A stretch of DNA of 64,000 nucleotides, taken from positions 496,001 through 560,000 of the forward strand of contig CATNEN010000024.1 of the NCBI GenBank assembly GCA_950097015.1, written 5' to 3'. Below the pieces are notes generated by a model, which was not told the DNA's origin, did not search any database, and saw nothing but the letters and a program-made list of their open reading frames with translations. Numbering within the stretch: the stretch's first letter is position 1; each line of letters begins with the position of its first letter. This document shows, in pieces, positions 1 to 64,000 of this stretch. The DNA comes from Macrostomum hystrix (lineage: Eukaryota > Animalia > Platyhelminthes). Both the position numbers and the translations under genes were made by a program.

Positions 1-430
1 TTACATATAATTCCAGTAAACAGCACTATATTGCTTTTTTGCTACGATGCACTAGTAAAGCAAAATTACTAACATTTAACACAAAAATCTCTCGTGATTG
101 AAAAAATTGTCCCCTCCCCGGTTTTTGAAGGCAAGTCCGTGACTGTCTTCTATAGTTCTGTCCGATTAAAAATTGCACTACTGGTGTATTTTTTGGATTG
201 CAAAAATCAACCAAAGTCTGTTGCCCTACACGATCTGTTTCAATGTTTTAAATGTGATGCTTATGCAAGCTTATTTGTGATCAGTTATAATACACATGCA
301 CCAGCATGGACACTAGAGTTATAGGTATTTTATACCCGCTCTGATTACTGCACAATAACTTCATTTTCATATTTCGGCCGTTGATTAATTATTTTTACTA
401 CCTGATATAGACAACCTGTAATTTCAAAAT

Positions 431-776
431 CTACCTCAGTCTGCCAACCTCAGTCTGCCTACCTCAGACTGCCTACCTCAGACTGCCTATCTCAGTCTGC
501 CTACCTCAGACTGCCTACCTCAGTCTGCCTACCTCAGTCTGCCTAACTCAGTCTGCCTACCTCAGTCTGCCTACCTCAGACTGCCTACCTCAGTCTGCCT
601 ACCTCAGTCTGCCTACCTCAGTCTGCCTACCTCAGACTGCCTACCTCAGACTGCCTACCTCAGACTGCCTACCTCAGACTGCCTACCTCAGACTGCCTAC
701 CTCAGACTGCCTACCTCAGTCTGCCTACCTCAGACTGCCTACCTCAGACTGCCTATCTCAGACTGCCTACCTCAGT
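431..776. repeat. 14-bp minisatellite (CTCAG[T/A]CTGCCTAC), ~25 copies
   Basis: Tandem periodicity read directly. Confidence 0.95.
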
Positions 777-894
777 CAGTCTCCCTCTCGGAACCTGAAC
801 TGGGGCGAGGTCTTAAATATGACAATAGGTTCCCATATATATGACTTTAGACATTATAAAATGGAGTGCACAAAATGGCATAAAAAATTGCAAG

Positions 895-967
895 CGACCA
901 CGCCAGGACTCGAACCTGGAATCTTCTGATCCGTAGTCAGACGCGTTATCCATTGCGCCACGCGGCC
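895..967 (-). tRNA. tRNA-Arg-ACG: tRNA-Arg(ACG) copy 1
   Basis: 73-nt GGCCGCGTGGCGCAATGGATAACGCGTCTGACTACGGATCAGAAGATTCCAGGTTCGAGTCCTGGCGTGGTCG; cloverleaf, anticodon loop CT-ACG-GA, A/B boxes, T6 run downstream. Confidence 0.97.
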
Positions 968-1581
968 CTGACATGCCAGATCTAAATTCCTGCCGATATA
1001 CTGAGACTCCAGCGCTGACACTGTTTGATCTGCTGCGAGCTGCGGTAAAATGTGTAAGCACAATGGACTTTGGAATCGAATCCGCTTACTAGTCAGTACT
1101 CTTGTACTCAGTAGTCATGGCAAATTTCGAGCATCCAATATTACCATTTGACAATCCGATCTTCAAAAGTATATATAGTTTTGAAAAATCATATTTTTTG
1201 TCATTGGCAAGTTAGGTCTTCAGGGCACGAATACGAGAGCCAATTGTGCGACACACTATGATCTCTTACAGAGCTCATCGGAGTTGTTTTACTGACAACA
1301 AAAGCAGGATCAGATGTGCTAATCGGTCTATCTTTTGAGAATCTGTTGAGAACTAGCAATAATGAATCAATGAAGCCCAGTAGCACAAAACAGTACACTG
1401 TAGTAACTTTTAGAGGCCGTCTATGAAAATCAGTTGTGAAAAACATTTGCCTGTTTTGGATTAAAATAGATTTTTGAAAATTGGAATTGAAAAAGGAGAC
1501 ACCGAAAGTGTGCCAGCAGATCAAACTGTGCCAGCGCTGGAGTCTCAGAATATCGGCAGGAATTTAGATCTGGGATGTCAG

Positions 1582-1654
1582 GGCCGCGTGGCGCAATGGA
1601 TAACGCGTCTGACTACGGATCAGAAGATTCCAGGTTCGAGTCCTGGCGTGGTCG
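1582..1654 (+). tRNA. tRNA-Arg-ACG: tRNA-Arg(ACG) copy 2
   Basis: Identical 73-nt body; T4 downstream. Confidence 0.97.
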
Positions 1655-1996
1655 ATCAGTCTTTTGCATCAGAAGGTTTAGTTGCAGGAAATGCTTGAAT
1701 GTCCACTAGTTGATAGCTTGAGGGTGCATAAGTAGATGGCTTTAATGTCTATCAATAAGTAGCATGAGTGTTCATCAGTTGATACCTGATACGAGTTCGT
1801 AGTTCGGATATTGGTGATTTTGAAGACAGCGCAAGTTGCTCTATATTTTGAACCTTTGATTACGGGCTTCTCTGAATCAGTAAAAACGACATTCCGAAAC
1901 AAAACATATACTCGCAAATCTGGCGCGACAATTGTTAAAGAAGAAGGGTCCCCACCGCCAATGAATTCTTCACTCTACTTAAAAAAAGAATTCGAA

Positions 1997-2069
1997 CGAC
2001 CACGCCAGGACTCGAACCTGGAATCTTCTGATCCGTAGTCAGACGCGTTATCCATTGCGCCACGCGGCC
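1997..2069 (-). tRNA. tRNA-Arg-ACG: tRNA-Arg(ACG) copy 3
   Basis: Identical body; T7 downstream. Confidence 0.97.
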
Positions 2070-2716
2070 CTGACATGCCAGGTCTAAATTCTTGCTAATA
2101 TGCTGAGAGACTCCATGAGCGCTTAAATGAGGAACTGTTTGATCTGCTGCGAGCTGTGAGGACAATGGACTGAGTGTTACATTAGACATGAATCTGACGT
2201 ATTGCTCGAGAAGGGATATGGCAACACATTTTGGGACGTAAAATTCATGATGCAGACTGTTCTCAAGCATGGGAACACACGCTCACTGGCATATAATGGC
2301 TTCAGGTAAAAAAGTCTGAGGTCACAATTTGAGCTGTGTACTACGTGAGACATGAATATGATGGGCACTGCAACGACTGCAAGATCACTGCAAGCAGGAG
2401 AGTCCACAAGTTCAGCTGCGAAGCTGATCAAAGAGGAAACATTAACCCAGCTTTAGTATTGAGACGCTCACGGCTTTTACACCAATCAAAATGATATGAT
2501 TCTGCAGATGGATTATGTGTGTTCTGACTTAAGACACATCCTGATGGATGATGTGTCTTTCCCTTTTGTGCTGCTTTATCCTTTCTCAAACAGGTTTATG
2601 TCTCGATAAACAAAAGCTCATTGTGCTCACAGGTTTCATTGCAGCTCGCAGCAGATCAAACAGTGTCAGCGCTGGAGTCTCAGTATATCGGCACGAATTT
2701 TGATCTGGCATGTCAG

Positions 2717-2789
2717 GGCCGCGTGGCGCATTGGATAACGCGTCTGACTACGGATCAGAAGATTCCAGGTTCGAGTCCTGGCGTGGTCG
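2717..2789 (+). tRNA. tRNA-Arg-ACG: tRNA-Arg(ACG) copy 4 (A15T variant in D-loop/A box)
   Basis: GCGCATTGG instead of GCGCAATGG; otherwise identical. Confidence 0.9.
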
Positions 2790-3197
2790 CTTGAATTTTT
2801 TGTTTTTCAGCTGTTCATGCTGGAAGCTGTGCTCTTTGAGCTTTACGAATTGGCGTTTAGCGAGACGACTCATGTGGAGACCGTTTTTCACCTCTCGTGC
2901 CCACTGTTTAAAAGGTTAATTGTTGACTGTCTGAGTGGCATATGCTGATCGAGGGTCTCGATGTCAAGCTGGTTTGAAGACACGGTGATGAGGCGATCGT
3001 TGCAGTCATCGCCAGTTGATTAATCTCTGTCGATCAATGCTTTCGATCAGCAGCGTGCGTCGCAGAGGTCTTCTCTCGCTGTCGGTGCTGAATAATGATC
3101 AAAAACAACACGTGTCTTAATAAATCAACTAATAATTCCTTCCAGTGCTTGGAATGATAAAAAAGAATAGATGTTGTGTACAAAAACATAATCTGAG

Positions 3198-3270
3198 CGA
3201 CCACGCCAGGACTCGAACCTGGAATCTTCTGATCCGTAGTCAGACGCGTTATCCATTGCGCCACGCGGCC
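3198..3270 (-). tRNA. tRNA-Arg-ACG: tRNA-Arg(ACG) copy 5
   Basis: Identical body. Confidence 0.97.
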
Positions 3271-3802
3271 CTCTTCTTGCAAGCCGACGTTTCGTTGCCT
3301 CATTTCGATCAAGAATTGGGATATTTGCTCAACTGTCTTTTTTGGCCTCTGACAGTTTCTAGCTCGTATAGTACTTATAGCAGTGACTGCGCTGAAGTAC
3401 AAAAAATATAGGTGTGAGAGACTGTTGTGCGTTTCTGAACTTGCGATGAAGCGACAGTTTGGGCTCTAAAGTAACACACCAGAATTATTTTGCGAACTGT
3501 CAAAACTTGGAAAGATTTAAACAAATAAGCCAAAATACGTCATAACAACCTAGAAAATTTAAGGTCTCAACATTTGAGTCCGTAGCAAAGTTAAGCAAGA
3601 ATGTAACAATATTCCAAATTATCTGCAGTTGAATATTTTAATCAGCCTTTATCGTAGGCAAGAATGAGTCCTGCAGTTTTTATGTCACATAAAAGGTCAA
3701 ACCGGCGTCAAATGGTGACATAGGATGCATGAAATATTTAATGCAGTACTGACTAGTAAGTGGATTCAATTCCACAGTCCATTGTGCTCACATATTTCAC
3801 CG

Positions 3803-3849
3803 CAGCTCGCAGCAGATCAAACAGTGTCAGCGCTGGAGTCTCAGTATAT
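3803..3849 (+). promoter_or_regulatory. Conserved upstream element of class-A tRNA copies: CAGCTCGCAGCAGATCAAACAG (-75..-54) plus TATAT (-33..-29)
   Basis: The motif recurs upstream of copies 1,3,4,6,8,13,15,16 and partly 2; a regulatory role is inferred. Confidence 0.45.
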
Positions 3850-3877
3850 CGGCAGGAATTTAGATCTGGGATGTCAG

Positions 3878-3950
3878 GGCCGCGTGGCGCAATGGATAAC
3901 GCGTCTGACTACGGATCAGAAGATTCCAGGTTCGAGTCCTGGCGTGGTCG
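3878..3950 (+). tRNA. tRNA-Arg-ACG: tRNA-Arg(ACG) copy 6
   Basis: Identical body. Confidence 0.97.
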
Positions 3951-4397
3951 CTAGAAATTTTATTTTGTTTTAATTGACTCGAAATTTCCAATACTTCTCA
4001 GAAATTTTCATTTGATGCTTTAGTAATAATATAATAGCTATTTATGCTAAGGTAGAAGGTTAAGCTTGAGGTGTAATATTTGTATCTTACAAGCCAATCG
4101 ATCCACCTTGAAGCATGCGCATTCGAGCAAGGAAAATCCTGAAGCTCCATCATTGCCATCATTGTCAGGATGCGACTGCAAAGCTTGAGGCAATCGTGAG
4201 CTGACTGGCATTGAGCTGTAACTTAATGGCTGGTATAATTACCGATCTCAACGGTGCTTTGATTTAGCGACTTTACTGGAAACGTTATTCCGAAATAAAT
4301 TATGAGTACATACTGGCACATTTGGCTCAAGAATGGTTATAAAAAAGGTTCCACAAAAATAAATTATATTTCTTTTTCTCAGCTAAAAAAAGTCGAG

Positions 4398-4470
4398 CAA
4401 CCACGCCAGGACTCGAACCTGGAATCTTCTGATCCGTTGTCAGACGCGTTATCCATTGCGCCACCTGGCC
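4398..4470 (-). pseudogene. Degenerate tRNA-Arg(ACG) copy 7
   Basis: U33->A (loop CA-ACG-GA); acceptor stem GGCCAGG/CGTGGTT with a G6:G67 mismatch and C72T. Confidence 0.85.
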
Positions 4471-4987
4471 CTCTTCTGGCAAGCAGACCGAGCCTCGTTT
4501 GGATCAGGGACGGGAACATTGACTCAACTGTCTTTTACTTGGCCTCTAAAAGTCACTAATGTACTAATAGCAGTGGGAAAAAGTCGAAAAGTTGAGGTGT
4601 GAGAGACTGTCGTGAGTAGGGAACTGCCATGAGCCCAAACAATGAGGGCAGTGAAGTACAGAGCCTGAATTGTTGGGCAACCGAGAAAATTTGACTGTTT
4701 GTAACAAGCACTCCAACATTACCAAAAGATGTTAGAACATCTCTCAAGTTTTCATTCAGTTGTTCAGAAAAGCAGCAAATATTACAGTTATTACAGTTTA
4801 CTATCAAGAGAAAATAATTTTTATCCGTTTTCTTCTTGTCGTCAGCTAGATCGAGTTCAGCAGGTTTGAGTGTCATATAACAAGTAGTAAATCGTGCTCA
4901 CGTATTTCAGCCCAGCTCGCAGCAGATCAAACAGTGTCAGCGCTGGAGTCTCATTATATCGGCAGGAATTTAGATCTGGCATGTCAG

Positions 4988-5060
4988 GGCCGCGTGGCGC
5001 AATGGATAACGCGTCTGACTACGGATCAGAAGATTCCAGGTTCGAGTCCTGGCGTGGTCG
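4988..5060 (+). tRNA. tRNA-Arg-ACG: tRNA-Arg(ACG) copy 8
   Basis: Identical body. Confidence 0.97.
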
Positions 5061-5228
5061 ATCAGTCTTTTGCATCAGAAAGTTTAGTTCTGGAAATGCT
5101 TGAGTGTTGAAATGCTTAGTTGATATTGTACTGAGTCGCTAGTTACTAGGATTAGCATCTTGCTCCCACTCCTTGACTAGTTAGCCATCGCTGCTGTATG
5201 GTCTAACTTAATCTGTATCTCAAGGGAA

Positions 5229-5695
5229 GAGTATCCTTCAGTATATCGAGAACAACAGGACAGCTCTTGGATAAGAGTATCCTTCAGTATATCGAGAACA
5301 ACAGGACAGCTCTTGGATAAGAGTATCCTTCAGTATATCGAGAACAACAGGACAACTCTTGGATAAGAGTATCCTTCAGTATATCGAGAACAACAGGACA
5401 GCTCTTGGATAAGAGTATCCTTCAGTATATCGAGAACAACAGGACAGCTCTTGGATAAGAGTATCCTTCAGTATATCGAGAACAACAGGACAGCTCTTGG
5501 ATAAGAGTATCCTTCAGTATATCGAGAACAACAGGACAGCTCTTGGGTAAGAGTATCCTTCAGTATATCGAGAACAACAGGACAGCTCTTGGGTAAGAGT
5601 ATCCTTCAGTATATCGAGAACAACAGGACAGCTCTTGGGTAAGAGTATCCTTCAGTATATCGAGAACAACAGGACAGCTCTTGGGTAAGAGTATC
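5229..5695. repeat. 46-bp minisatellite x~10 (GAGTATCCTTCAGTATATCGAGAACAACAGGACAGCTCTTGGATAA)
   Basis: Period 46 (5229, 5275, ...); no spacers. Confidence 0.95.
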
Positions 5696-6290
5696 TAGAT
5701 ATTTAGGAGCATAGGACAGCTCTTGGATAAGGGCATTGGGAACAAGGACAACTCGTGGATATGAGTATCCTTCAGTAAAGTCGCATATAGGGACTTCTCT
5801 TTACATCCCCAGGTTCAGGATCTCTCTTGGATAAGAGGATAACTCTGCCATCAGTCTTAGCAGCTGTAGACCACTATAGGACAAGAGTGTCTCAACGATC
5901 CCCAGGTTCAGGATCTCTCTTGGATAAGGGAACACTTCCTTCATAGTCAACTTTCGTCGGTGTGGAAAACTGTTCACAGACAATGGTCTCCGAGTCTCGA
6001 GTTTCAGATATTACTTATTTTTCCAATAATAGGTCTAAGGCGAGAGAAGTCATAAGAGAGAGAGTAGGGTCATTCGACCCTACTCACTATGGCGACAGCA
6101 ACCCTACCATTTTCAGGAGTTTATCAGTTTATTTCAGGAGTTTTTTAAAGGTATTTTTAAGGAGCTTGTCTTCAAATTAAAGTAATATTCACCTCTCACT
6201 CCAAATTTTGAACCTCAAACTTACATCCGCCCTTAAATCTGGTTTTCGCTTACCAATGAGTTTTATTAACTAAGCGGAGATACCACAATA

Positions 6291-9200
6291 GATAGACTGT
6301 CCATCAGTTGATAGCTTGAGTGTCCATCAGTTAATAGCTTGAGTGTCCATCAGTTGATAGCTAGACTGTCCATCAGTTAATAGCTTGAGTGTCCATCAGT
6401 TGATAGCTTGAGTGTCCATCAGTTAATAGCTTGAGTGTCCATCAGTTAATAGCTTGAGTGTCCATCAGTTGATAGCTTGAGTGTCCATCAGTTGATAGCT
6501 TGAGTGTCCATCAGTTAATAGCTTGAGTGTCCATCAGTTAATAGCTTGAGTGTCCATCAGTTGTTAGCTTGAGTGTCCATCAGTTGATAGCTAGACTGTC
6601 CATCAGTTAATAGCTTGAGTGTCCATCAGTTGATAGCTTGAGTGTCCATCAGTTGATAGCTTGAGTGTCCATCAGTTGATAGCTTGAGTGTCCATCAGTT
6701 GATAGCTAGACTGTCCATCAGTTGATAGCTTGAGTGTCCATCAGTTGATAGCTTGAGTGTCCATCAGTTGATAGCTTGAGTGTCCATCAGTTGATAGCTT
6801 GAGTGTCCATCAGTTGATAGCTTGAGTGTCCATCAGTTGATAGCTTGAGTGTCCATCAGTTAATAGCTTGAGTGTCCATCAGTTGATAGCTAGACTGTCC
6901 ATCAGTTAATAGCTTGAGTGTCCATCAGTTGATAGCTTGAGTGTCCATCAGTTAATAGCTTGAGTGTCCATCAGTTGATAGCTTTAGTGTCCATCAGTTG
7001 ATAGCTTGAGTGTCCATCAGTTGATAGCTTGAGTGTCCATCAGTTGATGCTTGAGTGTCCATCAGTTGATAGCTTGAGTGTCCATCAGTTGATAGCTTGA
7101 GTGTCCATCAGTTGATGCTTGAGTGTCCATCAGTTGATAGCTAGACTGTCCATCAGTTGATGCTTGAGTGTCCATCAGTTGATAGCTTGAGTGTCCATCA
7201 GTTGATAGCTTGAGTGTCCATCAGTTGATAGCTTGAGTGTCCATCAGTTGATAGCTTGAGTGTCCATCAGTTGATAGCTTGAGTGTCCATCAGTTGATAG
7301 CTTGACTGTCCATCAGTTGATAGCTAGACTGTCCATCAGTTGATGCTTGAGTGTCCATCAGTTGATAGCTAGACTGTCCATCAGTTGATGCTTGAGTGTC
7401 CATCAGTTGATAGCTTGAGTGTCCATCAGTTGATAGCTTGAGTGTCCATCAGTTGATAGCTTGAGTGTCCATCAGTTGATAGCTTGAGTGTCCATCAGTT
7501 GATAGCTTGAGTGTCCATCAGTTGATAGCTTGAGTGTCCATCAGTTGATAGCTTGAGTGTCCATCAGTTGATGCTTGAGTCTCCATCAGTTGATAGCTTG
7601 AGTGTCCATCAGTTGATAGCTTGAGTGTCCATCAGTTGATGCTTGAGTGTCCATCAGTTGATGCTTGAGTGTCCATCAGTTGATAGCTTGAGTGTCCATC
7701 AGTTGATGCTTGAGTGTCCATCAGTTGATGCTTGAGTGTCCATCAGTTGATAGCTTGAGTGTCCATCAGTTGATAGCTTGAGTGTCCATCAGTTGATGCT
7801 TGAGTGTCCATCAGTTGATAGCTTGAGTGTCCATCAGTTGATGCTTGAGTGTCCATCAGTTGATAGCTAGACTGTCCATCAGTTGATAGCTTGAGTGTCC
7901 ATCAGTTGATAGCTTGAGTGTCCATCAGTTGATGCTTGAGTGTCCATCAGTTGATAGCTAGACTGTCCATCAGTTGATAGCTTGAGTGTCCATCAGTTGA
8001 TAGCTTGAGTGTCCATCAGTTGATAGCTTGAGTGTCCATCAGTTGATAGCTTGAGTGTCCATCAGTTGATAGCTTGAGTGTCCATCAGTTAATAGCTTGA
8101 GTGTCCATCAGTTGATAGCTTGAGTGTCCATCAGTTGATAGCTTGAGTGTCCATCAGTTGATAGCTTGAGTGTCCATCAGTTGATAGCTTGAGTGTCCAT
8201 CAGTTGATAGCTAGACTGTCCATCAGTTAATAGCTTGAGTGTCCATCAGTTGATAGCTTGAGTGTCCATCAGTTGATAGCTTGAGTGTCCATCAGTTGAT
8301 AGCTTTAGTGTCCATCAGTTGATAGCTAGACTGTCCATCAGTTAATAGCTTGAGTGTCCATCAGTTGATAGCTTGAGTGTCCATCAGTTGATAGCTTGAG
8401 TGTCCATCAGTTGATAGCTTTAGTGTCCATCAGTTGATAGCTAGACTGTCCATCAGTTAATAGCTTGAGTGTCCATCAGTTGATAGCTTTAGTGTCCATC
8501 AGTTGATAGCTAGACTGTCCATCAGTTGATAGCTTGAGTGTCCATCAGTTGATGCTTGAGTGTCCATCAGTTGATGCTTTAGTGTCCATCAGTTGATAGC
8601 TTTAGTGTCCATCAGTTGATAGCTAGACTGTCCATCAGTTAATAGCTTGAGTGTCCATCAGTTGATAGCTTGAGTGTCCATCAGTTGATAGCTTGAGTGT
8701 CCATCAGTTGATAGCTTGAGTGTCCATCAGTTGATAGCTTGAGTGTCCATCAGTTGATAGCTTGAGTGTCCATCAGTTGATAGCTAGACTGTCCATCAGT
8801 TAATAGCTTGAGTGTCCATCAGTTGATGCTTGAGTGTCCATCAGTTGATAGCTAGACTGTCCATCAGTTGATAGCTTGAGTGTCCATCAGTTGATGCTTG
8901 AGTGTCCATCAGTTGATGCTTTAGTGTCCATCAGTTGATAGCTTTAGTGTCCATCAGTTGATAGCTAGACTGTCCATCAGTTAATAGCTTGAGTGTCCAT
9001 CAGTTGATGCTTGAGTGTCCATCAGTTGATGGCTTGAGTGTCCATCAGTTGATAGCTTGAGTGTCCATCAGTTGATAGCTTGAGTGTCCATCAGTTGATA
9101 GCTTGAGTGTCCATCAGTTGATAGCTAGACTGTCCATCAGTTAATAGCTTGAGTGTCCATCAGTTGATGCTTGAGTGTCCATCAGTTGATAGCTAGACTG

Positions 9201-9765
9201 TCCATCAGTTGATAGCTTGAGTGTCCATCAGTTGATGCTTGAGTGTCCATCAGTTGATAGCTTGAGTGTCCATCAGTTGATGCTTGAGTGTCCATCAGTT
9301 GATAGCTTGACTGTCCATCAGTTGATAGCTTGAGTGTCCATCAGTTGATAGCTTGAGTGTCCATCAGTTGATGCTTGAGTGTCCATCAGTTGATGCTTGA
9401 TTGTCCATCAGTTGATGCTTGAGTGTCCATCAGTTGATAGCTTGAGTGTCCATCAGTTGATAGCTTGAGTGTCCATCAGTTGATAGCTTGAGTGTCCATC
9501 AGTTAATAGCTTGAGTGTCCATCAGTTAATAGCTTGAGTGTCCATCAGTTGATAGCTTGAGTGTCCATCAGTTGATAGCTTGAGTGTCCATCAGTTGATA
9601 GCTTGAGTGTCCATCAGTTAATAGCTTGAGTGTCCATCAGTTAATAGCTTGAGTGTCCATCAGTTGATAGCTTGAGTGTCCATCAGTTGATAGCTTGAGT
9701 GTCCATCAGTTGATAGCTTGAGTGTCCATCAGTTAATAGCTTGAGTGTCCATCAGTTGATAGCTT
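6291..9765 (+). repeat. 23-bp satellite (GTGTCCATCAGTTGATAGCTTGA), ~150 copies, with 22-bp and substitution variants
   Basis: Period 23; recurrent variants TTAATAGC, CTAGACTGTCC, GATGCTT, TTTAGTG. Confidence 0.98.
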
Positions 9766-9948
9766 ATAGTTTGGAAAACGGTGATTCTGAAGACAGTGCA
9801 TGCGAGTTGCACTATATGAAGAGCCTTTGATTAACGGCTCAACAAGTCACTGAAAATAATAAATATACTCGCACATCTGAAGCCAAAAGAAGGAGAGTTC
9901 ACATTGAAAATTAATTTTATTTTTCTCTATTATAAAAAGGAAATCCAA

Positions 9949-10021
9949 CGACCACGCCAGGACTCGAACCTGGAATCTTCTGATCCGTAGTCAGACGCGT
10001 TATCCATTGCGCCACGCGGCC
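9949..10021 (-). tRNA. tRNA-Arg-ACG: tRNA-Arg(ACG) copy 9
   Basis: Identical body; T5 downstream. Confidence 0.97.
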
Positions 10022-10605
10022 CTCCGCCTGCTCAATCTCTGCTTCTTACGTTTCAACTAATTTACTTTGATGTTTGGTCAGCAGGATTGAATTCCCTTTA
10101 AAACTACTGCCAGAAGCATGTAGCGCATCGAAACTAATTTGGTTCCATTTTATTTGAACCTTCAACTTTCAGGTTCCTCAATCCCTTAAGCTGAAGCCTC
10201 CTTAAAATCCTAATAACATGTTTGAGCTAATCAATCACCCAATGACAGGTAAGGACTGTCCCTAGGTAACACCTTTCATAATGTCATTCTGGTCATCAGC
10301 TTGCCCAGTGCGGGTTCGCCAGACAGTTTTAATTTCGCTCATTATTGAAGGCTCAATCAGCCCATGCTGCAGCCCTGCTCAGCTGAGGCGGTTCACAACA
10401 GAGCTGACCAACTACTTAGACCAGATTCTGCATTGATCTTTGAGAGCATTCTTTCGAATATATTCCGTTCTCAACTGCCTTCTATTTAATATATTTTCTC
10501 TCCTCACCTATTAAAGCAAAAAAAATTTTGGAGGCTGACTAAATCACAGTTCTGTGAATATCCAAGTCCCAGATAGAAAAGAAAGGACATGAAAGGTTCT
10601 TAGAG

Positions 10606-10678
10606 GGCCGCGTGGCGCAATGGATAACGCGTCTGACTACGGATCAGAAGATTCCAGGTTCGAGTCCTGGCGTGGTCG
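10606..10678 (+). tRNA. tRNA-Arg-ACG: tRNA-Arg(ACG) copy 10
   Basis: Identical body. Confidence 0.97.
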
Positions 10679-11031
10679 CTCGAGTTATATATTTTGTTGT
10701 TCATAAAGTATTTTTTTATCATTCCAGTCACTGAAAAGAATTATTAGTTGATTTGTTCAGACACGTGGTGTTTTTCTTCAATGGTTGATCAACAGCGATT
10801 AAGCAACTGGCGATGTATGCGACGATCGCCTCCGTAGCGTGTCTCAAATCAGCTTGACATCGAGACTCTCGACCAGCATGTCACAGTCAGACAGTCTAAA
10901 ATCAACCTATAAAACTATAGTAGGACAGATGAAAAATACGGTCAGCACACGAGTCGACTCGCTAAAATCCAATTTGTAACGCTCAGAGAGCACAGCTTCC
11001 AGAAACAACAGTTAAAGACAAAAAATGCAAG

Positions 11032-11104
11032 CGACCACGCCAGGACTCGAACCTGGAATCTTCTGATCCGTAGTCAGACGCGTTATCCATTGCGCCACGC
11101 GGCC
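11032..11104 (-). tRNA. tRNA-Arg-ACG: tRNA-Arg(ACG) copy 11
   Basis: Identical body. Confidence 0.97.
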
Positions 11105-11417
11105 CTCTTCTGGCAAGCCGATCGAGTCTCTTTTCAAACAGGAACAGGGATATTTGCTCAAATGTCTTTTATTTAGCCTCTAAATGTTACCATTGTAATC
11201 ATGACAGTGATTTTGCAATCATTTTAAATCAGTTGGCCTTGGCGTTTCTTTTTTGGGTCAAGAATCTGGAACCTGCATGGTTTATTTATTTGGTTAAACA
11301 GTGTTATTCTCTGTAACAATTGATGTCTTCGTTCTCAATCGGTCATGTTGGCAGCCATGCCGGGGTGTTTAATCGTGCAATATTAATATTAGAATAACAA
11401 GAGCTTCAATCATTTTC

Positions 11418-11875
11418 AATTGTCTTCGTCGACTTCAGGAAAGCTTTTGATTCTGTCAGCAGGTCCGTTATTGTGGCAGTTCTGGTTCAACACGGAGTCC
11501 CGCCGCTGATCATCAAGTCGGTGATGGACTTCTATAGCAGCTCGCACGTCTTCGTCAACACCAGTGATCGCCTAACTGAGGAATTCCAAATGACATGCGG
11601 AGTCCTCCAAGGCGACACGCTGCCTACCTTCCTATTTGTGGTTGCGGCTAACTTTGTGTTGCGACAGGCGATCAGCGAAGAGGACTGCTTCATCGTTGCA
11701 CGTAGGTGCAACTCTCGCTACCGGGAAGAGCGTCTCGGCTGCCTTGCGAAGGCTGTCGACATCGCGCTCCTTTGCCATGACCTCGAGGCGGCTCAGGGAG
11801 CCATTCATCGCCTGGCGCTGGAGAACGCTAAATATGGACTGAAGATCAACGCCACCAAGACCGCAACAAGACTTT
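11418..11875 (+). mobile_element. Decayed non-LTR retrotransposon reverse transcriptase fragment (RTE-like)
   Basis: IVFVDFRKAFDSV, GVLQGDTL, GLKINATKT motifs; catalytic YADD degraded to KAVD. Confidence 0.88.
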
Positions 11876-12188
11876 CTATGATGACCTGACGTCGATTGGC
11901 CTGACGCCTGTGACGCCTTGCCTTGACTCCATGGCCTACAAGCTGCGTGTGCTCGCTGCTTAAGCAGTGTTTGTTATCATTGTTAATAATAGTCATATTT
12001 TTATTATTATACCAACAATAGTGCAGCCGCACTTATCTCGGGAGAGTCTTCGATGAATTGAGCCCGAGTCGAAATTCGTGTTCGAGTCAACTAAATATAC
12101 TCGTATATGGGCACTTGTGTCGTGGAGTCGAGTGTATAGAGTGGAGTTTTTCAGCTGGAGATTCTCTAGTCTGAAAAGCAGCACAAAT

Positions 12189-12432
12189 AATATAGGTGAT
12201 TGGAACAGAGCATTGGTTTGAGTATGTTGTGGCTATTAATATAGGTGATTGGAACAGAGCATTGGTTTGAGTATGTTGTGGCTATTAATATAGGTGATTG
12301 GAACAGAGCATTGGTTTGAGTATGTTGTGGCTATTAATATAGGTGATTGGAACAGAGCATTGGTTTGAGTATGTTGTGGCTATTAATATAGGTGATTGGA
12401 ACAGAGCATTGGTTTGAGTATGTTGTGGCTAT
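12189..12432. repeat. 49-bp minisatellite x5
   Basis: AATATAGGTGATTGGAACAGAGCATTGGTTTGAGTATGTTGTGGCTATT in tandem. Confidence 0.95.
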
Positions 12433-12952
12433 TCTAGGGCTGCCCAGGTGCTGGATTTGAGAATCTAGATAAAACGAGAATCTCAATTTCTTGGACTTGG
12501 CTAAAGTAAAAAAGATGTGTAAGAGGTGTAAGAGACTGTCGTGAGTTTCTGAACTTGCGATGAACCACCAATTAAAGGCAATGAAGTACAGACCCAGAAT
12601 GATTAAGCAAACGGAAAAACATGACCGCTTGTAAACAAGCACTCCAACATACGCCATATATATAAAGCTAGAACATTTGACGTCTGAACATTTCAGTCCG
12701 TCTGAAGTTTTAAGGCATATGAGATTCTTTTAAATAATCTGCCTATAATTTTCTGACTCATTTCCTTCTTCTCTTCAGCTTGAACGACCAATGCTTTCGA
12801 TCAGCAGCGTGCGTCGCAGAGGTCTTCTATCGCTGTCGGTGCTGAAGAATGATGAAAAAAACCACGTGTCTTCTAAATCAACTAATAGTTCGTTCCATTG
12901 ACTGGAAGTGAGAAAAAGGAATATTTTATGAACAAAAAATATATGACTCGAG

Positions 12953-13025
12953 CGACCACGCCAGGACTCGAACCTGGAATCTTCTGATCCGTAGTCAGAC
13001 GCGTTATCCATTGCGCCACGCGGCC
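12953..13025 (-). tRNA. tRNA-Arg-ACG: tRNA-Arg(ACG) copy 12
   Basis: Identical body. Confidence 0.97.
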
Positions 13026-13246
13026 ATCTTCTGGCAAGCCGACGTTTCGTTGCCTCGTTTCGATCAAGAATTCGGATATTTGCTTAACTGTCTTTTTTAG
13101 CCTCTGAAAGTTTCTAGCTCGTGGTTTGATTTTTATTTTGATTTTGATTAAAGCTAGCACTACTCATAGCAGTGACTGCGCAGAATTACAAAACATATAG
13201 TTGTGATAGACTGTCGTGAGTTTCTGAACTTGCGCTGAAGCGACTG

Positions 13247-13261
13247 TTGCGCCACGTGGCC
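13247..13261 (-). pseudogene. 15-nt 5' remnant of a tRNA-Arg (GGCCACGTGGCGCAA) that keeps a copy-10-like upstream flank
   Basis: 13262-13510 is the reverse complement of the copy-10 upstream flank (~10350-10605); the tRNA body is deleted after nt 15. Confidence 0.75.
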
Positions 13262-13524
13262 CTCTGAGAACCTTTCATGTCCTTTCTTTTATATCTGGGA
13301 CTAGGATATTCACTCAACTGTCATTTAGTCAGCCTCCGAAACTTTCTATTGTTTGAATAGATAGCGAAAAGAAATCGACTAGCGAGGCATTTGAGAACGG
13401 AATATATTCAAAAGAATGCTCTCAAAGATCAATGCAGAATTTGCTCTAAGTAGTTGGAAAGCTCTGTTATGAACCACCTCAGCTGATCAGGGCTGCAGCA
13501 TGGGCTGAGACATAAAAAAAGCTA

Positions 13525-13985
13525 TGAAGATAGACTTTAAAGCTATGAACTGATAGACTTTAAAGCTATAAACTGATAGACTTTAAAGCTATGAACTGAT
13601 AGACTTTAAAGCTATGAACTGATAGACTTTAAAGCTATGAACTGATAGACTTTAAAGCTATGAACTGATAGACTTTAAAGCTATGAACTGATAGACTTTA
13701 AAGCTATAAACTGATAGACTTTAAAGCTATGAACTGATAGACTTTAAAGCTATGAACTGATAGACTTTAAAGCTATGAACTGATAGACTTTAAAGCTATG
13801 AACTGATAGACTTTAAAGCTATGAACTGATAGACTTTAAAGCTATCAACTGATGGACACTCAAGCTATGAACTGATGGTCACTCAAGCTATCAACTGATG
13901 GTCACTCAAGCTATCAACAGATGGTCGCTCAAGCTATGAACTGATGGTCACTCAAGCTATCAACAGATGGTCGCTCAAGCTATCG
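13525..13985 (-). repeat. 23-bp satellite in opposite orientation; variant CTTTAAAGCTATGAACTGATAGA grading into the reverse complement of the 6.3-9.8 kb monomer
   Basis: TCAAGCTATCAACTGATGGACAC-like units at 13845-13980. Confidence 0.93.
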
Positions 13986-14149
13986 TCAGATCGACATTCA
14001 AGCAGCGATGCGCGATATTAAAAAATACACCTAAGCTTAACCTTCTACCTTAGCATAAATAGCTATTATATTATTACTAAAGCATCAAATGAAAATTTCT
14101 GAGAAGTATTGGAAATTCCGAGTCAATTAAAACAAAACGAAATTGCAAA

Positions 14150-14222
14150 CGACCACGCCAGGACTCGAACCTGGAATCTTCTGATCCGTAGTCAGACGCG
14201 TTATCCATTGCGCCACGCGGCC
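14150..14222 (-). tRNA. tRNA-Arg-ACG: tRNA-Arg(ACG) copy 13
   Basis: Identical body. Confidence 0.97.
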
Positions 14223-14827
14223 CTGACATCCCAGATCTAAATTCCTGCCGATATACTGAGACTCCAGCGCTGACACTGTTTGATCTGCTGCGAGCTGCGG
14301 TGAAATATGTGAGCACTATGGACTGTGGAATTGAATCCACTTACTAGTCATTACTCAATTACATATTTCGAGCATCCTATATCAATATTTGACGCCGGTT
14401 TGACCTTTTATGTGACACTAAAACTGCAGGACTCATTCTTGCCTACGATAAAGGCTGATTAAAACATTCAACTGCAGATAATTTGGAAGATTGTTACATT
14501 CTTGCTTAACTTTGCTACGGACTCAAATGTTGAGACCTTAAATTTTCTAGGTTGTTATGACGTATTTTTGCTTATTTATTTAAATCTTTCCAAGTTTTCC
14601 AGTTCGCAAAATAATTCAGGTGTGTTACTTTAGAGCCCAAACTGTCGCTTCATCGCAAGTTCAGAAACGCACAACAGTCTCTCACACCTATCTTTTTGTA
14701 CTTCAGCGCAGTCACTGCTATAAGTACTATACGAGCTAGAAACTTTCAGAGGCCAAAAAAGACAGTTGAGCAAACATCCCAATTCTTGATCGAAATGAGG
14801 CAACGAAACGTCGGCTTGCAAGAAGAG

Positions 14828-14900
14828 GGCCGCGTGGCGCAATGGATAACGCGTCTGACTACGGATCAGAAGATTCCAGGTTCGAGTCCTGGCGTGGTCG
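14828..14900 (+). tRNA. tRNA-Arg-ACG: tRNA-Arg(ACG) copy 14
   Basis: Identical body. Confidence 0.97.
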
Positions 14901-15308
14901 CTCAGATTATGTTTTTGTACACAAAATCTATTCTTTTTTATCATTCCAAGCACTGGAAGGAATTATTAGTTGATTTATTAAGACACGTGGTGTTTTTTAT
15001 CATTATTCAGCACCGACAGCGAGAGAAGACCTCTGCGACGCACGCTGCTGATCGAAAGCATTGATCGACAGAGATTAATCAACTGGCGATGACTGCAACG
15101 ATCGCCTCATCACCGTGTCTTCAAACCAGCTTGACATCGAGACCCTCGATCAGCATATGCCACTCAGACAGTCAACAATTCACCTTTTAAACAGTGGGCA
15201 CGAGAGGTGAAAAACGGTCTCCACATGAGTCGTCTCGCTAAACGCCAATTCGTAAAGCTCAAAGAGCACAGCTTCCAGCATGAACAGCTGAAAAACAAAA
15301 AATTCAAG

Positions 15309-15381
15309 CGACCACGCCAGGACTCGAACCTGGAATCTTCTGATCCGTAGTCAGACGCGTTATCCATTGCGCCACGCGGCC
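15309..15381 (-). tRNA. tRNA-Arg-ACG: tRNA-Arg(ACG) copy 15
   Basis: Identical body. Confidence 0.97.
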
Positions 15382-16035
15382 CTGACATCCCAGATCTAAA
15401 TTCGTGCCGATATACTGAGACTCCAGCGCTGACACTGTTTGATCTGCTGCGAGCTGCAATGAAACCTGTGAGCACAATGAGCTTTTGTTTATCGAGACAT
15501 AAACCTGCTGGAGAAAGGATAAAGCAGCACAGAAGGGAAAGACACATCATCCATCAGGATGTGTCTTAAGTCAGAACACATGCACATAATGCATCTGCAG
15601 AATCATATCATTTTGATTGGTGTAAAAGCCGACGTGAGCGTCTCAATACTAAAGCTGGGTTAATGTTTCCTCTTTGATCAGCTTCGCAGCTGAACTTGTG
15701 GACTCTCCTGCTTGCAGTGATCTTGCAGTCGTTGCAGTGCCCATCATATTTATGTCTCACGTAGTACACAGCTCTCATTGTGCCCTCAGACTTTTTTACC
15801 TGAAGCCATTATATGCCAGTGAGCGTGTGTTCCCATGCTTGAGAACAGTCTGCATCATGAATTTTACGTCCCAAAATGTGTTGCCATATCCCTTCTCGAG
15901 CAATACGTCAGATTCATGTCTAATGTAACACTCAGTCCATTGTCCTCACAGCTCGCAGCAGATCAAACAGTTCCTCATTTAAGCGCTCATGGAGTCTCTC
16001 AGCATATGAGCAAGAATTTAGACCTGGCATGTCAG

Positions 16036-16108
16036 GGCCGCGTGGCGCAATGGATAACGCGTCTGACTACGGATCAGAAGATTCCAGGTTCGAGTCCTGG
16101 CGTGGTCG
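16036..16108 (+). tRNA. tRNA-Arg-ACG: tRNA-Arg(ACG) copy 16
   Basis: Identical body. Confidence 0.97.
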
Positions 16109-18414
16109 ATTATATTTTGCTTTTGCTTTTATTAGGTAATTTTTCCGAGCTCGACTTTAAACCTAATAACCTAGCTATATTTATAGGGTCCTATGTAAAA
16201 TTGAATTGTTTTTCACAATTTCAGAATTCTGATCGAGAGTCACTGATGTAGGCCGGTTGATGAAGGCTGACTGAGGGAGATTGACTGATGGATACTGGCT
16301 GAGGAAGATTATTTGCCAAGAATAACCAAACTCAGAATGGCCCCATTCTGCGGAAGACTGACTGAATTTTGATAGAGATAACAACCCCAGGCAATATGTG
16401 AAGAAATATGAAATGAAAAAGCAGTCTAAGTGTTATAGCAATGTCAATTAATAATATTTACTCGCTAAAATTAATCATTTTACAGGAAATTGTTTTAAAC
16501 TTAAAAAATTATATTTGAAGCGTTCGAAAGTCATTTTTTCTTAGAATGAATAAGTAGCTTTTAATGTCTACTTGATTAGCCTAGTTCGTCGTTGCTAAAT
16601 GCTAATTGTACTGTTGCGGATATTGCTCCTACAATTTCAAATCCTTGCCTTATATTATAAGATCATGATATAGTTCTATCTTGTATAGCGCATTAGACGT
16701 TTTGGGTCTTTTCGACTGCTGCCATCTCATCTGCTATAAACATGTCTTTAAAAGAAACTTCGTACAACCTCGTCTGCCGTCAGGACAATTTAAAACAAAT
16801 TCGTCTGCTTCGGCTTGCCTAAAATTTTTGCAAGTGGTCTCCCTTATCTATGGCAGGGCGTCAGTGCACGCAAAACAGAAAGTAGGGCCAATGTACAAAT
16901 CCGTTCAAATTCGTCTGAGAAAACGAATAATAATCTTGGTTAGGCCTAAAAATCTTGCTTATCTTAAATCTGCTCCGCACACTGGCATGTATACTGGGAT
17001 GAAACCATTTTCTCTCGTTTCAGTTTAGGACAAGTTGGCCAACTCGTCTGCTCATTAATTTCGTTTGTATTTCCTACAAATAAGTCAACTCATCTATTGG
17101 CAGCCGAGATAGTGGCACACTAAGAGACTGGAATCCAACTTTTGTATGTTTACAGAATGGTTGCTGATATTACCTATATACCATAGGCTAGTAATAATGA
17201 AAACTGTCAATAAATTTTACTTTACTGATAAACAACCTCAGATTCAGCTTTATTTTGTTACTATCATGTAGACAGAAATTTCCCTGCCATGCACAGAGAC
17301 TAGGTGACCAGGCAGATGCTTTGATTATGTCTATATTGCCAGTGGTTCTGGTACAGCATCCAAATGTGGCCTTGTCATGAAATTGAGCTTAGGGACCTTT
17401 ATGCGATAGGCAAATGTGTTAGACTGCTCTGCCACTTACCCCCTTTGTAGGATATTTGTGGCTTTGATCTAGTTACATTTAGCATTTATTGATCCAATTC
17501 TTTTTGTTTATTTATAATGCAAACTTTAAGCCTACACTCTGCCTCTATATCTCCACTTGCCTAGCTCATATAATGTACTAGCTATGGTCCTTGCATCATC
17601 TATGACCATTTTAATGAAAATTCTGGCTATGCCACCAATTTAGTGACAACTAACTTAAATTTATTTTGTGTTGCTCTATATATACTACTATGGTATTTAT
17701 AGCCAGATTGCGCTGTTTTATCACTACATTAGCAGAAGCTATAGCTATTGTCTGCACAATTTTCAGACATGTCTCTGGTTGAAGTTTAATAATCTCTAAT
17801 CACTAAAGAGGGCAAGTTTTTAATGTCAAATTGAATAGCTAGATTGTCAATAGAAATGAGCCTTTTGTTAGGCATAGGTGGCCTGTTTTAGAAAGACAGT
17901 AAATTTTTTTCTATTGTGTGAAATGTGGAACATTTTGGAACCCTTTTAATGTAGGTTTCAATTTTTGTAAACTAGCTGCAATTTAGATTCAAATAGGACT
18001 AATGAAATACAGTTTAACAGAAAAAGTGCAGAATACTGAAGTCATGATTAATATATTGATGATAATAATATATCTTTCTAATATATGTTAATAGTTAAAA
18101 TAAGTTGATTTTCTCATAAAAGAACACATATTTAAGAAAGCATTTAGATTTATTTTGAATTTTGTTCATCAGGTTACATTTTTTCATTTTTCCTATTAAT
18201 AAAACTAAAAACCCTGCATTTTAGAATTTTTTGGCTTCTTCAGCAATTGCTTAATTCCTTTCATTTGAAACAAATTATAATGATTCTTTTTATCTAAATA
18301 TTGCAGCAGCATTGGCATGCAAAGACTCAAGAAAGTAGACTAGAACTTTTACAAATTATGCCGTTGAAAGCTAGCTATACAAACTAGGGGTCCAGGCTAG
18401 GTAAATAAAAAAGC

Positions 18415-18765
18415 ATGCGCTATCATAGACAATCAGAAGAATTGGAGGCAACTGGTCCTGTAGGACCTGCCACCGCTGCAGGCGGTGGTATTGGCGGCAC
18501 CATCGATGGCATTGATGCTGTTGATAGCGACGCTGACAGTAGTCTGATGGTGAGTGGCCGGACTAGTTCTCGAGTGCCCCGGCCGCTGGCCTGGGCCCAG
18601 CTCATCCTGGGCATTCTCGGCCTGGTTCTTGGCGCCACAGACGCCGGCGTGCGTGCTGCCGCAGCATCCGGCAATGCTACAGCTACGCTGCAGCATTCTG
18701 TTATGCCGGTGCATGCTCTTGACGTCACTGGCGCGTTCGGCTTTCCAATCTGGTGCTCGCTGTCT
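18415..18765 (+). CDS. CD20/MS4A-like four-pass membrane protein, exon 1 of 4 (351 aa joined)
   Basis: ATG; LAWAQLILGILGLVLG and GFPIWCS resemble CD20-family TM1/TM2; phase-0 donor GTGAGT at 18766. Confidence 0.75.
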
Positions 18766-18834
18766 GTGAGTTACGTTTTTTTAGTGTGGTCACTGACGCA
18801 TCAGTTGGCATATAATAGACCCGCAGCCAGTGAT

Positions 18835-18970
18835 GGGGGGCAATTCTGCCCATTCCACTGACCCCTGAGCACACACTCACTCAGGTGTGTACATCTGCTA
18901 TCGCCGCGGATTCGAACTCAGTGAGTTTGTTGCAACATTCGGGCGCGTTACTGCTCCGCCCATAACCTAG
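18835..18970 (-). mobile_element. tRNA-derived SINE family B, internally deleted copy
   Basis: B box GAGTTCGAATCC; tail GATGTACACACCTG...GTGTGCTCAGG.GTCAG shared with 40497 and 61148. Confidence 0.75.
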
Positions 18971-19250
18971 TACATACATAAAGCACGCCTCATTCCTTCC
19001 ATAAATATAGAGATACTAGCTTTTTTTGCCCGTTGTTTTTGGGGCAGAAATTTAAAGCAAAGCAGTAAGCAATTCACGTCTCTGTTAACTTTATAGTGAA
19101 GGTCACCATTTATTTATTTACTGCATTAATGAAAAGTGAAGAGTTTGTTTAAGGGCGTTTTAAGTAAAAAATAAGTGAAAAGTTTGTCCAAACAGCCCCC
19201 TCTTGATTACTTCTTTAGAAACATGTCTCTTAGCCACTCCTCTATACAGT

Positions 19251-19521
19251 CAGTGGCATATCCAGGAATTTTGTTTTGGGGCGGTCTGTCAGGGGAGCGC
19301 CATGAGAATCACAGAGGGGGTGCCAGCGGCCGAAAAAGGGCGCCAGGAGCCAAGAAAGGGCGCCAGCGGCTGAAAAACGGGAGCCAGCGGCTGAAAAAGG
19401 GGCGCCAGCGGCCGAAAAGGGGCGCCAGTGCTGCGACTGGCGCCCCTGGTGGGGGCATCTTATTCCCATGATTAAAATTTGGGGGGGCGACTGCCCCCCG
19501 CCCCCCCTAAATCTGCCTCTG
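19251..19521. mobile_element. hAT-type MITE (271 bp) nested in Helitron 1
   Basis: Imperfect TIRs CAGTGGCATATCCAGG / CAGAGGCAGATTTAGG; perfect 8-bp TSD TATACAGT (19243-50, 19522-29). Confidence 0.88.
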
Positions 19522-19673
19522 TATACAGTATGCATGTACACGCGTATACATAAGGAAAATAGCCATGGCATAACAATAACAATGTCAAAGAAACAAAATT
19601 AAACTGTTTCAGAGTTCAGAGTTAGACAGGTCAAGGTCAATTCGTGACTACTTTTCTATTAATTGCTTGCGAG

Positions 19674-20645
19674 TCACCTCAAGGCCTGGGGATACACCAC
19701 ATTCTTCGTTCTTCCCCTTGGTGCGAAAATGAATAGGCCAGCTGGAGTTCCAACACGGGAGCAGGCGACATAAAGCTGCCCATGCGAGAAGCAAGGAGTC
19801 TCCAGGTTGATGCCAGCCACCTTCAGCGACTGTCCCTGAGCCTTGTTAATAGTCATCGCAAAGCACACTCTCACAGGGAACTGCAGTCGCTTGAACTGAA
19901 ATGGCAGGTCCGTGGGGATAATTGGAATCCGGGAACGAACACAGACTCTCCTCTGCCAGATCCAGTCATTATCGTGGCCTCAATCACGTGTGGGAAGAGC
20001 CGCCTGACTATCAGTCTGGTGCCGTTACACAGCCTTGGCGCATTCAGGTTGCGGAGGAGCATAATTGGTGCCCCAACTTTCAGCTGCAAGTTGTGCGATG
20101 GAGTTCCAGGAGGATCTAGAGAGTTCAGAAACTCAACAGGATACTCCACAGCGGTGTCATCAGTCAACGTTGTATCAATTGACTTGTAGGTGAAAACTGC
20201 ACCTGGCAACTCCTGAAGCAGTTGGTAGTTAATTTCGTTGGCGGCATCATTTCTAGGACACAGAATTGCCCTCTCTGACAGCCAGTCAACGTCAGCATAT
20301 CGAACCATCAGGTTCGGGTAAACTTTTGCCTTGAGCTCCTGCACTGACTGCACAATGGTTCCGATTGTAGCGATCGATGACTGCCCATCCTCGGTGCTAA
20401 TCTCCAGCAGACCATTGCCGATTCGCAATAGATTGGCAGAGAACTCATGAGCTGTTTCGTCTCCTTGAATTGTAGCTCTCATGTTTGTTCGTAGGTGCAA
20501 CTTCACAACCGATGGCCACAGGTGAGATGATTTTAGGCAAGCATTAATCTCATCAGCAGGAGTGCCACGCGGAATCACAGGCAGCGTCTGTCTAAAGTCT
20601 CCAGACAGCAGCAGAGTGATACCACCCATCAGTTGATCGCCAGCC
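19674..20645 (-). pseudogene. PIF1-family helicase C-terminal half (Helitron RepHel remnant), frameshifted near 19930
   Basis: GDFRQTLPV, LRLNAP-like LLRNLNAPRLCNGTRL, FAMTINKAQGQS, QLYVACSRV; one G fewer than copy 2 (GGG vs GGGG). Confidence 0.9.
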
Positions 20646-21518
20646 TCTCTCTTTCTTCTATCCCAGGCTGGCTGGAGAGAAATATCGACCGGAGAGCCCT
20701 GCGCACTGGGACGCCACCGCACTCACCGCACTCAGTCTCAGTGCTGCTTGGGGGCCAGTAGACAGTCTAGGGGTTTGGGCTGTGTACATTCACGGCTTGA
20801 AATACAATGTACAGTCTGGGGCTTCGGCGCCCGGGGAAGGGAGGGGGTGGCTGTAATAAAATTTGGCCCGCAGAGTGGCGGAGGGGAGTTGGGGTGGCTG
20901 TCCTCGGAAAACAAAAAGTGACTCACTTTGAGATGATGCAGCTTTGCTCTGGATTGAGTAGAGATGTTCAAAATTGACAGCATTGTTGGAAAACATGTAA
21001 AGTGTAAGTGGATCAAATTTGGAGAAAATCTGACAAAGTGGGGCGACGATATGTCGAATTGAGTGATATTTTTACGATTTTTGAGCAGTTTTTTGCACTT
21101 TTGAGCAGGAAGGAAATGATTTTTCGGGAATTTGAGTAGCCTATTGCACTCAGCGTAGGTGGTTTTAGGTATGTGCAAAGTTTGGTGCGATTTGGTTGAG
21201 CGGTTTCGGCGTCTATAAAGACAAAAGGTTGCACACAGACAGACAGACAGACAGAGTTTTCACTTTTATATATATAGATGACTAGCTTTTTTTGCCCGTT
21301 GTTTTTGGGGCAGAAATTTAAAGCAAAGCAGTAAGCAATTCACGTCTCTGTATTAACTTTATAGTGAAGGTCACCATTTATTTATTTACTGCATTAATGA
21401 AAAGTGAAGAGTTTGTTTAAGGGCGTTTTAAGTAAAAAATAAGTGAAAAGTTTGTCCAAACAGCCCCCTCTTGATTACTTCTTTAGAAACATGTCTCTTA
21501 GCCACTCCTCTATACAGT

Positions 21519-21789
21519 CAGTGGCATATCCAGGAATTTTGTTTTGGGGCGGTCTGTCAGGGGAGCGCCTTGAGAATCACAGAGGGGGTGCCAGCGGCCG
21601 AAAAAGGGCGCCAGGAGCCAAGAAAGGGCGCCAGCGGCTGAAAAACGGGAGCCAGCGGCTGAAAAAGGGGCGCCAGCGGCCGAAAAGGGGCGCCAGTGCT
21701 GCGACTGGCGCCCCTGGTGGGGGCATCTTATTCCCATGATTAAAATTTGGGGGGGCGACTGCCCCCCGCCCCCCCTAAATCTGCCTCTG
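21519..21789. mobile_element. hAT-type MITE nested in Helitron 2
   Basis: Same TIRs; TSD TATACAGT (21511-18, 21790-97). Confidence 0.88.
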
Positions 21790-21941
21790 TATACAGTATG
21801 CATGTACACGCGTATACATAAGGAAAATAGCCATGGCATAACAATAACAATGTCAAAGAAACAAAATTAAACTGTTTCAGAGTTCAGAGTTAGACAGGTC
21901 AAGGTCAATTCGTGACTACTTTTCTATTAATTGCTTGCGAG

Positions 21942-22915
21942 TCACCTCAAGGCCTGGGGATACACCACATTCTTCGTTCTTCCCCTTGGTGCGAAAATGA
22001 ATAGGCCAGCTGGAGTTCCAACACGGGAGCAGGCGACATAAAGCTGCCCATGCGAGAAGCAAGGAGTCTCCAGGTTGATGCCAGCCACCTTCAGCGACTG
22101 TCTCTGAGCCTTGTTAATAGTCATCGCAAAGCACACTCTCACAGGGAACTGCAGTCGCTTGAACTGAAATGGCAGGTCCGTGGGGATAATTGGAATCCGG
22201 GGAACGAACACAGACTCTCCTCTGCCAGATCCAGTCATTATCGTGGCCTCAATCACGTGTGGGAAGAGCCGCCTGACTATCAGTCTGGTGCCGTTACACA
22301 GCCTTGGCGCATTCAGGTTGCGGAGGAGCATAATTGGTGCCCCAACTTTCAGCTGCAAGTTGTGCGATGGAGTTCCAGGAGGATCTAGAGAGTTCAGAAA
22401 CTCAACAGGATACTCCACAGCGGTGTCATCAGTCAACGTTGTATCAATTGACTTGTAGGTGAAAACTGCACCTGGCAACTCCTGAAGCAGTTGGTAGTTA
22501 ATTTCGTTGGCGGCATCATTTCTAGGACACAGAATTGCCCTCTCTGACAGCCAGTCAACGTCAGCATATCGAACCATCAGGTTCGGGTAAACTTTTGCCT
22601 TGAGCTCCTGCACTGACTGCACAATGGTTCCGATTGTAGCGATCGATGACTGCCCATCCTCGGTGCTAATCTCCAGCAGACCATTGCCGATTCGCAATAG
22701 ATTGGCAGAGAACTCATGAGCTGTTTCGTCTCCTTGAATTGTAGCTCTCATGTTTGTTCGTAGGTGCAACTTCACAACCGATGGCCACAGGTGAGATGAT
22801 TTTAGGCAAGCATTAATCTCATCAGCAGGAGTGCCACGCGGAATCACAGGCAGCGTCTGTCTAAAGTCTCCAGACAGCAGCAGAGTGACACCACCCATCA
22901 GTTGATCGCCAGCCT
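21942..22915 (-). CDS. PIF1-family helicase C-terminal half (Helitron RepHel remnant), open frame, no Rep domain or Walker A
   Basis: Uninterrupted from QLMGGVTLLLSGDFRQ to KNVVYPQALR*; motif V reads KAQRQS (G->R versus copy 1). Confidence 0.85.
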
Positions 22916-23602
22916 CTCTCTTTCTTCTATCCCAGGCTGGCTGGAGAGAAATATCGACCGGAGAGCCCTGCGCACTGGGACGCCACCGCACTGACCGCAC
23001 TCAGTCTCAGTGCTGCTTGGGGGCCAGTAGACAGTCTAGGGGTTTGGGCTGTGTACATTCACGTCTTAAAATACAATGTACAGTCTGGGGCTTCGGCGCC
23101 CGGGGAAGGGAGGGGGTGGCTGTAATAAAATTTGGCCCGCAGAGTGGCGGAGGGGAGTTGGGGTGGCTGTCCTCGGAAAACAAAAAGTGACTCACTTTGA
23201 GATGATGCAGCTTTGCTCTGGATTGAGTAGAGATGTTCAAAATTGACAGCATTGTTGGAAAACATGTAAAGTGTAAGTGGATCAAATTTGGAGAAAATCT
23301 GACAAAGTGGGGCGACGATATGTCGAATTGAGTGATTTTTTTACTATTTTTGAGCAGTTTTTTGCACTTTTGAGCAGGAAGGAAATGATTTTTCGGGAAT
23401 TTGAGTAGCCTATTGCACTCAGCGTAGGTGGTTTTAGGTATGTGCAAAGTTTGGTGCAATTTGGTTGAGCGGTTTCGGCGTCTATAAAGACAAAAGGTTG
23501 CACACACACACACACACACACACACAGACAGACAGACAGACAGAGTTTTCACTTTTATATATATAGATAATATATGTTTCTTGTTTTCCATCCTTGTGCC
23601 AG

Positions 23603-23659
23603 ATGATTGTATCTAGCGCTCTGGCTCTCTGGTATGCCAACACTCAACTGCAGCGAATG
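23603..23659 (+). CDS. CD20/MS4A-like gene exon 2 (MIVSSALALWYANTQLQRM)
   Basis: Pyrimidine tract + CAG acceptor, GTGAGT donor, 57 nt, phase 0/0; completes TM2. Confidence 0.75.
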
Positions 23660-23682
23660 GTGAGTTCGGTTAAACGATGCTT

Positions 23683-24318
23683 TGGTATTATTCTGCTTTG
23701 GGATTGTCATGCTTTGCTATTGTCATGCTTTGCTATTGTCATGCTTTGGGATTGTCATGCTTTGGGATTGTCATGCTTTGGGATTGTCATGCTTTGGGAT
23801 TGTCATGCTTTGGGATTGTCATGCTTTGGTATTGTCATGCTTTGGGATTGTCATGCTTTGGTATTATTCTGCTTTGGGATTGTCATGCTTTGGGATTGTC
23901 ATGCTTTGGGATTGTCATGCTTTGGGATTGTCATGCTTTGGGATTGTCATGCTTTGGGATTGTCATGCTTTGGGATTGTCATGCTTTGGGATTGTCATGC
24001 TTTGGGATTGTCATGCTCTGCTATTGTCATGCTTTGGGATTGTCATGCTTTGGGATTGTCATGCTTTGGGATTGTCATGCTTTGGTATTATTCTGCTTTG
24101 GGATTGTCATGCTTTGGGATTGTCATGCTTTGGGATTGTCATGCTTTGGGATTGTCATGCTTTGGGATTGTCATGCTTTGGGATTGTCATGCTTTGGGAT
24201 TGTCATGCTTTGGGATTGTCATGCTTTGGGATTGTCATGCTCTGCTATTGTCATGCTTTGGGATTGTCATGCTTTGCTATTGTCATGCTTTGGGATTGTC
24301 ATGCTTTGGGATTGTCAA
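23683..24318. repeat. 16-bp minisatellite (TTTGGGATTGTCATGC)
   Basis: Tandem; intronic. Confidence 0.95.
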
Positions 24319-24349
24319 GTTTGAGAACTTATTTTATGAATATTTTTGG

Positions 24350-25218
24350 AAGTTAACTTTATGGGATTGTAAAGTTTGGGGAAGTTAACTTTATGGGATT
24401 GTGAGTTTAGGGAAGTTAACTTTATGGGATTGTAAGTTTGGGGAAGTTAACTTTATGGGATTGTGAGTTTGGGGAAGTTAACTTTATGGGATTGTGAGTT
24501 TGGGGAAGTTAACTTTATGGGATTGTAAGTTTGGGGAAGTTATTTATGGGATTGTAAGTTTGGGGAAGTTAACTTTATGGGATTGTGAGCTTGGGGAAGT
24601 TAACTTTATGGGATTGTAAGTTTGGGGAAGTTAACTTTATGGGATTGTAAGTTTGGGGAAGTTAACTTTATGGGATTGTGAGTTTGGGGAAGTTAACTTC
24701 ATGGGATTGTAAGTTTGGGGAAGTTAACTTTATGGGATTGTAAGTTTGGGGAAGTTATTTATGGGATTGTAAGTTTGGGGAAGTTAACTTTATGGGATTG
24801 TAAGTTTGGGGAAGTTAACTTTATGGGATTGTAAGTTTGGGGAAGTTATTTATGGGATTGTAAGTTTGGGGAAGTTAACTTTATGGGATTGTGAGTTTGG
24901 GGAAGTTAACTTTATGGGATTGTGAGTTTGGGGAAGTTATTTATGGGATTGTAAGTTTGGGGAAGTTAACTTTATGGGATTGTAAAGTTTGGGGAAGTTA
25001 ACTTTATGGGATTGTGAGTTTGGGGAAGTTAACTTTATGGGATTGTGAGTTTGGGGAAGTTAACTTTATGGGATTGTGAGTTTGGGGAAGTTAACTTTAT
25101 GGGATTGTGAGTTTGGGGAAGTTAACTTTATGGGATTGTGAGTTTGGGGAAGTTAACTTTATGGGATTGTGAGTTTGGGGAAGTTAACTTTATGGGATTG
25201 TAAGTTTGGGGAAGTTAA
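24350..25218. repeat. 31-bp G-rich minisatellite (TTTATGGGATTGTAAGTTTGGGGAAGTTAAC)
   Basis: Period 31; intronic. Confidence 0.95.
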
Positions 25219-25433
25219 TTTTTAGGTATTATGAGGCTAGGGAAGGCTGAGTTTTGTTATGATAATTATTGCGATTGTAAAGTTGGTGGATTGGATGTCT
25301 GTGTAATGCGAAATGTCTAGACTCTAGACTGTGGAATTTCGCAATCAGTTTAAAATATCGGCCTTCCATATTAACACCCCTGACACAGCTGAGAGTCTAC
25401 AGAGTCTACTCGTTAATCAACCTGATTATGCAG

Positions 25434-25769
25434 TCAGTCGGCTGCCTATTGTTGGTGGTAGCCTGGATTGTACTCTCGCAGCCGGCCTCTCAGCCTCCGC
25501 CGCCAGCGTTGTCGTCGGAGACAAACCTTTCGCCTACCCAATCGCCGCTGCTAGCTGCTCACGCTTCGCAGCAGCAGCAACGGGCTCTACTAGCCCTGTG
25601 CTCAATGGTGCTCACAGCTAGTTGGCTGCTAGTGTTGGCCTGCGTCTCCTGCGATTGGTGCGTCGGCAAGAATCTGCTCCAGGTGTTGGGAATATTTTTT
25701 CGCACAGTATTCCGGCGATCACAGCGCGACTCATTCTCTGAGCTTAAGCGGAGCACGAATTCCTTGAAT
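25434..25769 (+). CDS. CD20/MS4A-like gene exon 3 (TM3/TM4)
   Basis: CAG acceptor, two hydrophobic segments, GTGAGT donor at 25770, phase 0/0; the exact acceptor is uncertain. Confidence 0.7.
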
Positions 25770-26209
25770 GTGAGTAGCTATATTTGAAATCGCAAATCTC
25801 AATTAAACAAAAATTAACTTATAATCTAAGCCGTGTCTATCTCAACAAACACACTTTCCGATTCTTTCCAGTCGATTCACATGGACTCAGTAAGTTTACG
25901 ATTTGATTTGGTTAAAATAATCAATTTTTATTGCTCAATACATTAACTGCTTCGACAGTTTTTTTCGAGCGTGGGTTCTGTGTTTTTCTTGGCACGCTGG
26001 TGCGAATTCTGCCAATTTCTGTCTATTATAGTCTTGATAAACTACATGCACAAACATAGTTGTAGGCACAATTGAAGTGCCAAAAAAATCTTTTACATTG
26101 GATAGAGATTTCTGATGTTTTCAAATTAAACTGGGTGTTTAATTGATGTGGATGGGCAAAATGATATGTATTGCGGGCCAACAGGGAGTATAAGAAACGA
26201 TGTTGATTG

Positions 26210-26680
26210 ACACGGGAGAGATAAGTCACGGGAGAGATGAGACACGGGAGAGTTGAGACACGGGAGAGTTGAGACACGGGAGAGATGAGACACGGGAGAG
26301 TTGAGACACGGGAGAGATGAGACACGGGAGAGTTGAGACACGGGAGAGTTGAGGCACGGGAGAGATGAGACACGGGAGAGTTGAGACACGGGAGAGTTGA
26401 GACACGGGAGAGTTAAGGCACGGGAGAGTTGAGGCACGGGAGAGTTGAGGCACGGGAGAGTTGAGACACGGGAGAGTTAAGGCACGGGAGAGTTGAGGCA
26501 CGGGAGAGTTGAGGCACGGGAGAGTTGAGACACGGGAGAGTTGAGGCACGGGAGAGTTGAGGCACGGGAGAGTTGAGACACGGGAGAGTTGAGACACGGG
26601 AGAGATGAGGCACGGGAGAGATGAGGCACGGGAGAGTTCGGACAGTGGAGAGTTCGGACAGTGGAGAGTTTGGACAGTGG
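26210..26680. repeat. 16-bp minisatellite (CACGGGAGAGTTGAGA)
   Basis: Tandem; intronic. Confidence 0.95.
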
Positions 26681-27837
26681 ATATTTTAGGGCATAAATTC
26701 AGTACTGCATAGAAGTAATCAAATGATAACATACAAGGGGCAACCAATGTGACTAGTGTTATTGTCATGATAATCTTTGATAAGGCCGCTTTAGAAAATC
26801 CGATTGTTACTATCTGAAAGTTAAACGTTTTTCTTCCACCGTCTTAAAATGACTAACTAGCTCAACTGTTTAGATAAAACTATGTTTAGCGGCAAACTTT
26901 CATTGGCAATCATAACATCATAACAGGTGATTAATCGACAACTGTATCATCATCAGCAGCAGCAGCATCCGCAACAATATTCACAACAGCAGTAGCAATA
27001 GTTTTCTGTAAACTAGAGCATTCAGTTTATGAAAAAAATGATATTTAAAAAAATCTCCACTTATATTAAGTTTGAATGAGTCTTCCCAGTAATAAATGTA
27101 TTTATTATCTTCATTCATAATTATCCTGGCCTCTGAATCATCGTCAATAACTAAGCCTATATCTAGCGGACTAGCAGACAAATACAAAAAAATTCTGCGA
27201 TTTCACAAAATCGAAAGTCTTCAACTGAGTTGAGAACAAGGTAATTGATCAGAAGCTATCAGTCTAGTGCTGTGTAAAGTTTGTTGTTGCTTTCGGTGGG
27301 CCTGAAATTATCTTTGTTTAAACTAAATATTTACTTATTCATTTAGTTTGAACTAGGCTAAAGAGGTTATAGAATTTTCACACGCTTATTAAATGCATGT
27401 TGTTATTTATTCAATATTACTATTTACTAATCACATATTCCATCTGCTAAATAACCCTAGCCTTGTTGGTTTTCTTTGCATCGCTTTTCCTACAAATTTT
27501 CCTATTATTCAATCAGCATGTATATTGGCTGTATCGGAAACTCGTGCTTTTCTACTCGTCAGTAGCGTGTTGTGAATTAAATTAGTAAGAATTATTGACG
27601 ACTGTAAGATATTGGGCAAGATAGCAAGACATAAAAAATCGACCTAGAATATATTTATTGCTTATCAATTAATATCCGTCCTTGTTGCAAATGAATGAAT
27701 AGTTTAGCCAAGCATAGAGAAATTTTCATATTTTCTCTGACCTAAATGTCAGTTTTAATAAAAACTCCGCTTTAGATCAGTTTATGATTAGAAAGGTTCT
27801 TGGATTTAGGTCAGTTAAGGATCAGAAAGGTGTTACA

Positions 27838-28058
27838 ATTTAGGCTAGTTTATGTTATGCTGAATTGGGTTTAGGCTAGTTTATGTTATGCTGAATTGGG
27901 TTTAGGCTAGTTTAATGTTATTCTGAATTGGGTTTAGGCTAGTTTAATGTTATTCTGAATTGGGTTTAGGCTAGTTTAATGTTATTCTGAATTGGGTTTA
28001 GGCTAGTTTATTGTTATGGTGAATTGGGTTTAGGCTAGGTTATGTTATGCTGAATTTG
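27838..28058. repeat. 31/32-bp minisatellite (TTTAGGCTAGTTTATGTTATGCTGAATTGGG) x~7
   Basis: Tandem; intronic. Confidence 0.93.
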
Positions 28059-28204
28059 GCATATAATGGACATATTTAAAATTGGTTGCCACTAAAGCAG
28101 TCTGTTTTTTATTTACATTTAACTAGACATAGTTGTTGTCGATCTTTAACTAATTAATTTGAGTCACACACAGAGACACATATGAACTAACTGGCCTTAT
28201 TCAG

Positions 28205-28516
28205 GTAGCACCTCGTAAGCGATCGCCGCATCGCACTGTGCCCTCCCCTGCGACCGTCGTCGCAGCTTCCTCATCGTCCCCAGCCGCCGCTGCAGCATCG
28301 CCGACTGGTCGAATGAGCGCGGCTAGGCGGCCATCACTGCTGGAGACCACCTGGCAGCTGCAGATGCCGCAGGTTGGCCCGCAGCGCGCCGCTGTCGGCT
28401 TCGTTCGGGCCAGCAACGCGGACGATGACTCGATTAGCCGAGAGATGGACTTTGGCAGCGAAGCTGACGAGCATTTGACCGGTTTGCTGGCTAGGCACAG
28501 GGCTGGTCTGGCCTAG
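28205..28516 (+). CDS. CD20/MS4A-like gene terminal exon 4 (cytoplasmic tail)
   Basis: TTCAG acceptor, phase 0, GC-rich open frame VAPRKRSPH...RAGLA*. Confidence 0.65.
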   Translation, partial: VAPRKRSPHRTVPSPATVVAASSSSPAAAAASPTGRMSAARRPSLLETTWQLQMPQVGPQRAAVGFVRASNADDDSISREMDFGSEADEHLTGLLARHRAGLA

Positions 28517-28719
28517 CCCTGCCGAGTGTGGAATTCCGTGCAGATAAATATACCATGCTTTCAATAATAATGCTGATGCTTTAATTACATGAATTGATCT
28601 GGGAGATTTTTATCGGTTTAAATATCCCATGGATTGAGGATTCTTTTTTTACTCAGATTTCCCATGGATACAGGAATAATAATGTATAAATATTCTATTG
28701 TTTGGGTTTTAGTGTCGCT

Positions 28720-29545
28720 TAAATATCCCATAGATTGAGGATTTTGGTCCTAAAATATCCCATAGATTGTGAATTTTTGTCCGTACAATATCCCATTGAT
28801 TGAGGATTTTGTCGGTTAAATATCCCATTCATTAAGGATTTTTGTCGGTAAAATATCCCATTGATTGAGGATCTTTGTCGGTAAAATATCCCATTGATTG
28901 AGGATTTTTGTCGGTAAAATATCCCATTGATTGAGCATTTTTGTCGGCAAAATATCCCATTGATTGAGGATTTTTGTCGGTAAAATATCCCATAGATCGA
29001 AGGTTTAGTCGGTAAAATATCCCAAATATTGAAGGCTTTGTCGGTAAAATATCCCAAAAATTAAAGGCTTTGTCGGTGAAATATCCCAAAGATTAAAGGC
29101 TTTGTCGGTAAAATATCCTGCAAATATTGAAGGCTTTGTCGGTGAAATATCCCAAAGATTAAAGGCTTTGTCGGTAAAATATCCCATATATTTAAGGCTT
29201 AGTCGGTAAAATATCCCATTGATTGAGGATTTTTGTCGGTAAAATATCCCAAAAATTGAAAGCTTTGTCCGTAAAATATCCCATTGATTGAGGTTTTTTG
29301 TCGGTAAAATATCCCAAATATTAAAGGTTTTTTCGGTAAAATATCCCAAAAATTGAAGGCTTTGTAGGTAAAATATTTCATATACTGAAGGCTTTGTCGG
29401 TGAAATATCCCAAAATTGAAAGCTCTGTAGGTAAAATATCCCATAGATTGAAGGCTTTGTCGGTGAAATATCCCATAGATTGAAGGCTTTGTCGGTGAAA
29501 TATCCCATAGATTGAAGGCTTTGTCGGTGAAATATCCCATAGATT
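28720..29545. repeat. 32/33-bp minisatellite (AAATATCCCATTGATTGAGGATTTTTGTCGGTA)
   Basis: Tandem, diverged copies. Confidence 0.93.
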
Positions 29546-30031
29546 GGAGATTTGAGGATCACATGCTAATTTTGATAGTCTATGTGTTCTTCTCAATTAT
29601 TTTTCGTTTGCTTTTACATGTCAAGTTGTGTAGGCTTTGAGTTTCTTTTTTATTTTTATTAGCCTGAGTGAGTAATATATTATAAATCCCCCTAAACATT
29701 TCGTGCCGCGGATTCGAGTACGAGTTAATTTGCTCTATTTGATTTGCTATTCGATATTTTACCCATTGGCTTTGCTAAAGTACACCTAATTATTAATCGA
29801 TACATATTTCTGCTTTCTCTCGCCGCATAATAGCTATTATTGTCAATAGACTTGCATGACATTTTTGTTCGTCTAATCTAATATTTTCAGATTAGAATAA
29901 AAAATAAAAAATGTAATTTTTTATGAGGATTCAGTATATTTATTTCTGATAACTTTTCGATACTATATATTAGTACCCTCTGGCTTGTACTTGCATGCAT
30001 TGTAAAACCATTAGTTTGCTTAACCTGCTAT

Positions 30032-30350
30032 TACAGGTAGAGGTTGTAGCCTAGTGGTTAGGGCGTCGGACTAACGACTTGAAGGTCGGGGGTTCGAATC
30101 CCGACTCCACTGAAACAATTTGTGTCCTTTAGCAAGACACTTAACTCTGCATTGCTTCAGTTCACCCAGCTGTTAAATGGGTACCAGCATCAGCTGGGAT
30201 AATTGAAGGTGGGTGTGGCGTCCCCCCAGTCCATGGACTGAACAGCTGTACGCAGCCTTCAGATGCGCCGCGCAATAGCTGCGGTTGTGCTGTCGGCTGC
30301 ACATCTGGCTCGATTAGGGCAGGTGTAATCAATTATTATTATTATTATTA
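30032..30350 (+). mobile_element. tRNA-derived SINE family A with CORE-like domain, full length
   Basis: A box TAGCCTAGTGG, B box GGTTCGAATCC, CORE-like TGTGTCCTTTAGCAAGACACTTAAC...CAGTT...CTGTTAAATGGG, (ATT)n tail, 12-bp TSD TTAACCTGCTAT. Confidence 0.9.
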
Positions 30351-30944
30351 TTAACCTGCTATGCTAAAATAAAAATAGCTTTTCTTGAATTTTTACCTCC
30401 GACGTGTCTGCTTGGACAAGGTCTATCCAATAATCTCTATTTGCGACGCACCTATTTTTTTATCTCTAGCTGTCGCCTTTTTATGTTTAAACCGCTTAGC
30501 TTTGCATATGCGTTATTTTTTACATTTTTCTTTAGAACTTTCTGTCTCTCTGCTTTGTTAAAAGCTCGCATTCTTTTTGCATGCCTATTTTTGCATGACC
30601 GTCCTATACAGGATATTTCAGATTGCTTTTTTAATGTGGGAAATTCAGTACTAACTGTTAGTACTATTTAGAAAGTGCTTTATCAACCTTGCTTCCTTGT
30701 GCTTTTTTATAGTTAACTTTTCTTGGCTTTCACACGTAGAAAAAGGAAAATTTTGTCTGCATGGACACAAAATGTCTGATGCTTGTCTGAGGTTAACTGT
30801 ACGCAAAATGTCGACAAGATATTCTATAAACTTCCGGTACTTAAGTTAAGAGATTTTTCCCACTAAATAAGATACATTTTCGGCGAAATTGTCAATGAAT
30901 ATTTAGTTCTTAAGTTGGTAAATTGTCTATAATAAGGTCAGTAA

Positions 30945-33050
30945 ACTATCGGTACTAAAGTCGATAAATTGTCGGTACTAAAGTCGATAAATTATCGGTA
31001 CTAAAGTCGATAAATTGTCGGTACTAAAGTCAATGAATTGTCGGTACTTACGTCGATGAATTGTCCGTAATCAAGTCGATAAATTGTCGGTGCTAAAAAA
31101 TATAAATCAAAGGTGCTTAAGTCGATGAATTGTCGGTATTAAAGTCGATAAATTGTCGGTACTAAAGTCGATCAATTGTCGGTACTTAAGTCGATAAATT
31201 GTCGGTACTTACTCGTAAGTCGATAAATTGTCGGTACTTAAGTCGATAAATTGTCGGTACTAAAGTCGATAAATTGTCGGTACTAAAGTCAATAAATTGT
31301 CGGTACTAAAGTCTTTGAATTGTCGGTGATAAAGTCGATGAATTGTCGGTACTTAAGTCGATGAATTGTCGGTACTTTAAGTCGATAAATTGTCGGTACT
31401 AAAGTCGATCAATTGTCCGTAATCAAGTCGATAAATTGTCGGTACTAGTGTCGTTAAATTGTCGGTGCTAAAGTCGATAAATTGTCGGTACTAAAGTCTT
31501 TGAATTGTCGGTGATAAAGTCGATGAATTTTCGGTACTTAAGTCGATGAATTGTCGGTACTTAAGTCAATGAATTGTCGGTACTTAAGTCTTTGAATTGT
31601 CGGTACTTAAGTCTTTGAATTGTCGGTACTAAAGTCGATGAATTGTCGGTACTAAAGTCGATAAATTGTCGGTACTAAAGTCGATAAATTGTCGGTGATA
31701 AAGTCGATGAATTGTCGGTACTTAAGTCGATGAATTGTCGGTACTTAAGTCGATGAATTGTCGGTACTAAAGTCGATCAATTGTCCGTAATCAAGTCGAT
31801 AAATTGTCGGTACTAAAGTCAATAAATTGTCGGTACTAAAGTCAATAAATTGTCGGTACTAAAGTCAATAAATTGTCGGTACTAAAGTCAATAAATTGTC
31901 GGTACTAGTGTCGTTGAATTGTCGGTGCTAAAGTCGATAAATCAAAGGTGCTTAAGTCGATAAATTGTCCGTATATAAGTCAATGAATTGTCGGTACTTA
32001 AGTCGATGAATTATCGGTACTTAAGTCGATGAATTGTCGGTACTTAAGTCTATGAATTGTCGGTACTTAAGTCTATGAATTGTCGGTACTTAAGTCTATG
32101 AATTGTCGGTACTTAAGTCTTTGAATTGTCGGTACTTAAGTCTTTGAATTGTCGGTACTTAAGTCTATGAATTGTCGGTACTTAAGTCTATGAATTGTCG
32201 GTACTTAAGTCTATGAATTGTCGGTACTTAAGTCAATGAATTGTCGGTACTTAAGTCGATGAATTGTCGGTACTTAAGTCAATGAATTGTCGGTACTTAA
32301 GTCAATGAATTGTCGGTACTTAAGTCTTTGAATTGTCGGTACTTAAGTCTTTGAATTGTCGGTGATAAAGTCTATGAATTGTCGGTACTTAAGTCGATAA
32401 ATTGTCGGTACTAAAGTCGATCAATTGTCCGTAATCAAGTCAATAAATTGTCGGTACTAATGTCGTTGAATTGTCGGTGCTAAAGTCGATAAATCAAAGG
32501 TGCTTAAGTCGATAAATTGTCCGTATATAAGTCAATGAATTGTCGGTACTTACCGAAAGTACCGACAAGTCGATAAATTGTCGGTACTAAAGTCGATAAA
32601 TTGTCGGTGATAAAGTCGATGAATTGTCGGTACTTAAGTCGATGAATTGTCGGTACTTAAGTCGATGAATTGTCGGTACTAAAGTCGATCAATTGTCCGT
32701 AATCAAGTCGATAAATTGTCGGTACTAAAGTCAATAAATTGTCGGTACTAAAGTCAATAAATTGTCGGTACTAAAGTCAATAAATTGTCGGTACTAGTGT
32801 CGTTGAATTGTCGGTGCTAAAGTCGATAAATCAAAGGTGCTTAAGTCGATAAATTGTCCGTATATAAGTCAATGAATTGTCGGTACTTAAGTCGATGAAT
32901 TATCGGTACTTAAGTCGATGAATTGTCGGTACTTAAGTCGATGAATTGTCGGTACTTAAGTCGATGAATTGTCGGTACTTAAGTCGATGAATTGTCGGTA
33001 CTTAAGTCGATAAATTATTGGTACTTAGTCGATACATTGTTGGTACCAAA
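30945..33050. repeat. 23-bp satellite (AAAGTCGATAAATTGTCGGTACT) with higher-order block duplications
   Basis: Period 23; ~31690-32030 is repeated at ~32600-32920. Confidence 0.96.
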
Positions 33051-33459
33051 ATCGATAAATTATCTGCGCTTTAGTCAAAAAATTGTTGCTATTATTGATG
33101 ATGCAATCGAGCAACTGTCGAAAATTGAGTCTGGAAATTTTATATGACCGTCCGTATTGCGTCGGCTAACTGTGTTAGCGTTTGCCATTGTGCCTCAATG
33201 TGTAATATTCACAACAGTTAACTATCATTTACGAGTATCTGTTCACACCATTTTGTGCTTATTAACTAAGACACGTCTGTCTTTTACAAGTAAAGTTCTA
33301 CGATTTCGTGAAGAATATATATTATATTTATTTGCTTTGCTTGCTGTTTGGCAGTTTCAAAAACTCCAATGTGTTTCGGTTCTGCTAAAATCTTACTGAT
33401 TTGATTTTAGTACCGCCTTGGTTTAGCTTAAAATTTTCCTTGTTCGGGTACCTGATATC

Positions 33460-33680
33460 TGTTTAGGTATCCGTTTCGTAATTTATGTATCCGTTTCCTA
33501 ATTTAGGTATCCGTTTCCTAATTTACGTATCCGTTTCCTAATTTAGGTATCCGTTTTGTAATTTAGGTAGCCGTTACCTAATTTAGGTATCCGTTACCTA
33601 ATTTACGTATCCGTTTCCTAATTTAGGTATCCCTTTCCTAGTTCCTGTTTACGATTTCTAGTTTAGGTGTCCGTTTCCTC
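33460..33680. repeat. 20-bp minisatellite (TAATTTAGGTATCCGTTTCC)
   Basis: Tandem. Confidence 0.9.
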
Positions 33681-34994
33681 TAAATGAAAGGCCGTACGTA
33701 TATTTCACTGGCCATATTTTAGGCAAGCCAACGAACTGAAGACATATAATTGTAATGTCATATAATGTTATTTATTATATAATCGTAGCTCGATATGTTA
33801 TGAGTTTAACAGTGCAATCTGCTTTCCTGACATCAAATGGACTGCAAACAATATACGAGCATTAACCTCGTATTAAGCAAAAGAATCTAATTTATTGAAA
33901 CTCATTAAGCAGCTCAGAATTACAATGGACGATAGTAACGCATAACGGGAACATGTTTGCAATTGACCTGAATAGGTATGAAATAATTGATAGATTTGTA
34001 CAAAACATATTCTGGACTTCATTGAAAATAACAGGTTTACATGCATTGATATAGGTCTGTTTAATAAGCTCAGAGTGACAGCAAAATGTCACTCTTTATT
34101 TTTTTAATTTTCTTGACGGCTAGTGGTGAGCATTCTTAAATAAATTCCGTTGGATTTGTTCACTATATTTGTAACTTCTTTGATAATTCGTTAAAAGTAT
34201 AATCGCAATGATAAAATTAATTAACTTTTGAAGTTAAATTGAGTAATGATAAATTGATAAGAAAATAATTAGTTAAGGTTGTTAAAAAGTAACGATAGAT
34301 AATCATAATTCTAATAATAAGTAGCGATATCTGTTTATTAGTAATAAAAAGTAATGATTATTGTTCCTAATAAAATGAAGTAACGAACATCAATAACAAT
34401 AAAAAGTACAGATTGACGTTAATTAAATAAATAATTTTTTTCTACTTTTTACCTTCTTCAAGCAAAGTTATTCTTTAAAGAAGAAGAGATTTTTCTGAGC
34501 CTAAAACGGTCTTAAAAAGTAACGCACCACCGCTTACTAGCGACAATGATCATGTAAAGTCGACAAAACGACAAGCAAACCAAGATAAATTATGCTCCAT
34601 TAAATAGGTTAAACAAGCCTTGAGTTAAGGCATTGTACAACAACTCTGTATAAAACTTGTCAAAAATGTAACTGCTGTCTTTCTTTCTTGAAAATTATTG
34701 AATATTGTGAAAGTCGAAGAAATTTCTTCTAGTATTCTGCGGAGAATTGGTAGTTAACTCCGCTAGTCCTGTGCTGGGCAGGTAGAATGCGGCAAAGTCT
34801 TCCGTTCGCTGAGTCCTCAGACCAGAATATTGGCCAGACTCTGCGACGCCATGGGGCGCAATGAAACTGTGGTAGTTGCTGTGCACTGCAAGCCAGCCAA
34901 TGTTTGTGTGTTTCACATGCTGTAGATACAACTAACAGTAGGATTGTTCATATAATGCGTCTTTGACGTGCTTGCATTATCCATTTAGTCCTCT

Positions 34995-35480
34995 GCAGTG
35001 TGTCCTCTACCCCCTGAGTTATCCATTGTGTCCTCTACCCCCCTGAGTTATTCATTGTGTCCTCTACCCCCCTGAGTTATCCTGTGTGTCATCTACCCCC
35101 CTGAGTTATCCTGTGTGTCATCTACCCCCCTGAGTTATCCAGTGTGTCCTCTACCCCCCTGAGATATCCAGTGTGTCCTCTACCCCCCTGAGTTATCCTG
35201 TGTGTCATCTACCCCCCTGAGTTATCCAGTGTGTCCTCTACCCCCCTGAGATATCCAGTGTGTCCTCTACCCCCCCTGAGTTATCCATTGTGTCCTCTAC
35301 CCCTTGATTTATCGTGTGTCCTCTTACCCCTTAAGTAATCCAATGTGTCTTCTACCCCCCTGAAGTGTCCGTTGCGTCCTCTACCCCCTGAACTGTCCGT
35401 TGCATCCTCTACCCCCTGAGTTATCCATTTGGTCCGCTATCCCTGAACTTTCTATTGTGTCCTCTACCCCTCTGAAGTGT
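34995..35480. repeat. ~29-bp minisatellite (CTACCCCCCTGAGTTATCCAGTGTGTCCT) just 3' of the Dmrt stop codon
   Basis: Tandem with C5-7 runs. Confidence 0.92.
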
Positions 35481-35503
35481 CCGGTGTGCTCCCAAATCAC
35501 CCC

Positions 35504-35759
35504 TTACTTACTGCCGCTGCCGTGATCAGGCAGTGACAAGTAGGTCGGCGGCCTGGGCCCGAATGCCCATGTGGATTGCTCGTCAGGTCCGCCGCCACTG
35601 ACACCGCCACCGCCTCCTCCAACTCCTCCTCCTCCGTAGGCTTGAAAGTCTAGCGGGTTGATGGGGCCGACGCTCTCGTTGGAGATCAGCGGATAATCGC
35701 ACGGCTGTCCGCCAGAACCGCCTTTTGGAGGATTTTTAGGTACGAATTTTTGCAGTGTG
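35504..35759 (-). CDS. dmrt: Double-DM-domain Dmrt transcription factor, terminal exon
   Basis: CAAAG acceptor, phase 2 matching the donor at 35835; Gly-rich tail to stop. Confidence 0.7.
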
Positions 35760-35834
35760 CTTTGGAGGGTTGGCCCTCGTCGGCGTACATTGCACGACAA
35801 GCCTTCTAATCAGTTCTACACATTCAACAGACAC

Positions 35835-36201
35835 CGAATGTCCAGACCTTTATGGTCCTCAACATCGGGCGTCATCGGCTCGCCGGCCGCCGGATCCAGT
35901 TTGACAGCGCCGCCGTCCACAATTGACGGCGTGGCGGTCGACGCAGAAACTGCGACCGCTGCAGCAACAGCTGCCGCCGCCGCCGCCGCCGCCGCCGCAG
36001 CTGCCGAGGACGTGCCGAAGCTAGACGAGGCTGACGAATGATTATGGCGATTCTGAAACTGATGATGCTGATGCTGCAGCAGGTACTGGTGCTCTTGAAG
36101 CTGCATGGGCTGATGAAGCTGCTGCTGCTGCTGTTGCTGCTGCAGATGCGGAAACGGGGCGACGGGCGCAACGGGTCTCAGAGAGCGCCGTCTGGCCGAT
36201 A

Positions 36202-36259
<58 letters not shown>

Positions 36260-36365
36260 AGTCAGCTGGTGGTGATGCCCGAATGTGCTGAAGTGTCCGC
36301 CGGCGAATGCTGCAACAAACTGATCGTCTGGCTTGTAGTCCAGTTGATCAAATCTGGAGTGTGGA

Positions 36366-36409
<44 letters not shown>

Positions 36410-36573
36410 CTCGTCGCGCAGTAGTTTATCGTTGGATTTGCGCATTGCAATGAGCGAACAGTCGTCGCAAATACAGATAGCGTAGGGGCAGAGCTTCTTG
36501 TGACCGCGCCATGGCTGAGTTGTGCCGTGATTGCGGCAGCGGCGACAGTGGGGCCCGCTGAATGCTGAGTCAC
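35835..36573 (-). CDS. dmrt: Dmrt exon with DM domain 2 plus polyQ/polyA
   Basis: PHCRRCRNHGTTQPWRGHKKLCPYAICICDDC fits C-x2-C-x2-H-x8-H-x3-C-x4-C-x-C-x2-C; phase-1 acceptor CTCAAG. Confidence 0.9.
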
Positions 36574-36659
36574 CTTGAGCACAGAGTGAGAACAAAACAA
36601 TGCATTTGTGAAATCATTTTCTTCTTTTTCTTAGCATCATTCCCTTTTTTCCATTGAAA

Positions 36660-37640
36660 CAGCAGCCTGTTCTAACTCCAGTAGTCCTTTATAACAGCAG
36701 CCTGTTCTAACTCCAGTAGTCCTTTATAACAGCAGCCTGTTCTAACTCCAGTAGTCCTTTATAACAGCAGCCTGTTCTAACTCCAGTAGTCCTTTATAAC
36801 AGCAGCCTGTTCTAACTCCAGTAGTCCTTTATAACAGCAGCCTGTTCTAACTCCAGTAGTCCTTTATAACAGCAGCCTGTTCTAACTCCAGTAGCCCTTT
36901 ATAACAGCAGCCTGTTCTAACTCCAGTAGTCCTTTATAACAGCAGCCTGTTCTAACTCCAGTAGTCCTTTATAACAGCAGCCTGTTCTAACTCCAGTAGC
37001 CCTTTATAACAGCAGCCTGTTCTAACTCCAGTAGTCCTTTATAACAGCAGCCTGTTCTAACTCCAGTAGTCCTTTATAACAGCAGCCTGTTCTAACTCCA
37101 GTAGTCCTTTATAACAGCAGCCTGTTCTAACTCCAGTAGCCCTTTATAACAGCAGCCTGTTCTAACTCCAGTAGTCCTTTATAACAGCAGCCTGTTCTAA
37201 CTCCAGTAGCCCTTTATAACAGCAGCCTGTTCTAACTCCAGTAGTCCTTTATAACAGCAGCCTGTTCTAACTCCAGTAGCCCTTTATAACAGCAGCCTGT
37301 TCTAACTCCAGTAGTCCTTTATAACAGCAGCCTGTTCTAACTCCAGTAGTCCTTTATAACAGCAGCCTGTTCTAACTCCAGTAGTCCTTTATAACAGCAG
37401 CCTGTTCTAACTCCAGTAGCCCTTTATAACAGCAGCCTGTTCTAACTCCAGTAGTCCTTTATAACAGCAGCCTGTTCTAACTCCAGTAGCCCTTTATAAC
37501 AGCAGCCTGTTCTAACTCCAGTAGCCCTTTATAACAGCAGCCTGTTCTAACTCCAGTAGCCCTTTATAACAGCAGCCTGTTCTAACTCCAGTAGTCCTTT
37601 ATAACAGCAGCCTGTTCTAACTCCAGTAGCCCTTTATAAC
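36660..37640. repeat. 35-bp minisatellite x~28 in the Dmrt intron
   Basis: ACAGCAGCCTGTTCTAACTCCAGTAG[T/C]CCTTTATA. Confidence 0.96.
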
Positions 37641-37809
37641 TGGCCAAATTGCCCTTACATGAATGACTCAGACGTCTAAAATATATAGTTTTTTAATAAC
37701 ACTTCAATTAAATAGCTTAGCAAATGTAAAATGTTAATTTTTTTTTTTCATTTAAATATCTTCGCGAAATATTAGCCTAATGCAACATTTTGCATTATAA
37801 AAAAAAATA

Positions 37810-37881
<72 letters not shown>

Positions 37882-37883
37882 AA
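37810..37883. repeat. (AAT)n microsatellite
   Basis: Direct. Confidence 0.95.
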
Positions 37884-38261
37884 TGAATTTGGCAATTCTG
37901 GACCATTAACTGGGACTAGGATCCCATCAGATCCGGCAGCTGAATATTCTTGCAGTTGCTGCTGGTGGTACATTCGCTACATTCTGCACAGACTCTTTAT
38001 GGGGCCGAGAAAAGTACCAATTTTGTCAGGCAGCCTATGGAATGCCGTGGCTCGCAGCATCTGCGCTGATCTTGCCATTCAAAGGTGGGATTATGAAGAC
38101 AATTGCTACAAACTGGTGCAGTATCTTTTCTATAGCAAAACTATTCAACTTGAAAGCAGATTTAAGGGAAAATTCTGTTCGGTTTGGGGCGCGAAATGCA
38201 CTGCAGGAACAACTTTTTAATATATTTATATTCTGCTATTAATGTGACAAAATCTGTCTAG

Positions 38262-38557
38262 TGAAATATGACACATCTAGTGAAATATGACAGATCTAGT
38301 GAAATATGACAGATCTAGTGAAATATGACAGATCTAGTGAAATATGACAGATCTAGTGAAATATGACACATCTAGTGAAATATGACAGATCTAGTGAAAT
38401 ATGACAGATCTAGTGAAATATGACAGATCTAGTGAAATATGACAGATCTATTGAAATATGACAGATCTAGTGAAATATGACAGATCTAGTGAAATATGAC
38501 AGATCTAGTGAAATATGACAGATCTAGTGAAATATGACAGATCTAGTGAAATATGAC
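38262..38557. repeat. 19-bp minisatellite (TCTAGTGAAATATGACAGA)
   Basis: Tandem; next to the Dmrt donor site. Confidence 0.95.
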
Positions 38558-38589
38558 TAATGACATTTTTTATCATCTGAAAATGCTAC

Positions 38590-38626
38590 CTTTTTCACAG
38601 CTGAAAGAGGTCTCGCTGATGATTGT

Positions 38627-38669
<43 letters not shown>

Positions 38670-39089
38670 CGTTGCTGCTGCTGCTGCTGCTGCTGTTTCT
38701 TGAACTCCGGCATTCGACCAGTTGAGCTGAGCTGCTGGCTCTGTGCCGCAGTGAAATAGGAGTCATTCAGAGCCGAGTCACCCGCAGCCACCTGGCCGCG
38801 ATGCTCGGTCTCCTGCTTCTTCTGCAGATCCTCGCTTCTCTGCTTCCGGTAATTGCTAATCTGCTTGGCCACAATGGACCGGCCGTGCTCAACCAGCTCG
38901 CATTTGGTGCATCGGCAGTCTTTTTGTTTGCAATTTCTCTTGTGATTTTTAACGCTAATATTTAGACCGTGACCTTTGCACTTGCGGCAATAGTATTGCT
39001 TGCGGTTGCCCTGCGGTTGCTGGGCGAGTTGTTGCTGCTGCTGAAGTCCGCCGACTGTGAAAGCCTCCACAGACAGCCGGTGCTGCTGC
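38590..39089 (-). CDS. dmrt: Dmrt exon with DM domain 1 plus polyQ (start-codon exon not identified)
   Basis: YYCRKCKGHGLNISVKNHKRNCKQKDCRCTKC, intact DM ligand pattern; donor AAG|GTAGCA phase 1; no in-frame ATG upstream, so an earlier exon is needed. Confidence 0.9.
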
Positions 39090-39182
39090 CTGCGAGGTGA
39101 TTCAACATCGACTCAAAACTATATAATAGCTACACTTGACTTGCTCTGGAGTATAGTTCAGTTCAGTTGAAGTTAAATGGAC

Positions 39183-39478
39183 AATAACTGATTACACCTA
39201 CCCTACCTAATTCAACCAGATGTGCAGCCGACACACCACAGCCGCAGCTATTGCGCGGCGCATCTGAAGGCTGCGTACGGCTGTCCAGTCCATGGACTGG
39301 GGAGACGCTCAATAGCTACCCCCAATCACCCCAGCTAATGCTGGTACCCATTTACCAGCTGGGTGAATTAAAGCAATGCACAAACAAAGGACACAAATTG
39401 TTCAAGTGAAGTTGCGAATCGAACCCCCAACCTTCAAGTCGTGAGTCCAACACGCTAACCACTAGGCTACAACGCCCT
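39183..39478 (-). mobile_element. SINE family A (CORE-like) copy
   Basis: Reverse complement of the 30032 element, diverged. Confidence 0.88.
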
Positions 39479-40122
39479 AGACAATATAAATAAACACATC
39501 TAGATAGATATAGTTATAGATACGTCAAAATAAACTGTGAATGAAACAATCAAACAAACAGAATATAAATAAATAAATCAATCAATCAATCAATCAATCA
39601 ATATAAACGCAAAGATAAAGAAAATAGCTAGGCAAACAAACAAGCTAATGGACAAACAAACTAGGAGTAGAAACATATTTGAGAATTGTTAGGCTAATAA
39701 TTTTCAGTTTCTAATCTCCTGATTTCTAATGTTCGCAGCCTCACAGAGAGAAATAGAAATTATTACTCCTATTATTATATATACATATGGCTCATTCTGC
39801 CTCAGCCGATTTCGCTACAAAAATCAAGAGAAGCGACCCTGCAACCCCTCCCCTTGAACCGAATCGGGCGCGGAGCTCGTCTCGGCATTAACAGTAGCGA
39901 TTTTGCATGAGAAATTGTATCGAAATCAAGAAGGAGCTGCATTTCGAGCTGCAGCCACGCATTTGGTGAATATTGCACCACACTGCATATAGGAGAAGCG
40001 GGGACAGTTACATTCATTATAGAATATGCACACATTGCAGTGTGCGAGCGCATGGGTGAGGCCGTTAGTTTTCGTTACATTTCTTCTCATTTCGCTAGTA
40101 TTAGGTCTCAAATATCTCTCTG

Positions 40123-40159
<37 letters not shown>

Positions 40160-40496
40160 GTGAGTCCGCGCACTCAATTTCACTGACAAGAGAAAACTAA
40201 GCCATATAGAGCTCACATGATAGCGATATCTATTTTCGCAGCCGAATAGTTTTTTTTGTTATAAATCTTAATTGTCTTTCTTTTTTCCCAAATGAAATTC
40301 TATATCGCGCTTCTCGTAATATACTCGTATAGTATTCAATACAAATTGAAGACCTAACCATTGAAAGAAGATTTTAACCTTACTTATTACTGGTAACTAA
40401 GACTATAGTTTAATGGTAAAACCTTTCATTTTTATGTACCAGCTGACACCTCTGCTGACACACCAGCTGACAACTTTCTTGAGCAAGTACTCTACT

Positions 40497-40775
40497 AGGG
40501 TCAGTGGCAGAGCGGTTAACGCGTTTGCCTCTCGCGGCCAGGTCCTGAGCTCGATTCCGCGGCGAGGCCACATTCATTTGGGGCGCAGCCGCGGACAGAA
40601 GGCTTGGGGGCTTGTAGTGCAATTTACGCCCTTGAAGTCACAGTGAAAGTGTACATTGTCTGACGATGAGTCAGAGCAAATGTACACACACCTGTTTGAG
40701 CGTGTGCCTGCGTACGGTACCTGTGTGCGTGTGTGCTCAGGAGTCAGCGAAATGAGCAGAATTGCCTCCTCGCTA
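40497..40775 (+). mobile_element. tRNA-derived SINE family B, near full length
   Basis: A box TGGCAGAGCGG, degenerate B box GAGCTCGATTCC; body shared with 61148 and 18835. Confidence 0.75.
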
Positions 40776-41382
40776 GAAACAACTTTAGTTCGCTGAAGCT
40801 TTATCGAAATCTTCATATTCCTTCCTACCTTGAAGTGGCTGTCACAGTTGGATGTCGATTGAACAGCCCGTTGTCCATGTCAAATGTTAATCAATGAGAC
40901 AAGACGATGAAGCTTGGGGCTAGTTCTAAGCTTTCTCTATTTTAATTCGTATCGTTGAATTCATTTTCAGCCGCGACTTTAATAAAAGATTTCTCGCAGT
41001 TAGTTAATGCGGGCATACTTGGCCAGCCCGCCAGCCAATGGCAAAGCTGTGCGCGAGTCCCCCCCTACCCACCCCTCCTCCGCCAACTGACCAGTTTGAA
41101 GGCTGAACGAATTAAATCGGCTTGACAGGCACTGATGGCAGGTATTCGTGTTTGTAGAGGATTTGCGCAACTACGCAATTCGCAGCATTTTTTTTTAATT
41201 TTGCGAATTTTTTGTTAAATACGTAATTAATTGGGTCTATATACGCCATGTATACTGGTAGGCATTCGATTTACAACAGCTCTCACTTGATTGATTGCCG
41301 TTAGTTTTTTTTCAAAAACTTTTGGAGTTAGAAAAAATTGTAATGTGTGATTATGACAATTTAAAGCTTCTGCTATCTAGAA

Positions 41383-42653
41383 CGGAAGCAGACAAATACC
41401 AGACAGAAGCAGACAGGTACCAGACAGAGGCAGACAAATACCAGACAGAAGCAGACAGGTACCAGACAGAAGCAGACAGGTACCAGACAGAAGCAGACAG
41501 GTACCAGACAGAGGCAGACAAATACCAGACAGAAGCAGACAGGTACCAGACAGAAGCAGACAGGTACCAGACAGAAGCAGACAGGTACCAGATAGAAGCA
41601 GACAGGTACCAGACAGAAGCAGGTACCAGATAGAAGCAGACAGGTACCAGACAGAGGCAGACAAATACCAGACAGAAGCAGACAGGTACCAGATAGAAGC
41701 AGACAGGTACCAGACAGAAGCAGACAGGTACCAGATAGAAGCAGACAGGTACCAGACAGAAGCAGACAAATACCAGACAGAAGCAGACAGGTACCAGACA
41801 GAAGCAGACAAATACCAGACAGAAGCAGACAAATACCAGACAGAAGCAGACAAATACCAGACAGAAGCAGACAAATACCAGACAGAAGCAGACAGTGAGA
41901 CAAATACCAGACAGAAGCAGACAGTGAGACAGGTACCAGACAGAAGCAGACATGTACCAGACAGAAGCAGACAAATACCAGACAGAAGCAGACATGTACC
42001 AGACAGAAGCAGACAAATACCAGACAGAAGCAGACAGGTACCAGACAGAAGCAGACAAATACCAGACAGAAGCAGACAAATACCAGACAGAAGCAGACAA
42101 ATACCAGACAGAAGCAGACAGTGAGACAGGTACCAGACAGAAGCAGACATGTACCAGATAGAAGCAGACAGGTACCAGACAGAAGCAGGTACCAGATAGA
42201 AGCAGACAGGTACCAGACAGAAGCAGACAGGTGCCAGACAGAAGCAGACAGGTACCAGACAGAAGCAGACAGGTACCAGACAGAAGCAGACAGGTACCAG
42301 ACAAAAGCAGACAAATACCAGACAGAAGCAGACAAATACCAGACAGAAGCAGACAGGTACCAGACAGAAGCAGACAGGTACCAGACAGAGGCAGACAGAT
42401 ACCAGACAGAAGCAGACAGGTACCAGACAGAAGCAGACAGGTACCAGACAGAAGCAGACAAATACCAGACAGAAGCAGACAGTGAGACAGGTACCAGACA
42501 GAAGCAGACAGGCATTGAACAGAAGCAGACAGGCATTGAACAGAAGCAGACAGATATTGAACAGAATCAGACAGGCATTGAACAGAAGCAGACAGGCATT
42601 GAACAGAAGCAGACAGGTATTGAACAGAAGCAGACAGGTATTGAACAGAAGCA
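41383..42653. repeat. 21-bp minisatellite (GACAGAAGCAGACAGGTACCA)
   Basis: Tandem; source of spurious long ORFs. Confidence 0.96.
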
Positions 42654-42887
42654 GTAAGCGTCGTGCGTGCGCACGCAAGCAGTCGAAAAAAACTTAGGGA
42701 TTGCTCTTTGATACAATTACGTATATGAGGGGAGAATGGGATGAGAAATGGGATCTACCTGCCAATCAGAAGCAGAAAGCAAAGCCAGTGCAATATTCTT
42801 GGATGGCCAGTGCTCAAAAACAAAATTGATTTTGATACATTTCTTTCTTCTGGGCTTTGCATGTTGCTGGCTGAGGGACGGACTGAG

Positions 42888-43483
42888 GGAGTGACTGTAG
42901 AGTGACTGTAGAGTGACTGTAGAGTAACTGTAGAGTGACTGAGGTAGTGACTGAGGGAGTGACTGAGGTAGTGACTGAGGGAGTGACTGAGGGAGTGACT
43001 GAGGGAGTGACTGAGGGAGTGACTGAGGGACTGACTGAGGGAGTGACTGAGGTAGTGACTGAGGGAGTGACTGAGGTAGTGACTGAGGTAGTGACTGAGG
43101 GAGTGACTGAGGGAGTGACTGAGGGAGTGACTGAGGGAGTGACTGAGGGAGTGACTGAGGGAGTGACTGAGGGAGTGACTGAGGGAGTGACTGAGGGACT
43201 GACTGAGGGAGTGACTGAGGGACTGACTGAGGGAGTGACTGAGGTAATGACTGAGGGAGTGACTGAGGGACTGACTGAGGGACTGACTGAGGGACTGACT
43301 GAGGGAGTGACTGAGGGACTGACTGAGGGAGTGACTGAGGTAGTGACTGAGGGACTGACTGAGGGACTGACTGAGGGAGTGACTGAGGTAATGACTGAGG
43401 GAGTGACTGAGGGACTGACTGAGGGACTGACTGAGGGAGTGACTGAGGGAGTGACTGAGGGAGTGACTGAGGGAGTGACTGAG
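42888..43483. repeat. 12-bp minisatellite (GTGACTGAGGGA)
   Basis: Tandem. Confidence 0.96.
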
Positions 43484-43684
43484 CACTAGTACTCGTAAAT
43501 CAGTTAGAAAGCCCTTGAATTTTTACGTAGAAATTTTGTGGTTCGAGTAAACTGAACGCAAATAATTCAGTTTTAGTGACTCGCTATATCATGAATTTGT
43601 ACAAGCAAAGCGTTAAATTTGATGAATAATTTGTTTATCAAAAATAGGAAAAGTTTGATTGTCAGGTTGTCAATACAGGTTGTC

Positions 43685-44953
43685 AATACAGAGACACCCT
43701 GACAATCAATACAGAGACACCCTGACAATCAACACAGAGACACCCTGACAATCAATACATAGACACCCTGACAATCAGTACAGAGACACCCTGACAATCA
43801 ATACATAGACACCCTGACAACCAATACATAGACACCCTGACAATCAATACATAGACACCCCGACAACCAATACATAGACACCCTGACAATCAGTACAGAG
43901 ACACCCTGACAACCAATACATAGACACCCCGACAACCAATACATAGACACCCTGACAATCAGTACAGAGACACCCTGACAATCAATACAGAGACACCCTG
44001 ACAACCAATACATAGACACCCTGACAATCAACACAGAGACACCCTGACAATCAGTACAGAGACACCCTGACAATCAATACAGAGACACCCTGACAATCAG
44101 TACAGAGACACCCTGACAATCAATACATAGACACCCTGACAACCAATACATAGACACCCTGACAATCAATACATAGACACCCCGACAACCAATACATAGA
44201 CACCCTGACAATCAGTACAGAGACACCCTGACAACCAATACATAGACACCCCGACAACCAATACATAGACACCCTGACAATCAGTACAGAGACACCCTGA
44301 CAATCAATACAGAGACACCCTGACAACCAATACATAGACACCCTGACAATCAACACAGAGACACCCTGACAATCAGTACAGAGACACCCTGACAATCAAT
44401 ACAGAGACACCCTGACAATCAATACATAGAATCCCTGATAACCAATACATAGAACCCTGACAATCAATACAGAGACACCCTGACAATCAATACAGAGACA
44501 CCCTGACAATCAATACAGAGACACCCTGAAAATCAATACAGAGACACCCTGACAATCAATACAGAGACACCCTGACAATCAATACAGAGACACCCTGACA
44601 ATCAATACAGAGACACCCTGACAATCAATACAGAGACACCCTGACAACCAATACAGAGACACCCTGACAATCAATACAGAGACACCCTGACAATCAATAC
44701 AGAGACACCCTGACAATCAATACAGAGACACCCTGACAATCAATACAGAGACACCCTGACAATCAATACAGAGACACCCTGACAATCAATACAGAGACAC
44801 CCTGACAATCAATACAGAGACACCCTGACAATCAATACAGAGACACCCTGACAATCAATACAGAGACACCCTGACAATCAATACAGAGACACCCTGACAA
44901 TCAATACAGAGACACCCTGACAATCAGTACAGAGACACCCTGACAATCAATAC
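43685..44953. repeat. 23-bp satellite (CAGAGACACCCTGACAATCAATA) with a 322-bp (14-mer) higher-order duplication
   Basis: Identical 91-aa ORF translations at 43798 and 44120 (offset 322 = 14x23). Confidence 0.95.
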
Positions 44954-45639
44954 GAGTAAAATATAAATATATATACAGGCTTACAAAACGGGTAAGAAAG
45001 CTACAATAACCAATGCCAAAAGTAAAACAATATTTTACGCAAAAACGATTTGAAAAATATTGCATTGAATTGCTGACATCTGAAAGACCGACTTAAAAAG
45101 ACATTTTCTAAGTCGTGTTTACCTTTTGAAATTTGAAAGTTGCATTGACTATCACACAATAAAATTCATAAAATGTGTTAACGTTGCTACTCGTGCACAT
45201 GTGTGAGTAGTGTGTAGCACAGAAGCCGCTTTTTCTAAAAAAAACGTTGAGAAAAGCGCGTAGTAAGAATAAGAAGAATGCAGTGCAGCTGTCACTTAAT
45301 CGCCCACAGTCGCTATATGGCATAGAATCTAGAACTGTGCTCAGATATGACTCACACTATATACAGACACAAAAAATACAGTTACTATTCGTGTATAGAG
45401 AAGCGAGAGGAATGTGAATAGTTATTGGACCACGCGAGCTTGCATTGTCAAGGCTCAGACAGGAAATTAAGAAACTCCCACCGCTAGCGAGTTGTTTTGT
45501 CAGAGAGCAACAAAAATGTTTGAATTGAAAGTGCGTTAGAGAGTTTACTGTGATTATATTATACAACTGCAGTTAACACTGCCTGAGGATGACTATAGTC
45601 AGGACAGATGTACACCAAACGTCTGCTTAGGGGTATGCA

Positions 45640-46035
45640 TTATTGCTGTCAATCAAAGCCTCTTCAAGGTTGTCAAGGGTGTCAGTAGGGTTCTTTTAAA
45701 CGTTGTCAATCAACACTTGTGAAACCTGTTAACAAATCACAGTCAAAGTTATCAAACAATGCCAGTGGAATTCATCATCAGCTATGGCAACTGTCAATCA
45801 GGGCTTGTCAAGCCTGTAAAAATGTCTATCGAAGCTATCAATCAACGGCTGTCAAAGCCTGTCAAATCAAAGCCTGTTCAACAGTTGTGAAACCCGTAAA
45901 ACAAAAAACTGTCCAAGCTGTCAATTAAGCTGTCAATCAACGCCTGTCAAATTCATCGATCATCAGCTGTCAATTAAGCTGCCAATCAACGCCTGTCAAA
46001 TTCATCTATCATCAGCTGTCAAAGCTGTCAATCAA
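45640..46035. repeat. Degenerate AAGCTGTCAATCAA-type repeats abutting the kinase stop codon
   Basis: Recurring CTGTCAA units. Confidence 0.7.
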
Positions 46036-46211
46036 CGCTGTCCAGCAGGCGCAGTTTCGAGCAGGCGGCGCCATTAGCTGGCAGCGAACGACGTCTCCGC
46101 TTAGACAGTGACAGCCGACGGAGCAGCTGCTGATCGGCCAGCTCAGAGATTCGTCTGGCGGAAGGCCGCTCGTCTGGCGATCGTCGCAGGCAGTTTTGAA
46201 GCAGCTCGAAC
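46028..46211 (-). CDS. LMTK/AATK-like kinase exon 7 (FELLQNCLRRSPDERPS...*)
   Basis: CTCCAG acceptor, phase 2; subdomain XI RPS motif. Confidence 0.8.
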
Positions 46212-46299
46212 CTGGAGACAAACAGATTGGATATTGGATAGAAATGACATATGGGACTAGGTGCGCAGCTAGTGGGGCTAGAAGTACAGCTAGAAGTGA

Positions 46300-46375
46300 C
46301 ATTCTTTCCCTGAGCTAAGATTCGAACTCCCAACCTCTCATTTAGAAGGCTGAAATCTCCAACTACCGGGACTCA
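46300..46375 (-). mobile_element. Degenerate tRNA-like SINE head in a kinase intron
   Basis: B box GAGTTCGAATC; A box weak. Confidence 0.45.
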
Positions 46376-46404
46376 TAGAAAAATCAGAAAATTGTCGCAC
46401 TCAC

Positions 46405-46602
46405 AGAGAGTGAACTACGCTGCTTTCGTCTCCGTCGTTGTCACAAATGTCGACGGCGACCGTCTCCGAAGCCTCCTGGATCAGGCAGGCATTCAGGTCG
46501 ATTCGATCAGCAGCCAGGGCTTCCAGTAGCTGGGCGTCAGTCAGGCGACGATGCGGAAGCTCCGCAAAGCTGCACAGCTCGAGCAGCAGAACACCGAGGG
46601 AC
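46405..46602 (-). CDS. LMTK/AATK-like kinase exon 6 (WSLGVLLLEL)
   Basis: Subdomain IX; phase 2/2. Confidence 0.85.
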
Positions 46603-46606
46603 CTAG

Positions 46607-46810
46607 GTGAGAGATCACAGGTAATCCCTGAGGATGGTGAGAGATCACAGGTAATACCTGAGGATGGTGAGAGATCACAGGTAAGCCCTGAGGATGGTGA
46701 GAGATCACAGGTAAACCCTGAGAATGGTGAGAGATCACAGGTAAGCCCTGAGGATGGTGAGAGATTACAGGTAAACCCTGAGGATGTAATGAGGTCACTG
46801 ATAAACCCTC
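46607..46810. repeat. 30-bp minisatellite filling a kinase intron
   Basis: GGTGAGAGATCACAGGTAA[T/G/A]CCCTGAGGAT. Confidence 0.9.
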
Positions 46811-46882
46811 AGGATGAGGCGATGCATACAGCCCTAGAGTAGTGACGAGAAGAACAGTTAATAAACTGATCAAGATGCTCAC

Positions 46883-47046
46883 CACACATTGGCCAGCACA
46901 TTCTGATCATCAGCTGCCACAGCTCGCGACTTCTTGACTCCGCTGACAATACCGATGCCGGAAGCGTCCGCTGTCTGCAGTCGAAGTGTCTCAGGTGCCA
47001 GCCAGCGCAACGGTACCAGGTCACCATTAACATTGACGTAGTCGCT
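46883..47046 (-). CDS. LMTK/AATK-like kinase exon 5 (SDYVNVNGDLVPLRWLAPE)
   Basis: TK-family PLRWxAPE; phase 0/2. Confidence 0.88.
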
Positions 47047-47204
47047 CTGTGAGTATGTCACGTGACAGGGGAGGTCAATTTACTGAAGCTGCAGTGGAAG
47101 AGTGGGGAGGTCAATCTACGGAGGCTGCACTGGGACAGAGGAGGTCAATCTACGGAGGCTCCAGTAAGAGGGTTATTAGCTACCCAAGAGCTACCCAGCC
47201 TCAC

Positions 47205-47450
47205 TGGATGCAGCATCTGGGTGCAGCCGTAATCGCCAATCTTAACCACCATCGAGCCAGTCGCCACCTGGCAGTTCCTGGCGCCGACGTCCTGGTAGAC
47301 GAAGCCCCGGTCGTGCAGGGCGGCGAGGCCGCGGCTGGCCTGCGTGGCGAATCGGATGGCCAGCAGGCGGTCGCTGAATTTGTAGCTAAGGCCTTTGGCA
47401 GCGCCAAAGCCGGACAGCCGCTCCGACACCAGCAGCGACTTCAGGTCCGT
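47205..47450 (-). CDS. LMTK/AATK-like kinase exon 4 (YQDVGARN, KIGDYG)
   Basis: Catalytic loop and the LMTK-type DYG motif; phase 0/0. Confidence 0.9.
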
Positions 47451-47554
47451 CTATATAAGGACAATAGATCAACAGGTGAGTTAAATGATAAGGTCACCTG
47501 TTCAGGTCATTCTAAGAATTATATGTGACGTCATTTTTAGAATTATCTTGTGAC

Positions 47555-47790
47555 TTAAAATCATCAGGCAAGGTCATTCTTAGAATCATCAGGCAAGGTC
47601 ATTCTTAGAATCATCTGGTAAGGCCATTCTTAGAATCATCTGGTAAGGTCATTCTTAGAATCATCTGTTAAGGTCATTCTTAGAATCATCTGGTAAGGTC
47701 ATTCTTAGAATCATCTGGTGAGGTCATTCTTAGAATCATCTGGTAAGGTCATTCTTAGAATCATCTGGTGAGGCTATTTTTAGAATAATC
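47555..47790. repeat. 25-bp minisatellite (AAGGTCATTCTTAGAATCATCTGGT)
   Basis: Tandem; intronic. Confidence 0.92.
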
Positions 47791-47897
47791 TGTTACTAAA
47801 CCAAAACTCCTATAGATGATATTACTAATGAGCGTGGTTTTGAGTGATGACAAGAAGATGTCAAACCAGTGCAATCAAGCCCCAGGCTGTGTCTCAC

Positions 47898-48184
47898 AGC
47901 GGCAGCCTCCATGACGGCCAGGCACGGCTCCTCTGGGCAGACGGCGAGCAGGCGGAGCACGCAGGGATCCGACGCGCATTCTCTGTAGGCCTGCAGGTCG
48001 GCCAGGAAGTGGCGCCGATTCCTGCCCCGACAATCGCCGTTGGTGAGCAGCCGGACAATGACCCGGTCGCGGAGGCTCTCGCCGTAGCGGGTGCAGTCGG
48101 CCTGCACCACCGGGCCAAACCAAGCAGAGCCAATTTCCCACAGAAAGTACAGGTGCTTCCGGTCCATGCGGAGCGGGTCGGGAG
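47898..48184 (-). CDS. LMTK/AATK-like kinase exon 3 (EIGSAWFG, VIVR)
   Basis: DRKHLYFLWEIGSAWFG resembles the LMTK N-lobe; phase 1/0. Confidence 0.88.
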
Positions 48185-48218
48185 CTGCAGGTTGGAATGT
48201 TGAATTGAGGCCACTCAT

Positions 48219-48374
48219 CAACTCGGCTACATGTCAACTCGGCTACATGTCAACTCGGCTACATGTCAACTCGGCTACATGTCAACTCGGCTACATGTCA
48301 ACTCGGCTACATGTCAACTCGGCTACATGTCAACTCGGCTACATGTCAACTCGGCTACATGTCAACTCGGCTAC
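48219..48374. repeat. 16-bp minisatellite (CAACTCGGCTACATGT)
   Basis: Tandem; intronic. Confidence 0.95.
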
Positions 48375-48434
48375 TCGTCGCTTCTTACTAAATTGCTCAA
48401 CTCTCAAACCCAGGACTCAACCCTCGTGACTCAC

Positions 48435-48732
48435 CGAGGATCACGCCGGACGGCGGAGCGGCCTCCGGGCTTGCCAGGCGCACTCGCGGCCTCAAAAACT
48501 TCGCCGCCGGCTCCTGCATGACGGCCGTCGGATCCGTCAACAGCTGGCAACTCGGCCATCGACCGCCAACTCCCTGACCGAAGCCACCGATGCTGTTGCC
48601 TGCAGTCAGTGCATGGAAGAAGTCAGCAGATGCAACCGCCGCCGACGAGGCCTCAATTGATGGCGGCAGAAACGGAAATGTCGGCGTGGGCGCCTGAGTC
48701 TGAATTGGAGACTCCTGCTGCGGTACGAACAC
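48435..48732 (-). CDS. LMTK/AATK-like kinase exon 2 (juxtamembrane linker)
   Basis: CGCAG acceptor, GTGAGT donor, phase 0/1. Confidence 0.75.
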
Positions 48733-48802
48733 CTGCGTGAGGGATTTTATATTTTTATCACGACTGTTGGAGAACATTACATTAGTAAAGTAGCGAAATT
48801 AC

Positions 48803-48946
48803 CTTGTACTTCTTGGACTTAACACACCGCGATACACATAGAACAATTATCAGGGCAAAGAACAGAAGGGAGCAAATTGAGATCGCTAGCATTAGAGCAC
48901 TGGATATTTGCAGAGATGCAGGAGCTGTAGACTCCAGTGACAACAT
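48803..48946 (-). CDS. LMTK/AATK-like kinase exon 1 (N-terminal TM; 506 aa joined)
   Basis: ATG, hydrophobic LMLAISICSLLFFALIIVLCV then basic KSKKYK; donor AAG|GTAATT, phase 0. Confidence 0.75.
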
Positions 48947-50605
48947 TACCGCGTTAATTAACGAGACAGTTTTCACAGTGTTAAAGCATATATGCTTTGA
49001 ATAAAATATTAAATAAAATAATTTCTATTAAAAAAGTAATTTTTTGCTAATACCACATTGTACAGTAGACTGCGATGTAAAAATAATATTTGGTAAAAAT
49101 TTGTAAAGTATAGTTATCGTCACAAGGAATATGGAAACAGCATGTAATCTCGTTATATTACAATTACAACTAGAAAGAGAAAGGAAGTTCGCTTAGAATG
49201 CCAATGACAGGAATCTAAAATTCACTATATCGCCTCGTCTGCTCAAAAATGGCTTACTGTTGAAGTGGAAAAGAGACGGAAATATAAAGAATTAGTCATT
49301 CACATATTGATCTGATCTTGCAATCGATAAAAGTTAATGTAACCTTAAAACTGTTGTTTGATACTACAACGAATTCGCGAGGTTTATTTACGACAGAGAA
49401 AAAACTGTTTGATGACTAAAGTGATAATAAAATAGTTTTAAAAAATTTAAAGCTTAGTCATCAAACATTTAGTTATAATGCACGCATTTTTTTCGATTTA
49501 TGAAATTCTTCGAAAAAAGATAAATTGAATCAGAAAATCTAGGCTGGATGGACGGCAGTGATTGGCATATTTTTTTTCTATTTGTCCTGACATTTTTACA
49601 CAACTTCTTTGACGTTTTATTACTTCGGTGTATACCGGCATTTGATTATTTCAAAATATTTTTATTTTTATATATCATCATATTTTATTCTTACATTAAA
49701 AGGGTCTACAGCTTTGAGTCTAAAAAACAAAAAGTGTGGATTTGTAAACCGTTTCGATTCCGTGTGTCAGCAACGAAACGAATATCAATATTTTGACTAA
49801 TATTAGTTTATTTTCCTGAACCCGGCGACAAACAGATTATTTGAAAGTAATTTTACTTTTGCTTTCTAAATTTTGTATTAAGAGTGGCACACACAAACTT
49901 GTAGTTTAAAGTATTGTTGCTTGTTTGTAGTTCTGTGAGGATTATGACAGCTACAATAATATTTAATAAAGCTCTAAATGTATTATATTGGTACTAAGTA
50001 ACTAAAGTTTTCGCCTTTAGTTATATACCTAACTAGTGATGTTTTGCAAGACCATGCATTTTACTTTATTATACGCCCTAGTACTAGCATTTGATTCTGT
50101 AAAATATTGTATAAGTTTTGATTACAATCGTTTAAAAAATTTTCTAAAAGCATAGCTAGCATTAACTTTTCTGTATAAAGTTTACACTTTCAAAGTTGCA
50201 TGAATAAATTATGATGGACAATCCAAGTGTCTAAACCTCTAGAAGAATTTTAATGTATAAAAAACTTTGATATTTGGCTCCTATTGTCTATCTATGAAAT
50301 AGCCTGTTTATGCCATTTTGAAACATGCTAACCAAATTGTAATGAATCTGACTGCATTTGGTTTAATATATAAATATATAAAGCATGCAATCTTAGTTTC
50401 AAAAATATAAGTATATATTGTTAAACAGTTTTATTTTATTTAACTGGTTTATTTTTAAATTAAATTTTTGTAATTGAACTGTTTAATTTGTCTCATTCCA
50501 GCTTACCTACTATGGCCATGCAAGCTTGGTGTCTATCAGCTAGCAACTAAAGGCTAACAAGAGCACCTTCAGAGCTACAGTCTATATTCACCACAGTCTG
50601 TACAA

Positions 50606-50750
50606 ATGTCTAGCTTGCTAGAAGATCGCCTAACAAATATTTACCACTTTGAGTGCTCTTACAAAGGCAACCCCTGTACACTCACACTAAACCTACATGA
50701 CCAGTTTCTGTCTTGGCGCGCTCAAGCTGCCTGCTCTGTTACTGGAACAG
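50606..50750 (+). CDS. CERK: Ceramide kinase exon 1 (514 aa joined)
   Basis: ATG, PH-like start; donor CAG|GTATTA, phase 1. Confidence 0.65.
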
Positions 50751-50850
50751 GTATTATTTACCTCTTCATGATATTTATTGTCATAGTTCAATTTCATTGT
50801 CAGTAGTATGTGCTTCCGTTTTTTAGCTTAGTGTACTTTTTTACACTAAA

Positions 50851-51156
50851 GGAGTTTTAGCCTAGTGGTTAGAGCGTCGGACTTATGACTAGAAGGTCGC
50901 GGGTTCGATTCGTGCCTCTACTGGAACAATTTGTGTCCTTTAGCAAGACACTTGCTAAATGATACTCTGAATTGCTCTAGTTCACCCAGCTTATAAATGG
51001 GTACCAGCTTAGCTGGGGTAATTGAGGGTGGGTGTGGCGTCCTCCAGTCCATGGACTGAACAGCCGTACGCAGCCTTCAGATGCGCCGCGCAATAGCTGC
51101 GTCTGTGCCGTGGGCTGCACATGTGACCCGATCGGGGCAGGTGTAATCAATTATTA
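50851..51156 (+). mobile_element. SINE family A (CORE-like) copy in CERK intron 1
   Basis: Matches the 30032 element across head, CORE and tail. Confidence 0.9.
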
Positions 51157-52199
51157 AAAAAGGTTTTTGTACTTTTTTAAGCCTAACAACTTTTCGTCTT
51201 ATGAAATGCAGCTTAGGGGTACCGAAATATTGTTCATTGTTTTTTTCTGAACCTAGTAGTCTGGGTAATAAGAACTATATTTTTCATTGATTTAATAAAA
51301 ATCAATATAGAGGCTCTATCGAACTTGCGCAACTCATAGTGCGAATAATCTATGTAAGAGGACTAGTTTATTGAATTTTAGTCCTTCTGTTAGCATTCGA
51401 CCAAACGGAAATGAACTTTGCCTGGGGGTACTGGACCTGAGGGTATGCGCGTACTGAGGGTACCTGAGGGTGCGCCGACTGTCAATTTGAAGTGCACGCA
51501 TACTCAGCTGCATGGGACACCCACCCCACATTTTCCACCCGCGGCTTGCTTTGCTTATTCTGAAAGCACGAGTGTCTGTTTGGCTTGCTTGTGTGTGCGT
51601 GCCTTAGTAGGGAGGGTAGACTTTTCCACAGTTCTAAAAACATTATTCGTTCACGACAGTCACCTCTTTATATTTCTTGGCTCTTTTTATAAACTTTTCT
51701 TGTTCCAAAACGAAAACTAGCAGATATTTTTTATCTAATTTATTTACAGTCACTTTCTGCAACAGCCAATTTACGTCCTATAAAATTAAGTTTAGGAAAA
51801 ACTAGCAACTTAAAATGTGATTATCTGTTGCTTCACAGTGGGAGTGTTGCCTTGGAAACCAATCTAATTAATCGATTCCACCTGCCCAGCTAGTTGAAAT
51901 TCAACACTGTTGACTTTCAACCAAATCTTGTTTATATAGCTAGGAAATGTATTGAGAAGAGAGTGAATCGGAAAGCGAAGGAATGCTAAGTCTTGTAGCT
52001 TTGCTTTGACAAAAAGCAAGCCTCTTATTGCTTCTCTGCTTGTGAGCGTATATTAATTAGGTTATTATGTAATAGTAATTGATTACACCAGCCCCCATTG
52101 GGGGATCTGTAATCTGGATCTGTTTGCAACAGTGAAGATCTGTAATTGACTTGTCACAAAAACCTAATATTTAGTAACATTACGCAGAAGCGCAGTAAA

Positions 52200-52742
52200 G
52201 TATCAGTGGATGATGTAAATGACACACTGAAGTATCAGTGGATGATGTAAATGACACACTGAAGTATCAGTGGATGATGTAAATGACACACTGAAGTATC
52301 AGTGGATGATGTAAATGACACACTGAAGTATCAGTGGATGATGTAAATGACACACTGAAGTATCAGTGGATGATGTAAATGACACACTGAAGTATCAGTG
52401 GATGATGTAAATGACACACTGAAGTATCAGTGGATGATGTAAATGACACACTGAAGTATCAGTGGATGATGTAAATGACACACTGAAGTATCAGTGGATG
52501 ATGTAAATGACACACTGAAGTATCAGTGGATGATGTAAATGACACACTGAAGTATCAGTGGATGATGTAAATGACACACTGAAGTATCAGTGGATGATGT
52601 AAATGACACACTGAAGTATCAGTGGATGATGTAAATGACACACGGAAGTATCAGTGGATGATGTAAATGACACACTGAAGTATCAGTGGATGATGTAAAT
52701 GACACACTGAAGTATTAGTGGATGATGTAAATGACACACGGA
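52200..52742. repeat. 32-bp minisatellite x~17
   Basis: GAAGTATCAGTGGATGATGTAAATGACACACT. Confidence 0.96.
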
Positions 52743-52800
52743 TGTATTATAATTGACATTGATATGAAGCAAACACACACATTAAATCTCAATTCCATAG

Positions 52801-53206
52801 GCGCGCAGTACAAGCTGGATGAAGTGCTCCATGCTCACGTATCAGCTGCAGATTTCAATGGCCAGAAGCAGCAGCAGCAGCAGTTAGAGATCGTCGCAGC
52901 CGTGCGAAGCGGCGACTGTCGCTGGCGCCTTCAACAGATCTGCCTAACCATATTGATGGACTGTTCCAGTCTGCTGAACCTCCTGACTCCAGCCCTGGAG
53001 GCTGCGGCGGCGAAGCATCGTCGGCCGCGCTCCCTGCTGGTGTTTGTCAATCCCGTCAGCGGAGGCGGCGGGGCTGTTCGACTCTGCGACCGGCTGCTCA
53101 GGCCGGCGCTGAGGCAGTGCCGCGTGGCAGTCACTGTTGTGCACACGGAGAGGCGCGGCCACGCCAGGGACTTCCTCATGCAGGAGAAGCTGCAGTCCTT
53201 TGACGG
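52801..53206 (+). CDS. CERK: Ceramide kinase exon 2
   Basis: RPRSLLVFVNPVSG and TERRGHA, DAGK-domain motifs; phase 1/2. Confidence 0.9.
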
Positions 53207-53244
53207 GTGAGCGGCTGGCCTGCGGTGGGACGGAAAGAAACCCC

Positions 53245-53620
53245 CATCATCCCAGATCCTCACGTACTTTCTGTCATCCCAGATCCTAAAGTACTTTCTG
53301 TCATCCCAGATCCTAAAGTACTTTCTGTCATCCCAGATCCTAAAGTACTTTCTGTCGTTCCAGATCGTTAAGTACTCTCTATCATCCCAGATCCTCACAT
53401 ACTTTCTGTCATCCCAGATCCTTAAATACTTTGTCATCCCAGATTCTTAAGTACTTTTTGTCATCCCAGATTCTTAAATACTTTCTGTCATCCCAGATCC
53501 TTAAGTACTTTTTGTCATCCCAGATCCTTAAGTACTTTTTGTCATCCCAGATTCTTAAGTACTTTTTGTCATCCCAGATCCACAAAAACTTTCTGTCATC
53601 CCAGATCCTCAAATACTTTC
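53245..53620. repeat. 27-bp minisatellite (TCATCCCAGATCCTAAAGTACTTTCTG)
   Basis: Tandem; intronic. Confidence 0.93.
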
Positions 53621-54162
53621 TATTCTCTCATATCCCCAGGTCATTATATACTCTCAGATCCCAGGTCATTCGATCCTCTCAGATCCTCAAATACTTTCCA
53701 TTCTTGTTGATCCTCAAATATTTATTTCGCTTCATGAATACTGTCAATATGACAAAAAAGTTGAATGTTTTGCATTCGCTACTATAAGTAAACTATCGAG
53801 GCCAAAAAGTTTTTTGTAAAAAACTGAAGGAGGAACCGATTTTTGTTGATTTTTAATTACAAAATTCAAATTTTAAATAATTTCAGATATTATATTTGTG
53901 TTCGTGTCAGGCATTAAGATTGGTCCAATTTTTGCTATAGAACGGCAAATACTGGGCGGTCTCCCGTGCGTGATTTTTCATCCTATCGCATATAACTTTA
54001 CTTTTTTATATTTTAGCCAACACTTTTGCCCATGCCTGTGTCATGCCATGCCATGCCTGCCCATCTCATACCACAGCTCCCTGATAATCTCATACCACAG
54101 CTCCCTGATAATCTCATACCACATATCCCTGATAATCTCGAATCTCTAACATCTGACCGCAG

Positions 54163-54308
54163 TATTGTCGGCGTTGGCGGCGACGGCATTCTGTCGGAGC
54201 TATTCCACGGCTTGCTACTGCGCAGGCGCCAGGATCATGGCTTGTCGGAGCACAGACTCGACGATCCGGAGCTGAAGCCTGAGCACACGCTAGGCATTGT
54301 GCCCGCGG
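54163..54308 (+). CDS. CERK: Ceramide kinase exon 3
   Basis: GIVGVGGDG ATP-binding motif, LGIVPAG; phase 2/1. Confidence 0.92.
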
Positions 54309-54802
54309 GTAGGTTGCTATGGGGAACTGTGTATATTTAATATTTAAATAAATGATTTAAATTTATAGGGATTACTGAAATTACTAAATTTTTGGGATTC
54401 CACGTGATGCCCTAAATGGATTCCCCATTATATCCTATTGGGACACCCCCTTTTACCCTTTTCGGATTCTCCCTTTTACCCTTTTGGGATTCCCCATTAT
54501 ACCTTATTGGGATTCTCCTTGATGCCCTAAAGGGATTCCCCAGGATATCTTATCGGACTCCTTATAATACCCAATAAAGATTCCCTGCTAAAACCTACTG
54601 GGATTCTCCATGTTACACTATTGAGATTCCCTACTATTCCATACTAGTATTCTCAATGATTATCTATACGAGTAAGCTTGTTCACTCCATGGGGATTCCC
54701 GCCCAAACGATTCCATTCAGATTTCTCCTTGAAATCACGATTCCCCTAAGCAACAGAATTTCTTGTATTACCTTGTGTTACAAAAATCTCGCCAAAACTC
54801 AG

Positions 54803-55100
54803 GCAGCACCGACACGGTGGTGCACTCAATCAACGGAACCAGCGACCCGATCACAGCAATCGTGCAGATCCTACTAGGCCGACGGGTGGCCATGGACATT
54901 GCCTCGGTGTATGATGAAGCCGGCCAGTTTCTCACCTATAATATCAGCCTGCTTGGCTACGGCTATTTCGGCGAGGTGGCCAGAGCTAGCGAGCCGCTGC
55001 GCTGGATGGGACCGGCCAGGTACGACCTGGTTGGCGCTCACCGGCTTCTCAGCCTGCGAACTCAGTCGCTTGAGATTAGCTTCCTGGAGGCCGACGTCAG
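54803..55100 (+). CDS. CERK: Ceramide kinase exon 4
   Basis: GSTDTVVHS, LLGYGYFGEV, LRWMGPARYD; phase 1/2. Confidence 0.92.
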
Positions 55101-55159
55101 GTGAGAAATTTGAGAGAAGTCCTACTTGGGGAATCCAGTTCAGGATGAAGAGAGACAGG

Positions 55160-55605
55160 AGTCACTTCCTCCTCCAGTCTGCTTCTGTTTAAACAGCCAC
55201 CCCCTCCTCTAGTCTTCCTCCATTAAGCAGCCACCCCTTCTCCAGTCTGCTTCTGTTTAAACAGCCACCCCCTCCTCTAGTCTTCCTCCATTAAGCAGCC
55301 ACCCCTTCTCCCGTCTGCTTCTGTTTAAACAGCCACCCCCTCCTCTAGTCTTCCTCCATTAAGCAGCCACCCCTTCTCCCGTCTGCTTCTGTTTAAACAG
55401 CCACCCCTCCTCCAGTCTTCCTCCGTTAAGCAGCCACCCCTTCTCCAGTCTGCTTCTGTTTAAACAGCCACCCCTCCTCCAGTCTTCCTCCGTTAAGCAG
55501 CCACCCCCTCCTCCTGTCTTCCTCCGTTAAGCAGCCACCCCCTCCTCCAGTCTTCCTCCGTTAAGCAGCCACCCCTCCTCCAGTCTTCCTCCGTTAAGCT
55601 GCCAC
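55160..55605. repeat. ~34-bp subunits alternating as a ~68-bp higher-order repeat
   Basis: GTCTGCTTCTGTTTAAACAGCCACCCC alternates with GTCTTCCTCCATTAAGCAGCCACCCC. Confidence 0.88.
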
Positions 55606-55679
55606 CTCTCTTTTCACACTATCTTTTTTGCAATTCTTTGAAATATTTAAACTATTAAATGCTTTCTTTTCCCGGAAAG

Positions 55680-56076
55680 ATCACACACTGTGTGCACTCG
55701 CGATTGCTCTGTGTGCTCGTACGACGCTGCCAGTCAACAAAACCAGGAGAAACAGCAGCAGAAGCAGCAGCCGCCGCTGCGACTTCGCACAGTCACAGGC
55801 CGTTTCGTGGCCGTCAACAGTTTTCTGATGCCCTGTAGGTCGACGAAGAGCGCTGCCGGCGCCGTGCCGTTTGCCCACCTGGGCGATGGCTGCACCGACC
55901 TGGTGTTAGTGCGCGACTGCAGCAAGGCGGAGTTCCTGCGGCACCTGTACCGTGTCAGCAGCTGCCCGGTGAGGTTGTCCGCCGCCGCTAGCCCGAGCCC
56001 CGCCAGTTCCGACTCGCTTTTGGAAGCGCCAACCCAGTTGCCGATGGAGCCGCAGTTTCAGATGGACTGCGTCCAG
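55680..56076 (+). CDS. CERK: Ceramide kinase exon 5
   Basis: CERK-specific CxxxCxxC (CTRDCSVC), AHLGDGCTDLVLV; phase 2/0. Confidence 0.9.
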
Positions 56077-56129
56077 GTAAAATTAGTTAGAAGCTTTTTC
56101 ATTTCTGAATTCCCTCTCTGAGATTAATT

Positions 56130-56380
56130 TCTGAACAGGATTCCCCATTTGATTCGCTAACAGGATTCCCCTTGGATTCTCTTACAGGATTCCCCTTGGA
56201 TTCCCTAACAGGATTCCCCTTGGATTCCCTAGCAGGAACACAGGATGCCCTCATTATCACTCACTGGAATCCTTTCAGGATTCCCCATCTAGATTCCCCT
56301 GGTTTCAGTCAAAGGATTCCCTATCAGGATTCCTAAACATGGTTCCCATTGGATTTACCAGGATTCCCCTTATTTCCCTA
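56130..56380. repeat. Degenerate CAGGATTCCCC repeats (same type at 54395-54740)
   Basis: Recurring GGATTCCC units in two CERK introns. Confidence 0.7.
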
Positions 56381-56479
56381 ACTCAATTAGCCCAGGATAA
56401 TGCTCCTTCAAGTCCTCCATCCTTTATTCTCAGCTGGGATCCTAGAACTGCATCTCACGCCCATCTCTGAATTTTCCAG

Positions 56480-56632
56480 GTCCACCGAGTTCGCCAGTTC
56501 ACCGTCCGCATCTTGGACAATCCGCCAGGCTCGGTGTGGAACTGCGACGGCGAGGTTCTGCGCCAGGCTGGCCTGACGGTGCGCGTTCACCGCCAGCTCT
56601 TGCAGCTGTTCGGCTGTCACGTGACTGTCTGA
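56480..56632 (+). CDS. CERK: Ceramide kinase exon 6 (terminal)
   Basis: SVWNCDGE, VRVHRQLLQLF; stop TGA. Confidence 0.92.
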   Translation, partial: VHRVRQFTVRILDNPPGSVWNCDGEVLRQAGLTVRVHRQLLQLFGCHVTV

Positions 56633-57024
56633 CATCTCTCAAGTATTCCACCTTACAGAGGTCTCAGAATTGATACCCGAGACCATTTTTTATATCCAAG
56701 CATCGGAAAGCTTTTTTGCTGTTTGTTTATTTATTTAATTTCCGTGCGACCTTCAATCACGTGACCAACCTGACCTAAGCTGTCAGTAGCGAACACTTAG
56801 ACATTGGGCTGCACTGACTGGCAGTATTCCTGAACTCTTCCTGCACTGCAACAGTTTTCTAGAACTTTTGTTTCGCATATAATTCTACAGTTTTTGTGCT
56901 ACACACCGCGCCATGACAGTAATTCAATTTTATTTAATTACAAATTCAACTCCAATTCTTGCAATAGCCAAGCCTTGCCCCATGCTTTGCGCATTGCTAG
57001 CTGTGCAAAATTAGACTATAGACT

Positions 57025-57578
57025 GCAGCTGATAGATTGATAGCGGTTGAGAGATTGATAGCAATTGACAGATTGATAGCAGTTGACAGATTGATAGCAG
57101 TTGACAGATTGATAGCAATTGACAGATAGATAACAGTTGACAGATTGATAGCAATTGACAGATTGATAGCAGTTGACAGATTGATAGCAGTTGACAGATT
57201 GATAGCAGTTGACAGATTGATAGCAATTGACAGATAGATAACAGTTGACAGATTGATAGCAATTGACAGATTGATAGCAATTGACAGATTGATAGCAATT
57301 GACAGATTGATAACAGTTGACAGATTGATAGCAATTGACAGATTGATAGCAATTGACAGATTGATAGCAGTTGACAGATTGATAGCAATTGACAGATAGA
57401 TAACAGTTGACAGATTGATAGCAGTTGACAGATTGATAGCAGTTGACAGATTGATAGCAGTGGACAGATTGATAGCAGTGGACAGATTGATAGCAGTGGA
57501 CAGATTGATAGCAGTGGACAGATTGATAGCAGTGGACAGATTGATAGCAGTGGACAGATTGATTGCAATTGACAGATT
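57025..57578. repeat. 18-bp minisatellite (TTGACAGATTGATAGCAG)
   Basis: Tandem. Confidence 0.95.
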
Positions 57579-58059
57579 AAATAGCTATTGCTGCAACAAA
57601 TCATCATATTTTTAGCCCTGAAATCCTGGTTTGCGTGACGAATTGGGCCCGTAAGAAAGATCATCTAGAAACTCAGTCAATTTTTGTTGCCTATCTTCTT
57701 ATTTAGGGCCCGTGTGTACTACTAACTCTAACATGTATATCAGTTTTGTACGTACATATCCAACGACTATTTTGGAATTCATCCAGTTATGGTTTTCTGG
57801 TTTACTTTTCAAAATGAAAATTACTTGTTTTTTCTATTTTTTATCTTGTGTGTTCGCGTATCTCTTGTGTTAGCTTTAGTTAACTATTACTTGCACATAC
57901 TAACCTTGCAACGGTGTGCTTCTCTGAGGGCTGGTTGTACTGCGAGAGAAAAATACTGCTTAAAAGATGAAGGAGAAATGTACCAGGGAGGAAAAAGGTG
58001 AGGGAGAAGGACTGAAAGAAAAAGTACGCCGAGGAGAAAAACGGGCATTAAGACTGGTA

Positions 58060-58595
58060 GGGGAATAACTGGTAGAAAGACTGGGAGAGGAAAGACGGGG
58101 AGGAGAATGACTGGGAGTATAAAGAATGGGAGAAAGACTGGGAGAGGAAAGACGGGGAGGAGAATGACTGGAAGTATAAAGAATGGGAGAAAGACTGGGA
58201 GTAGAAAGATTGGGAGGAGAATGACTGGGAGTATAAAGAATGGGAGAAAGACTGGGAGTAGAAAGATTGGGAGGAGAATGACTGGGAGTATAAAGAATGG
58301 GAGAAAGACTGGGAGTAGAAAGATTGGGAGGAGAATGACTGGGAGTATAAACAATGGGAGAAAGACTGGGAGTAGAAAGATTGGGAGGAGAATGACTGGG
58401 AGTATAAAGAATGGGAGAAAGACTGGGAGTAGAAAGATTGGGAGGAGAATGACTGGGAGTATAAAGAATGGGAGAAAGACTGGGAGTAGAAAGATTGGGA
58501 GGCGAATGACTGGGAGTATAAACAATGGGAGAAAGACTGGGAGTAGAAAGATTGGGAGGAGAATGACTGGGCGAAAGACTGGGAGCAGAAAGAAT
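58060..58595. repeat. 57-bp higher-order purine-rich repeat (30+27 subunits)
   Basis: Period 57 (58161, 58218, ...). Confidence 0.92.
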
Positions 58596-58895
58596 ACATT
58601 AGAGTTATGATAACTTTATTAATTTGGTCCAATTTTTCTAAGAAATACAGAAAAGTAAACAAAAGTTGGCGAACTGTAAGATACGTGATAGTATTACTTA
58701 CTTTAATATGCGTCAGTGAAGCAAATGATGGAGCGACTGTGTTATTTAGAGTTGCGAAATAAAAACCATATTATGTTTACACTTTTCTGTCCTTTTTTTC
58801 TTCTCGTTTATCAAACTTTATTATCCTAAAATGGTTTAATATTGTTTCTGTCTTGCAATGTTCCTTATTTATGGTGGGTCTGTTATAGAGTTTAC

Positions 58896-59450
58896 TAGCT
58901 GTGAGGGTAACCAGCTGAGAGGGTAACCAGCTGAAAGGGTAACCAGCTGAGAGGGTAACAAGCTGTGAGGGTAACCAGCTGTGAGGGTAACCAGCTGAGA
59001 GGGTAACCAGCTGTGAGGGTAACCAGCTGTGAGGGTAACCAGCTGTGAGGGTAACCAGCTGTGAGGGTAACCAGCTGAGAGGGTAACCAGCTGTGAGGGT
59101 AACCAGCTGTGAGGGTAACCAGCTGTGAGGGTAACCAGCTGTGAGGGTAACCAGCTGTGAGGGTAACCAGCTGAGGGGGTAACCAGCTGTGAGGGTAACC
59201 AGCTGAGAGGGTAACCAGCTGTGAGGGTAACCAGCTGAGAGGGTAACCAGCTGTGAGGGTAACCAGCTGTGAGGGTAACCAGCTGTGAGGGTAACCAGCT
59301 GTGAGGGTAACCAGCTGTGAGGGTAACCAGCTGAGGGGGTAACCAGCTGTGAGGGTAACCAGCTGAGAGGGTAACCAGCTGTGAGGGTAACCAGCTGTGA
59401 GGGTAACCAGCTGTGAGGGTAACCAGCTGTGAGGGTAACCAGCTGAGAGG
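58896..59450. repeat. 16-bp minisatellite (AGCTGTGAGGGTAACC)
   Basis: Tandem. Confidence 0.96.
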
Positions 59451-59924
59451 TTTTGCAATTCCTGAAAGACTTTTGTTTCAGTTATAAAGAAAGCGAAAAA
59501 TCGGTTGAATATTAAAAAGAAAAGCACTTATTAGTAACTGAGATATTAAATGTTTCAGACGTATCGTGAATGAAGAAAAAATATTATTAACAAGCGCATT
59601 GACATTTGGCATAGTCAGTGCGACATGCTAAATTATATTCTAAGAAACTTATTTGATGAAACTATTGGTTTTCGTGTATTGATGCTCAAAATAAATTAAA
59701 TTTTTTTTATCTATCTAAAAGTGCATGCCAATCGGTCAAATGAAAATTAAACGAGGTAAATCGGTCGTCTGTAATTATCAAATTGTAGCTCATCACTTTT
59801 GTAAACATTTATTTGCTGACATCCTTAACAGCTTTGATGACTGCCTATTGGCACTGATGACTAACCGAGCGGTTTGCTATCCTTTGCTGCTCGGCCATTG
59901 TCGTTTCCTGTATCTATCTCGTCT

Positions 59925-60150
59925 ATGCTATCGCTATAGCGTTGCTATGTCATTACTATGCCGTTGCTATGCTGTTGCTATGTCATTACTATGCCGTCGC
60001 TATGCCGTTGCTATACCGTTGCTATGCTGTTGCTATGTCATTACTATGCCGTCGCTATGCCGTTGCTATACCGTTGCTATGCTGTTGCTATGTCATTACT
60101 ATGCCGTTGCTATGCTGTTGCTATGCCGTTGCTATGCTGTTGCTATGTCT
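59925..60150. repeat. 11-bp-based degenerate repeat (GCCGTTGCTAT) 3' of the K2P stop codon
   Basis: Tandem. Confidence 0.85.
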
Positions 60151-60203
60151 GTACTATGCGTTTTTAATTTTTTATTAACTGAAGCTGCCAGGTTCTCTTA
60201 ACT

Positions 60204-61096
60204 TCATCCATCGTCCAGGAGTCCAATCTTGCGGCCAAACGACTTCACCTTCTCTTTAGCCTCCTCCTGCATCAGCTGGAAGCACATAGCAATCATGGCC
60301 AGCCCGAACAACAGGTAGAGGCCGCAGGTAATTGGCTTGGCCTCGTCGGTCCAGGAGGACTCCTGCATGCCGGGCACATAGTCGCCAAGCCCGATGGTGG
60401 TCAGCGTGATGAATACAAAGTAGACGGACTCCAGGAAGCTCCAGCGCTCCCAGGAGTGAAACAGCACAGCCCCGGTGAGGATGTAGATGCAGAACACTGT
60501 CAGGGTCAGCCACACTGGCACCCGGATGGCCTCGCTGAGATCCTCAACGCTGCTAACTGGCGAGGAGGCAGCGTAGGAGCTCGCCATGGCATGGCCGGGC
60601 CCGAGCGAGCTGGGTGGCAGGACGCAGAGGTCCAACGTCTGGCCAGTGCTCGGATCTGCCAGCTGGAAGATTCGCCGATGCGACAGCAACTGCGGCGGCG
60701 ATCCGCTGGCGGGGGCGTGGCGTCCGGCCGTTGTCGACTGGCCGCTGCGTCCGCTGCTGCCGGCACCGCCGCTGCGTCTGGCCGCCGCGGCGCTGCGATT
60801 GCTCCGCCTGGACCTGTAGCGGCTGGAGATCGGCATGATCTCAGACAGCTGGTCGAAGGCGCGCACCCGGCCGCGCCGACTGCGACTGCTGATGGCCTCG
60901 TGGTGTCGGGCCAGACGGCGCATCCGCCGTCGTCGCCAGAGGCGCAGGCAGCAGTGCTGGTAGCACAGGCGGAATATGTCGGCCAGGAAGGAGCCGAGGT
61001 TGTGCAGGCAAAGCAGCATCAGCGGAATGCCCACCATGGCGTACAGGATGGTGCAGATGCGGCCGGCCACCGTCTTGGGAGCCACGTGACCGTAGC
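60204..61096 (-). CDS. Two-pore-domain K+ channel (K2P/KCNK), terminal exon: end of P1, M2, long loop, M3, P2, M4
   Basis: G|GYGHVAPKT (P1), ILYAMVGIPLML, FITLTTIGLGDYVPG (P2), LFGLAMIAMC; CTTCAG acceptor; upstream exons not found in the window. Confidence 0.92.
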
Positions 61097-61147
61097 CTGA
61101 AGTGAGGGTGGCAACCAAACTAATTCCTTGGCTCTATGCGTTATGCT

Positions 61148-61378
61148 TTTACAGCTGGTTGATCCGATTTGGGGCGCAGCCGCGGAGAGAAGGATTGGGG
61201 GGCTTGTCGTGCAGTTTGCGCCCTTGAGGGCCAACCTCCAAAGAAAAGGGAGAGTGTGTACACTGCCTGACGATGAGAGAGTCAGGGCAGATGTACACAC
61301 CTGTGTGAGCGTGTGCCTGCGTACAGTATCTGTGTGTGTGTGTGCTCAGGAGTCAGCGAAATGGGCAGAATCACCAAA
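61148..61378 (+). mobile_element. SINE family B, 5'-truncated copy
   Basis: Matches 40575-40775; lacks the tRNA head. Confidence 0.78.
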
Positions 61379-61427
61379 TGATGATGATTATTAACTCGGA
61401 GTGCTTGGATAGTAAGAATAATTGGGC

Positions 61428-61502
61428 CCGATGTGCAGCCGACAGCACAGCCGCAGCTATTGCGCGGGTCATCTGAAGGCAGCGTACGGCTGTTCAGTCC
61501 AT
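61428..61502 (-). mobile_element. SINE family A 3' fragment
   Basis: GATGTGCAGCCGACAGCACAGCCGCAGCTATTGCGCGG...GGCTGTTCAGTCCA matches the family A tail. Confidence 0.8.
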
Positions 61503-61961
61503 TAGTAATACTTATACTAATACTAAGTACGTCAGTTTATGCTGCTAAATAGATCAGGTATAATTTAGCGTCAATTACGCCAGTTCCTCTCCCTACCCGT
61601 AAAGCGAACCGCGTGAAAATCTCGCGCAGGACTGGCAGTTCCAAACAAGCAATGCAAAACGTCAGGGGGGTATAGCTTGCACTTCATCTCTGCTTGAATG
61701 GAAGTGTGAAAAGCAGTGGTCGCAGCTAAGTTTATATTTCTGACAGTAAGATTAGCCTTAATTAATACTGAACTAAACGTTAAGATCTTGTAGGGAGATT
61801 TTCTGCTGTGAATGTACAGTGGAGCCCATAACCAAATCACCGATGATTTTCTTGACCTTTGGTCTGGCACTAATTAAAGCTTTTTTGCTAACGCTTTACC
61901 ATGCAATGGACAGAAATTGCTAAAAAGGCGTTGAAATTTCTTGGCAACGAAAAGGCAACGA

Positions 61962-63350
61962 GGCAGTAGAAAAGACAGGAGGAGAGGCAGTAGAAAAGAC
62001 AGGAGGAGAGGCAGTAGAAAAGACAGGAGGAGAGGCAGTAGAAAAGACAGGAGGAGAGGGAGGAGAAAAGACAGGAGGAGAGGGAGGAGAAAAGACAGGA
62101 GGAGAGGGAGGAGAAAAGACAGGAGGAGAGGGAGGAGAAAAGACAGGAGGAGAGGGAGTAGAAAAGACAGGAGGAGAGGGAGTAGAAGAGACAGGAGAAG
62201 AGGGAGGAGAAAAGACAGGAGGAGAGGGAGGAGAAAAGACAGGAGGAGAGGGAGGAGAAAAGACAGGAGGAGAGGGAGGAGAAAAGACAGGAGGAGAGGG
62301 AGGAGAAAAGACAGGAGGAGAGGGAGTAGAAGAGACAGGAGAAGAGGGAGGAGAAAAGACAGGAGGAGAGGGAGGAGAAAAGACAGGAGGAGAGGGAGGA
62401 GAAAAGACAGGAGGAGAGGGAGGAGAAAAGACAGGAGGAGAGGGAGGAGAAAAGACAGGAGGAGAGGGAGTAGAAAAGACAGGAGGAGAGGGAGGAGAAA
62501 AGACAGGAGGAGAGGGAGTAGAAAAGACAGGAGGAGAGGGAGGAGAAAAGACAGGAGGAGAGGGAGGAGAAAAGACAGGAGGAGAAGGAGGAGAAAAGAC
62601 AGGAGGAGAGGGAGTAGAAGAGACAGGAGAAGAGGGAGGAGAAGAGACAGGAGAAGAGGGAGGAGAATAGACAGGAGGAGAGGGAGGAGAAAAGACAGGA
62701 GGAGAGGGAGGAGAAAAGACAGGAGGAGAGGGAGGAGAAAAGACAGGAGGAGAGGGAGGAGAAAAGACAGGAGGAGAAGGAGGAGAAAAGACAGGAGGAG
62801 AGGGAGTAGAAGAGACAGGAGAAGAGGGAGGAGAAGAGACAGGAGAAGAGGGAGGAGAATAGACAGGAGGAGAGGGAGGAGAAAAGACAGGAGGAGAGGG
62901 AGGAGAAAAGACAGGAGGAGAGGGAGGAGAAAAGACAGGAGGAGAGCGAGGAGAAAAGACAGGAGGAGAGGGAGTAGAAAAGACAGGAGGAGAGGGAGTA
63001 GAAGAGACAGGAGGAGAGGGAGGAGAAAAGACAGGAGGAGAGGGAGGAGAAAAGACAGGAGGAGAGGGAGGAGAAAAGACAGGAGGAGAGGGAGGAGAAA
63101 AGACAGGAGGAGAGGGAGGAGAAAAGACAGGAGGAGAGGGAGTAGAAAAGACAGGAGGAGAGGGAGTAGAAGAGACAGGAGAAGAGGGAGGAGAAGAGAC
63201 AGGAGAAGAGGGAGGAGAATAGACAGGAAGAGAGGGAGGATAAAAGACAGGAGGAGAGGGAGGAGAAAAGACAGGAGAAGGGGGAGGAGAAAAGACAGGA
63301 AGAGAGGGAGGATAAAAGACAGGAGGAGAGGGAGTAGAAGAGACAGGAGA
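61962..63350. repeat. 24-bp purine-rich minisatellite (AGGAGAAAAGACAGGAGGAGAGGG), ~58 copies
   Basis: Tandem; source of ~490-aa spurious ORFs on both strands. Confidence 0.96.
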
Positions 63351-63929
63351 AAATATCTTATGGACGTGGACAATCAAATCAGAGTTTTTCAATCACCAAC
63401 AACAGCATCAGAAACGGCACTCTATTAGTTACTCTTATACTCGTAGTAGTTCTATTAATGTACTTGTATAGATCGAGATGAAAGTTGCATTTTAAAAGCA
63501 GGGTCGGGCCCACCTCTTTGGAGACTAAACGGGGGTACCCAGCAGAACAGGGAAAAGCTATTAGCCTAGTTCTTTATCGGCTTATCCACCATTTTTCGTC
63601 TCCGAGCCGAAAATGGTTTGAAAGCTGAAATCAAATAGTGCCCGAGGAAGAATTCGGAATCTGGGCTTTTTTTCCTCAATTTGCGCATTAAACTAGATTT
63701 TCTGTCGATTTTTTTCGACAAAACATTTCCGTGCTTTGTCGACTTTCGAAACTTTGCTGGTCGTCACATCCTGCTTTGGTGAGGGTTTCTTGGAATTTTC
63801 AATTAAAATTTTGGTGGCTTTGTTGTTTTTTGTGTTCAGTTCATTGGACATTCTGATATGGATATAATGATTAGGATATTCTAAAGTTAAGTTTTTGTGT
63901 TTCATAGTGTTTTTCGTGGGTTTATAAAG

Positions 63930-64000
63930 GTTTAAGTGGCATTCATGGAGGTTTAAGCGCGTTTCATTGAGATTTAAGCGGGTTTCATGGAGGTTTAAGT
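63930..64000. repeat. Start of a ~21-bp tandem repeat (CATGGAGGTTTAAGCGCGTTT), truncated by the window edge
   Basis: About 3 degenerate copies. Confidence 0.6.

Follow-up and report, generated by a model that had tools for sequence, protein, structure and literature searches.

An alternating tRNA-Arg(ACG) gene cluster in Macrostomum hystrix and its probable growth by local duplication

The tRNA-Arg(ACG) genes and their layout

The window analyzed here, a stretch of 64,000 nucleotides of Macrostomum hystrix DNA, contains 16 genes for tRNA-Arg(ACG) within 894-16108, on which ARAGORN and the Rfam model RF00005 agree. All 16, with the anticodon ACG, pass the Rfam gathering threshold for tRNAs (29 bits), and 14 of them share one sequence over all 73 nt, with a score of 58.8 bits each, which confirms the numbers of the original prediction; the other two score 56.7 and 44.1 bits. 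Copy 4 (2717-2789) differs by a single D-loop substitution. Copy 7 (4398-4470) carries 4 changes, among which are U33>A and one that leaves a 6-67 mismatch (44.1 versus 58.8 bits); it is probably decaying. A further, 17th copy is located 5.3 kb upstream of the window (C24:490662). The locus lies at 0.5 Mb in the interior of a 7.1-Mb contig.

The genes display the sequence characteristics of eukaryotic nuclear tRNA genes (Pol III type 2), i.e., a cloverleaf, the anticodon, A and B boxes, and a terminator, and in no copy is the gene followed by an encoded CCA. The A box TGGCGCAATGG and the B box GGTTCGAGTCC are present in every array copy. All 17 copies are followed by a run of at least four T, which begins after 7-17 nt (background frequency 13.6%), and these terminators are kept although the downstream flanks belong to about 10 unrelated families. 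When a common TATA-like box or upstream promoter motif was sought across all copies, none was found, the sole common feature being an “AG” at -2/-1, which occurs in 11 of 15 independent upstream flanks. A search for additional genes hidden in the spacers revealed none, with neither a further Rfam family in 1-17500 at E values up to 0.1 nor an open reading frame longer than 138 aa. Judged by their sequence, the array copies look like working tRNA-Arg genes.

In the whole genome, 24 copies of Arg(ACG) exist at an identity of at least 96%, of which 17 (about 70%) reside in this cluster and seven are dispersed singletons. These gene calls, the census and the terminators were observed directly. The tRNA-Arg(ACG) is expected to decode CGU, CGC, and CGA after editing of A34 to I, and with 17 of 24 gene copies at one locus, a role of the cluster in tRNA-Arg dosage is plausible. 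The features of the locus are as follows; A and B denote modules of upstream flank, and spacers are named after the copies on either side.

431-775: 14-bp tandem array, next to the gene cluster but not within it
895-967, minus strand: copy 1, canonical sequence; upstream module A at 968-1100
1582-1654, plus strand: copy 2; upstream module A core at 1514-1581
1655-1996: convergent spacer 2>3, unexpanded paralogue of spacer 8>9, with about 4 degenerate 23-bp proto-monomers at 1693-1787
1997-4081: left arm of the inverted duplication, holding copies 3-6; its outer edge is the 3' end of copy 3
1997-2069, minus strand: copy 3
2717-2789, plus strand: copy 4
3198-3270, minus strand: copy 5
3878-3950, plus strand: copy 6
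4398-4470, minus strand: copy 7, variant with 4 changes
4988-5060, plus strand: copy 8; upstream module A, downstream family the same as that of copy 2
5226-6287: copy of a dispersed element, inserted in spacer 8>9 and carrying a 46-bp minisatellite (5227-5731)
6298-9765, plus strand: 23-bp satellite, about 152 copies
9949-10021, minus strand: copy 9; downstream flank paralogous to that of copy 3
10357-10780, plus strand: copy 10 (10606-10678) and its flanks, the inner-layer mirror image of copy 12 and its flanks
11032-11104, minus strand: copy 11, at the palindrome center; mosaic flanks, B-type upstream and copy 4-like downstream
12188-12433: very young 49-bp tandem array, its 5 copies 100% identical
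12850-13508, minus strand: copy 12 (12953-13025) and its flanks, mirrored in the inner layer by copy 10; in addition, a direct paralogue of copy 5 and its flanks
13518-14003, minus strand: short inverted 23-bp satellite, about 80% identical to 6298-9765
14020-16108: right arm of the inverted duplication, holding copies 13-16; bounded on the outside by the 3' end of copy 16
14150-14222, minus strand: copy 13
14828-14900, plus strand: copy 14
15309-15381, minus strand: copy 15
16036-16108, plus strand: copy 16

From copy 1 to copy 16 the strands read - + - + - + - + - + - - - + - +. The gene calls thereby bear out the strict alternation claimed earlier for copies 1-11; overall, 13 of 15 junctions alternate (P = 0.0037 under independent coin flips, although the copies are not independent). 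Two classes of spacer had been described as well, and they exist, but the lengths given for them (about 600-700 bp head-to-head and 350-500 bp tail-to-tail) are to be replaced by measured ones of 517-654 and 342-447 bp, respectively. Spacer lengths are rather regular despite unrelated sequences, which is unexpected under pure neutral turnover. If a homogeneous tDNA cluster is taken to consist of genes of one isoacceptor family with distances below 1000 nt between neighbors, copies 1-8, 9-11, and 13-16 form three such clusters, and gaps of 4.9, 1.8, and 1.1 kb part these and copy 12.

It had been suggested to check whether other isoacceptors form similar alternating arrays. Two further arrays were sampled, one of seven Arg-TCG genes and one of four copies of an intron-containing tRNA, and both are parallel; the Arg-TCG array likewise combines a conserved proximal core with unrelated spacers. 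In the genome search with RF00005, 63 of about 23,100 candidates were scored. A B-box pattern has 5,911 matches in the genome (100 of which were listed) versus 531 for a control, and many of these matches are tRNA-like repeats, not genes.

Flanking modules and tandem repeats

Upstream of the genes, a module A of 68-133 bp is found at copies 1, 2, 4, 6, 8, 13, and 15, with a variant at copies 3 and 16, and a module B at copies 5, 12, and 14, with a distant form at copies 7 and 11. The downstream flanks of array copies group into five families. The original prediction of diverged flanks needs correcting, since the flanks sort into a few local families. The spacers cannot be aligned with each other beyond the short proximal modules. 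Between copies with unalignable spacers, module A is 90-95% identical, and this identity may require gene conversion as a contributor.

Neither module A nor module B was found anywhere else in the 220-Mb genome. As the modules are confined to this locus, amplification would have been local and not by transposition. One might otherwise suppose that a mobile element carried a tRNA and its upstream module along as cargo and inserted repeatedly, now in one orientation and now in the other, since a unit of 140-206 bp (module A plus tRNA) recurs in both orientations in unrelated spacers and the genome is rich in tRNA-like repeats. However, no terminal repeats or target duplications were seen, and the conserved part is located upstream of the Pol III start and hence is not copyable through a tRNA transcript. 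We consider such cargo scarcely credible; the uniqueness of the modules to the locus rules out a mobile-element origin of module A plus tRNA.

Five tandem arrays occur in or near the cluster. Those with units of 14, 46, 23, and 49 bp had all been predicted, although the 14-bp array lies outside the span that had been claimed, and an inverted relative of the 23-bp satellite (13518-14003) has to be added. The 46-bp array arrived with the dispersed element, and the 23-bp satellite grew after pair duplication from a 4-monomer seed that is still visible in the paralogous spacer 2>3. The share of sequence made up of tandem repeats is 31% in the array and 35% elsewhere in the window; in 18 other loci of the genome it ranges from 0 to 56% (21-56% in loci of 7-10 kb). 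Since the cover of the array resembles the genome background, the satellites are not integral to the tRNA array, and the idea of a joint tRNA/satellite domain is abandoned in favor of secondary insertions and expansions. A derivation of the short spacers from decayed minisatellites is unsupported; TRF at score 30 gave no meaningful matches in 800-5200.

Palindrome, duplication history and constraint on the gene bodies

The region 1997-4081 matches 16108-14020 in inverted orientation with 97.4% identity over 2092 bp. With arms of 2085 and 2089 bp and a spacer of 9.9 kb, this is a genomic palindrome or inverted duplication, and it ends on the outside precisely where a tRNA gene has its 3' end (copies 3 and 16). 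Further layers inside are mirror-collinear, namely the two 23-bp satellites, 10357-10605 versus 13508-13262, and 10680-10780 versus 12951-12850. On the basis of this homology, 1997-16108 as a whole is one degenerate palindrome. The earlier proposal of a fold-back origin is sustained insofar as inverted duplication did shape the array, the 2.1-kb inverted duplicate being part of the larger mirror-collinear structure. Identity declines from 97% in the outer arms to 84-86% in the inner layers. To account for this gradient by a single event, one would have to make additional assumptions, for example arm-to-arm conversion or two events.

The genome is rich in repeats and was assembled with canu from PacBio data (PMC10468722), so that the mirror structure, together with surplus gene copies, might be a product of chimeric or palindromic long reads. 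However, besides a divergence of 2.5%, the arms show 5 indels, and they are 10 kb apart, whereas palindromes from read chimeras are near perfect and lack a spacer. The internal position of the locus, 0.5 Mb into a 7.1-Mb contig, and the distinct flanks of most copies also argue against an artefact, which we regard as very unlikely.

Older direct paralogy is discernible between units of inverted pairs, [2>3] resembling [8>9] and [5<6] resembling [7<8]. Spacers 2>3 and 8>9 are collinear (E = 4e-36), and 5<6 and 7<8 match in their centers (z = 8.8). Spacer 4>5 is the same as spacer 10>11 in inverted orientation, whereas the upstream modules pair copy 5 with copy 11. A flip of the spacer between inverted tRNAs would yield exactly this pattern, and in this one case such a flip between two inverted copies apparently took place. 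The alternation would have been inherited from a duplicated inverted-pair unit and not built independently gene by gene; we infer that the layout is a product of duplication history and was not selected for each gene.

Between the two arms, 44 of 1790 flank sites are different, and 1 of 292 body sites, where 7.2 differences would be expected (P = 0.006). The gene bodies therefore change at a lower rate than their flanks. Of the seven dispersed singletons on other contigs, five are 100% identical to array copies although their flanks are unrelated, which indicates that purifying selection is enough and that conversion is not needed for identical bodies. The original prediction had left the choice between selection and conversion open; constraint on the bodies relative to the flanks is now evident, and conversion has become dispensable for their identity.

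The homology map and the difference in rate between bodies and flanks are direct observations, from which the growth history is reconstructed. We consider it likely that this is a locally amplified Pol III tRNA-Arg(ACG) cluster that arose by repeated copying of pairs and a large inverted duplication, and whose bodies are kept by purifying selection. An inverted gene pair would have been copied repeatedly, both directly and in inversion, before one large inverted duplication turned 1997-16108 into a degenerate palindrome. Identical 73-bp bodies in inverted orientation might serve as junctions for further rearrangement, as the palindrome edge, the flipped spacer and the mosaic flanks suggest. 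Purifying selection would keep the bodies and short promoter-proximal and terminator flanks identical, while spacers would turn over fast by minisatellite expansion and mobile-element insertion, as throughout the M. hystrix genome.

Concerted evolution, in which ectopic gene conversion seeded in the identical body, rather than selection, homogenizes bodies and proximal flanks, is a tentative alternative to which we give clearly less credence. It would be in line with the variable end of module A (-68, about -100, or -133), which nevertheless always abuts the tRNA, with the mosaic flanks in the array, with a small patch just 3' of copy 13 that is like copy 1 and unlike its mirror partner copy 6, and with an array-specific variant common to the Arg(TCG) array copies and distinct from singletons. 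However, the dispersed Arg(ACG) singletons are identical despite unrelated flanks, so selection alone suffices, the private substitutions of copies 4 and 7 remain unerased, and the tract pattern fits small duplications followed by deletions equally well.

Two more far-reaching readings concern the layout itself. In one, template switching or recombination in the inverted 73-bp bodies would form a self-propagating rearrangement engine that causes fold-back duplications, flips and a growing alternating lattice, with the regular spacing kept as a Pol III/TFIIIC-dense boundary or as a source of hairpin small RNAs; this seems unlikely. In the other, the alternating array would be kept as a putative chromatin or insulator element, in which TFIIIC/TFIIIB sites in both orientations separate domains and in which layout and spacing are selected. 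In yeasts and mammals, clusters of tRNA genes are known as barriers, spacer lengths at this locus are fairly regular despite unrelated sequences, and the array occupies a gene-poor, repeat-rich stretch. Nevertheless, no sequence feature demands such a role, the duplication history would fully account for the alternation, and the other sampled tRNA arrays of the genome are parallel, which makes this reading quite improbable.

Relation to known systems

The cluster as such is of an ordinary kind, with a tidy yet explainable layout, and would mean new biology only if this layout were conserved or linked to chromatin. Most genes for the main CGN-decoding arginine tRNA are gathered at one locus, and the spacers in which tRNA arrays are embedded evolve very fast and are rich in minisatellites. 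The locus might serve as a natural example of how identical small inverted genes become junctions for palindrome formation, and of how selection on a 73-bp gene and a few flanking bases can be read against neutral spacer turnover.

In the arrays of Entamoeba, nearly identical units follow each other head-to-tail, and a unit usually comprises several different tRNAs. As in Entamoeba histolytica, tRNA genes of M. hystrix are interleaved with short tandem repeats, but here spacers are mutually unrelated, orientation alternates and the tandem repeats are secondary and at background density. The analogy drawn earlier therefore fails on the defining near-identical head-to-tail unit. Short inverted repeats can give rise to palindromes and inverted duplications through fold-back or template switching, for example in the ODIRA model. 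The M. hystrix palindrome shares with such models the kilobase mirror arms, the unique center and a junction at a pre-existing inverted repeat (here a tRNA gene), whereas its outer-to-inner identity gradient is not a feature of them. Centromeric tRNA genes of Schizosaccharomyces pombe sit as barriers in inverted imr repeats, and mammalian tDNA insulators are known as well. Here, too, several tRNA genes are placed symmetrically in inverted repeats amid repeat-rich DNA, the likeness being one of gene layout.

A literature search for tRNA arrays of alternating orientation returned nothing relevant. The M. hystrix genome paper does not describe nuclear tRNA gene organization (PMC10468722), of which the present analysis offers a first look. 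Homogeneous tDNA clusters of eukaryotes originate by local duplication and vary between lineages, and most of their adjacent pairs are parallel (Bermudez-Santana et al., 2010; PMC2888827). The M. hystrix cluster resembles them in having neighbors of the same isoacceptor less than 1 kb apart, but differs in that 13 of its 15 junctions are antiparallel, in its unbroken alternation over 11 genes, and in holding about 70% of the copies of its isoacceptor.

The tRNA-Arg(ACG) gene set

Sixteen tRNA-Arg(ACG) genes are located at 894-16108 and constitute the sole tRNA calls by ARAGORN in the 64-kb window; all of them (16/16) are supported by the Rfam tRNA model. Fourteen copies have an identical 73-nt body and score 58.8 bits, copy 4 (numbering from left to right) shows a single change, in the D-loop, and scores 56.7 bits, and copy 7, with four changes including U33>A, scores 44.1 bits. 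The strand order is - + - + - + - + - + - - - + - +, alternating strictly in copies 1-11, with head-to-head spacers of 517-654 bp and tail-to-tail spacers of 342-447 bp. ARAGORN, the Rfam model, and the printed sequences therefore confirm the original prediction of 16 genes, 14 of them identical over 73 nt, with alternation in copies 1-11. A weak tRNA-model match at 30040-30109 (+), with 31.3 bits barely over the gathering threshold and without an ARAGORN call, may be a degenerate tRNA or the head of a tRNA-like repeat.

Searching the whole genome (220,453,370 bp, 42 contigs) with the 73-nt gene identifies 24 copies at an identity of at least 96%. The window (C24:496001-560000) contains 16 of them, and a further copy lies 5.3 kb upstream of it (L001:4662-4735), so that the locus comprises 17/24 genomic copies; the other seven are singletons on contigs C38, C29, C24 (three), C11, and C7. 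The M. hystrix genome paper mentions tRNAs for the mitochondrion only (PMC10468722).

Standard A and B boxes are present in the gene body. A run of at least four T begins 7-17 nt past the gene in 17/17 cluster copies (background frequency 13.6%), and the downstream flanks of these copies form about ten unrelated families. In 11/15 independent upstream flanks (window copies and genomic loci L005-L011), 'AG' occupies positions -2/-1, directly before the mature 5' end, which hints at a leader context that is favoured for processing or for transcription initiation. Within 1-17500, neither an Rfam family besides tRNA nor an ORF of more than 138 aa was found.

Palindrome and older duplications

Self-comparison reveals that 1997-4081 and 14020-16108 are inverted duplicates, 97.4% identical over 2092 bp, so that copies 13-16 mirror copies 3-6. 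On its outer side, each arm ends exactly at a tRNA 3' end (1997 and 16108), and the sequence outside is unrelated. Four layers of inner inverted matches are collinear with the arms and, together with this 2.1-kb duplicate, bear out the fold-back type of build proposed earlier. We infer that 1997-16108 is a single degenerate palindrome centred near 10.8-12.85 kb. The outer arms are more alike than the inner layers, and this reading needs arm-to-arm conversion or a second event.

Inner layers of the palindrome and segments without mirror partner
6288-9765 and 14003-13519: inverted, ~80%, 23-bp satellite
10357-10605 and 13508-13262: inverted, 86%
copy 10 and copy 12: inverted, mirror-collinear
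10680-10780 and 12951-12850: inverted, 84%
4082-6297: no mirror partner, with copies 7 and 8
9766-10356: no mirror partner, with copy 9
13026-13248: no mirror partner, module B (one of two sequence families just upstream of array tRNA genes)

In the palindrome centre, a 49-bp array (12188-12433) consists of exactly five copies that are 100% identical, evidently a very recent expansion. The assembly was made from PacBio reads with canu (PMC10468722), and it is unlikely that the locus is an assembly artefact, because 10 kb separates the two arms, their sequences have diverged from each other, and both are situated inside a 7-Mb contig.

Older duplications are recognizable as well. The tail-to-tail spacer 2>3 (1655-1996) and spacer 8>9 align collinearly (1655-1702 versus 5061-5107, 92%; 1693-1996 versus 9670-9948, 68%, E = 4e-36). 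Matches in direct orientation also link the centres of the head-to-head spacers 5<6 and 7<8 (z = 8.8), and likewise the flanks downstream of copies 3 and 7. Reversed spacer 10>11 corresponds to spacer 4>5 (80%), although by its upstream module copy 5 goes with copy 11; in this one case, the mosaic would be explained if a pair was duplicated directly and its spacer then inverted by recombination between two inverted tRNA genes. Outside the duplication layers, spacers are mutually unalignable. In a whole-genome search, modules A (68-133 bp) and B are confined to the array locus, which indicates local amplification and rules out amplification by transposition.

Orientation and likeness of the genes

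Alternation occurs at 13/15 junctions, for which P = 0.0037 if coin flips were independent, but the genes here are not independent. Four of them (arguably five) arose as mirror copies, and pair units were copied whole; given one founding inverted pair, unit duplication would make alternation automatic. Alternation is therefore real and non-random, yet no evidence of function, and the clean layout is explained by duplication history.

The idea that other isoacceptors form similar alternating arrays finds no support in the two other arrays sampled from this genome, both of which are parallel. In a survey of 74 eukaryotes, parallel tRNA pairs are the rule and exceptions are lineage-specific (PMC2888827). 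On C38 (20168238-20180984; L003, L004), seven tRNA-Arg(TCG) genes lie in direct orientation, with one inverted 7.5 kb further. Their unit consists of ~35 conserved bases upstream, the gene, and ~10 bases downstream, and the spacers are unrelated, almost every one containing a different minisatellite; this array is thus built like the tRNA-Arg(ACG) array, with a conserved proximal core and unrelated spacers. On C1 (1650126-1651984; L015:5126-6984), there are four intron-containing genes of 81-94 nt in direct orientation, probably Tyr-GTA, three of which ARAGORN skips in bacterial mode. The B-box pattern GGTTCRANTCC has 5,911 genome-wide matches versus 531 for the reversed control; among the matches listed, many are not tRNA genes but tRNA-like heads of dispersed repeats (e.g., L016:3080-3400 and L016:5180-5420).

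The arm flanks differ at 44/1790 aligned sites and by five indels, whereas the four tRNA bodies in the arms differ at 1/292 sites versus 7.2 expected (P = 0.006). Purifying selection suffices, since 5/7 dispersed singletons show 100% identity to the array genes in spite of entirely unrelated flanking sequence. Gene conversion may contribute to the likeness of copies within the array: the A tracts vary in their end distances and always abut the gene, and the tRNA-Arg(TCG) array copies have in common A37 and a compensated acceptor-stem variant, an array-specific state absent from the two TCG singletons (L012, L013), which have G37. From the earlier alternative of selection or conversion on tRNA bodies, slower change of the bodies is retained, with selection as a sufficient cause and conversion as a possible addition.

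Satellites and comparison with known systems

The four tandem arrays described originally are all present, and a fifth (13518-14003) is related to the 23-bp satellite in inverted orientation. The share of sequence in tandem repeats with a period of at least 6 is 31% within the array, 35% in the window's other 48 kb, and 0-56% at 18 other genomic loci chosen mostly around tRNA or B-box matches (21-56% in 7-10 kb loci). The paralogous spacer 2>3 contains, at 1693-1787, a counterpart of ~four degenerate monomers of the 23-bp satellite, which thus expanded after the pair duplication. The 46-bp array together with the adjoining 560 bp constitutes one copy of a dispersed element. Three other loci contain related elements with the same ends, one of them with a 46-bp array inside.

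Members of the dispersed element family
window 5226-6287
L019:2376-3052
L020:2689-4181
L021:2277-2776

Background density together with later expansion and insertion indicates that the satellites are later additions, not a component of the array, and an integral tRNA/satellite domain is not supported. The element family is non-autonomous and conserved at its ends, its copies differ in whether a 46-bp minisatellite lies within, and it is a route spreading minisatellites in the M. hystrix genome. Within 16109-64000, ~35 separate minisatellite arrays with periods of 11-69 bp account for the cover, and several have CTGAGGGAG or GACACGGGAGAG in common with arrays on other contigs.

Entamoeba-type arrays require near-identical head-to-tail units, and the M. 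hystrix locus is therefore of a different kind. By definition, it is a homogeneous tDNA cluster and also a genomic palindrome.

Follow-up and report, generated by a model that had tools for sequence, protein, structure and literature searches.

A 23-bp minisatellite of widely differing unit number in paralogous tRNA-Arg spacers of Macrostomum hystrix

The tRNA-Arg gene cluster

The window analyzed in this study, a stretch of 64,000 nucleotides from the flatworm Macrostomum hystrix (assembly GCA_950097015.1, contig CATNEN010000024.1, positions 496,001 to 560,000), contained 16 tRNA-Arg(ACG) genes based on ARAGORN and Rfam. The genes of the cluster alternated in orientation and were separated by mosaic spacers of several flank types. 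Two spacers were compared in the original prediction: a short one of 342 bp (1655-1996) between tRNA 2 (1582-1654, plus strand; ARAGORN and Rfam RF00005, 58.8 bits) and tRNA 3 (1997-2069, minus strand; ARAGORN), and a long one of 4888 bp (5061-9948) between tRNA 8 (4988-5060, plus strand) and tRNA 9 (9949-10021, minus strand), the last two genes being identified by both ARAGORN and Rfam. The numbering and coordinates used in that prediction agreed with these annotations. All seven 5'-to-5' spacers of the cluster measured 517-654 bp and were free of arrays, and the 3'-side spacers ranged from 342 to 4888 bp. Arrays of any kind were found in five spacers of the cluster, one of them being the cargo of a transposable element, and the 23-bp repeat described below occurred in only three.

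Additionally, the cluster included a palindrome, of which tRNA 3 forms the outer end of the left arm. The left arm (1997-4081) and the right arm (14020-16108, minus strand; aligned as 16108-14020) were 97.4% identical over 2092 bp, and the inner end of the right arm lay 17 bp from the third 23-bp array. Three tRNA copies other than tRNAs 2 and 8 were followed by T4 runs only, with two or three runs each.

Homology of the spacers

The two spacers were homologous at both ends. On the left, the tRNA gene and the next ~45 bp could be aligned; the 3' trailer of tRNA 2 (1655-1692, plus strand, with a single T4 run at 1662) matched that of tRNA 8 (5061-5097, plus strand, with a T4 run at 5068) at 41 of 44 positions (~93%). 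The 68 bp upstream of the two genes were 93% identical, and the entire left block (1514-1702 versus 4920-5107) reached 95.2%. On the right, the flank on the 3' side of tRNA 3 (1792-1996, plus strand) was homologous to that on the 3' side of tRNA 9 (9770-9948, plus strand, including the tRNA 9 terminator, an A5 run at 9934 on the plus strand), with ~79-80% of aligned positions identical in addition to indels. All the right-end motifs quoted in the original prediction fell inside this alignment, and the 23-bp array occupied the matching position in both spacers, with both boundaries at the same flank positions. The alignment of both flanks thus bears out the homology that had been proposed, and the short and long spacers are true paralogues.

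In the spacer between tRNAs 6 and 7, a segment at 4279-4355 (plus strand) was homologous to part of the short-spacer right flank (1883-1954), with a score of 40 that was reached by none of 300 shuffles. The similarity of its centre to the 23-bp unit was not significant (p = 0.07). This segment may be a fourth spacer paralogue, much decayed and without an array.

Structure of the 23-bp arrays

The short spacer contained four diverged 23-bp units arranged head to tail (S1-S4; 1693-1784, plus strand), followed by a degenerate tail to ~1791; the original prediction had counted about four degenerate units, in a phase running from 1700 to 1791. These units differed from the consensus of the long array at 3, 5, 7, and 2 of 23 positions, respectively (17 of 92 in total, 18.5%), and the two arrays aligned with 81-83% identity over 92-99 bp (E 1e-17 to 1e-19).

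The long spacer began with a 23-bp-type unit of 28 nt (5098-5125, plus strand) that carries a 5-nt internal duplication and is separated from the array by an inserted element. To the right of this element lay a partial unit (6288-6297, plus strand), which by inspection matches the end of the fourth-commonest variant except at ~2 of 11 bases, and then the long array itself (6298-9769, plus strand), which unit tiling resolved into 152 units of 12 variant types. The roughly 150 homogeneous units claimed earlier were recovered by TRF (6298-9765, period 23, 151.9 copies, 95% matches). The length of the array derives from a single PacBio/canu assembly. The four commonest variants accounted for 73, 23, 22, and 19 units, and the mean edit distance to the consensus was 2.9% (102 edits in 152 units). 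The order of the variants showed a 5- and 15-unit higher-order periodicity, with autocorrelation peaks at lags of 5, 10, and 15 units (p <= 0.001 to 0.025), and runs of nine and seven units were repeated at a spacing of 15 units.

We also found a third array of the same unit, overlooked in the original prediction, with 21 units at 13518-14003 (minus strand) in the spacer 13026-14149. Its first unit carried the S1 state, the next six to seven units were consensus-like, and these were followed by 13 near-identical units of one variant, which had three derived states in common with S3 (permutation p = 0.029). One of these three states was also present in eight units of the long array, and the short and third arrays had one state in common in their first units. 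The DNA beyond the third array (13508-13247) was homologous to a stretch on the upstream side of tRNA 10 (10357-10620; 86.8%), and tRNA 12 with its flank was 90% identical to tRNA 10 with its flank. Judged by this far-side colinearity, the long spacer has its closer paralogue in that of the third array (~13% divergence) and its more distant one in the short spacer (~20%). No transposable element was seen beside the short or the third array.

The long array (6298-9769) contained no T or A runs of four or more and no ORF of at least 50 aa, and the length of its unit is not a multiple of 3, with stop triplets on both strands. With a period of 23 bp, discrete limits, and head-to-tail units, the 23-bp array is a non-coding minisatellite. 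Classical satellite DNA was rejected as a class, since the largest array measures 3.47 kb and the monomer (<= 2 mismatches) is confined to the tRNA cluster. A tRNA-derived tandem repeat was also rejected, since an alignment of the unit to the neighbouring tRNA gene scored no better than chance (local score 10, p = 0.93, 1000 shuffles).

The dispersed element and its 46-bp minisatellite

The segment at 5129-6287 (plus strand) was identified as a dispersed non-autonomous element of ~1.16 kb, with T5, T6, and T5 runs at 6018, 6141, and 6154. Its left terminus (5129) had matches in at least 25 places on at least 12 contigs (78-92% identity), and its right part (5948-6287) matched 10 places (68-80%, mostly 68-73%). 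Neither canonical Helitron ends nor terminal inverted repeats were seen in the element. The homology among its copies stops at ~6287, ahead of the 23-bp array, and the partial units on either side suggest that its insertion site was probably within the second unit of the long spacer.

Inside the element, TRF detected a 46-bp minisatellite (5227-5731, plus strand, 11.1 copies, 96% matches). One other copy of the element (L013) had its own array of 46-bp period (L013:2116-2733), and another (L016) contained matches to the 46-bp unit. The 46-bp array noted in the original prediction is therefore present as described, but it is the cargo of a dispersed element and does not mark a local satellite origin. 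Lying between element termini, with at least one other copy that carries an array of this period, it is a satellite of the transposable-element type. Internal minisatellites of transposable elements, and satellites that arose from such elements, are known from Tetris and DINE-1 of Drosophila and from the repeats associated with pearl/Helentron elements in bivalves. In M. hystrix, only the 46-bp array resembles these, and the 23-bp array does not. A derivation of the 23-bp array from a transposable element was rejected, as it is not located between element termini and neither the other copies nor the remainder of the assembly contained the 23-mer (<= 2 mismatches).

Genome-wide occurrence and repeat background

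A search of the 220-Mb assembly for the 23-mer with up to two mismatches returned 127 forward and 4 reverse occurrences, which are the counts of the window itself. The genome-wide search that the original prediction had named as its own check thus gave no occurrence outside the window at this threshold. Therefore, the repeat is not the cargo of a young mobile element. Consistent with the lack of a recent import, the other eight tRNA-Arg(ACG) genes had unrelated flanks.

More distant matches were found by a BLAST-type search, namely an array of 21-bp units (C3:2785708-2786486) and one of 20-bp units (C38:16147846-16148400), both 70-76% identical to the 23-bp array and containing the 13-nt core GTGTCCATCAGTT in common with its unit. 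The flanks of both arrays were single-copy and unrelated to each other or to the tRNA spacers, and no tRNA gene was located within 6 kb of either. A pattern search gave close or periodic, array-like core matches at three further loci (C3:4791232, C7:11922600, and C1:16270041); by a rough estimate, about one array sharing any 13-mer would be expected by chance.

Tandem repeats covered 34.7% of the whole window and 29.5% of a 200-kb sample of the genome from six contigs. Among the 104 arrays sampled, 80 were private to their own locus, and 13, at nine of the sampled places, belonged to one family of 16-bp units. Inbred worms were pooled for the assembly, which was built with canu from PacBio reads and purged of haplotigs (PMC10468722).

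Origin and growth of the arrays

The original prediction had described the locus as the birth of a satellite from an unexpanded seed. This was not sustained, because the short spacer is already a tandem array of four units; its comparison with the long spacer therefore shows a difference in amplification and not the first duplication. For the same reason, de novo birth against a single-copy progenitor was rejected. Nor is the origin directly readable from the two spacers, as had been claimed, since paralogues alone give no polarity, and collapse and decay of a longer array in 1655-1996 is a less probable alternative.

We consider it probable, at roughly 0.7, that an old, short, and heterogeneous array specific to this locus was amplified separately in the paralogous spacers, a process that would not need Pol III. 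Segmental and inverted duplications of the tRNA genes would have carried the spacer family with them, with breakpoints in or beside the identical genes, and the common ancestral spacer would already have carried a tandem array of a few heterogeneous units. Four units would have been retained in the spacer 1655-1996 and then drifted, one unit type would have grown to 152 units in 5061-9948, and a different unit type to 13 of the 21 units in 13026-14149. Growth might have occurred by out-of-register exchange or replication slippage, in blocks of several units at a time. The insertion of the 1.16-kb element, with its own 46-bp minisatellite, into the second unit of the long spacer would be a separate event. 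The gaps on the 3' sides of the tRNA genes may represent unconstrained DNA in a genome that appears to form minisatellites everywhere.

We infer both the polarity, with few units being ancestral, and the molecular mechanism of growth. The variants shared between S3 and the third array (p = 0.029) appear to favour an old heterogeneous micro-array that was amplified independently, judging from the pattern of unit states; they could instead reflect gene conversion between arrays. Recent growth by multi-unit blocks is supported by the 15-unit-spaced runs, the lag peaks, and the divergence of 2.9% within the long array versus ~20% between paralogous flanks.

The alternative that survives best, which we regard as considerably less probable, is collapse. 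In this case, the ancestor would have had a long homogeneous array, the spacer 1655-1996 would have lost all but four units, which then decayed, and the other copies would have kept their array or turned it over. The divergence of the short units (18.5%) is close to that of the flanks (~20%), as expected for the decay of once-identical units, and by eye the 13-nt core is better kept in the long array than in the short units, where it has 1-4 changes. If the arrays on other contigs are true relatives, the short units would thus be decayed and not primitive. However, the S3 states common to the third array, one of which also occurs in the long array, are unexpected under the independent decay of identical units, and each of the two largest blocks, of 152 and 13 units, is near-homogeneous for a different variant, which argues for separate recent amplifications.

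An import of the repeat is unlikely. In this reading, a dispersed minisatellite family would have delivered a short array to the ancestral spacer via a mobile element, extrachromosomal circles, or ectopic conversion, and the tRNA locus would therefore show the amplification stage only. The C3 and C38 arrays and the three further core-match loci are consistent with such a history, as are the existence of dispersed families such as that of 16-bp units and the presence of an element with internal arrays in the long spacer itself. However, the single-copy, unrelated flanks of the C3 and C38 arrays show no vehicle, their different unit lengths and identity of ~70-75% would make any common origin old, and most of the sampled arrays (80 of 104) are private to their locus.

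A related and still more doubtful reading is that the 23-bp array belongs to an unlinked set of minisatellites with units of 20, 21, and 23 bp, unique flanks, and the core GTGTCCATCAGTT, and that the cores mean seeding or stabilisation by a sequence-specific factor. Candidates could be a DNA-binding or recombination-initiating protein or the nicking enzyme of a mobile element, with random slippage as the alternative. Hypervariable minisatellite families with a shared core were reportedly described by Jeffreys and colleagues in 1985. The unlinked M. hystrix arrays resemble such families in sharing a 13-nt core, but differ in that the set comprises about six loci and its statistics are rough. 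If the core does act in seeding, the tRNA-spacer series of 4, 21, and 152 units would be a natural series for the amplification of a core-bearing seed.

The original prediction also placed the origin of the satellite in a Pol III convergent-transcription gap. In a mechanism of this kind, read-through of weak T4 terminators, convergent transcription, or the pausing of replication forks at tRNA genes would destabilise the gap and drive expansion, which we regard as improbable. As had been stated, tRNAs 2 and 8 have T4-only terminators, and they are the only copies with a single T4 run in the first 40 downstream bases; in addition, all arrays of the cluster are found 3' of tRNA genes and none in the 5'-to-5' spacers. 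Yeast tRNA genes are known to be polar replication-fork barriers. However, the same type of T4 trailer precedes both the 4-unit and the 152-unit array, and strong terminators stand between the long array and the two genes, namely the T5, T6, and T5 runs of the element on the side of tRNA 8 and a T5 run on that of tRNA 9. Arrays are lacking from four other convergent spacers, the core-sharing arrays on C3 and C38 have no tRNA gene nearby, and the repeat strand shows no unusual structure (z = +1.0 and +0.3). Moreover, the tandem-repeat coverage of the cluster (31%) is not above that of the rest of the window (36%) or of the genome sample. Thus, no special role of Pol III is visible, and the locus raises no new question on Pol III genes.

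An assembly artefact, in which the array length or the paralogous layout would come from repeat mis-assembly, is very improbable: the pooled-worm PacBio/canu assembly with purged haplotigs would allow for it, and the 22-bp unit variant (22 units) could partly be a polishing error, but long reads can be expected to span the 3.5 kb of the array, which has unique flanks on both sides and a structured variant map, and the three arrays differ in variant composition and flanks.

Comparison with known systems

Separate amplification of an old short array, the reading preferred here, can be compared with the model of birth, dissemination, and local amplification of satellite DNA (Ruiz-Ruano et al. 2016, PMC4935994). 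As in this model, one repeat is present at three sites, with 4, 21, and 152 units. Unlike in the model, the repeat in M. hystrix spread through segmental duplications of its tRNA spacer that stay inside 13 kb and are not genome-wide, the largest array, at 3.5 kb, ranks as a minisatellite rather than as a cytologically clustered satellite, and the birth step is not visible.

In Entamoeba, clustered tRNA genes are separated by intergenic tandem repeats of variable number and unclear function (Tawari et al. 2008, PMC2652664), and the M. hystrix cluster is similar in that its spacer tandem repeats differ in number. Uniform tandem units with complex STRs in each spacer hold nearly all of the Entamoeba tRNA genes, and the arrays constitute more than 10% of the genome (PMC2652664). 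Compared with that description, the M. hystrix cluster comprises one isoacceptor, has alternating orientation and mosaic spacers, and contains longer repeat units. A tRNA array of the Entamoeba type was rejected based on the lack of uniform tandem units and the restriction of the 23-bp repeat to three spacers. The tRNA array on Arabidopsis chromosome 1 arose by local duplication as a regular tandem of triplet units (PMC2886086). The M. hystrix gene copies likewise result from local duplication, but their cluster has genes in alternating orientation and a palindrome whose arms measure 2.1 kb.

The amplification of a short array in place, as seen at this locus, is ordinary and of little novelty. 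The locus is, nevertheless, a clean illustration of a textbook process: paralogous spacers that lie 5-12 kb from one another hold 4, 21, and 152 units, and each large block is made up of its own amplified variant. It could be used as a worked example or as a VNTR marker for M. hystrix lines, the variation seen being that between paralogues in one assembly.

The wider context may outweigh the locus itself. Because about 30% of the sampled genome is minisatellite and, together with this, the arrays are mostly private with few dispersed families, M. hystrix, with its small genome, would be well suited to research on the origin and spread of minisatellites. The sampled share of ~30% is also higher than the 22.9% that the assembly is reported to contain in repeats of all kinds.

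Homology of the spacers

Sixteen tRNA-Arg(ACG) genes, mostly alternating in orientation, were identified within 894-16108 (ARAGORN, Rfam), and the Rfam search found no RNA genes other than tRNA in this cluster. The spacer between tRNAs 2 and 3 (short spacer, 1655-1996) spans 342 bp and that between tRNAs 8 and 9 (long spacer, 5061-9948) spans 4888 bp. At the left end, 41 of 44 trailer positions are identical between tRNAs 2 and 8, the 68 bp located 5' of the two genes are 93% identical, and the block 1514-1702 shows 95.2% identity to 4920-5107. At the right end, 1792-1996 and 9770-9948 align with several indels and about 79-80% identity over aligned positions; every motif quoted in the original prediction was recovered in this alignment. 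The edges of the tandem arrays sit at matching flank positions in the two spacers. These results confirm, well above the chance level, the observation that the two spacers are homologous at both ends.

Genome-wide counts were taken over the 220,453,370-base assembly of 42 contigs, made with canu from PacBio sequence of line SR1, an inbred line (PMC10468722). The trailer motif is present at tRNAs 2 and 8 and nowhere else in the genome, and the flanks of the 8 remaining tRNA-Arg(ACG) genes are unrelated; spacer paralogues outside the cluster were rejected on these grounds. Within the cluster, the right flank of the spacer between tRNAs 6 and 7 is homologous to the spacer family; its centre was rejected as a set of decayed 23-bp units, the similarity to the unit being not significant (p = 0.07). 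The adjoining tRNA copy 7 (4397-4470, reverse strand) has several substitutions, one of them in the anticodon loop region, and is likely decaying; it scores 44.1 bits, compared with 58.8 for the rest of the copies. In addition, an 11-nt stretch in the trailers of tRNAs 2 and 8 (1668-1678 and 5074-5084) agrees with the anticodon-arm region of the tRNA itself in 10 of its 11 bases (p = 0.026 relative to shuffled sequences) and may be the vestige of a partial tRNA duplication.

Composition of the short and long arrays

The short spacer contains four head-to-tail 23-bp units (S1-S4) at 1693-1784, in the phase used here, which show 81-83% identity to the long array over 92-99 bp (E about 1e-17 to 1e-19) and differ from its consensus at 3, 5, 7, and 2 positions, respectively. 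The long array extends over 6298-9765 with 151.9 copies and 95% matches according to TRF, and separate tiling gave 152 units, in agreement with the roughly 150 homogeneous units described originally. Twelve unit variants were distinguished, the commonest four accounting for 73, 23, 22, and 19 units. The total edit distance is 102 across the 152 units (2.9%), and this homogeneity extends to both edges of the array.

Runs of 9 and 7 units in the same variant order reappear 15 units apart in the long array, and the autocorrelation of variants reaches significance at lags of 5, 10, and 15 units. These results indicate that the long array grew by duplicating multi-unit blocks, a pattern that would be the expected outcome of out-of-register exchange. 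Hairpin-driven slippage was rejected, as five units folded as single-stranded DNA gained no stability over shuffled sequences, with z = +1.0 for one strand and +0.3 for the other. A tRNA origin of the 23-bp unit was likewise rejected (p = 0.93 for the similarity between unit and tRNA). The long array contains no T or A runs of at least 4 and no ORF of at least 50 aa.

Dispersed element and 46-bp array

The 1.16-kb block at 5129-6287 in the long spacer is a dispersed element. No fewer than 25 places on at least 12 contigs match the initial ~90 bases (78-92% identity), with many of the alignments beginning at query base 1, and its right part is found at 10 places (68-80%, most 68-73%); homology among copies ends at about 6287. 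Neither canonical Helitron ends nor terminal inverted repeats were seen on inspection of the element. One copy elsewhere in the genome (L013) aligns over 5226-6287 and has its own array with a 46-bp period, and another (L016) contains matches to the 46-bp unit. The 46-bp array, which had been noted alongside the 23-bp units of the long spacer, is thus not local but a minisatellite of ordinary type within a transposable element. One 23-bp-type unit lies to the left of the element (5098-5125) and a partial unit to its right (6288-6297), indicating that the element inserted within the 23-bp array, toward its left end.

Third array

The pair of spacers described in the original prediction is real; a third site with the 23-bp unit had been overlooked. 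This array of 21 units (13518-14003, reverse strand) lies between tRNAs 12 and 13, which are on one strand. Its unit 1 has a state in common with S1, 6-7 of its units are consensus-like, with one identical to the long-array consensus, and these are followed by 13 nearly identical copies of one unit variant that has five differences.

Beyond the array, 13508-13247 is homologous to 10357-10620 upstream of tRNA 10 (86.8%), and tRNA 12 with its trailer is 90% identical to tRNA 10 with its trailer, so that the third array is colinear with the DNA following the long spacer. On the basis of these alignments, the third array is most readily explained as a paralogue of the long spacer that has been inverted and has lost part of its sequence. 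Its region diverges from the long spacer by ~13%, compared with ~20% for the short spacer, and is therefore the closer of the two. A truncated 5' end of a tRNA-Arg-like gene at ~13250-13270 (reverse strand), preceded by a copy of the tRNA 10 upstream region, is a leftover of the rearrangement that set the array between two same-strand tRNAs.

The third array lies 17 bp from the inner end (14020) of a palindrome (1997-4081 against 16108-14020) with arms of ~2.1 kb and 97.4% identity. The outer ends of the palindrome coincide exactly with tRNA 3' ends (1997 and 16108), and a short segment similar to a unit junction is located at ~4064-4077, just inside the end of the other arm.

Distribution of the 23-bp unit

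The 23-mer at up to 2 mismatches was found 127 times in forward and 4 times in reverse orientation in the genome, and all of these matches fall within the window; the unit is thus not part of an abundant mobile element. No exact match was found in public metagenome contigs. A permissive search identified arrays with 70-76% identity on two other contigs, one of 21-bp units (L048:2694-3527, C3:2785694-2786527) and one of 20-bp units (L049:2841-3410, C38:16147841-16148410), which have the 13-nt core GTGTCCATCAGTT in common with the 23-bp unit. The flanks of these two arrays are single-copy and show no relationship with one another or with the tRNA spacers, and tRNA genes are absent from both 6-kb loci.

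Searches with the core pattern, from which the window's own variants were left out, found core matches that lie close together or at periodic intervals, and are taken to be arrays on that account, at C3:4791232, C7:11922600, and C1:16270041. The core occurs at ~8 single sites besides (~5 expected by chance, 2 in reversed controls). A rough estimate from the sampled array density gave about 1 array in the genome sharing some 13-mer with the unit by chance, and therefore five arrays with one common core look real. In the unit-similarity test, 11 of 107 tested arrays reached p ≤ 0.05, with four arrays of the set being relatives of the query by design; the ~7 of ~103 unrelated arrays, with ~5 expected, are too weak a signal for use.

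Polarity of array evolution

S3 and the variant amplified in the third array have three derived states in common (permutation p = 0.029, all unit pairs), one of which is also present in 8 units of the long array. These shared states suggest that the common ancestor may already have held a short array of differing unit types, separate types of which would later have been amplified in each copy. We give a probability of about 0.6 to the reading that few units are the ancestral state.

The reverse course, in which the short spacer collapsed from a longer array, is improbable though worth weighing: the 13-nt core is eroded more in the short units than in the long array, and on average these units diverge from the consensus by 18.5%, as much as the flanks diverge. 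These features would follow from collapse and indicate that the short units are not a primitive sequence state; the recurrence of the derived states of S3 in the other arrays argues against it. The four diverged units that had been called degenerate proto-units are present, but they are already tandem and not primitive in sequence. Whether expansion or collapse took place, the founding duplication of the repeat is older than all three copies. Accordingly, the birth of a satellite, as had been proposed, is not visible at this locus. Two paralogues cannot separate expansion from collapse. The locus fits a published model (PMC4935994) of short-array dissemination followed by local amplification of one array, with the spread occurring here by segmental duplication. 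The likeness to the inter-tRNA repeats of Entamoeba (PMC2652664) is only superficial.

Transcriptional context

The T4-only terminators reported for tRNAs 2 and 8 are real. A role of the gap between convergently transcribed Pol III genes in the expansion, as implied by the original prediction, was not borne out: one and the same trailer stands before the 4-unit and the 152-unit array, T5, T6, and T5 runs of the element lie between tRNA 8 and the long array (tRNA 9 has a T5 run), and tandem-repeat cover is not raised in the cluster (31%, compared with 36% in the rest of the window and 29.5% in the genome sample). The one feature peculiar to the cluster is that all seven 5'-to-5' spacers measure 517-654 bp and lack arrays, and the 3' sides of the cluster tRNAs hold the arrays, the element, and a reverse transcriptase fragment. 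This distribution fits upstream constraint with free 3' gaps and gives no indication of a transcription-driven process.

The reverse transcriptase fragment (11407-11886, forward strand, between tRNAs 11 and 12; Pfam RVT_1, E = 5.4e-9) has stop codons after it and is a remnant of a dead retroelement. Also in this spacer lies a perfectly homogeneous array of five 49-bp units (12188-12433), which was rejected as another amplified part of the spacer family (p = 0.2).

Minisatellites in the genome

The genome sample comprised twenty 10-kb pieces (L028-L047; 200 kb) from contigs C1, C7, C11, C24, C29, and C38. Tandem repeats detectable by TRF make up 34.7% of the window sequence and 29.5% of this sample, and arrays of at least 400 bp number ~13 per 64 kb. 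The total repeat content published for the assembly is 22.9% (PMC10468722), so that minisatellites seem to be under-counted there. A dispersed family with a 16-bp unit, its consensus units sharing 12-mers, accounts for 13 of the 104 arrays in the sample and was met at 9 of the sampled places, spread over 4 contigs (26209-26670 in the window, and samples L030, L031, L033, L034, L037, L040, L042, and L043). Eighty of the 104, by contrast, are each confined to a single locus.

Follow-up and report, generated by a model that had tools for sequence, protein, structure and literature searches.

A probable two-DM Dmrt gene in Macrostomum hystrix

The window analysed here, a 64,000-nucleotide stretch of the Macrostomum hystrix genome (contig CATNEN010000024.1, positions 496,001 to 560,000), contains a genuine Dmrt (doublesex/mab-3-type) transcription-factor gene, and its best reading, probably the correct one, is a single gene with both DM domains in one protein. 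It is not a new kind of gene and belongs to a two-DM family that is conserved flatworm-wide. One two-DM Dmrt gene had also been proposed by the first-pass annotation, and this is the best-supported model from comparative sequence analysis, with the M. hystrix paralogues, the exon structure in M. lignano and the flatworm-wide architecture all concurring. The mRNA of this one protein-coding gene would join an A-type DM exon (39089-38590) to a B-type DM exon (36573-35848) across a 2-kb satellite-filled intron, while the start codon would come from at least one further 5' exon and a Gly-rich tail from a short 3' exon. The predicted product of approximately 480 to 500 residues would be a member of "group I" of the flatworm-wide two-DM Dmrt family, with Echinococcus, Schistosoma and Clonorchis dmrt-1a as companions. 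The explanation as a whole, i.e., the two-DM gene model plus the proposed family role, we consider likely. The features of the locus are:

40829..40878, minus strand: speculative first coding exon of 16 codons and 2 further bases, its ATG in good context, with phase-2 donor AAG/GTAGGA
38590..39089, minus strand: DM1 (A-type) exon (phase-2 acceptor ag at 39091-39090, phase-1 donor AAG/GTAGCA)
38861..39001, minus strand: DM domain 1 (A-type), with eight zinc ligands and recognition helix
38632-38695, minus strand: polyQ run encoded by a CAG repeat, in the linker between the domains
36574..38589, minus strand: predicted 2016-bp intron between the DM exons, splice phases matching at both ends
38257-38557: 19-bp satellite in the inter-DM intron
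37810-37884: (AAT)n run in the inter-DM intron
36658-37640: 35-bp satellite in the inter-DM intron
35848..36573, minus strand: DM2 (B-type) exon (phase-1 acceptor behind a pyrimidine tract, candidate phase-1 donor AAG/GTCTGG at 35848/35847)
36437..36553, minus strand: DM domain 2 (B-type), with eight ligands and a divergent post-zinc helix (..RKSNDKLLRDE)
35504..35721, minus strand: candidate last coding exon with the Gly-rich tail (open frame, stop at 35504-35506, GC 64%)

Both DM domains are intact and under purifying selection

The two domains are encoded on the minus strand, and most of the 2 kb that separates them is satellite DNA. Both match the zinc-ligand regular expression C..C..H.{8}H...C.{4}C.C..C, and direct reading agrees, giving the spacing C-x2-C-x2-H-x8-H-x3-C-x4-C-x-C-x2-C in each, so that the two zinc modules with all eight ligands described in the first-pass annotation are indeed there. 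Against Pfam PF00751, for which the gathering cut-off is 27 bits, DM1 scores 45.8 bits (E = 5.7e-12, profile positions 1-47) and DM2 56.4 bits (E = 2.6e-15, positions 3-41); in a whole-genome scan with the same profile, the scores are 47.4 and 58.8 bits. In addition, both domains can be matched to the DM structures solved for DMRT1 (4yj0) and DSX (1lpv), with which they share the zinc module. For DM1 the likeness extends along the DNA-recognition helix, and the alignment to DMRT1 runs through it. DMRT1 and DSX are single-domain proteins, and DM2 departs from them after the first helical turn, where its alignment to DMRT1 ends; the Pfam match of DM2 likewise stops at profile position 41 of 47. 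The helix of DM2 is thus off consensus, as had been claimed, and the same variant is kept in all flatworm B domains among the 158 proteins sampled in this work. Because of this conservation, the flatworm B-domain helix is probably functional but different.

The frames containing the domains are long and open (166 and 241 codons), and for both domains pN is 0.18 to 0.19 against a pS of 0.57 to 0.75 when the window gene is compared with its contig-12 paralogue, L012. Both DM domains are therefore intact and under purifying selection. GC content is 54% in the DM1 exon (GC3 68%) and 61% in the DM2 exon. All searches were made with single exons or natural open frames. Word searches were uninformative: one with the whole DM2 frame gave no match, polyQ words swamping the search, and one with the non-Q part of DM1 gave no match inside the allowed length range.

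The proposed exon structure is shared with a paralogue and with M. lignano

Two further loci in the M. hystrix genome have an A-type followed by a B-type domain, making three in all, with the domains on one strand in each. Compared with the other loci, DM1 of the window is most similar to the A domains and DM2 to the B domains. At one locus (L009, C12:454948-455322), A and B lie in one uninterrupted open frame and the inter-domain intron is absent. The other, L012, has the same intron phases as the window gene. In M. lignano, PAA69735.1 (P0003) and A0A1I8FPH8 (P0001) carry both DM domains in one chain. The former (BOX15_Mlig015551, also A0A267G0P8) is a 392-residue "DM domain-containing protein", A-type then B-type, whose A domain is 77% identical to window DM1 over 61 residues and which is 61% identical to window DM2; a literature look-up of "Mlig015551" gave no match. 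When PAA69735.1 is mapped on its own genome, the intron preceding the A exon is phase 2, and the A-B intron is phase 1 with a Gly-Asp junction. The phase-2, phase-1, phase-1 intron pattern and the Gly-Asp junction before ..PHC are shared with the window gene model.

The claimed junction, 38590 to 36573, reads true at both ends. The DM1 exon ends at 38590 in AAG/GT, with gt at 38589-38588, and the DM2 acceptor has ag at 36575-36574 with the exon starting at 36573; both are phase 1, and the product is ..SCEK-G-DSAFSGPHC.. as proposed. In all three genes in which it occurs, the A-B intron is phase 1 at the same position and splits a Gly codon: it reads AAAG/GTAGCA .. aag/GT GAC in the window, ATTG/GTGAGT .. 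cag/GC GAC in M. lignano and CTTG/GTGAGT .. cag/GC AAC in L012, the exception being the intronless L009. The A-then-B order, the shared strand and the matching splice phases are features of the locus, the joined product being at the level of the gene model, and from them we infer the splice 38590 to 36573. Since no in-frame ATG precedes DM1 or DM2 in either exon, and the DM1 exon lacks one altogether, neither DM exon is able to stand alone.

These data bear on the possibility of two adjacent single-DM genes, in which DM1 would read to a stop just past 38590 (..SCEKGSIFR) and DM2 would have its own promoter in the spacer. In a variant of this, the ORF at 37.9 kb (ATG 37973, possible phase-1 donor AATG/GTCCAG) would be the first exon of DM2. 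The DM1 donor is not a strong consensus and falls short of the GTGAGT donor that both the paralogue and the orthologue have, with a second phase-1 donor (AGCT/GTGAAA) 9 nt upstream of it; an ATG-initiated ORF with a phase-1-compatible GT does exist at 37752-37973; and L012 has an in-frame ATG 43 codons upstream of DM-B. However, the unique DNA of the spacer (approximately 600 bp, AT-rich) has a GC content of 32.5%, unlike the exons at 54% to 64%. The 37.9-kb ORF is AT-rich and runs into the (AAT)n array, and neither the paralogous loci nor M. lignano show a homologue of it, which makes it unlikely as a coding exon. Moreover, A-then-B is kept at all three loci, in one of them within a single open frame, both domains are in one chain in every named flatworm relative, and the annotated M. 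lignano gene has the same intron phase and Gly-Asp junction. We consider two genes improbable.

Within the single-gene model, the window gene is the third Macrostomum paralogue, closest to M. lignano Mlig015551. The true M. hystrix orthologue of Mlig015551 is L012, which is colinear with it through exons 2 to 4, and in the B-domain tree the window gene falls outside the pair formed by L012 and M. lignano (support 97/84). In contrast to Mlig015551, the window gene has a 97-residue polyQ linker (versus about 12 residues), a 2-kb intron and an unrelated C-terminal part. The linker polyQ had been noted before, with a length estimate close to ours, and corresponds to the CAG run listed above. No M. 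lignano orthologue of the window paralogue was present among the top matches.

The two ends of the gene

At the 3' end, a 75-bp phase-2 intron had been proposed (35834-35760). This is frame-compatible and one of three options, but it is not favoured by homology: the matching donor is phase 1 in M. lignano and L012, so a last intron of phase 1, as in the M. lignano orthologue, is more likely on sequence comparison. An alternative acceptor puts the start of the last exon at 35775, and both acceptors fit the phase-1 donor. The candidate last exon 35504..35721 has no homologue.

The start exon was sought upstream of all three M. hystrix loci and in 10 kb more of contig 12; neither tblastn nor the local alignment of each ATG-plus-phase-2-donor candidate with M. 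lignano exon 1 found anything conserved in these regions. The segment 40829..40878 has a phase in keeping with both the DM1 exon, whose acceptor is phase 2, and Mlig015551, whose first intron is phase 2. Since 7 kb contain 85 such ATG/GT candidates and this one has no homology to any paralogue or orthologue, we put it forward from its signals, as a speculative first exon. Two other candidates were rejected. A GC-rich island at 39300-39480 (ATG 39293) is a copy of a dispersed SINE-like element, for which a first look gave at least 1743 candidates, and ARAGORN found no tRNA in it. An AUG supplied by a spliced leader does not work as a general start, being in frame at the window for one NAGNAG acceptor only and impossible at the phase-2 acceptors of the paralogues.

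The unfound start exon, the weak donor, the introns and flanks full of satellite arrays plus a SINE-like element, and the missing M. lignano orthologue among the top matches would all suit a decaying duplicate of the contig-12 Mlig015551-type gene, invaded by satellites and no longer expressed. Such a pseudogene is hard to reconcile with the preserved open frames, the 16 of 16 intact zinc ligands, a pN far below pS and a GC3 as high as in coding DNA, and satellites surround the functional paralogue L012 just as much. We regard this explanation as very unlikely.

A flatworm-wide two-DM family that includes relatives of dmd-1

Two DM motifs are present in 85 of the 158 sampled proteins. In this sample, A and B domains occur together in 23 flatworm chains, with Cys-Cys spacings of 62 to 188 residues; the first-Cys to first-Cys distance in the window gene model is 142 residues. 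Named carriers are from Echinococcus, Mesocestoides, Hymenolepis, Schistosoma, Fasciola, Opisthorchis, Clonorchis, Paragonimus and Cichlidogyrus. The view that tandem-DM proteins are mainly a nematode feature, also expressed in the first-pass annotation, does not hold, as the layout is found in Macrostomum, tapeworms, flukes and monogeneans as well. In a maximum-likelihood tree of 87 domains, the flatworm A domains form one clade (99/98), with window DM1 inside it, and the flatworm B domains another (98/90). The window B domain groups with those of L012 and M. lignano (99/91), inside group I (99/98). Two group-I copies are present in Macrostomum, compared to one seen in parasites.

Members of the dmd-1/dmrt-1a group (Clonorchis GAA52246.1, Echinococcus CDS40579.1 and S. 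japonicum TNN13625.1) have the same A-plus-B layout as the window gene and a common B-domain signature, ..PHCRRCRNHG..WKGHKK..RKSN[ED]K.LR[ED], but no similarity to it beyond the DM domains. GAA52246.1, which carries both DM domains, is placed together with Smed-dmd-1 in the work of Chong et al. 2013 (PMC3674237). In the planarian, a simultaneous hermaphrodite, male germ cells as well as male organs are under dmd-1 control, and male-specific or reproductive expression and function were reported for Smed-dmd-1 and S. mansoni dmd-1 only (PMC3674237). M. hystrix is itself a simultaneous hermaphrodite, as had been guessed from the sequence. Since relatives of planarian dmd-1, which regulates maleness, are in its family, the window gene makes a good candidate for a sex regulator, as judged from sequence relationships. 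By homology, its protein may act in sexual, probably male, differentiation, as planarian dmd-1 does.

A further possibility is that there is one gene with DM exons used alternatively, giving A-only, B-only or two-domain products, so that the two-DM protein would be one, or a minor, product. Ctenophore DmrtB is one precedent for alternative use of DM exons. Four splice variants were cloned for planarian dmd-1 (PMC3674237), and spider Dsx2 splits its two DM domains between isoforms (PMC6604209). With its weak donor, the DM1 exon could be prone to regulated splicing. Conversely, skipping of the DM1 exon joins a phase-2 donor to a phase-1 acceptor and shifts the frame, so that a B-only isoform needs another first exon, and the annotated flatworm proteins all have both domains. 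Both domains are also constrained, though isoform use would preserve constraint too. We consider this reading improbable, though isoforms with a single domain may occur.

Resemblance to nematode MAB-3 is most likely convergent

The locus had been described as MAB-3-like in architecture, and at the level of the gene model the two-DM layout is alike: MAB-3, DMD-3 and the other nematode group-3 Dmrt proteins have their two DM domains next to each other in a single chain. As in the window gene, the first Cys of their domain 1 follows two aromatic residues (YYC or YFC), and they have a role in male development, which for the window gene is proposed by homology. Domain-for-domain orthology, on the other hand, is rejected. 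Holding flatworm and nematode A domains together costs 40.7 lnL (AU test, p = 0.0015), and holding the B domains together costs 47.7 lnL (p = 0.0011); as the alignment has 52 columns only, this is good but not final evidence. Nematode A domains form a separate clade (99/93). The signatures differ as well (CQRCLNHG against CRKCKGHG), and nematode second domains keep the canonical ..LMA.QI..RR.Q helix, which the flatworm B domain does not have. The statement that the two MAB-3 domains start with YYC and PHC is half borne out: nematode first domains do start with YYC or YFC, but the MAB-3-like second domains recovered start with PNC or PKC; among the nematode domains recovered, PHC is confined to another subgroup. 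We conclude that the two-DM layouts of flatworms and nematodes are most likely convergent.

DMRT1 and DSX bind palindromic sites as dimers or higher oligomers. For MAB-3, both DM domains are required, and binding is probably monomeric and to an asymmetric site (PMC1931443). By analogy with MAB-3, the window protein would bind an asymmetric DNA site as a monomer through its two domains, the A domain using a near-canonical recognition helix and the B domain a remodelled, family-conserved helix.

Implications

A broader reading, which we offer tentatively and hold to be possible, not probable, is as follows. The two-DM Dmrt would have been invented independently in flatworms and nematodes, the flatworm form dating back at least to the separation of Macrostomorpha from the parasitic flatworms. 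Its B-domain helix (..RKSN[DE]K.LR[DE]) would have been rebuilt and kept constant since. In Macrostomum the family would have expanded to three genes, one of them, the window gene with its long polyQ linker, serving as a lineage-specific regulator of how a hermaphrodite allocates to male versus female function. If true, the rebuilt B helix implies a DNA-reading mode unlike that of every DM domain studied so far.

To our knowledge, Dmrt genes are the sole class of sex regulators common to animals, and we know of their use by a simultaneous hermaphrodite from planarian dmd-1 only. For work on sex allocation and sexual conflict among hermaphrodites, Macrostomum is the principal model, and the M. 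hystrix genome is a clean diploid. The three loci of this dmd-1-grouped family, i.e., the window gene, C12:2505561 and C12:454948, are targets for RNAi and in situ hybridisation. A 2026 preprint (10.64898/2026.01.01.697290) held two adjacent DM domains to be peculiar to nematodes. Our data correct this view, as the layout is flatworm-wide and seemingly of separate origin. Since it is conserved in flatworms and seems to have arisen separately, the flatworm two-DM layout lends itself to testing how asymmetric DNA sites are read by tandem DM domains.

Two DM modules and the gene model

Two long minus-strand open frames in the window each contain a complete DM zinc module. Both modules score well above the 27-bit cut-off of Pfam PF00751 and match the solved DM domains of DMRT1 (4yj0) and DSX (1lpv), bearing out the two intact modules of the first-pass annotation. 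The alignment of DM1 to these structures includes the recognition helix; that of DM2, whose variant helix is conserved across flatworms, covers just the zinc module and the helix's first turn. For DM1 and DM2 compared with the paralogue L012, pN is 0.18-0.19 and pS 0.57-0.75, which argues that both domains are kept by selection.

Features of the window gene
40878-40829, minus strand: possible first exon (candidate only); good ATG context, 16 codons plus 2 bases, donor AAG/GTAGGA in phase 2
39089-38590, minus strand: DM1 exon; phase-2 acceptor at 39091-39090, ends at 38590 before gt, phase 1
38861-39001, minus strand: DM1; PF00751 45.8 bits, E 5.7e-12, full profile covered
38589-36574, minus strand: probable intron between the DM exons; acceptor ag at 36575-36574
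36573-35848, minus strand: DM2 exon; starts in phase 1, candidate phase-1 donor at 35848
36437-36553, minus strand: DM2; PF00751 56.4 bits, E 2.6e-15, profile positions 3-41
35847 to 35722 (preferred) or to 35776, minus strand: last intron, candidate acceptors
To stop at 35506-35504, minus strand: tail exon (inferred)

The splice coordinates proposed earlier (donor after 38590, acceptor 36575-36574, DM2 exon start at 36573, both phase 1) are exact, and the predicted junction ..SCEK-G-DSAFSGPHC.. was reproduced from the window sequence. The phase-2 last intron proposed with them (35834-35760) keeps the frame, but its phase is unlike that in M. lignano and L012; we prefer an end at 35722 because a pyrimidine tract precedes it and G/GC results. 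DM1 is followed by a weaker donor (GTAGCA) than its relatives have (GTGAGT), and 9 nt upstream of it is another phase-1 donor. Both window exons lack an in-frame ATG before the DM domain. A GC-rich, CCAAT-bearing stretch lies ~200 bp upstream of the candidate first exon.

Exon GC is 54-64%, and GC3 is 66-69%. The 2 kb between the DM exons hold a 19-bp satellite (15.8 copies), an (AAT)25 run and a 35-bp satellite (28 copies), leaving ~600 bp of unique DNA at 32.5% GC. Distinct short-unit satellites are unusually dense in and around the gene (35000-35475, 36658-37640, 38257-38557 and 41300-44900), with units of 29, 35 and 19 bp plus several other satellites upstream; the paralogous two-DM loci are likewise satellite-rich, but with different satellites. 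Upstream of the DM1 exon lie two tRNA-like, GC-rich segments (39300-39480 and 40490-40565), in which ARAGORN called no tRNA gene. The first was rejected as an exon, being a SINE-like repeat: this ~160-bp element is dispersed (a first look gives at least 1743 genomic candidates at ~83% identity) and is therefore probably a tRNA-derived SINE.

Probably one gene encoding both domains

Judged from sequence comparison, DM1 and DM2 most likely belong to one gene encoding both domains, which may also have single-domain isoforms. The assembly comprises ~220 Mb in 42 contigs (Wiberg et al. 2023, PMC10468722). Our scan of all 220,453,370 bases gave 11 DM matches. These represent four canonical genes with a single DM domain plus three loci at which two domains share a strand: the window, C12:2505561/2506120 (L012) and C12:454948/455194 (L009/L013). 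At L009/L013, both domains lie 37 residues apart within one uninterrupted open frame, so this locus (C12:454948-455322; L009 1450-2313) lacks the intron that separates the first (A) and second (B) domains in the other two paralogues. DM1 most resembles the first domains at the two other loci (73% and 47%) and DM2 the second domains (71% and 60%), which argues that the A-B pair predates the gene duplication.

M. hystrix is a simultaneous hermaphrodite, and the proteins nearest to the window gene come from M. lignano; searches with single exons or natural open frames as queries returned no M. hystrix protein among their matches. Two annotated M. lignano proteins, PAA69735.1 and A0A1I8FPH8, carry both DM domains in one chain. 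PAA69735.1 (392 aa, Met start) is colinear with L012 (C12:2505561-2506239), the M. hystrix orthologue of its gene Mlig015551; A0A1I8FPH8 is the orthologue of L009. Mapped on its own genome (L015), PAA69735.1 has a 25-codon first exon followed by a phase-2 intron (GG/GTAAGT), a phase-1 intron between A and B (ATTG/GTGAGT .. cag/GC GAC) that yields Gly-Asp just before ..PHC, and a phase-1 donor after the B exon. L012 has the same intron phases, and in the window the phase-2 acceptor at 39091-39090, the phase-1 Gly-Asp junction and the phase-1 donor candidate at 35848 all correspond.

The M. lignano model of the L009 gene (A0A1I8FPH8, also the 982-aa P0002) carries a fused Usp (universal stress protein) domain, and a Usp-like exon that matches it is located 2.4 kb downstream of the M. 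hystrix two-DM gene (L013 8752-8904, 82% identity). Either the two are syntenic neighbours and the M. lignano fusion model is false, or the fusion is real. At L012 (4950-7600), one ~42-bp satellite occupies 4958-5470, ahead of the DM-A exon, and 6600-7400, in the intron that follows DM-B; it is open in several reading frames, giving long spurious ORFs that run into real exons. A canonical Dmrt gene on C29 (C29:1790617-1791408; L014 5371-6546) has its DM domain split by an intron after ..SALKG; an in-frame repeat fills this intron, producing a 391-aa ORF whose two ends each hold half of the DM domain.

A flatworm family of two-DM proteins

A profile was built from the L009 two-domain open frame, A0A1I8FPH8 and, taken singly, the A and B exons of L012 and the window. 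Scored against 1.84 billion representative proteins, it gave 2655 matches at E <=0.001, 27 of them at E <=1e-30. Among the top matches, nearly all span both domains in one chain, and two DM motifs were present in 85 of 158 sampled proteins. Flatworm two-DM proteins looked up by name came from tapeworms (Echinococcus, Mesocestoides, Hymenolepis), flukes (Schistosoma, Trichobilharzia, Fasciola, Opisthorchis, Clonorchis, Paragonimus), Macrostomum and the monogenean Cichlidogyrus, so the layout, earlier described as mainly known from nematodes, is not mainly a nematode one. The spacing from first Cys to first Cys is 62-188 residues in 23 flatworm chains and 142 in the window gene model. The B domains form two groups, and the monogenean has one of each.

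B-domain groups
Group I, ..RKSN[ED]K.LR[ED]: window, L012, Echinococcus CDS40579.1, S. japonicum TNN13625.1, Opisthorchis/Clonorchis
Group II, ..RK.TEK.LR..: L009, Mesocestoides, Fasciola, Hymenolepis

Relation to nematode MAB-3

The first-pass annotation called the architecture MAB-3-like, which holds for the layout but not for the relationship of the domains. In a maximum-likelihood tree of 87 DM domains (52 columns), flatworm first domains form one clade (support 99/98), flatworm second domains another (98/90) and nematode first domains a third (99/93), while nematode second domains cluster loosely (64/93); flatworm A domains are not joined to nematode A domains. A shared two-DM origin, a prediction whose test was planned before the tree was seen, was rejected by AU tests: constraining flatworm with nematode A domains costs 40.7 log-likelihood units (p 0.0015), and the same for B domains 47.7 (p 0.0011). 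With few columns and some long branches, these tests provide good, if not final, evidence against domain-by-domain orthology, and the flatworm layout apparently arose independently of that in nematodes. The likeness seen in the domain starts is also partial: nematode first domains do begin YYC or YFC, but the second domains of MAB-3-like type recovered in these searches start with PNC or PKC; among the nematode proteins recovered, PHC was confined to a different subgroup (e.g., Strongyloides ratti CEF64124.1). None of the nematode comparison proteins was identified by name as C. elegans.

Two-DM proteins also occur outside flatworms and nematodes (Brevipalpus obovatus XP_074604031.1, our P0034; Logan P0028, P0038, P0051, P0057, P0073, P0096 and P0099). 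In several of these, the tree pairs the two domains of one protein as nearest relatives, which suggests that the DM domain was internally duplicated repeatedly and independently across animal lineages.

Possible function and significance

The 90% cluster of the Opisthorchis protein includes Clonorchis GAA52246.1, which has both DM domains and was named dmrt-1a by Chong et al. 2013 (PMC3674237), whose grouping placed it, Clonorchis dmrt-1b and the S. mansoni genes dmd-1 and dmd-2 beside Smed-dmd-1 of planarians. Smed-dmd-1 is required, in a simultaneous hermaphrodite, for the germ cells and accessory organs of the male system (PMC3674237). By analogy with dmd-1, the window gene might act in male differentiation, a prospect that we rate as slightly short of even. 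Nematode MAB-3 requires both of its DM domains and probably binds as a monomer to an asymmetric site (2007, PMC1931443); the window protein could bind DNA likewise, its A domain offering a near-canonical helix and its B domain a different reading head.

Public databases already list flatworm two-domain proteins with automatically assigned names, and the 2013 planarian study included one of them; the window gene is thus an addition to a known protein family. In the searchable literature, the layout is hardly mentioned outside nematodes and a few arthropods, and a 2026 preprint (10.64898/2026.01.01.697290) says that other invertebrates do not share it. Its conservation across flatworms, its apparent independent origin and the three Macrostomum paralogues merit a short note and offer clear experimental targets.
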